Virus record (IMG/VR): IMGVR_UViG_3300028886_000153 | Coordinates: 1 to 45,385 of that record | Strand: one strand, 5' to 3' | Source: a virus | Length of the DNA: 45,385 bases | In this document: piece by piece, positions 1-45,385 of the stretch | Position numbering within the stretch: position 1 is the first letter of the stretch | Layout of the letters: every line of letters begins with the position of its first letter | Notes under the pieces: generated by a model | Told to the model about the DNA's origin: nothing | The model's input: the letters and a program-made list of their open reading frames with translations, nothing else | Databases searched by the model: none | Position numbers and translations under genes: made by a program

Positions 1-17201: not shown

Positions 17202-18665
17202 ATGTTAAGTGCTATTTTGCCGTACCTTCCGTTCATTCTGATTGCCATTGTGGTAATCGCCGTTCTCTGTAGTGGTTATGTTAAGGCTCCGCCTGATATG
17301 GCCTACATCATTTCCGGTCTCCATAAAAAGCCAAGAATTTTGATTGGTAAGGCCGGCATTAAAGTACCTTTCTTCGAGCGAATTGATAAGCTCTCTCTTG
17401 GCGCAATTCAGATTGATGTTAAGACTGGTTCCGCCGTTCCTACCGCAGAGTATATCAACGTGAGAGTTGACTCCACAGTCTCCGTGCGCGTGGGCCGTAC
17501 CGATGAAATGATTGCGCTGGCTGCACAGAACTTCCTCAATGTGGGACGAGATGAAATTGCGCGAAAGATTAACGACCTCCTGGAAGGTAATATCCGTGAA
17601 ATCGTCGGCCAGATGAAGCTGACCGAAATGATTGGCGACCGCAAGAGTTTCTCTGAAAAGGTGCAGGAGAACGCTGTTCCCGACCTTGCCAGATATGGTC
17701 TTGAACTGATTACCTTCAACGTGCAGAACTTCGTTGATGACAACGATGTTATCACCAACCTGGGTATTGACAACGTGGCGCAGATTTCCAAGAACGCTGC
17801 CATCGCCCGTTCCAATGCGGAGCGTGAGGTTGAGGTCGCCAAGGCCGAGAACGCAAAGCAGGCAAATGACGCTAAAGTCAAGGCTGCTGAGGAAATCGCC
17901 AAGAGAAACAACGACCTCGCCATTCGCCAGGCTGAACTCCAGAAGGCTGCGGATACCGAGAAGGCTCGTGCTGAAGCGGCCAAGAGCATTGAGGCCGAGA
18001 ATCAGCGTAAGCTGAAGGACGTTGCCGAGACCGAGGCCAACATCGCCAAGGCTGCCAAGGAAGCTGAACTGCGCCAGAAGGAAGTTGAGCTGAAAGAGTA
18101 TGAGCTGACTGCGCTCGTGCGCAAGCAGGCTGATGCTGACAAGTACGCTCAGGAGAAGGCCGCTGAAGCGAAGATGATTCAACAGCAGAGAGAGGCTGAA
18201 GCTCGCGCTTACGAGCAGGTGAAGAAGTCTGAGGCTGCGAAGCGTGCGACCGAGCTTGAAGCGGAAGCACGTAAGTTGCAGGCAGATGCTGATAAGTATG
18301 CGGCGATGGCTGAGGCGGAAGCTATTCGCGCGAAGGGCGAAGCCGAAGCTGAAGCAATTCGTATGAAGGGTGAAGCTGAAGCTATCGGTATTGAAAAGAA
18401 GGCCGAAGCTCAGAAGAAGATGTCTGATGCATCTGTGATTGAAATGGTAATGAATGCATTGCCAAAAATTGCAGAAAATGTTGCGGCTCCTCTTGCAAAT
18501 GTAGATAAAATCACAATGTATGGAGAGGGCGGTTCTACTAAACTTGTTGGCGATATTATTACCAACACGAGCCAGATTTTTGAAGGAGTTAAAGAATCTA
18601 CTGGATTAGATTTGAATACTCTTCTTGCTGGATATCTTGGTGGCAAAGCCGTAGATAAAACTTAA
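17202..18665 (+). CDS. flotillin-like SPFH/band-7 protein with N-terminal TM and EA-rich coiled coil
   Basis: N-terminal hydrophobic anchor, SPFH core, long AEAxAxAEA repeats, as in bacterial FloT/YqiK; AAAGGAGAAAAG RBS. Confidence 0.75.
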   Translation: MLSAILPYLPFILIAIVVIAVLCSGYVKAPPDMAYIISGLHKKPRILIGKAGIKVPFFERIDKLSLGAIQIDVKTGSAVPTAEYINVRVDSTVSVRVGRTDEMIALAAQNFLNVGRDEIARKINDLLEGNIREIVGQMKLTEMIGDRKSFSEKVQENAVPDLARYGLELITFNVQNFVDDNDVITNLGIDNVAQISKNAAIARSNAEREVEVAKAENAKQANDAKVKAAEEIAKRNNDLAIRQAELQKAADTEKARAEAAKSIEAENQRKLKDVAETEANIAKAAKEAELRQKEVELKEYELTALVRKQADADKYAQEKAAEAKMIQQQREAEARAYEQVKKSEAAKRATELEAEARKLQADADKYAAMAEAEAIRAKGEAEAEAIRMKGEAEAIGIEKKAEAQKKMSDASVIEMVMNALPKIAENVAAPLANVDKITMYGEGGSTKLVGDIITNTSQIFEGVKESTGLDLNTLLAGYLGGKAVDKT

Positions 18666-18674
18666 AATTTTTAT

Positions 18675-18709
18675 GGGCGAAGCGTTATAAAATGCTTCGC
18701 CCATTTTTC
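18675..18709 (+). terminator. rho-independent terminator GGGCGAAGC-loop-GCTTCGCCC + TTTTT
   Basis: 9-bp perfect stem and T-run. Confidence 0.65.
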
Positions 18710-18713
18710 ATAT

Positions 18714-18950
18714 TATAGGTGATTAGCATTATAAATTTAATAGATATTTTTCTATAGATAATTACAATAGAGATTGTTTAAAAAATAAATATTGTTTGGA
18801 ATATAATATAAAATTATATAGAATTCCATACTCACAAAAGAAAAATATGAGAGAATGGAAAAGCATAGAAGAATTATTACAAGAACAGTTCATTGTAAAA
18901 GAAATAGATCATTATCACTTGGGTATAGACGCCTAAAAGGCGTCTATACC
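18714..18950 (+). pseudogene. 3' remnant of a CxCxCGN/Vsr-like family gene (only ..GDQHYKFNRYF..CLEYNIKLYRIPYSQ.. C-terminal domain remains)
   Basis: in-frame translation GDQ(TAG)HYKF...NIKLYRIPYSQKKNMREWKSIEELLQEQFIVKEIDHYHLGIDA* matches C-terminal domain of the four intact paralogues; no N-terminal repeats, no start, abuts the flotillin terminator. Confidence 0.55.
18921..18949. other. perfect 12-bp hairpin GGTATAGACGCC-taaaa-GGCGTCTATACC at end of gene remnant
   Basis: seen in sequence; T-tract interrupted so terminator status uncertain. Confidence 0.4.
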
Positions 18951-19027
18951 CTTCTTTGTATCCGAAAACGGCCGAAGTTCGCCGCGCCCAGGCCCTAGCA
19001 AATTTTTTTAGCAAATAGACGGATTGG

Positions 19028-19056
19028 TTGCGTTTCCTAAAAATTTTTGCTATAAT
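19028..19056 (+). promoter_or_regulatory. sigma-A-like promoter TTGCGT-17-TATAAT
   Basis: spacing exact; precedes gene at 19094. Confidence 0.5.
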
Positions 19057-19093
19057 TATTATATGAAAAATATGTAGAAAGGAATTTTATTAT

Positions 19094-19504
19094 ATGGCAA
19101 CTACAACGAATTTTTCAATTCCTAAAGTTGATTAGGGAACAGTAATAACTGCATCAGCAATGAATGCAATTTTAGATAAAATAGATTTGGAGATGAGTCA
19201 ATTAATGATATATGAAAAATTAGTAAAAACGATAAGCGTCGTGAAGGATGTTCCTTCTAGTATGATTCCACTTACTCTACCGACAACTTGGCATTTTTGT
19301 AGAATTATTTATGGAACATCTATGCCAAATAATGAAGTTAAACTTACACCAAGTGATTGGTAGGCAGGTTTTTCATTCCGTCAAATAGAAGGTAGTTCAT
19401 ACTCTTATGTTAATCTTACATACCATAATGGAACTTATTATGTAACAAATGGTTTTGCTGTATCGCTAATTTTTGAATTTTATCAATTAGTATATAAACT
19501 CTAA
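19094..19504 (+). CDS. hypothetical protein (136 aa, 2 TAG)
   Basis: GAAAGGAA RBS; frame open to TAA 19502-19504 only with TAG sense. Confidence 0.5.
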
Positions 19505-19520
19505 GGGGGGGCTGAAATAA

Positions 19521-19955
19521 TTGACAGAACCTAAGTTCTTTTTTAATCCAGAAAAAGGTTCTTCATTATGTGTTCTAACTACAAAAAATAAGACATATGT
19601 TGGAACAGCATAGTGTCGTGATGAAGACCGCGATATGATGAGTGAAAAAACAGGATGTGAAATTGCTTATCATAGAGCCGTTATTCATGCATTAGAAGAT
19701 CATTTAGTTGAATTAAAATCAGAGCTTTCTGGCTTAAATAAATATTTTTATACTATAAATCAAAGTAAATACTATGAGCCAGAATCATATATGGCACAAA
19801 TGTTGTTTCGTCAAATCCAACAAAGAAATGACGATATCCGCATTACAAAAAATATGATTTCTAAAGAAAAAACAAATTTAAAACAATATATGGAAAATAA
19901 AGCAGAGTTTTACAAAAAAATAAGACATAATAGAAAGGCCGATTCTAACCAATAA
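19521..19955 (+). CDS. hypothetical protein (TTG start, 1 TAG)
   Basis: GGGGGGG RBS 19505-19511 then TTG 19521; ORF-track 19635-19955 is its TAG-free 3' part. Confidence 0.45.
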
Positions 19956-19995
19956 ATCCATTCGTTTTTTCATATATTTTGAACTAAAGAATGGA

Positions 19996-20271
19996 AAGGG
20001 TGATTCTTATTACTATTCTATTAGTATTTCTCGCTGGGTACGCTTTTTGCGCCTGGGGAGTGCCATTACTTGATAATGTATCTAATACCTTAACAATTTG
20101 GTTTTAGAAATTACAAGGTAAAATGGCAGTAAAGATCACCGAAGATTCGGTGAAAGCAAGTAAACTAAAAAAATCTCTTGAAGAAGAAACTGGCGAAAAG
20201 TCTCGCGCAATCGGATTCTTTATTCAAGATGATGAAGTAGAGGAAGAAGAATATGATGATGACTAAGATTT
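19996..20271 (+). CDS. small membrane protein with acidic C-terminus (1 TAG)
   Basis: TM LITILLVFLAGYAFCAWGV; overlaps PhoH start. Confidence 0.35.
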
Positions 20272-21506
20272 ATGATACTAGCAGTTTATTATTAGTTGGC
20301 GACAATCTATTCGAAAATGATGTAAATGTTGTAATTACATCGATTACTCTTAAAGAGTTAGAACGAATTAAAACTTCTGCGAATAAAGATGCCAATATTA
20401 AGTATGCGGCTCGTCAGTTGCTTCACTTACTGGACGAAAATCCCGACGCTTATGAGTGTTATATATATCGTCCACAAATGAATCAATGGCTGGAGAAGTA
20501 TGATTTAGAAATAAACGATGATGCTAAAATCTTAGCCGCAGCTTATGACTATGCTAATACACATCAAGGTGAAAATTCAATCTTTTATACGAATGATTTA
20601 GCTTTAAAAAAGATTGCTAAAATCTTCTTTGGTTATCAAGTTGATAGTGTGAAGACAGAAACTGATGACTATGTTGGATATAAAGAGCTATATCTTGATG
20701 AAAATGAAATGGCATACTTCTATTCCAATCCACAAGACTATGGTGGAGAATTAAATATTAACGAATATGTTAATATATATGATAAAAAATCCAGAGAAAG
20801 AGTTGATACTCTACTTTGGACTGGCGAAGTATTTCGTCAGCTAAAATATAAAAGTTTTATCTCTAAACAATTAGGAGAAGTAAAGCCATACAAAGGCGAT
20901 ATTTACCAGGCTATGGTTGCGGATAGTCTTATGAATAATAAGATTACGATGATTAAAGGACCTGCGGGCGCAGGTAAATCGCATCTTGCAATCGGGTATT
21001 TATTCTCTCTATTGGATAGAGGAAAAATTGATAAAATTATAGTATTTTGTAATACTGTCGCAACTAAAAACGCTGCTAAACTGGGATTTTATCCTGGCTC
21101 AAGAGACGAAAAACTTATGGATTCACAAATTGGAAACTTTTTAGCAAGTAAACTCGGCGGAAAACTTGCCGTTGAGTAGTTGATTGATAGTGAAAAACTG
21201 CTTTTACTTCCAATGAGTGATGTTAGAGGCTATGATACTTCTGGAATGAATGCTGGTATTTATATTACAGAAGCGCAAAATCTCGACGTTGAATTGTTAA
21301 AACTCGCTCTGCAAAGAGTTGGTGAAGATTCAATTATCATCCTTGATGGTGATACCAAGAGCCAAGTTGACCTAGTTGACTATGAGGGCTTTAATAATGG
21401 TATGCGTCGAGCCTCTTAGGTATTTAGAGGGTATGATATATATGGCGAGGTTGAACTTAAAACAATTCACAGAAGTAAAATTGCAGAAATAGCGAATAAA
21501 ATGTAA
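20253..21506 (+). CDS. PIN-domain + PhoH-like ATPase (YlaK/PhoH family), 417 aa, 2 TAG
   Basis: Walker A MIKGPAGAGKSHLA; N-terminal PIN-like VVITSITLKELE; ORF-track ORFs 20253-21179 and 21180-21419 are the same frame separated only by TAG; PhoH C-terminal motifs only completed after read-through. Confidence 0.75.
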
Positions 21507-21536
21507 GGTATCAATTAGATACCTTACATTTTTTAT
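21504..21536 (+). terminator. rho-independent terminator GTAAGGTATC-aattag-GATACCTTAC + T-run, stop codon in stem
   Basis: 10-bp perfect stem. Confidence 0.6.
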
Positions 21537-21551
21537 TAGGAGGGATTACAT

Positions 21552-23201
21552 ATGGCTAAAGTATTAATGATAGGCCACGCCAATGGAGATGAAAAAGGCG
21601 GTGCTTCTGGTGGTGCGGCTGGCGATTAGACCGGAAGAGAAGTATGTATATAGAAATGGTATTCAAGTGGAAGTGGATGGAATTTTGTATTACGTCCAAA
21701 ATCACCAATAATAGCAGAAAAAATGGCCGCTGCTTGCGAATGGATATGTGCTAGTAATTTAGTGGGATACGATCAAAGTCAAAGAAATACTCTTTATAAT
21801 GAATTAGAAAAGTTAAATTGGGATTATAAAAAACTGACTACTAAATGCGAAACAGACTGTTCCGCTTTTATGGGGACTTGCGCAAAAATTGCTGGTTCTA
21901 ATGTATAGAGAGTCTATGGTAATTGTTGTTACACCGGAAATCAAGTGGATTTATTTATGAAGACTGGAGATTTTATTAAACTCACAGATCCTAAATATTT
22001 AAATCAATCTACTTATTTACAACGAGGTGATGTATTGGTCCGTCATAATCCTATAACAAATGGTGGACATACTGCTATGGTTTTAGGCTGGAAAGAAGAC
22101 GGAGTAATAACTCCAATATCAACAATTAATAATGGATCATTAACAAAAACATAGATCAAAGCAATGCAAGCATATTACAATACAACTGCGGATGGTCAAT
22201 GGGGACCAAATTCTACTAAAGCTGCCGGTGGTCTTGGAGCAGATGAAGCTTGGAAAAAATATAGTGCAGCTGTGCCAGGAGATATAGACTTTGGAACTGG
22301 ATACATTTGCCGCAAAATTCCATTATCTAAAATAGAAAAAATTCAATACTATACAAATACTTCTAAAACAAAAACTTTAGATATTATAATGCAAGAAACA
22401 GGTGCAGACTATGGTATTAATGGTGTTCTATACGATATGCGTACCTGGAAACCTTGTGAAAATATAAAAGCAAACGGAGTAATTATTGCTTCGCAGCCAG
22501 CTTGGTCTAATGAAGGTTTTTATTGGACAACCGGTGCTGATATAAAGTGGGGTTATGTCCCTCTTGAAGCAGGAAAAGCTGAAAATTATATTCCAGGAAA
22601 TGGCTTAATAACCAACTTAAATTATAAATTAGCAGTAAATTGGAATGCTGAATTATCCGGGAATCGCGGTCGTACATTAGTCGGTCTTGATAATGCTAAC
22701 AATGTAGTAATTTATCAATCTTTAGATGGAACAGCCGCCGCATTAACGCCAATAAAAGCCAGAGATAAAATGGTTCAATTAAATTGTGTAAAGGGTGCTT
22801 TAAATCTTGATGGTGGTTCTTCTGTTGGCTGGTATGACAAAGCCCACCATTTATATAATAAACCAGGTAAGGGAACTGTTTAGAACTATATTTTATTTTA
22901 TTTTAAAGGAAATAATAGTATAGATACTTCACCTTCAACTAAACCTTCACAAAATTCAAATCCATATCCTGTTCCTGCTAGAACATTAAACAAAGGCTCT
23001 AAGGGAGAAGATGTAAAATATGTTCAATATATTTTATATAAGATGGGATACGGAAAAGGCACATTGTCAAGTTTTGTAGATGGTGATTTTGGATCAAATA
23101 CTGAAACTTCTGTTAAAATGTTTCAAAAATCAGCAGGATTAAAGCAAGACGGAATTGTTGGAGTAAGAACCCTATCATAGTTGCAGAAATGGAAGGGATA
23201 A
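21552..23201 (+). CDS. multidomain endolysin: N-terminal NlpC/P60- or CHAP-like cysteine peptidase, central phosphodiester-glycosidase-like domain (LDGGSS), two PG_binding_1-like repeats; 549 aa, 6 TAG
   Basis: Cys motif TDCSAF + GDVLV..GGHTAMVLG; C-terminal YVQYILYKMGY..VDGDFGSNTETSVKMFQKSAGLKQDGIVG peptidoglycan-binding signature; TTAGGAGGGATTACATATG RBS; ORF-track pieces 21723/21945/22164 are one frame joined by TAG. Confidence 0.7.
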
Positions 23202-23205
23202 AATT

Positions 23206-23553
23206 ATGAAATTATTTAGCAGAAAAGATAGAAAAAAGAAAGAATTTTCAAAAGCTCTTTTAATCCAAGAATCAATTTTGATTTGGATTATTACTTTATC
23301 TTTTGTGGTTTTGGCATTCTTGTGTGTATTTAAACTATTTGATGCATCATTTATGTGGCTATCTGTTCTTCCAACAGTGGCATGGGGAGCGTATGGTGTA
23401 AGTTAGGCTTGTTATTATAAAAAAGCAAGAGCAGAGAATACAAAAGATGGGATAAAATACGATACAGTGATGACTGATTTATTAAATTCATTACCTAATG
23501 ATGAAGAATGTCCAAAAGAAGTAGAGGATGGCAACGCAGATTATAATGTTTGA
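23206..23553 (+). CDS. putative holin (2 TM + charged C-terminal tail; 1 TAG)
   Basis: immediately downstream of endolysin; TM1 ALLIQESILIWIITLSFVVLAFLCVF, TM2 MWLSVLPTVAWGAYGV. Confidence 0.55.
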
Positions 23554-23567
23554 TAAGGAGGGATATT

Positions 23568-23939
23568 ATGTCAGAAGAACGTGATATGACCCCTGTAGAA
23601 TTACCATATACTTTTACACCTTCTAGTGAATTTCCATATGAACATTATAACACTGAAAAAATTAATCCATTACCATATGATTAGTTTTTAGTATATAATA
23701 CTGTTGGAAGCGTTTGGAGAGAAGATTTTTTACTTACTGAATCTTCTACTGAAGAACCAGAAGAATATGAATTACAACATAATAAAGAAATAACAAAACA
23801 TGAAATGAATTATATAATACCTGGAGAATTAAATACAAAAAATCCTATACCATTATACCAAGCTGGTCCAAGTGTAGAAGAATTAATTTCTCGAATTAAT
23901 CCTCAACCATCTTCAAGCGAAGAAAAGGAAACCGAATAA
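23568..23939 (+). CDS. hypothetical acidic protein (1 TAG)
   Basis: TAAGGAGGGATATTATG RBS. Confidence 0.45.
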
Positions 23940-23943
23940 TTAC

Positions 23944-23990
23944 AAGGCTTTAGAATAATTCATTATTTGTTTTATTCTAAAGCCTTTTTT
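23944..23990 (+). terminator. hairpin GGCTTTAGAATA...TATTCTAAAGCC + T7 run
   Basis: 12-bp stem, long loop. Confidence 0.5.
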
Positions 23991-24000
23991 TATTTATGAG

Positions 24001-24029
24001 TTGATTTTCATAGAAAATTATTATATAAT
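24001..24029 (+). promoter_or_regulatory. consensus promoter cassette P7
   Basis: TTGATT 24001-24006, 17-nt spacer, TATAAT 24024-24029. Confidence 0.6.
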
Positions 24030-24053
24030 AAAATAAAAAAGGAATGATTTTCT

Positions 24054-24752
24054 ATGAAATGGGTAGAAACTATATCTCCAGAAGCGGTCTTTAAAGCATA
24101 GTGTCTTGCGGCCTCCGCTAAACTGGAGCGCGAAAACGGAAAAACAATATGCCCACCGCAGGATTAGATTTTTAGAGCGTTAGAATTAACTCCACCGGAT
24201 AAGGTGAAAGTAGTTATTATTGGACAAGATCCATATCATACTCCAGGTCAAGCGAATGGATTAGCCTTCTCTATTGCGAATGGTAATCCTATTCAGCCGA
24301 GTTTGCGAAATATTTTTAAAGAATTGGTAAGTGATATTGGATGCGATATGCCAACTACGACTGATTTAACTCCCTGGGCCGAACAAGGTGTGCTACTTCT
24401 AAATGCTTCTTTAACAGTTGAAGCGCATAAGGCCAATAGTCATTCTGGCTGGGGATGGGACACTTTCACTGGTGAAGTTTTTGATGCTTGCGCAAAGATG
24501 GAACAACCTATTGTTTTCCTCGCGTGGGGTAATTTCGCGCATGAAATAGTCTACAAAAGTTTTCCAAAAGCAACAACAAATTGGAAGAATATAATAAATG
24601 AACGACATAAAGCGTGCCTCTTTTCTAGTCATCCTAGTCCATTAAGTGCGACTAGGGGTAATAGTCCTTTTATCGGAAGTCATTGTTTCTCGCAGGCTAA
24701 CAAATGGTTGACCCAGATGGGGGCCTCCGAGATAGATTGGGTTTTGAAGTGA
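24054..24752 (+). CDS. ung: uracil-DNA glycosylase, family 1 (UNG), 232 aa, 2 TAG
   Basis: canonical motifs GQDPYH, GLAFS, GVLLLNASLTV, HPSPLSA; ORF-track 24204-24752 is the TAG-free 3' part. Confidence 0.85.
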
Positions 24753-25008
24753 GAATCTTCCAATCTGATTCTATTATAACAAAAGTTTTTTAATGTGTCA
24801 ATCCTAATGGAGGTATTATGCGGATAGATAGCGCCAAGTATACAAGAGGAAAAGATATAGTTATTTTATAGTTTCCTTTTGATAAATATGATTTAGATGA
24901 AATGCGACAAATTTTTGATAGCACACAAAAAGCATTTCCAGATAATATACTACTGGCATTGCCAGAAGATATAACAATATCACTTTTAAGAGAGGAGAAT
25001 CCATTTCT

Positions 25009-25452
25009 ATGACAATTTATACAGATGGAGCTTGCTCTGGTAATCCAGGACGCGGCGGTTTTGGCGTTGTTGTCGTTGATGAATACGGTACAGAACTTGA
25101 ACGTCATAGCGAATTTTCTGAGAAAACAACAAATAATAGAGAAGAATTAAAAGCTATTTTATGGGCCTTTATGAAATACGGCGTAACAAGCGATGAATGG
25201 GAACAAGCCCCTATCGTCTATAGTGATAGCGCATATGCAGTTAATACTCTAACAAACTGGATGTTTAATTGGTATCATCATAATTGGGTTAAAGCAAATA
25301 AACAAACTCCGGAAAATTTAGATTTAATTAAACCATATTTTGAAAGATGGATGCAAGGCTATCGTATAGACTTACGAAAAATCAAAGGCCATAATGGAAA
25401 CGAATGGAATGAACTAGCAGACCAGCTAGCTACTGGAAAAGAAAAACCTTGA
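25009..25452 (+). CDS. rnhA: ribonuclease HI
   Basis: TDGACSGNPGRGGFG, TNNREEL, YSDSAY, GHNGNEWNELADQLA; GAGAGGAG RBS; upstream in-frame ORF from 24817 (through one TAG) could be an N-terminal extension. Confidence 0.8.
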   Translation: MTIYTDGACSGNPGRGGFGVVVVDEYGTELERHSEFSEKTTNNREELKAILWAFMKYGVTSDEWEQAPIVYSDSAYAVNTLTNWMFNWYHHNWVKANKQTPENLDLIKPYFERWMQGYRIDLRKIKGHNGNEWNELADQLATGKEKP

Positions 25453-25477
25453 TTTTCATAAAAAAATATAGTATAAT
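25449..25477 (+). promoter_or_regulatory. consensus promoter cassette P8 (its -35 overlaps the rnhA stop)
   Basis: TTGATT 25449-25454, 17-nt spacer, TATAAT 25472-25477. Confidence 0.6.
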
Positions 25478-25565
25478 ATATATAGAATAAATGAGAAAGG
25501 TCAGGACAGGACTGGATAATTCAATTGAAATAATCTTCATTATTTAATGAAAGGTAGTGAGGATA

Positions 25566-26342
25566 ATGAATTTTATTTACTGTTTTACAAATTTAATAAA
25601 TTAGAAAAAATATATTGGTTCAAGTTGTTCTGAAAATCCTTCTCGGAGATATTCTTAGCATATGTATTTTGTAAATCATCCAGAATAGCCAAAAGGTCAG
25701 TATCCACTATATTGTGCTATCCGCAAGTATGGAATAGAAAATTTTTCATATACTATTTTAGAATATTTACCGGATGATATTTCAGAGGATAAATTGCGTG
25801 AAATTGAACACGATTATTTGATAAAAAATAATGTATTAGTGCCAAATGGGTATAATCAAACATTAGATACTAAACATCCTAGAAATGACCCTCTTATTTA
25901 TCAAAAAGTTCGTGAAACTAAACGAAATAATGCAAAAAGAGTGGCAGAAATTGATAATAATCAATAGATAATACAAATTTGGAGAAGTATTGTTGATTGT
26001 GCCGAACAAACAGGATATAATGAAAGGCATATTGCTGATTGTTGTAGAGGAGAACGTAAATCAACAGCAGGAAAGATGTTTTGTTGGATTAATGATGAAG
26101 ATGAATTATTAATTCCTACTTATCATCGTAATCTTTATAAAGGATAGCCCGGAACTACACAAATATAGTCTTCAAGTAGGAAAGTCGCTAAAATAGATGA
26201 AGATAATAATATTTTAATGATTTATGATACTTTGGCATTAGCGGCAAGAGAAAACAATTGTGATAGTAGTGCTATTTCAAAAGTTTGTAAAGGAATACGA
26301 AATAAATGTGGAGGATTTAAATGGTAGTATGTCAATGAATGA
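25566..26342 (+). CDS. free-standing GIY-YIG homing endonuclease (258 aa, 7 TAG)
   Basis: IYCFTNLINQKKYIGSS..R..H GIY-YIG motif; C-terminal NUMOD-like helix (VAKIDEDNNILMIYDTLALAAREN); sits directly upstream of the topoisomerase gene, like T4 seg/mob genes. Confidence 0.7.
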
Positions 26343-27851
26343 AATAAAAGATAAAACATTATATACAGAAGATAGTATTGAAAGTTTGGCTCCGCTGGAA
26401 TTCACACGTCTGCGGCCGCAAGTATATGCTGGAGACTGCACTTACTCAACCTAGCTGTTAGTTGAAATCTTTTCTAATGCTGTTGACGAGTTTAGATTAG
26501 GTCATGGTAATAAAATTGAAGTAACCATTGATAAAGACATAGTATCTGTACGAGATTATGGTCAGGGTTTTATTCCAAATAGCTTCAGGGATGATGGAAA
26601 GACAATCCTTGAGGCTGCTTTTAGTGTCCTGAATACTTCCGGTAAATACCGCGAAGACGGAACATATGAAGGAACTTCTCTTGGTTCATTCGGTATTGGC
26701 TCTAAAATAACTACATTCCTTTCCCATTGGCTGCATGTAAGAACGTGGAGAGATGGAAAAACAGAAAGAGTTGCTTTCAAAGAAGGCGTTTTTGATGTAA
26801 GAGGATCTTTAGAAGAATCTTCTGACCCAAAGGAAACAGGAACTTTTGTAACTTGGCAACCAAGCGAAGAATTTTTTACTCATACAGAAGTAAATATTAA
26901 CGAAGTAAAAAATTTATTTAAAACTATCGCTTGTCTTTGTCCTGGTCTAACCATTGAACTTAATGATAATGGTACAAAAACAACTTATAGTTCTAAAAAT
27001 GGTATCAGCGATTTGGTTGATGAAGCGGTCAAAGGGAAAGAGTTGATTGATCATCGTTTCAATCTTCAATTTGCGAATGGGAAAAATAAGATTGATATGG
27101 TTATGACATATACATCTAATTATTCAATGACTATGGTGCCTTATGTCAACACAGGTCTTACTTCTGTTGGTCCGCATATCACTCAAATTAAAGCACTTCT
27201 TACAAGGGAATTTAACAAGTTCTTCAAAGACAAGAAGTGGATTAAAGATGGTGAAGATAACCTCTCCGGCGAAGATATCCAAGAGGGACTTTACATTGTA
27301 TTTAATATTACTGCTCCAAATGTGGCCTACGATGCGCAGGTAAAAACTCGTGTAACAAAATTGGAAATGAGTCCATATACTGCGGCGATTGCCGAGGAAA
27401 TGCGTATTTGGCTGGCCTCAAATGAAAAAGAAATCAAAGCAATTGCGGATAAGGCTAAAATGGCAAAGAAGGCTCGTGAGGCTGCCGCAAAAGCCAGAGA
27501 TGCAGTTCGTGATAAGCAAGCTAAAAAGGAAAAAGCTCTAAAGTTTGATTCTAAATTAGCAGATTGTTATAGCAAAGATAGAAAGAAATGCGAACTTTAT
27601 ATTACAGAGGGTGATTCTGCTTCTGGAAACCTCAAGCAAGCAAGAGATAATGAGTTCCAGGCAGTACTTCCTGTTCGTGGTAAAATTTTGAATACCCACA
27701 AAGCAGGAGTTGATAAAATCCAGAAAAATGCTGAAATTATGACAATGATGGATGCTTTTGGATTGGAAATCGACCCAAGAACAATGAAAGTTACCTATGA
27801 TAAGAATAAAATTAGATATGGTAAGATTATTATTATGAGCGATGCCGACGT
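26329..27851 (+). CDS. type II DNA topoisomerase large (GyrB/T4 gp39-like ATPase) subunit, exon 1
   Basis: LEFTRLRPQVYAGD..VDE (GyrB N-terminus), GHKL ATPase region, Toprim ELYITEGDSASG, ends ..IIIMSDADV at the DADVDG motif; 1 TAG. Confidence 0.8.
26411..26420. repeat. TGCGGCCGCA palindrome copy 5 (topoisomerase exon 1)
   Basis: exact 10-mer. Confidence 0.9.
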
Positions 27852-28061
27852 CAATAAACCGGCGTATGAAAGACTTTTCGCCTAATCCGGCGGGTAAAAT
27901 TTTCGGACAAAACATATTTATGTGACCCATACGGTTCTCATATAAATATGAAAGAGAAAAAATTTTGCTAACGGGGAACCCTAAACCGTAAGGCATGGGA
28001 ATCCCGTGGGAAACAAATATTTATCCATTCTCTTTCAAATATATAATGAAGGAGAATAAAA

Positions 28062-28775
28062 ATGATAGGAATTTATAAAATCACTGAAATTGATAATCCT
28101 AACAATTTTTATGTTGGGTATAGTAATAATATAAAAAGAAGATTTAAAGAACATCAATAGAAAACTTATGAACAATCTCGTATTCCTTTTGATGATGAAA
28201 TAAAGAAAAAAGGTATTGAATCTTTTACTTATGAAATTTTAGAAGAATGTTCTGTTGAGGAATTACCAGCACGCGAAAGATATTGGACTGATAAATTAGA
28301 AGCAACAAAAGCCGGTAATGTTTTTGATGGAGGAATAAGTAATTTAGTTGGTGAAAATAATCCAAATAAAAAGATTACAGAAGATGATGTAAAAATCATT
28401 CGTCAATCCTATGCTAAACATAAAAAACAAAAAGATGTATATGAGTAGTTCAAAGATAAAATTACTTTTAGTTACTTTCAAAATCTTTGGCAAGGACGGT
28501 CTTGGAGTCATATTATGCCAGAAGTTTTTACCGAAGAAAATAAAAATTATTATATTTATCAAAATAGTAATGGAAGTAATGGTGCTTCCGCAAAATTTAC
28601 TGATGATGAAGTAATAAATATTAGAAAAAGATATGTCAATGAAAGTGCTAAAAAAATATATGAAGATTATAAAGATAGAATATCTTTTCAATCTTTTCAA
28701 CAAATTCTTTGGGGTAGATATTACTCTGAACTTCCTATCTATAAGAAAAAAGAGAAAAAATGGATAAATATTTGA
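28062..28775 (+). CDS. intron-encoded GIY-YIG homing endonuclease (237 aa, 2 TAG)
   Basis: IGIYKITEIDNPNNFYVGYSNNIKRRFKEHQ; GAAGGAGAA RBS; in intron loop. Confidence 0.7.
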
Positions 28776-28867
28776 ACCTGTATCGACTATCCTCTTTGCC
28801 TTCTGGGCGGAGGAGTAGAGGTGCTATTGATACGCACTTCGAAATGGTCTCCTTGCGGTCATAATTT

Positions 28868-28883
28868 ACCTGCGGCCGCAGGT
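28868..28883. repeat. TGCGGCCGCA palindrome copy 6, part of longer palindrome ACCTGCGGCCGCAGGT in intron core
   Basis: exact 16-bp palindrome. Confidence 0.9.
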
Positions 28884-28926
28884 AAAAGTTAGTCAGTGCT
28901 TATGGAAACATAAGAATAAAAACACG

Positions 28927-29329
28927 CGATGGCGCTCATATTAAGAATCTTTTCTATACATTTGTGTGGAATTTCTGTCCACAGCTAATTGAAGATGGTT
29001 TTGTATATGCTGGTGTTCCACCTCTTTATAAAATCACTACAAGTAAGGGATATAAATATCTCAAAAATGACGATGATTTGAAGGCATATCAGAAAGCAAA
29101 TACTGGTAAGGCATATAAGGTCAATCGTATGAAGGGTCTTGGTGAGATGGATGTTGAAGAAACGGAAGAAACTCTTACCGACCCAGGACAAAGAATTATT
29201 AAGCAGGTTACAATTAGTGATGCTGATGCTGCTAAAAAATTATTTGATGATTTGATGGGAACTGCGGTTACTCCTCGAAAAGTCTATATTAAAGAACATA
29301 GTGAGGAGGCAACTTATAATGCAGAATAA
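28927..29329 (+). CDS. type II topoisomerase large subunit, exon 2 (T4 gp60-equivalent region)
   Basis: DGAHIKNLFYTFVWNFCPQLIEDGFVYAGVPPLYK..MKGLGEMD..LMGTAVTPRKVYI matches GyrB C-terminus. Confidence 0.8.
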
Positions 29330-29510
29330 TTGTCTTATATTACAATGCTCTCATAATAAAAATGGAAATTGTTTGGGGAAAATGTCTAAGCAATGTACAG
29401 ATTATCCTGTCGCAGAGTATCTTAGCACAGGACAGTTATTAGCAATTAATGCTCCAACAGAAGATGATATTAAATATATGGAATTTTGTAATGCGGAAGG
29501 AGAAAGCTGA
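29319..29510 (+). CDS. small Cys-rich protein
   Basis: GAGGAGG RBS; 63 aa. Confidence 0.35.
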   Translation: MQNNCLILQCSHNKNGNCLGKMSKQCTDYPVAEYLSTGQLLAINAPTEDDIKYMEFCNAEGES

Positions 29511-31858
29511 TGGCAAACGAAATTCTAACTGACCTTGTAAATGAACTTGGTACAAATTTCATAGAGTATGCGGTTGCTGTTAATACAGATCGCTCAATTC
29601 CCGACGCAAGAACAGGATTAAAACCAGTAGCAAAACGCATCCTCTATGACGCTTACACTACTGGATGTACTTCTTCAAAGCCTCATGTTAAGTGTGCCGC
29701 AATAGTCGGTGATACAATGGGTAGATTTCATCCACATGGCGATAGTTCAATTTATGGCGCATTAGTAAGATTATCAGAGGATTGGACTATGCGTTATCCA
29801 TTAATTGATTTTCACGGTAATAATGGTAACAGAGACGGTGATCCTCCGGCACATCAACGTTATTCAGAGGCTCGTTTGGCAAAAATTACTGAAGATGGTA
29901 TGTTGGTAGGAATGAAAAAGAATGTAGTTAATACAATTCCTAATTATTCAGAAACAGAAACTGAACCTGTCACTCTTCCATCTTACTTCCCAAATCTTCT
30001 TTGTAATCCAAACACTGGTATCGGTGTCGCAATGGCCTGTAACTGGGCTCCACATAATCTAAACGAAGTTGCGCAAGCAATCTTTGATTATATGGACGGA
30101 AAAGAGCCAATGATTCCTGGCCCCGACTTTCCAACGGGCGGTTTGATTACTAATAAAGATGATGTTCCTTCTATTATGAGAACTGGCCATGGTAGTGTAA
30201 AACTCCGAGGTAAATATAATATTGAAGGAAATAATATCATCTTTTATGAAATTCCATATGGCGTTGCCACAGAAGCACTTATGGAACAGATTGGTAAGGC
30301 TTGCGATGATGGCGATGTAGAAGGAATCAAACACATTCGCAATGAAAGTAACCGTAAAAAAGGTTTTAGATTGGTTCTTGAATGCGAAAAAGATGCTAAT
30401 TTGAATAAAACGATTATGCAACTGTTTAAAAATACAGATTTGCAGACCTCGTTTTCATATAATATGGTTGGTCTTGTCGGTAAAACTCCAACAGAGTTAA
30501 ACTTAAAAGACTGCTGTAAGATTTATATAGAGCATAATAATGAGTGTATTCGTAGAGAAACCGAATATGATTTAAAGAAAACTGAAGCAAAACTTGAAAT
30601 TGATGAAGGTTTGCTTAAAGCTCTTGAAGATATTGACAACATTATTGCTCTTATTAAGGCTTCAAAATCTGCGGCCGATGCTCGTGTGCAGCTTTGTGCC
30701 AAGTATAAGTTTACTGAACCCCAGGCGCAAGCAATCACTGATATGAAGCTCGGTAAATTGGCTAACCTTGAAAAAGTTGAGCTAAATGAGGAAATTGAAG
30801 GTCTTAAAGCAGAAATTAAACATTTTAATGCCGTTCTCGCAAATCCTCTTGATGAACTTAAAGTTCGTTTGAGAGCAATTGTTAGCAAATACGGCGATGC
30901 TCGTAGAACGGAGTTGATTCAAGTTGTCGAGCCGAAGGGCGACGAAGAGAAAAAAATTGCTGCAATACCCCCGGAAAAGTGTGTTGTACTCCTTACCGAG
31001 GCCGGATCAATTAAAAGAATTGCGGCGACTGCGTTCAGAGCTCAAAGACGCGCGGGTAAGGGTGTCAAGACTCAGGATGAGATTACTTCAGTAGTCATCC
31101 GAACAAACACAGTCGATAGTCTGATGATTTTTACCGACAAGGGTAATATGTATCGTCTGATTGTTGATGATATTCCAGAAGGAACGAACACCTCAAAAGG
31201 TATGCCTGTTCGTGCGCTCGTGTCTATGGAGCCTGGCGAAAATCCGACAGTTATCTATTCAATTTACCGCGATACAGATGCAAAATTCATTATATTTGTA
31301 ACCAAGCAAGGATATGTCAAGAGAAGTTCTCTTGATGAATATATCGGTATTAAAAAGAAAACTGGAACAAAGGCACTGAATCTTCACGAAGGTGACAGTA
31401 TTGCCACGGTATTCCTTGCAAATGACGAGCAAATTATTATTCTGTCTAAAGATGGATATGCTATTCGTTGTAAAGGAACAGAATTCCCCGCTACTGGACG
31501 TGTTTCTATGGGTTATAAGGGAATTAACTTGCGCGAGGGCGATGAAGTTATCACAGCTCTTCCAATCCGCAATCCTGATGATGATATTGCAATTTTCTCA
31601 AATAGCGGTCTTGGTAGACGAATTTCTTTGAAGAGTTTTACTCCTCAAACAAGAAATGGACGTGGAGTTGTGTACGCGAAAAACGCAGACGCAGCTGCCG
31701 CATGCCTGGTAACAGATGGAGATTTAATCCTCGTCTGCGGTGATAAGTCTTCTCTCTGTATCAAAGCTGAAGAGCTTATGGAAACAGAATCTAAGACTAC
31801 TGTTGGAAATATTGTAATCAAAGGAAATACACGAATTACAGGAGTAAGTAAAGTATGA
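29510..31858 (+). CDS. type II DNA topoisomerase subunit A (GyrA/ParC/T4 gp52-like), 782 aa, no TAG
   Basis: RSIPDARTGLKPVAKRILY, GRFHPHGDSSIY, active-site region AHQRYSEARLAK, beta-pinwheel C-terminus. Confidence 0.85.
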   Translation: MANEILTDLVNELGTNFIEYAVAVNTDRSIPDARTGLKPVAKRILYDAYTTGCTSSKPHVKCAAIVGDTMGRFHPHGDSSIYGALVRLSEDWTMRYPLIDFHGNNGNRDGDPPAHQRYSEARLAKITEDGMLVGMKKNVVNTIPNYSETETEPVTLPSYFPNLLCNPNTGIGVAMACNWAPHNLNEVAQAIFDYMDGKEPMIPGPDFPTGGLITNKDDVPSIMRTGHGSVKLRGKYNIEGNNIIFYEIPYGVATEALMEQIGKACDDGDVEGIKHIRNESNRKKGFRLVLECEKDANLNKTIMQLFKNTDLQTSFSYNMVGLVGKTPTELNLKDCCKIYIEHNNECIRRETEYDLKKTEAKLEIDEGLLKALEDIDNIIALIKASKSAADARVQLCAKYKFTEPQAQAITDMKLGKLANLEKVELNEEIEGLKAEIKHFNAVLANPLDELKVRLRAIVSKYGDARRTELIQVVEPKGDEEKKIAAIPPEKCVVLLTEAGSIKRIAATAFRAQRRAGKGVKTQDEITSVVIRTNTVDSLMIFTDKGNMYRLIVDDIPEGTNTSKGMPVRALVSMEPGENPTVIYSIYRDTDAKFIIFVTKQGYVKRSSLDEYIGIKKKTGTKALNLHEGDSIATVFLANDEQIIILSKDGYAIRCKGTEFPATGRVSMGYKGINLREGDEVITALPIRNPDDDIAIFSNSGLGRRISLKSFTPQTRNGRGVVYAKNADAAAACLVTDGDLILVCGDKSSLCIKAEELMETESKTTVGNIVIKGNTRITGVSKV

Positions 31859-32112
31859 GATTTCCCTTAATGACTCTTGGAGATTTTACATTCTTTGATG
31901 AACAGACTGGTAAAGGTTTTATTGGTGGCAAAATTGTTGCCACCAATAACCAAACCGGAGAAGAAGTCTCCAGAATCTATAAAAATTTTCATAACAAAAA
32001 AACTAATAAGTTTGATGTTTTAGCAGATTTGGTACATGAATTAGTACCACCACCCCCACCAGAGGAGGAAAATAATGGCGAATCTACCAAAGAAACGGAA
32101 TCTGACATTTGA
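31855..32112 (+). CDS. hypothetical protein
   Basis: ATGA overlap with upstream gene. Confidence 0.4.
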   Translation: MRFPLMTLGDFTFFDEQTGKGFIGGKIVATNNQTGEEVSRIYKNFHNKKTNKFDVLADLVHELVPPPPPEEENNGESTKETESDI

Positions 32113-32284
32113 AGATGTCAATTATTATAAAGAAGATTTTGAAAATCTGATTTATATTTGCGATGCTTTTCCAATTACAATGGAAGAAATCGTAAAAATT
32201 TCTACTATTCTAGGAAAACTCGCTTTTTATGGTAAACTTGATGTGTATAAAAGAGTGCTTTACGATGCATCAAGGGTTGAATAA
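32075..32284 (+). CDS. hypothetical protein
   Basis: GGAGGAAAATAATG RBS. Confidence 0.4.
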   Translation: MANLPKKRNLTFEDVNYYKEDFENLIYICDAFPITMEEIVKISTILGKLAFYGKLDVYKRVLYDASRVE

Positions 32285-32330
32285 TTAAAAAATTTTTTAT
32301 ATAATAAGAAATGTAAGGTAAGGTAAATAT

Positions 32331-34259
32331 ATGGAACAAACAGAAGTAATGAGACAATTAGTTGATAAATTAAATTATCTTACAAAAAAATATGATGAAG
32401 GAACCCCCGAAGTAAGCGATAAAGAGTGGGATGATTTGTACTTCCAACTCTTAGAACTTGAAACTGCTTTAGGGGCATATTATCCAGATTCTCCAACTAG
32501 AGCTGTTAATTATCAAGTAGTTAATGACTTAACAAAAGTTGAACATAATCATGCAATGCTTTCTCTTGATAAAACCAAGAGTCTTGATGACGTGACGAAG
32601 TTCGCCAATGGTAAGCAAATGTTAGCTATGGCAAAATGCGATGGATTGACATGCTCTATTAAATATACTAATGGACGTCTAGTATCTGCGGAAACTCGTG
32701 GCAATGGCGTGATCGGAGAAGATGTTCTCCACAATGCTCTCACAATTCCGACTATTCCTCATAAAATTCAATATCAGGATGATTTAATTCTTGATGGAGA
32801 AATTGTATGCTTGCATAGTGATTTCAAAGAATTTGAAGAAGAATATAAGAATCCTCGTAATTTTGCAGCGGGTAGTATTCGTCTATTAGACGCAAGCGAG
32901 TGCGCCAAAAGAAAATTAACCTTCGTAGTTTGGGAAGTAATTGAAGGATTTGAAGAAATTGATTCTCTACAAGAGCGTTTGGCTAAAATAGAGAAACTAG
33001 GTTTCTTTACAGTCCCATGCTTAAAAACTGCGATGATTACTGATGATGTAGTCGAAACTATTAAAACTTTAAGCCAAAATATTCCAATAGATGGAGTTGT
33101 TTTTAAGTTTGATAGTGTCTCTTTTGGCAAAACTCTTGGAGAAACTGCCCACCATCTTAAAAACGCTATTGCCTATAAATTCTATGATGAAGTTTATTCA
33201 ACTACTTTACGCAGTATCGCATGGACAATGGGTAGAACTGGAGTTCTTACTCCAGTAGCATTATTTGATCCTGTAGATATTGATGGTACAGAAGTTGAAC
33301 GAGCTAGTCTTCATAATTTAAGTATTCTTGAAGAAACTCTAGGTAAAACTCCATGGAACGGTCAACTTATTGGCGTTTTTAAAGCAAATATGATTATTCC
33401 ACAAATTGGATGGGCAGATTTAGATACTGTTCCAGAAGAAAATAAGATAATTCCTATTTTAACGCATTGCCCAATTTGCGGCAGTCCGTTAAGAAAAAAA
33501 CAAAATAATGATTCGGTCTTTTTAGAGTGTAGTAATGATGATTGCGATGGTAAGCTTATTAATCGCCTAGATCATTTCTGCGGAAAAAAGGGATTAGATA
33601 TTAAAGGATTATCTAAGGCTACATTAGAAAAATTAGTCGATTGGGGCTGGGTAAATAGCCCAGTGGATATTTTTTACCTGGGAGAGCATCAAAAAGATTG
33701 GTCTGGAAAACCAGGCTTTGGAGAGAAATCTGTTCAAAATATTCTTGATGCTATTGAGGCAAGTAAAGAATGTAGTTTTGAATCGTTTATCTCCTCTCTT
33801 GGCATTCCTCTTATCGGAAGGAATGTAGCTAAAGATTTAGCAGGACATTTTGGCTGTTATGACTGCTTATATGAAGCAATTAAAGAAAATTACGATTTTT
33901 CTCAACTTCCAGGCTTTGGAGAAAGTAAATCTCAAGCTTTATTAAATTTTGATTATACGGAAGCAGATCAATTATATGGAATTCTTGACGTGCAAATGTC
34001 CGAAATAACAACAAATGATGCAAAATTACCTTTAAAAGATATGAAATTTGTAATTACAGGAACTGTAAAGCATTTCAAGAACAGAGCTGAATTGCAAGAA
34101 TGCATCGAGAAAAATGGCGGCAAAGTTGTATCTACTATTTCTAAAAATGTTAATTATTTAATTAATAATGATGTAAATTCAACTTCATCTAAGAATGTCG
34201 CAGCAAAAAAGATGGGAATTCCAATCCTATCAGAAGACGAGTTTTTGGAGAAAATTTGA
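32331..34259 (+). CDS. ligA: NAD+-dependent DNA ligase (LigA), 642 aa, no TAG
   Basis: adenylation KxDG (AKCDGLTCSIKY), Cys4 zinc finger CPICG..C..C, HhH GFGEKS, C-terminal BRCT. Confidence 0.85.
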   Translation: MEQTEVMRQLVDKLNYLTKKYDEGTPEVSDKEWDDLYFQLLELETALGAYYPDSPTRAVNYQVVNDLTKVEHNHAMLSLDKTKSLDDVTKFANGKQMLAMAKCDGLTCSIKYTNGRLVSAETRGNGVIGEDVLHNALTIPTIPHKIQYQDDLILDGEIVCLHSDFKEFEEEYKNPRNFAAGSIRLLDASECAKRKLTFVVWEVIEGFEEIDSLQERLAKIEKLGFFTVPCLKTAMITDDVVETIKTLSQNIPIDGVVFKFDSVSFGKTLGETAHHLKNAIAYKFYDEVYSTTLRSIAWTMGRTGVLTPVALFDPVDIDGTEVERASLHNLSILEETLGKTPWNGQLIGVFKANMIIPQIGWADLDTVPEENKIIPILTHCPICGSPLRKKQNNDSVFLECSNDDCDGKLINRLDHFCGKKGLDIKGLSKATLEKLVDWGWVNSPVDIFYLGEHQKDWSGKPGFGEKSVQNILDAIEASKECSFESFISSLGIPLIGRNVAKDLAGHFGCYDCLYEAIKENYDFSQLPGFGESKSQALLNFDYTEADQLYGILDVQMSEITTNDAKLPLKDMKFVITGTVKHFKNRAELQECIEKNGGKVVSTISKNVNYLINNDVNSTSSKNVAAKKMGIPILSEDEFLEKI

Positions 34260-34321
34260 TTGATTTTTCTAAAAATTTTTCGTACAATAAAATTGTAAAA
34301 ATTAAGGATGAAAATTTTGTA

Positions 34322-34513
34322 ATGAAACTAAAAGAACTCAAAAAGCTGGCTAAAGAAATCGTCACTTTAGAGCAAATTATCGATACGAATGAAGATGAAA
34401 AAGCCGTGAATAAGGCAAAGAACCGAATTATTGAAATTTCCGGCCATTTAGATCCGGAAGATATGATGCGTATCGACGAATTAGTTCAAGAACAAATGCA
34501 GAACCAATCTTGA
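34322..34513 (+). CDS. small hypothetical protein
   Basis: AAGGATGAAAA RBS-like. Confidence 0.35.
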   Translation: MKLKELKKLAKEIVTLEQIIDTNEDEKAVNKAKNRIIEISGHLDPEDMMRIDELVQEQMQNQS

Positions 34514-34538
34514 TTTTAAAAAAATTTTTTGATATAAT
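34510..34538 (+). promoter_or_regulatory. promoter TTGATT-17-TATAAT
   Basis: TTGATT 34510-34515, TATAAT 34533-34538. Confidence 0.55.
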
Positions 34539-34603
34539 TTTTACATAAGGTAAAGAAATTACCGAGAAATAAAAAAATATTTTTTAACAAGGAGAAATTT
34601 ATT

Positions 34604-34870
34604 ATGGCTATGAAGGAAAATTCTAAGAAGGTTCTTGAGTATTTGAAGACTATTAACGGTCAGGACGTTACCGCTGCTGATGTTGCCGACGCTCTCGGTC
34701 TTGAAAAGCGCTCTGTTGATGGTATTTTTACCTCTGCTATCCAGCGCAAGGGTCTCGGTATCCGTACCCCTGCTGAGATTGAGCTTGACGATGGCACCCA
34801 CAAGGCTGTTAAGTTCCTTTCTCTTACCGATGCAGGTATGGCATTCGATCCCGATGCCGATGCTGAGTAA
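34604..34870 (+). CDS. small acidic winged-helix-like protein (88 aa), higher GC, own promoter and terminator
   Basis: AAGGAGAAA RBS; ADVADALGLEKRSVDGIF HTH-like. Confidence 0.5.
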   Translation: MAMKENSKKVLEYLKTINGQDVTAADVADALGLEKRSVDGIFTSAIQRKGLGIRTPAEIELDDGTHKAVKFLSLTDAGMAFDPDADAE

Positions 34871-34886
34871 TTAAAGCATAAATTAT

Positions 34887-34920
34887 GCGGGGTGGGTTAA
34901 TCGCCCACTCCGCATTTTTT
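34887..34920 (+). terminator. rho-independent terminator GCGGGGTGGG-ttaatc-GCCCACTCCGC + T6
   Basis: GC-rich stem + T-run. Confidence 0.6.
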
Positions 34921-34923
34921 ATA

Positions 34924-35913
34924 ATGATTATCCTATATGTACTTATCGGCCTACTTGTAGGAAGTCTTGGGATCTATTTACTACTTAGGCCGAAATTAAA
35001 AATTACTGCTCAAAAAAATATTGCTATAGAATAGGCAAATCAATAGCTTGAAATTCAAAATAGTAATTTGCTTGATGTTCAACAACATCGCAAAGAATTA
35101 TTAGATAAAACAACTCAAGAATATCATGAAATGGGAGCCAAAAGAGAAGAAATCAAAAAGGCTCTTGAAGATTTGCGCGAAACATAGCAAAAAGCCGCTG
35201 AAGACTTATATAGTTAGGCTTTAAATATTGCCGAAAATTCATATGAAAAAGAAATTGACCGAATTAGTGATGACTTATTTCAACATCGCGAAGAAGCGAA
35301 AAATCTTTACCTTCAAGTCACTGAAGAGGCCGTCCAAGAGTTTGAAGAAGCTATTGAAGAAAAAGAAAAAGAATTTTCATATTGGAATGGACGAATTATT
35401 GCCTTACAAAAAGATGTATAGGTCGCTCTTGAAGCGGCTTAGCGCAAACTCGCCATGGAAACATAGCAAGACTATTATCGTGTATGTCTATCCGATGAAG
35501 ATGTTACAGAGATAAAACGCTTGCGCGAAGTGCTTCCATATTTGCGCGACAAAACTCCATTGAATAAAGTTATTTATAAAGTTTATTATGAACGACCATT
35601 AACAGACATGATTGGCAGAGTGGTCGGAACTGGTGTTCATACTGGTATTTATAAAATTACTAACATTAATAACGGAATGTGTTATGTAGGCCAAGCCGCA
35701 AACATTGCAGATCGCTGGAAACAGCATTGTAAACGCGGTGTTGGCGCAGAAGACTGGACCCAGAATAAACTTTACCCAGCTATGTATTCTCTTGGAGTTG
35801 AAAATTTTACTTTTGAGATTGTTGAAGAATGCAGTAGAGATGCTCTCAATGAGAGAGAAGATTATTGGCAAGATTATTTTCACGCAAAAGATTTTGGATA
35901 TAGTATAAAATGA
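34924..35913 (+). CDS. membrane-anchored coiled-coil protein with C-terminal GIY-YIG/T5orf172-like domain (DUF4041-T5orf172-like architecture), 329 aa, 8 TAG; start uncertain
   Basis: N-terminal TM IILYVLIGLLVGSLGIYLLL, coiled coil, C-terminal GIYKITNINNGMCYVGQAANIADRWKQH; no SD (terminator immediately upstream); ORF-track 35521-35913 is the TAG-free 3' part. Confidence 0.5.
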
Positions 35914-36188
35914 ATGAAACTTATTATTATCAAAGAAGTGGCGAATTATATACTAAATATACCAAACGAGAAATTTGGGATATGATTGATCCAAGAGATA
36001 CTACTACTTTTTTTCCATTTCTACAAGATATGAATTACCCATATATTGAAGAAGAGTGGAAAAAATTTCTTGACAAGTATGATCCAAAAGATGGTAGAAT
36101 TATCGGACGGTATATTGCTCTTATGCGCCTTAAAGGATATCAACCATATACTTGGTCTGATTCTGCTTTTTTGAACGAATTGAGATAG
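35910..36188 (+). CDS. hypothetical protein ending at TAG 36186 in frame with thyA (possible read-through fusion)
   Basis: ATGA overlap start; same frame as 36198. Confidence 0.4.
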   Translation: MNETYYYQRSGELYTKYTKREIWDMIDPRDTTTFFPFLQDMNYPYIEEEWKKFLDKYDPKDGRIIGRYIALMRLKGYQPYTWSDSAFLNELR

Positions 36189-36197
36189 CAAAAGAAT

Positions 36198-36980
36198 ATG
36201 AACGAATTTTTATATATGGAAGAAGTTTTATGCTACGGTGATACTTTGCCGATAGCATATCATAGCGCACTTGAAGTGTTACAGCAAGCCCCTATTGTTC
36301 CTTGTCCGGATTGGAATACAAATCAAAAGGAAATATCTGTCACTATGGTCGTTGGAAATCCATTAAAAGAACCAATGATTAGCAAACTATCTTTCTGTGA
36401 TCCAGATAGCTTGGAACAATATCGTCAAGAAATGCTTGATGGTATTCTTGATTTTGAAATTGATAAAGGTAATTGGGTATATACTTATCACGATAGAATG
36501 GTAAAATATTGCGTTGGCGAAGAATGTGTAAATCAAATTCAATTTATTATTGATGAATTGAAGCGCAATCCATACTCTCGTCGTGCCGTAATTGACATTC
36601 GTAATAACGGTGAGGATATGTATAGTGACGATCCTGCCTGTTGGCAGCACGCCCAATTTTTCATTAGAGATAATAAACTTTATATGAAAGTTCTATTTCG
36701 CTCTAATGATGCTTGTAAAGCCGCTTTTATGAATGCTTTTGCGTTAATTATGCTCCAGAAGAGAATTGCTGATGAACTCGGTGTTGAAATGGGAACATAT
36801 ACACATAGGGCTAATAGCTTTCATTGTTATGAACGAGATTTCGATATGCTCGATGGTTATGTTAATAGAATCGCTCATGGTAGTGATGTGACATATTCAT
36901 ACGAGGACGATTGGAAGGAGCTAATGGAAGAGGCAAGACCTGAGATAGCTAAAAAAGTTGAATTTCTAAAAAATAAATGA
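36198..36980 (+). CDS. thyA: thymidylate synthase family enzyme (ThyA, or dUMP hydroxymethylase-type homologue)
   Basis: MNEFLYMEEVLCYG aligns with ThyA N-terminus; RRAVI, catalytic Cys in PACWQHAQFF, FRSND, Asn-containing NAFAL (uracil-type specificity), HRANSFHCYE. Confidence 0.7.
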   Translation: MNEFLYMEEVLCYGDTLPIAYHSALEVLQQAPIVPCPDWNTNQKEISVTMVVGNPLKEPMISKLSFCDPDSLEQYRQEMLDGILDFEIDKGNWVYTYHDRMVKYCVGEECVNQIQFIIDELKRNPYSRRAVIDIRNNGEDMYSDDPACWQHAQFFIRDNKLYMKVLFRSNDACKAAFMNAFALIMLQKRIADELGVEMGTYTHRANSFHCYERDFDMLDGYVNRIAHGSDVTYSYEDDWKELMEEARPEIAKKVEFLKNK

Positions 36981-36986
36981 TATAAT
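36958..36986 (+). promoter_or_regulatory. promoter TTGAAT-17-TATAAT overlapping thyA 3' end
   Basis: conserved ATATATATAAAGAAATGAAAAAGAGG leader. Confidence 0.55.
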
Positions 36987-37023
36987 ATATATATAAAGAA
37001 ATGAAAAAGAGGTTATATAAGTT

Positions 37024-37368
37024 ATGTCATTGAAACAAGATTTTATTAGTTATGTTGAAAGCAATTTTAGCAAGAACCCTATGCCCGAAAATTTAACTGA
37101 ATATTGGGAAAAATTTAAGGGCGGCTCCAGCGGCGGAGATAAGCCGCAGTTTACCGAGAACGGTAAAAAAATTCTAACTTTCCTCCAGATGAATGCAGCT
37201 ACTCGCACATGGAAGTCAAAAGATATCGCGGATGAAATGTTTATTTCTTCTCGCACAGTATCTGGCGCCATCCGCAAGCTGGTAACTGACGGATATGTGG
37301 AGAAAGTTGGTCAAGACCCTACAATATATTGCATTACCGAAAAAGGAATTAATGCACAAATTGAGTAA
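37024..37368 (+). CDS. MarR-like winged-helix regulator
   Basis: ILTFLQMN..SKDIADEMFISSRTVSGAIRKLVTDGYVEK. Confidence 0.5.
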   Translation: MSLKQDFISYVESNFSKNPMPENLTEYWEKFKGGSSGGDKPQFTENGKKILTFLQMNAATRTWKSKDIADEMFISSRTVSGAIRKLVTDGYVEKVGQDPTIYCITEKGINAQIE

Positions 37369-37429
37369 AAAATTGGTCAAAATCCTTTCATACTATAAAA
37401 ATAATTTTTATATTTAATAGAATGGAGGA

Positions 37430-45385: not shown

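Follow-up and report, generated by a model that had tools for sequence, protein, structure and literature searches.

What use might a bacteriophage have for a complete flotillin, and does it matter that the same genome also encodes a major vault protein (MVP) homologue? This question is raised by IMG/VR record IMGVR_UViG_3300028886_000153, of which the whole stretch of 45,385 nucleotides (positions 1 to 45,385, “the window” below) was analyzed; every feature given here lies on its plus strand. It comes from a large phage of the gut or rumen, uncultured, whose family has genomes of roughly 190 kb and translates TAG as glutamine. PHROGs matches in the window include a T4-like topoisomerase II, RNase H, NAD ligase, Sak4, DnaB and thymidylate synthase, and there is synteny with IMG/VR contigs of 150-200 kb; reading through TAG raises plus-strand ORF coverage from 68% to 88%, the endolysin (ELLD, 4e-55) is complete only when TAG is taken as Gln, and a TAG occupies an invariant Gln position of PhoH. 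A cultured relative is lacking for this family (its best TopoA match stands at ~41%), and a nucleotide search of positions 14000-22000 against deposited phages gave no match. The lysins of the family, CHAP and GH25 together with PG_binding_1, point to a Gram-positive host. No integrase, repressor or other lysogeny module was seen in the window, and ARAGORN and Rfam returned no matches to it, so that it holds no suppressor tRNA or known RNA.

The gene itself (17202..18665) is an ORF of 487 aa with an ATG start, a TAA stop, no in-frame TAG and a GC3 of 0.52; by direct reading of the sequence, a ribosome-binding site, AAGGAG (17188..17193), stands 8 nt 5' of the ATG. It encodes a flotillin family protein with complete architecture, a FloT-type SPFH scaffold. 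The first-pass annotation, which was made from the letters alone, had called it a full-length flotillin with a transmembrane anchor, an SPFH domain and an EA-rich coiled coil, and had named the Band_7 and C-terminal flotillin families as those to look for; every detail proved right, by Pfam, by alignment with flotillin-1, by composition and by structural model, and both families scored above their cutoffs. PF01145 (Band_7/SPFH) matches residues 30-207 (17289..17822; E 3.3e-21, 76.6 bits, cutoff 23.6), a domain also supported by the model and by invariant columns and immediately preceded by a near-invariant YVKAPPDxAYIISG motif. PF15975 (Flot) matches residues 381-447 (18342..18542; E 5.3e-09, 36.7 bits, cutoff 27), a region of low confidence in the monomer model. 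Between the SPFH domain and the C-terminus, residues 208-400 (17823..18401) are 72% A/E/K/Q/R with 18 EA dipeptides and are modeled as helical.

The N-terminal membrane anchoring that characterizes the flotillin family is present as a predicted anchor at residues ~2-27 (17205..17282). In Kyte-Doolittle windows of 19 residues, values above 1.6 (up to 2.88) were found only at window starts 1-13, so that the sole hydrophobic segment of the protein is residues ~3-27, and the model places a helix at residues 2-23. The AlphaFold monomer continues with an alpha/beta domain at residues 25-186 and a single helix at 203-390; its pLDDT is 66 overall, ~75-84 in the alpha/beta domain, >80 in the long helix and <50 at residues 393-457. 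The best Foldseek match of this model is 9l3g_A (E 3.8e-17), and its SPFH domain superposes on the flotillin-2 Band 7 domain 1win with a TMt of 0.79 and an rmsd of 1.9. In a phmmer search of the PDB, residues 30-336 and 368-472 align with human flotillin-1 (9bq2_B, E 8.8e-48), the second block pairing with flotillin-1 residues 309-417.

Set beside known systems, the phage protein has the same architecture and length as Bacillus subtilis FloT (YuaG) and the flotillins of Clostridia. The NCBIfam FloT model NF058507 aligns with it over its full length (protein residues 42-478), but at 237.2 bits against an equivalog cutoff of 700, so that we file it as a flotillin family protein and not as a FloT orthologue; also unlike FloT, it is a TAG-free gene in a TAG-recoded genome and lies among phosphoesterase, kinase and RNA-ligase type genes, with no NfeD neighbor. 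The solved flotillin-1/flotillin-2 complex (9bq2, 9l3g) is a large membrane-attached dome, and the phage protein is colinear with its subunits through SPFH domain, helices and C-terminal region, at an identity of only 23-27%; eukaryotic flotillins attach to membranes by acylation and a hydrophobic hairpin, whereas the phage protein has an N-terminal helix as its predicted anchor. HflK/C, QmcA-YbbJ, stomatin, prohibitin and erlin share with it an SPFH fold followed by a cage-wall helix (E 1e-10 to 1e-8) but are shorter and lack the flotillin C-domain (short SPFH proteins of this sort are carried by relatives of the phage), and the partners known for two of them, FtsH (HflK/C) and NfeD (QmcA), were not seen beside the phage gene.

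The gene had also been assigned to a phage operon, and the assignment holds: in a confirmed phage context, flotillin closes an operon of RNA-repair-like enzymes that is bounded by terminators. A terminator-like site found by terminator scan (13901-13929) bounds the operon upstream and is followed by a promoter-like site (13930-13957, sequence scan), a Metallophos gene (14529-15311, Pfam), an ORF for a 74-aa membrane protein (15377-15601), a zinc-ribbon-like gene (15603-15881, Pfam), an AAA_33 kinase-like gene (15766-16335, Pfam) and, as the upstream neighbor of flotillin, a Metallophos_2 phosphoesterase (16317..17111, Pfam and read-through translation). The core of this last protein stops at the TAG at 16896-16898, and its frame runs on through three TAG codons in all into a Cys-rich tail that ends in RDPPDGGYYG, the left border of the flotillin cassette; the tail is kept in contigs L344 (as one ORF) and L313, and in L387 and L388 the gene call here is 264 aa long. 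On the other side, an intrinsic-terminator-like hairpin of 14 pairs with a T-run (18673..18704) comes right after the flotillin stop codon, a second terminator-like hairpin (18921..18951; 14 pairs, 8 GC) falls within the segment that flotillin-less relatives are missing, and a conserved intergenic element (18967..19073; blastn, 75-78% identity to L320 and L312) forms the right border, inside which a -10-like TGcTATAAT was spotted by eye at 19048-19056. The order of the operon genes is the same in L001-L003 and L387-L392, and the GC3 of those near flotillin is also raised (0.41-0.61). An adjacent NfeD gene is common, if not obligatory, in bacterial SPFH operons; none was found among the operon and neighboring proteins or beside the closest bacterial homologues, nor was there a second SPFH gene in the window.

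Flotillin relatives are encoded by 123 viral stretches, and dozens of related phages have the gene at this one slot. Every syntenic copy is intact, and where the first-pass annotation had allowed for a frameshifted or pseudogenized gene in relatives, we counted no pseudogene among ~58 unique phage orthologues. With dN/dS values of 0.005-0.16 and synonymous sites saturated between phage copies, the phage flotillin is under strong purifying selection. Its presence varies: among 28 dereplicated lineages, surveyed over the ~15 kb viewed around the slot, 17 carry flotillin, four a different, short SPFH protein and seven no SPFH gene in view, so that in this quarter of lineages the function would be either dispensable or supplied elsewhere. 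The short replacements are non-orthologous and HflC/prohibitin-like (that of L354 matches Band_7 at E 1.9e-24), and contigs L320 and L308 align on both flanks yet lack the ~2.1 kb that carries flotillin. By these comparisons flotillin is an accessory cassette, inserted at a polymorphic slot that can also take other SPFH proteins. In L344 the slot is occupied by two ORFs of ~400 aa on the minus strand, whose Cys motifs look radical-SAM-like by eye and not like a membrane scaffold.

The nearest chromosomal homologues, at 70-73% identity, belong to rumen Oscillospiraceae, where they lie in a conserved housekeeping context and not in defense islands, and they are nested among the phage copies. A clade of 32 phage and 8 bacterial flotillins has 98% bootstrap support in a neighbor-joining tree (100 bootstraps, not maximum likelihood) in which the deep nodes within the main clade are weak (6-38%). 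The flotillins of L044 and L039 are chimeras of a host-like SPFH module and a phage-type coiled coil, with recombination with a bacterial flotillin at the boundary between the two; for the N-terminal module of L044, import from bacterium to phage is the parsimonious direction. The gene is exchanged horizontally between this phage family and Clostridia, most closely the rumen Oscillospiraceae, and it has the marks of a host-derived auxiliary gene, namely close cellular homologues, retention, and purifying selection in several lineages. Reading the direction of transfer from GC3, used as a clock, was considered and rejected, because the whole operon has raised GC3 and synonymous substitution has reached saturation. 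These data document that flotillin genes have passed between phages and Oscillospiraceae of the rumen.

SPFH domains have precedents among cultured phages, in the Pseudomonas KPP10/PAK_P3 group, Xanthomonas X1 and GIB1, with no role demonstrated (PMC8540360, PMC13384950, PMC13239085). Those are short proteins or lipoproteins of phages of Gram-negative hosts and are not described as full-length flotillins; for phage-encoded flotillin as such, literature searches turned up nothing beyond annotated SPFH domains and a phage with its integration site in the host floA. Matches to the flotillin occur in 9 of 50,697 deposited phage records, mostly as short unannotated fragments, and PHROGs has no family that matches the SPFH or flotillin domains, only weak coiled-coil noise.

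The function of bacterial flotillins is itself still debated. For the phage protein, the remodeling of membrane microdomains or scaffolds that the first-pass annotation proposed is, we infer, the best functional guess, and we regard the protein, with moderate confidence, as an SPFH scaffold that is made early and sits on the membrane of the host, a functional flotillin of the kind shared with Clostridia. The protein would be translated early, while TAG is still a stop, and its N-terminal hydrophobic segment would insert into the Gram-positive host's cytoplasmic membrane. The long helix and the C-terminal domain would then, by analogy with the solved complexes of flotillin, HflK/C, QmcA, stomatin and prohibitin, drive oligomerization into a dome- or cage-like SPFH assembly, with the helix of residues 208-400 expected to form the cage wall; cage assembly is established for the top structural matches, 9bq2, 9l3g, 8z5g, 7vhq and 8rrh. 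Such an assembly would corral a patch of membrane, and its likely benefit would be to supply or replace the host flotillin scaffold after host gene expression has been taken over, a logic like that of other host-derived auxiliary phage genes; membrane fluidity, integrity and membrane-bound machines would be kept up while a phage of ~190 kb completes its long cycle.

Since relatives carry either non-orthologous short SPFH proteins or flotillins with a host-like SPFH module, the property under selection seems to be SPFH scaffolding of a generic kind, fitted to the membrane of the host. That viruses retain, module-swap or replace such a scaffold suggests that it is of value to them when they infect Gram-positive gut bacteria; these phages probably reorganize or stabilize the host membrane during infection, and the host-derived genes listed for phages would thereby reach beyond metabolism to the organization of membranes.

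Other readings have to be weighed against this one. The similarity to chromosomal bacterial genes (72%) and a GC content above that of the AT-rich parts of the window might suggest a functionless, recently captured host passenger, or a piece of bacterial DNA wrongly assembled into phage sequence. Conservation and selection refute this, and we give it practically no credence: dozens of divergent phages have the gene at one and the same position, the identical protein, flanked by unchanged neighbors, recurs in three independent assemblies and so is not an assembly chimera, synonymous saturation goes with dN/dS of at most 0.16 in copies that are all intact, and the raised GC3 is shared by the operon neighbors. 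A different suggestion comes from HflK/C, which acts on FtsH in E. coli, a role also reported for FloT/FloA in Bacillus: the phage flotillin might regulate or cage the host membrane protease FtsH, shielding phage proteins from degradation or redirecting FtsH, which would affect cell division and the turnover of membrane proteins. HflK/C-FtsH cages (9cz2, 7wi3, 7vhq) are among the structural matches, and the replacement of flotillin by short HflC/prohibitin-like SPFH proteins fits a shared client such as FtsH; the established link from HflK/C and FtsH to lambda CII is, moreover, the explanation offered for the SPFH genes of Pseudomonas phages (PMC8540360). Nothing in the sequence marks FtsH as the client, however, and with no lysogeny module in the window a CII-like decision is improbable; we consider this reading unlikely, and it would be a special case of the scaffold model and not an alternative architecture.

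The behavior of the slot invites yet another explanation, a moron-type protective cassette whose membrane scaffold serves superinfection exclusion, by keeping competing phages from injecting their DNA, or buffers the membrane against host abortive-infection effectors or a premature holin. The gene is present or absent as an accessory, stands at the end of its operon with its own terminator, encodes a membrane protein that is probably made early, and turns over fast, with the swaps to other SPFH genes or host-like modules that are typical of conflict genes; against this, neither flotillin nor MVP matched the PADLOC defense families at E up to 0.01, dN/dS is low throughout with no signs of diversifying selection, and the closest bacterial homologues sit amid housekeeping genes. 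We know of no SPFH protein that acts in superinfection exclusion or in such buffering, and think this role quite unlikely. Taken as a whole, a bolder picture is a long shot: the phage would build its own membrane SPFH compartments in Gram-positive hosts, as cages enclosing a defined host machine such as FtsH or as a platform for phage replication or assembly, its SPFH module would be re-matched to the host time and again by recombination with the host flotillin gene while the coiled coil is kept private so that phage and host cages do not mix, and the chromosomal flotillin of one Oscillospiraceae lineage might descend from the phage pool. If that were true, the virus would carry, with MVP, two related cage formers, one membrane-bound and one cytosolic.

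The MVP homologue that was reported from the same genome is real (804 aa, 1815..4229; Pfam MVP_shoulder 1.2e-20, Vault_3 2.4e-09) and has 81 relatives in viral contigs. The accompanying statement that the MVP shoulder is SPFH-like stands as far as structure goes, the flotillin model matching MVP structures in Foldseek at E 5e-8 to 6e-7, and is marginal in sequence: a pure SPFH seed profile reaches the shoulder of one phage MVP subgroup at E 1e-4, and HHalign of the flotillin and MVP families gave a probability of 15%. Matches of a second-round SPFH profile to all MVPs at ~1e-20 were set aside: three MVP ORFs (two distinct sequences) had become part of that profile, which made the matches circular. 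MVP shoulder and cap helix resemble SPFH domain and helix (Foldseek E 5e-8), and both proteins form cages and occur in this phage family; unlike flotillin, MVP has repeat domains and no membrane anchor, and there is no useful sequence similarity between the two.

The further idea that flotillin and MVP act together found no support. MVP sits in a separate transcription unit 13 kb upstream of flotillin, both genes are accessory, and neither is obligately accompanied by the other: by pattern-based detection among the 80 loci listed, with absences provisional, contigs L344, L354, L367 and L368 have MVP and no flotillin, and MVP was undetected in the flotillin-positive contigs L324, L317, L328, L373, L374 and L383, which are 188-196 kb long. 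A joint assembly through the related SPFH/shoulder domains and helices, giving a phage-specific compartment, is very unlikely in our estimate. It would draw on the presence of both genes in one genome, on the structural and seed-profile matches just given, on the MVP genes carried by most of the long flotillin-positive contigs among the loci listed, and on L182, where a weak relative (27% identity) of the short SPFH protein of L354 lies just upstream of MVP, a protein that a profile survey covering ORFs of 100 aa or longer did not list. Set against these are the distance, the separate units, the contigs that have one gene without the other, nil profile-profile similarity, and an MVP without a membrane anchor, eukaryotic vaults being cytosolic homo-oligomers. 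A partnership of flotillin and vault, the more exciting reading, is without support from the data, and the preprint on phage MVP (10.1101/2023.11.10.566534) makes no mention of flotillin or SPFH.

The scaffold model includes early translation, and here the codons are informative. In 58 unique phage flotillins there is a single TAG against 1,420 CAA/CAG, while the TAG share in the two genes downstream of flotillin is 9.3% and 12.8%; that flotillin is almost TAG-free and its downstream genes are not suggests that it is expressed before recoding sets in; phages with a recoded stop codon would thereby gain a class of TAG-free “early” genes. The TAG-free state could in part have a source other than selection for early translation, namely recent and repeated import from bacteria that use the standard code. 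The operon is not purely standard-code, as the Metallophos_2 tail with its three TAG codons makes plain.

The gene at 17202-18665 (plus strand) lies exactly where the first-pass annotation had placed it, running from an ATG, with a ribosome-binding site (AAGGAG, read from the sequence) 8 nt 5' of it, to a TAA stop. Its 487-aa product passed every sequence and fold test applied and is a member of the flotillin family. The two domains for which a search had been proposed are both matched in Pfam: Band_7/SPFH over residues 30-207 (E 3.3e-21), and the C-terminal flotillin domain over residues 381-447 (36.7 bits against a cutoff of 27). Among PDB sequences, the protein is colinear with human flotillin-1 (9bq2_B of the solved complex, E 8.8e-48) over residues 30-336 and 368-472. 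A single hydrophobic stretch occupies residues ~3-27, and residues 208-400 consist to 72% of A, E, K, Q and R, with 18 EA dipeptides. The AlphaFold model (mean pLDDT 66) has a helix at 2-23, an alpha/beta domain at 25-186, a continuous helix at 203-390 and a low-confidence C-terminus; Foldseek ranks flotillin complexes first (E 3.8e-17), followed by the SPFH cages QmcA, prohibitin, HflK/C, stomatin and erlin. The earlier description (full length, with membrane anchor, SPFH domain and EA-repeat coiled coil) is borne out in all its elements by Pfam, composition, AlphaFold and Foldseek. The full-length alignment to the NCBIfam FloT model scores 237 bits, far below the equivalog cutoff of 700, so that we regard the protein as a flotillin family member and not as FloT itself.

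The window is phage DNA: it encodes T4-like topoisomerase II subunits, RNase H, an NAD-dependent ligase, thymidylate synthase, a Sak4-like protein, a DnaB-like helicase, an endolysin and several GIY-YIG homing endonucleases. It is related to contigs in IMG/VR, many of them 150-200 kb long, and no close cultured relative was found among deposited phages. The lysin types, PG_binding_1 in the window and CHAP and GH25 in relatives, indicate a Gram-positive host. TAG is a sense codon in this genome, most likely for Gln: reading through it raises plus-strand ORF coverage of the window from 68% to 88%, no long ORF in the window ends in TAG, and in a relative's PhoH the invariant Gln of the motif LLDSQIGN is encoded by TAG. 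Examples are 20253-21506 and 21552-23201, of which the latter becomes a complete endolysin (ELLD 4e-55, NAGPA, PG_binding_1) only when TAG is read as Gln (8 TAG codons, counted over the frame 21507-23201). No suppressor tRNA was found within the window; code 15 is documented in gut phages (PMC9523058).

The flotillin gene closes a unit that has a strong hairpin at either end (13901-13929 and 18673-18704); the second hairpin (plus strand; 14-bp stem and T-run, from a hairpin scan and the sequence) begins 8 nt past the flotillin stop codon. The unit has a promoter-like site at 13930-13957 (plus strand), and by Pfam the preceding genes are, in order, a Metallophos phosphoesterase, a 74-aa membrane protein, a small zinc-ribbon-like protein, an AAA_33 kinase-like protein and a Metallophos_2 phosphoesterase. 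With an RNA ligase, an RNase T-type exonuclease, NADAR, another phosphoesterase and an RlaP-type nucleotidyltransferase farther upstream, the setting is an RNA-repair-like module. The set is dense from 7718 to 16898, counting the RlaP-type nucleotidyltransferase, three calcineurin-like phosphoesterases, NADAR, the RNase T-type exonuclease, an RNA ligase with a PHA02142 OB domain and the AAA_33 protein, and resembles a T4 Pnkp/Rnl-style counter-measure to tRNA- or RNA-cleaving defences. In the Metallophos_2 gene (16317-17111) the frame meets a TAG at 16896-16898 and runs on, through three TAGs altogether, to a Cys-rich tail that ends in RDPPDGGYYG and is kept in relatives (fused in locus L344, a separate ORF in L313); one gene could therefore yield a short protein until recoding sets in and a longer one from then on. 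At the right edge of the flotillin cassette, an intergenic element (18967-19073; a GC-rich part, then TGcTATAAT) has 75-78% DNA identity among the window and loci L312 and L320; it is without a match in Rfam and probably serves the next unit as promoter or operator.

The flotillin protein is identical, as are its neighbours, in three independent assemblies, and an 88% orthologue holds the same position in contigs of 55-189 kb. At least 51 flotillin loci were found in IMG/VR by a peptide-pattern scan and at least 123 by an alignment-based scan; marker searches recovered the order kinase, Metallophos_2, flotillin, PIN-PhoH in low-GC, TAG-recoded loci. Five GTDB genome contigs (L063, L064, L067, L069, L070), whose MAGs bear the labels Mollicutes, Clostridium sp., Lachnospiraceae and Clostridia, are members of the phage family by their low GC, TAG signature and kinase/phosphoesterase/flotillin/PhoH order, and one "Mollicutes" bin holds two different phages of the family. 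The syntenic flotillin copies are all intact (455-494 aa), apart from one truncated where its contig stops; a single in-frame TAG occurs in one copy. Neither of the outcomes that the first-pass annotation named as refuting, the lack of an SPFH hit or pseudogenes in related genomes, was seen. Between phage flotillins dN/dS is 0.005-0.16 (Nei-Gojobori), and saturation of synonymous sites is frequent. A few cultured phages are on record with SPFH-domain genes, which have no known role (PMC8540360, PMC13384950, PMC13239085); we found no description of a full-length phage flotillin in the literature and no PHROGs family matching its SPFH or flotillin domains, and 9 of 50,697 deposited phage records match it. 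A phage is an unusual carrier for a flotillin, and the new evolutionary detail lies in its slot, its chimeras and its avoidance of TAG.

The gene is an accessory cassette in what we call an "SPFH slot." In a survey of 80 out of 294 related viral loci (~15-20 kb around each), for which the conserved PIN-PhoH gene served as anchor, flotillin stands between Metallophos_2 and PhoH in many loci, and in 15 both flanking genes are present and flotillin is absent. The latter include L308 and L320, the window's nearest relatives by PhoH and TopoA: DNA homology extends across 16329-16864 and resumes from 18967-19073, and the ~2.1 kb between these flanks shrinks to ~340 bp in L320. Elsewhere the slot holds a 298-aa protein with Band_7 (E 1.9e-24) and without the flotillin domain (L354, L350); L332, L334 and L320 have short SPFH proteins slightly upstream in the slot region, and L317, L323 and L328 have distinct flotillin lineages (~510 aa, ~44% identical to all others). 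Dereplication of the 80 loci at 90% PhoH identity left 28 lineages with the slot in view (~15 kb viewed): 17 had flotillin, 3 a short SPFH protein, 1 was mixed (short SPFH or none) and 7 had none. The flotillin-less slot of L344 (3064-6073, minus strand) has two ~400-aa ORFs with Cys motifs, radical-SAM-like by eye, and a Cys-rich 211-aa ORF; it looks like a peptide-maturation-type cassette replacing the SPFH gene.

Flotillin has also moved between these phages and bacteria. A 73% homologue occurs in a genuine rumen Oscillospiraceae chromosome, flanked by cytochrome c biogenesis genes and upp, tsaD, tsaE and ftsW, a context common to eight species in which the GC3 of flotillin (0.92) matches that of its neighbours (0.82-0.90). 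Neighbour-joining of 122 unique sequences, with bootstrapping, groups 32 phage and 8 Oscillospiraceae flotillins in one clade (98%); the phage flotillins alone are monophyletic in 1% of replicates, and the window's subclade has the bacterial clade as its sister (75%), a node that compositional attraction could affect. Homologues at 74-75% identity are every one phage-borne, so that phages hold most of the diversity of the subfamily; GC3 is uninformative on the direction of the oldest transfer, since it is raised (0.41-0.61) across the whole operon. That a phage flotillin gene has taken in a bacterial-type SPFH module is seen directly in L044 (7366-8766): in alignment windows that start at residues 41-181 (~41-220), identity is 75-98% to chromosomal Oscillospiraceae flotillins and 38-62% to phage copies, whereas in those that start at 261-301 (~261-340) it is 78-92% to phage copies and 42-55% to bacterial flotillins, which puts the crossover near residue 205-225, the SPFH/coiled-coil boundary. 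L039 (10001-11479) and L040 have the same chimeric pattern, a bacterial-type N-terminal module (here Lachnospiraceae-like) on a phage-type C-terminal part, and the L039 protein has a 29-residue insertion within its SPFH domain. In the Oscillospiraceae chromosome (L004-L006) an integrase/HTH_17 mobile element lies ~4.5 kb downstream of flotillin, past upp, tsaD, tsaE and ftsW; it does not adjoin the flotillin gene and is probably unrelated to it.

Across 58 unique phage flotillins, TAG occurs once against 1,420 CAA/CAG codons. Its share of such positions is 9.3% and 12.8% in the two genes directly downstream and 7.4% in RNase H, and it is absent or almost so from the upstream operon genes and TopoA. 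Near-absence across deeply divergent copies argues that flotillin has to be translatable while TAG is still a stop, in which case it would be translated early, or independently of the recoding machinery. Recoded stops were reportedly proposed by Borges et al. in 2022 to delay late and lysis genes. A caveat is that Metallophos_2, next door, crosses three TAGs into its tail; repeated import from standard-code bacteria would likewise hold flotillin TAG counts low. Across the window, MVP, RNA ligase, the phosphoesterases, flotillin, TopoA and NAD ligase are TAG-free, most of them with higher GC, and PIN-PhoH, the small ORFs at 19067-19955, RNase H in relatives, endolysin and homing endonucleases are TAG-rich; the two classes may correspond to early and late expression.

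The gene is complete, conserved and under selection, sits in a phage operon and has been exchanged with host-type bacteria. By analogy with solved structures of the family, its product would enter the membrane by its N-terminal segment, bind the inner face through the SPFH domain, and assemble, by way of its long helix and C-terminal domain, into an oligomeric dome isolating a membrane patch. The genomic context would fit early production, with the host scaffold replaced or reinforced through a long infection so as to keep up membrane fluidity, integrity and membrane-bound machines. That unrelated short SPFH proteins take the place of flotillin, and that host-like SPFH modules are swapped in, suggests that selection acts on host-matched generic SPFH scaffolding; a specific FtsH cage would be a special case of such a scaffold. 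A protective or exclusion function has no positive signal, and the lack of a PADLOC match and the low dN/dS speak against it.

A partnership with the major vault protein (MVP) homologue (1815-4229, plus strand; MVP_shoulder 1.2e-20), also suggested at first reading, is disfavoured. The proposed likeness of the MVP shoulder to SPFH does hold at the level of fold: Foldseek matches the flotillin model to vault structures (9r86, 9z4w, 4v60 and others; E 5e-8 to 6e-7, 330-440 columns), and an SPFH-only profile matches one phage MVP subgroup (E 1e-4) at residues 497-651, the shoulder and start of the cap helix; HHalign found no similarity between flotillin and MVP family alignments. Nothing points to co-assembly, since MVP lies 13 kb upstream in a separate unit and each gene is also found without the other among the matches listed. 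MVP is widespread in the phage family (at least 81 viral contigs in IMG/VR, 39-85% identical), and a comparison of contig lists places both genes together in some genomes; among the matches listed, L344, L354, L367 and L368 have MVP without flotillin and flotillin-positive contigs of 188-196 kb have no detected MVP, absences that are provisional because the scans used short exact peptide patterns. A preprint reports phage MVPs and does not mention flotillin (10.1101/2023.11.10.566534). The short SPFH protein has a weak relative (27% identity) in L182 that seemingly lies ~300 bp upstream of MVP, a placement that the profile survey did not confirm.

The window also has AT-rich, TAG-rich ORFs resembling homing endonucleases at 25551-26342, 28050-28775, 34882-35913, 43714-44478, 1091-1810, 8616-9521 and 37418-38356, four of them GIY-YIG by Pfam. 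Three have repeated CxCDCGN motifs and an EFDGEQHY-type C-terminus in common (the one ORF of this type tested had no Pfam match), and one GIY-YIG gene lies between the two pieces of the gyrB-like topoisomerase subunit, at 26221-27885 and 28886-29329.

What the first reader, a model, noticed from the sequence alone, without database searches (positions are those of the whole stretch)
27852..28926. Group I intron with GIY-YIG HE splits the topoisomerase II large subunit at the DADV|DG motif, the same spot as the T4 gene 60 bypass and the gene 39/60 split
Exon 1 ends ..IIIMSDADV and exon 2 begins DGAHIKNLF.., restoring the universal GyrB DADVDGxHI motif. The 1075-nt insert has a td-intron-like core (TAACGGGGAACC..AATCCCGTGGG) and an HE ORF. 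In T4 the topoisomerase is broken near this position (gp39|gp60, and the 50-nt hop after ..DADHDG). This position therefore looks like a recurrent landing site for mobile elements across distant phages.
Basis: partly seen in the sequence, partly recalled or inferred. Interest (0 to 1): 0.6.

Follow-up and report, generated by a model that had tools for sequence, protein, structure and literature searches.

The report
Self-splicing intron in phage topoisomerase gene
A 1,075-base mobile group I intron carrying its own homing endonuclease interrupts a phage GyrB-like topoisomerase gene inside its metal-binding motif. Related introns in other uncultivated phages sit at four staggered points within 12 bases of this spot, one of them exactly where phage T4 has its 50-nt ribosome 'hop'.

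Summary
Window 27852-28926 interrupts a GyrB-like topoisomerase II large-subunit gene between ..IIIMSDADV and DGAHIKNLF... Joining T27851 to C28927 restores a 641-aa protein, and intron-less alleles in related phage contigs are continuous at that bond.

The insert is a td/Twort-like (IA2-type) group I intron:
- U.G wobble pair at the 5' splice site and a terminal G.
- P3-P9 supported by covariation in relatives.
- A covariance model built only from relatives hits the window (97 bits). It also hits the experimentally proven Twort and td introns.
- Rfam's generic model stays below its threshold.

A 237-codon GIY-YIG endonuclease gene lies in the P6 loop. It has two in-frame TAG codons, which this phage reads as glutamine.

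The 'recurrent landing site' idea holds. One related intron clade occupies four bonds within 12 nt of the DADVDG codons, including the exact T4 gene 60 hop position. The window's site is 4 nt upstream of that position. The T4 39|60 split is not the same spot.

Splicing and homing are inferred, not shown. This is a new member of a known kind, of moderate interest.

The parts
26329..27851 (+). Exon 1 of the GyrB/ParE-like topoisomerase II large-subunit gene. The probable start is ATG 26329 (MSMNEIK...), with GGAGGA at 26310-26315. There is one in-frame TAG at 26452-26454, read as Gln. The exon ends with GT of the Val508 codon.
   Evidence: Translation. Pfam HATPase_c, DNA_gyraseB and Toprim, and PHROG 543. 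The TAG aligns to Q in 79 of 82 homologues.
27852..28926 (+). Group I intron (IA2-like), 1,075 nt. It is preceded by U27851 and ends with G28926.
   Evidence: Absent from intron-less alleles. Homologous introns at the same bond occur in L101, L115, L119, L188 and L167. Supported by covariation and by the covariance model R1 hit.
27848..27865 (+). P1 and the internal guide sequence. Exon ACGU (27848-27851) plus intron C27852 pairs with GGCGU (27861-27865), and U27851.G27862 is the wobble pair at the 5' splice site. C27860-G27861 can pair with exon 2 C28927-G28928 to form P10.
   Evidence: Predicted in the minimum-free-energy fold. All six alleles at this site keep GACGT plus GGCGT. The guide sequence changes with the site: GGC at DA|DV, GACG at V|D, GCCG or GCCA at DG|x, the last covarying with a GAC or GAT codon.
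27871..28035 (+). 5' half of the ribozyme core: P3 5' strand 27871-27875; hairpin A 27879-27892; hairpin B 27896-27966; J3/4 plus P4 27968-27976; P5/P5a 27979-27999; P4' 28002-28007; P6 28008-28009; P6a 5' strand 28015-28029.
   Evidence: Coordinates. Per-helix covariation. The P4 G-C to A-U switch is perfectly correlated across 89 sequences.
28062..28775 (+). GIY-YIG homing endonuclease ORF (237 codons plus a TGA stop) in the P6 loop. AGGAGA lies at 28050-28055. In-frame TAG codons are at 28158 and 28446. The last ~25 nt double as the 3' strand of P6a.
   Evidence: Pfam PF01541 (E 4e-10), PHROGs 314 and 5123 homing endonuclease. Homologous ORFs occur in all ORF-bearing relatives. TAG = Gln.
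28749..28926 (+). 3' half of the ribozyme core: P6a 3' strand 28759-28773; P6 28777-28778; P7 28785-28789; P7.1 28791-28813; P7.2 28818-28840; P3' 28846-28850; P8 28851-28882; P7' 28890-28894; P9 with a GAAA loop 28899-28914; terminal G 28926.
   Evidence: Model R1, built without the window, matches 28774-28919 at 97.3 bits, E 5e-16. P7.1, P7.2 and P9 are 92-100% paired in 49 relatives.
28927..29329 (+). Exon 2. It begins with the third base of the Val508 codon, then DGAHIKNLF..., and ends at TAA 29327-29329. It has no in-frame start codon of its own.
   Evidence: The Pfam DNA_gyraseB_C hit at residues 569-630 lies in exon 2.

Best explanation
Window 27852-28926 is a mobile group I intron of the phage td/Twort (IA2-like) type. 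It is inserted in the Toprim DxDxDG metal-binding motif of a phage GyrB/ParE-like topoisomerase II large-subunit gene.

Proposed mechanism:
1. The gene is transcribed through the intron and the intron RNA folds into the P3-P9 core.
2. A free guanosine attacks after U27851, which pairs as a U.G wobble with G27862 in P1.
3. The terminal G28926 then occupies the guanosine site in P7.
4. The exons are ligated to GAC GT|C GAT GGC, restoring ...DADVDG... and a 641-aa protein.

A GIY-YIG endonuclease gene lies in the P6 loop. It is translated with TAG read as glutamine, as in the rest of this phage. It presumably cuts intron-less alleles of co-infecting relatives near the same codons, so that repair copies the intron in (homing).

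Shown here: the precise interruption; intron-less alleles; helices supported by covariation; similarity to experimentally proven ribozymes; the GIY-YIG domain; TAG = Gln.

Inferred, not shown: actual splicing, endonuclease activity and target, and homing.
For: - Intron-less alleles are continuous exactly at the proposed junction. The spliced product matches topoisomerase II large-subunit profiles in one stretch, with Toprim spanning the junction.
- The insert belongs to a family found on at least 119 IMG/VR contigs. In every topoisomerase case examined, the intron follows a T and ends in G.
- On 20 family members, 90.3% of cells pair versus 69% in shuffles and about 40% when the partner is slid. 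55 of 86 pairs show compensatory changes, and 0 of 500 shuffles reach the observed values. P3, P4, P5, P6, P7.1, P7.2, P8 and P9 all covary. P3 is also supported by a self versus non-self test.
- Model R1, built from 49 relatives without the window, hits the window at 97 bits. It also hits the Twort orf142 intron (39.2 bits, E 2.6e-5) and a T4-type td intron (37.5 bits, E 5e-5), full length in each case. It finds nothing in T4 positions 1-7000 or in the five intron-less loci searched (L001, L002, L003, L005, L016).
- An ORF-less intron at the same bond (L167) gets a full-length Rfam RF00028 alignment with E 8e-4.
- The ORF-deleted intron folds with z = -7.7, and the fold includes P1 with the U.G pair.
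- The endonuclease has a GIY-YIG domain above Pfam's cut-off. TAG aligns to Gln in 79 of 82 homologues.
Against: - No RNA data exist for this phage, so splicing is inferred.
- Rfam RF00028 does not reach its gathering score: 11 bits for the window and 24 bits for the ORF-less relative, against 50.
- P1 has only 4-5 pairs.
- Two hairpins lie between the 5' strand of P3 and J3/4. In td and Twort, P3 abuts J3/4 and P2 lies upstream of P3.
- P8 of the window carries an extra 17-nt stretch not seen in relatives.
- The endonuclease is truncated at codon 33 if TAG were a stop. No suppressor tRNA lies in the window.
Confidence: 0.9

Rival explanations
1. The intron is real and splices, but its endonuclease gene is a decaying pseudogene. 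The two in-frame TAG codons would be nonsense mutations, so the element is no longer mobile.
For: There are two in-frame TAGs at 28158 and 28446. No tRNA gene lies in the window. ORF-less derivatives of the same intron exist, for example L167.
Against: Reading TAG as sense raises + strand ORF coverage from 68% to 88%. Essential genes, including the topoisomerase itself, carry in-frame TAG aligned to Gln. The rest of the ORF is full length and 237 codons long. Its GIY-YIG motifs and the C-terminal KKKEKKWINI are conserved among homologues, which also carry scattered TAG (or TGA at Trp positions) without frameshifts.
Confidence: 0.07
2. The insert is a non-splicing insertion of a free-standing endonuclease cassette. 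The gene would then be dead, or expressed as two polypeptides that reassemble, as T4 gp39 and gp60 do.
For: T4 and relatives tolerate a split large subunit (bioRxiv 10.1101/2022.08.31.505936). Rfam does not call a group I intron at its curated threshold.
Against: Exon 2 has no start codon or ribosome-binding site before Asp509. The break falls inside the DxDxD metal site. The 360 nt flanking the ORF form a ribozyme fold that is supported by covariation and resembles td and Twort. The guide sequence tracks the exon sequence at each insertion site.
Confidence: 0.03
3. The interruption is an assembly chimera, or the intervening sequence is an intein.
For: The window comes from an uncultivated source, and mobile repeats can mislead assemblers.
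Against: The same arrangement at the same bond is seen on five independent IMG/VR contigs. The exon 1 frame runs into TAA at 27883-27885 after 11 codons, and no Hint domain is found, so it is not an intein.
Confidence: 0.01

Closest known systems
Phage T4 td intron with I-TevI (group IA2; GIY-YIG endonuclease ORF in the P6 loop)
   Same: - The P4-P6 core sequence is nearly identical (CUAACGGGGAACC...AAUCCCGUG against td CUAAACGGGGAACC...AAUCCCGUG).
- The 3' half has the same layout: CGACUAU, P7.1, AGUAG, P7.2, CGAAA, P3', P8, AUAGUC, P9.
- Model R1 hits td at 37.5 bits.
- The endonuclease ORF sits in the P6 loop and has an N-terminal GIY-YIG domain.
   Different: - The host gene is a topoisomerase, not thymidylate synthase.
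- There is no hairpin between P1 and P3. Instead two hairpins lie between P3 and J3/4.
- There is no P9.1/P9.2 extension.
- The endonuclease is only distantly related to I-TevI, with a different C-terminal region made of two ~50-aa repeats.
- The ORF contains recoded TAG codons.
Staphylococcus phage Twort orf142 introns (IA2, ORF-less; self-splicing has been shown and a crystal structure exists)
   Same: P7.1 and P7.2 are present. The GAAAUGG-P3' junction and a GAAA L9 loop are shared. R1 hits the Twort intron at 39.2 bits, full length. Several introns occur in one gene, as in relatives of the window.
   Different: The Twort introns have no endonuclease ORF, and they have a canonical P2 upstream of P3. 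The host gene is a structural gene.
T4 MobA / gene 60 bypass cassette in the topoisomerase II large subunit (Bonocora et al. 2011, from my own knowledge; Manning et al., bioRxiv 10.1101/2022.08.31.505936)
   Same: It is a mobile endonuclease element that targets the Toprim region of the same gene. The 50-nt coding gap lies after DADHDG, the bond used by related introns L084, L087, L090, L110, L159, L171 and L195. That bond is 4 nt from the window's site.
   Different: The interruption is resolved by ribosomal bypass and a split gene, not by RNA splicing. The endonuclease is HNH-type and sits between the two ORFs. There is no ribozyme.
Group I introns of gut and rumen phages (crAss-like, Jug, Lak phages)
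   Same: Many introns and homing endonucleases interrupt replication genes of uncultivated phages, some of which use alternative genetic codes (PMC12880540). The conserved 3' core of this family also matches Lak and Enterococcus phages by blastn.
   Different: No paper in the searched library describes introns in the topoisomerase Toprim DxDxDG motif or their staggered sites.

Membership tests
Group I intron | Precise interruption of a gene, with flanks that join to restore the reading frame and conserved motif | tested here: met
   Joining 27851 to 28927 restores DADVDG. Intron-less alleles are continuous at that bond.
Group I intron | 5' splice site after a U that forms a U.G wobble in P1 with an internal guide sequence, and a G as the last intron nucleotide | tested here: met
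   U27851.G27862 lies within the ACGUC/GGCGU helix and G28926 is terminal. All relatives in topoisomerase genes follow T|...G|, and their guide sequences match their own exon.
Group I intron | Conserved core P3-P9 with the P3/P7 pseudoknot, supported by covariation | tested here: met
   90.3% of cells pair, 55 of 86 pairs are compensatory, and 0 of 500 shuffles reach this. P7 is invariant, so it is uninformative.
Group I intron | Match to Rfam RF00028 at or above the gathering score (50 bits) | tested here: not met
   The window scores 11.1 bits (E 9), with the 714-nt ORF in P6. The ORF-less introns in L167 score 24.2 and 24.5 bits, E 6-8e-4, full length.
Group I intron | GTP-dependent self-splicing | not testable with these tools
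   This needs in vitro transcription or RT-PCR.
Subgroup IA2 (td, Twort type) | Extra helices P7.1 and P7.2 between P7 and P3' | tested here: met
   P7.1 is at 28791-28813 and P7.2 at 28818-28840. They are 98-100% paired with compensatory changes. A family model detects td and Twort.
Subgroup IA2 (td, Twort type) | P2 hairpin between P1 and P3, with P3 directly followed by J3/4 | tested here: not met
   P1 is followed within about 5 nt by the 5' strand of P3. Two covarying hairpins (27879-27892 and 27896-27966) lie between P3 and J3/4.
GIY-YIG homing endonuclease | N-terminal GIY-YIG catalytic domain above the curated cut-off | tested here: met
   PF01541 scores 40.2 bits against a cut-off of 22.6. 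PHROGs 314, 5123 and 19446.
GIY-YIG homing endonuclease | Uninterrupted, translatable ORF | tested here: inconclusive
   The ORF is intact only with TAG = Gln. That reading is well supported for this phage, but no suppressor tRNA lies in the window.
GIY-YIG homing endonuclease | Site-specific cleavage of the intron-less allele | not testable with these tools
   This needs a biochemical assay.
Intein | In-frame fusion with the host protein, with Hint domain blocks | tested here: not met
   The exon 1 frame stops at 27883-27885, and there is no Hint hit.
Gene 60-type translational bypass | Short (~50 nt) gap with matched take-off and landing codons and a stop after take-off | tested here: not met
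   The gap is 1,075 nt and contains a gene. Compare T4.

The most novel reading that the evidence does not exclude
One intron-plus-endonuclease lineage has repeatedly re-targeted itself among at least four phosphodiester bonds within 12 nt of the Toprim DxDxDG codons, each time with a matching change of guide sequence. The bonds are DA|DV, GT|C of the Val codon, V|D and DG|x. The last is the exact bond of the T4 gene 60 hop, so unrelated mobile elements converge on the same few nucleotides.

The same lineage has two further unusual properties. Its ribozyme has its two peripheral hairpins between P3 and J3/4. Its endonuclease genes carry the recoded stop codons of their host phage (TAG = Gln in some, TGA = Trp in others). 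That ties endonuclease expression, and possibly cross-code mobility, to the phage's genetic code.
Probability: 0.5. Interest if true: 0.6.

Novelty: new member of a known kind. Interest (0 to 1): 0.45.

Why it matters
- Annotation: the interrupted topoisomerase is one functional gene. Two stacked complications hide it from standard pipelines: a group I intron, and TAG recoding in both the host gene and the endonuclease.
- Staggered sites: four insertion bonds within 12 nt are occupied by each other's closest relatives. This is a natural series for studying how a group I intron changes its insertion site by changing its guide sequence.
- Convergence: one of these bonds is the T4 gene 60 hop position. 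That supports the view that the Toprim metal-site codons are a preferred homing-endonuclease target, and that insertions there protect against cleavage.
- Reagents: the family (at least 119 contigs) provides material for ribozyme and endonuclease engineering. It also shows that Rfam's generic model under-detects phage IA2-like introns.

Tried and rejected
- Rfam at gathering threshold on the whole window found nothing. At a permissive E-value on 27750-29050 it gave only an 11-bit RF00028 match. The long ORF in P6 and the generic model explain this, since ORF-less relatives reach 24 bits.
- An exact 42-mer of the P4-P5 core found nothing in IMG/VR. The 16-mer ACCTGTATCGACTATC worked.
- blastn of the region against cultured phages found only an Enterococcus phage endonuclease. 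No cultured close relative exists.
- I looked for a canonical P3 directly upstream of CUAACG (AUUUUG/CGAAAU in the window). It is not conserved in relatives, so I rejected it in favour of the covarying AGACU/GGUCU helix.
- MAFFT misaligns P8 and partly P3, so P8 was left out of model R1.
- The promoter and terminator scan of the intron gave nothing above chance.
- The five synonymous differences from L001 clustered at -11 to +7 of the junction suggest co-conversion or selection for P1/P10 pairing. The numbers are too small to conclude.
- Intein, bypass, group II intron and chimera readings were considered and rejected (see rival explanations and the membership test).

Full report
**What is at the coordinates.** The + strand carries a GyrB/ParE-like gene. 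It starts at ATG 26329 (MSMNEIK...) and reads ...YGKIIIMSDADV up to GT at 27850-27851. The frame then runs into TAA at 27883-27885. From 28927 the sequence reads (C)GAT GGC GCT CAT..., that is DGAHIKNLF..., to TAA at 29327-29329. No ATG, GTG or TTG lies in frame between the stop at 28883-28885 and Asp509. Joining T27851 to C28927 gives a 641-aa protein. It matches PHROG 543 (DNA topoisomerase II large subunit) in one stretch over residues 3-638 (E 1e-126). It also matches Pfam HATPase_c, DNA_gyraseB, Toprim (422-527, spanning the junction at residue 508) and DNA_gyraseB_C. A GyrA-like gene follows at 29510-31858.

**Intron-less alleles.** A scan of IMG/VR with the spliced protein returned 80 loci from related uncultivated phages, with contigs up to 178 kb. 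Seventy-one of the 80 loci give a single tblastn alignment over nearly the whole protein, which rules out any insert. Two more (L039, L060) are single alignments that stop at the end of the locus. The remaining seven are uninterrupted at DADVDG but carry, or break off at, an insert at residue 578/579. The 17 alleles inspected at the nucleotide level are continuous across the site. The closest, L001 (90% amino-acid identity), reads GATGCTGACGT|TGACGGTGCT where the window reads GATGCCGACGT[1,075 nt]CGATGGCGCT.

**The insert belongs to a large intron family.** Seven of the 80 relatives carry, or break off at, a roughly 1-kb insert at a different place in the same gene (MKG|LGEM, residues 578/579). 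Its 3' part is clearly homologous to the window's insert and shows compensatory changes. Forty-seven of these contigs have it in topoisomerase large-subunit genes. Seventeen members lack the ORF. One of them, L167 5765-6111, sits at exactly the window's bond and is 84% identical to the window's ribozyme.

**Secondary structure.** I derived a model from the relatives and mapped it onto the window.

| Element | Window coordinates |
|---|---|
| P1 | 27848-27852 with 27861-27865 (U27851.G27862 at the splice site) |
| P3 | 27871-27875 with 28846-28850 |
| Hairpin A | 27879-27892 |
| Hairpin B | 27896-27966 |
| P4 | 27971-27976 with 28002-28007 |
| P5/P5a | 27979-27999 |
| P6/P6a | 28008-28029 with 28759-28778 (the ORF lies in the loop) |
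| P7 | 28785-28789 with 28890-28894 |
| P7.1 | 28791-28813 |
| P7.2 | 28818-28840 |
| P8 | 28851-28882 |
| P9 | 28899-28914 (GAAA loop) |
| Terminal G | 28926 |

- On an alignment of 20 members, 90.3% of cells form standard pairs, against 69.0% in shuffles and 38-44% when partners are slid.
- 55 of 86 pairs have changes on both sides.
- No shuffle out of 500 reaches any observed measure.
- P3 is supported separately. The 5' strand pairs with its own 3' region far better than with those of other members, with many different sequences at the same position.
- P4 switches between G-C and A-U in perfect correlation across 89 sequences.
- The ORF-deleted intron folds with z = -7.7. The minimum-free-energy fold reproduces P1, both hairpins, P6, P7.1, P7.2 and P9.

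**Link to proven group I introns.**
- Rfam's only group I model (RF00028) does not reach its gathering score. The window gives 11 bits. The two ORF-less introns of L167 give 24.2 and 24.5 bits (E 6-8e-4), with full-length alignments that place P4-P6, P7 and P9 as in my model.
- I built a covariance model (R1) of the 3' half (P7, P7.1, P7.2, P9) from 49 IMG/VR relatives, excluding the window.
- R1 hits the window at 28774-28919 (97.3 bits, E 5e-16).
- R1 also hits the Twort orf142 intron (39.2 bits, E 2.6e-5) and a T4-type td intron (37.5 bits, E 5e-5), full length in each case.
- R1 finds nothing in T4 positions 1-7000 or in the five intron-less loci searched (L001, L002, L003, L005, L016).
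- By eye the core is close to td: CUAACGGGGAACC...AAUCCCGUG against td CUAAACGGGGAACC...AAUCCCGUG.
- P7.1 and P7.2 place the intron with subgroup IA2.
- One feature does not fit. td and Twort have P2 between P1 and P3, and P3 abuts J3/4. In this family P1 is followed directly by the 5' strand of P3, and two covarying hairpins lie between P3 and J3/4. I flag this as real in the comparative data but unexplained.

**The endonuclease and the genetic code.**
- The ORF 28062-28775 has an AGGAGA ribosome-binding site and an N-terminal GIY-YIG domain (Pfam 40.2 bits against a cut-off of 22.6, plus homing-endonuclease PHROGs).
- It has two in-frame TAG codons, at 28158 and 28446.
- This is not decay. 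Reading TAG as sense raises + strand ORF coverage of the window from 68% to 88%.
- The topoisomerase itself has an in-frame TAG at 26452, which aligns to Gln in 79 of 82 homologues.
- No tRNA gene lies in the window.
- The last codons of the ORF (KKKEKKWINI) overlap the 3' strand of P6a and are conserved in homologues.

**The landing-site claim.** T4 gp60 reads ...IMTDADHDG, then the 50-nt gap, then LGSIY.... This aligns with the window's IIMSDADVDG|AHIKN. The hop therefore lies at the DG|x codon boundary, 4 nt downstream of the window's insertion bond. The gp39|gp60 break is 46 codons upstream of the hop, within T4-specific extra sequence. This agrees with Manning et al. (bioRxiv 10.1101/2022.08.31.505936). 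It is near the window's site, not the same spot.

Among IMG/VR relatives, introns of this family occupy four bonds within 12 nt:

| Site | Bond | Members | Guide sequence |
|---|---|---|---|
| a | DA\|DV | L085, L173, L183, L179, L161 | GGC |
| b | GT\|C of the Val codon | window, L101, L115, L119, L188, L167 | GCGU |
| c | V\|D | L197 | GACG |
| d | DG\|xH (the T4 hop bond) | L084, L087, L090, L110, L159, L171, L195 | GCCG (GAC codon) or GCCA (GAT codon) |

- Each site has its own guide sequence complementary to its own exon. At site d, the guide sequence covaries with the Asp codon (GCCG with GAC, GCCA with GAT).
- Ribozyme identity to the window is 78-84% for site b, 77% for c, 70-77% for d and 65-71% for a. 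It is about 59% for introns in other genes and about 56% for the KG|LGE site.
- The DADVDG cluster is therefore one clade that has shifted site, not a set of independent colonisations.
- Their endonucleases are one family, with two N-terminal subtypes mixed across the sites.
- The same family also sits at ITEG|DSA (428/429) and KG|LGE (578/579). Two introns were seen in the topoisomerase gene of four loci (L173, L183, L167, L198).

**Literature.** Two full-text searches found no description of group I introns in the topoisomerase Toprim motif. The bypass-cassette preprint reports MobA, GIY-YIG, VSR and intein elements in this gene, but no intron. Abundant introns in gut phages are known (PMC12880540).

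**Verdict.** This is a bona fide-looking group I intron with a homing endonuclease. It is ordinary in kind and new in host site. It has a neighbourhood of staggered sister introns and a recoded endonuclease gene. Splicing, cleavage and homing remain inferences. Confidence that it is a splicing group I intron is about 0.9.

Noticed in passing
window 1-45385 (for example TAG at 26452, 28158, 28446; ORFs 21507-23201, 37418-38356): TAG is a sense codon throughout the window. Reading it through raises + strand ORF coverage from 68% to 88%, and window TAGs align mainly to Gln in homologues (109 Q of 188 aligned cells; 79 of 82 in the topoisomerase). Replication genes are affected, not only late genes. 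No tRNA gene lies in the window.
   Followed up: partly
window 43564-44598: A second group I intron of the same family (R1 hit at 44477-44594, 106 bits). It splits a DNA primase gene (PHROG 47, E 5e-30) at ...AIVFEG|EKSCL..., with P1 AGGGU/GCCCU. It carries its own GIY-YIG plus HTH endonuclease ORF (43762-44479) with five in-frame TAG codons. L108 carries a near-identical copy.
   Followed up: partly
L062, L100, L110, L159 (endonuclease ORFs inside the introns): Homologous intron endonucleases in some relatives have TGA where others have TGG (Trp), for example L110 QYwITKL and NLwQGRSW. The same intron/endonuclease family therefore lives in phages with TAG = Gln, TGA = Trp and apparently standard codes.
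   Followed up: partly
L173, L183 (ITEG|DSA, residues 428/429); L062-L073, L092, L100 and many others (KG|LGE, 578/579); L167, L198: The same intron family occupies two further conserved motifs of the topoisomerase large subunit. Four loci carry two family introns in the topoisomerase gene: L173 and L183 (428/429 plus DA|DV), and L167 and L198 (the DADVDG region plus KG|LGE). In L167 both introns lack an ORF.
   Followed up: partly
window 27879-27966, and all family members: Two covarying hairpins lie between the 5' strand of P3 and J3/4. Hairpin A has a conserved (A/U)AUC loop. In td and Twort, by contrast, a P2 hairpin lies between P1 and P3. I do not know of this arrangement in described IA2 introns.
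   Followed up: partly
window 28851-28882: P8 of the window contains an extra ~17 nt (TCATAATTTACCTGCGG) that includes a near-duplicate of its own 5' strand (CCTTGCGG / CCTGCGG). Two alternative P8 hairpins are therefore possible. Relatives at the same site have a simple P8.
   Followed up: no
L193 ~3400-3640; L107: A member of the same intron family appears to be inserted inside a GIY-YIG endonuclease-like ORF (...YKITNQKDNMCYIGQA|...). That would be an intron within a homing endonuclease gene.
   Followed up: no
window 27840-27851 and 28927-28935 versus L001: Five of the seven nucleotide differences from the closest intron-less allele within +/-60 nt of the junction cluster at -11 to +7, and all are synonymous. 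This is compatible with co-conversion or with selection for P1/P10 pairing.
   Followed up: partly
window 29301-29510: A small 69-codon ORF (Cys-rich, MRRQLIMQNNCLILQCSHNKNGNCLGKMSKQC...) lies between the GyrB-like and GyrA-like genes.
   Followed up: no
family P5 and L9 (window 27979-27999 and 28905-28908): Many members have CCUAAG...UAUGG in P5, which resembles the 11-nt GAAA tetraloop receptor (identified from my own knowledge), together with a GAAA loop on P9. The window has the variant CCUAAA...CAUGG. This suggests an L9-P5 tertiary contact.
   Followed up: no
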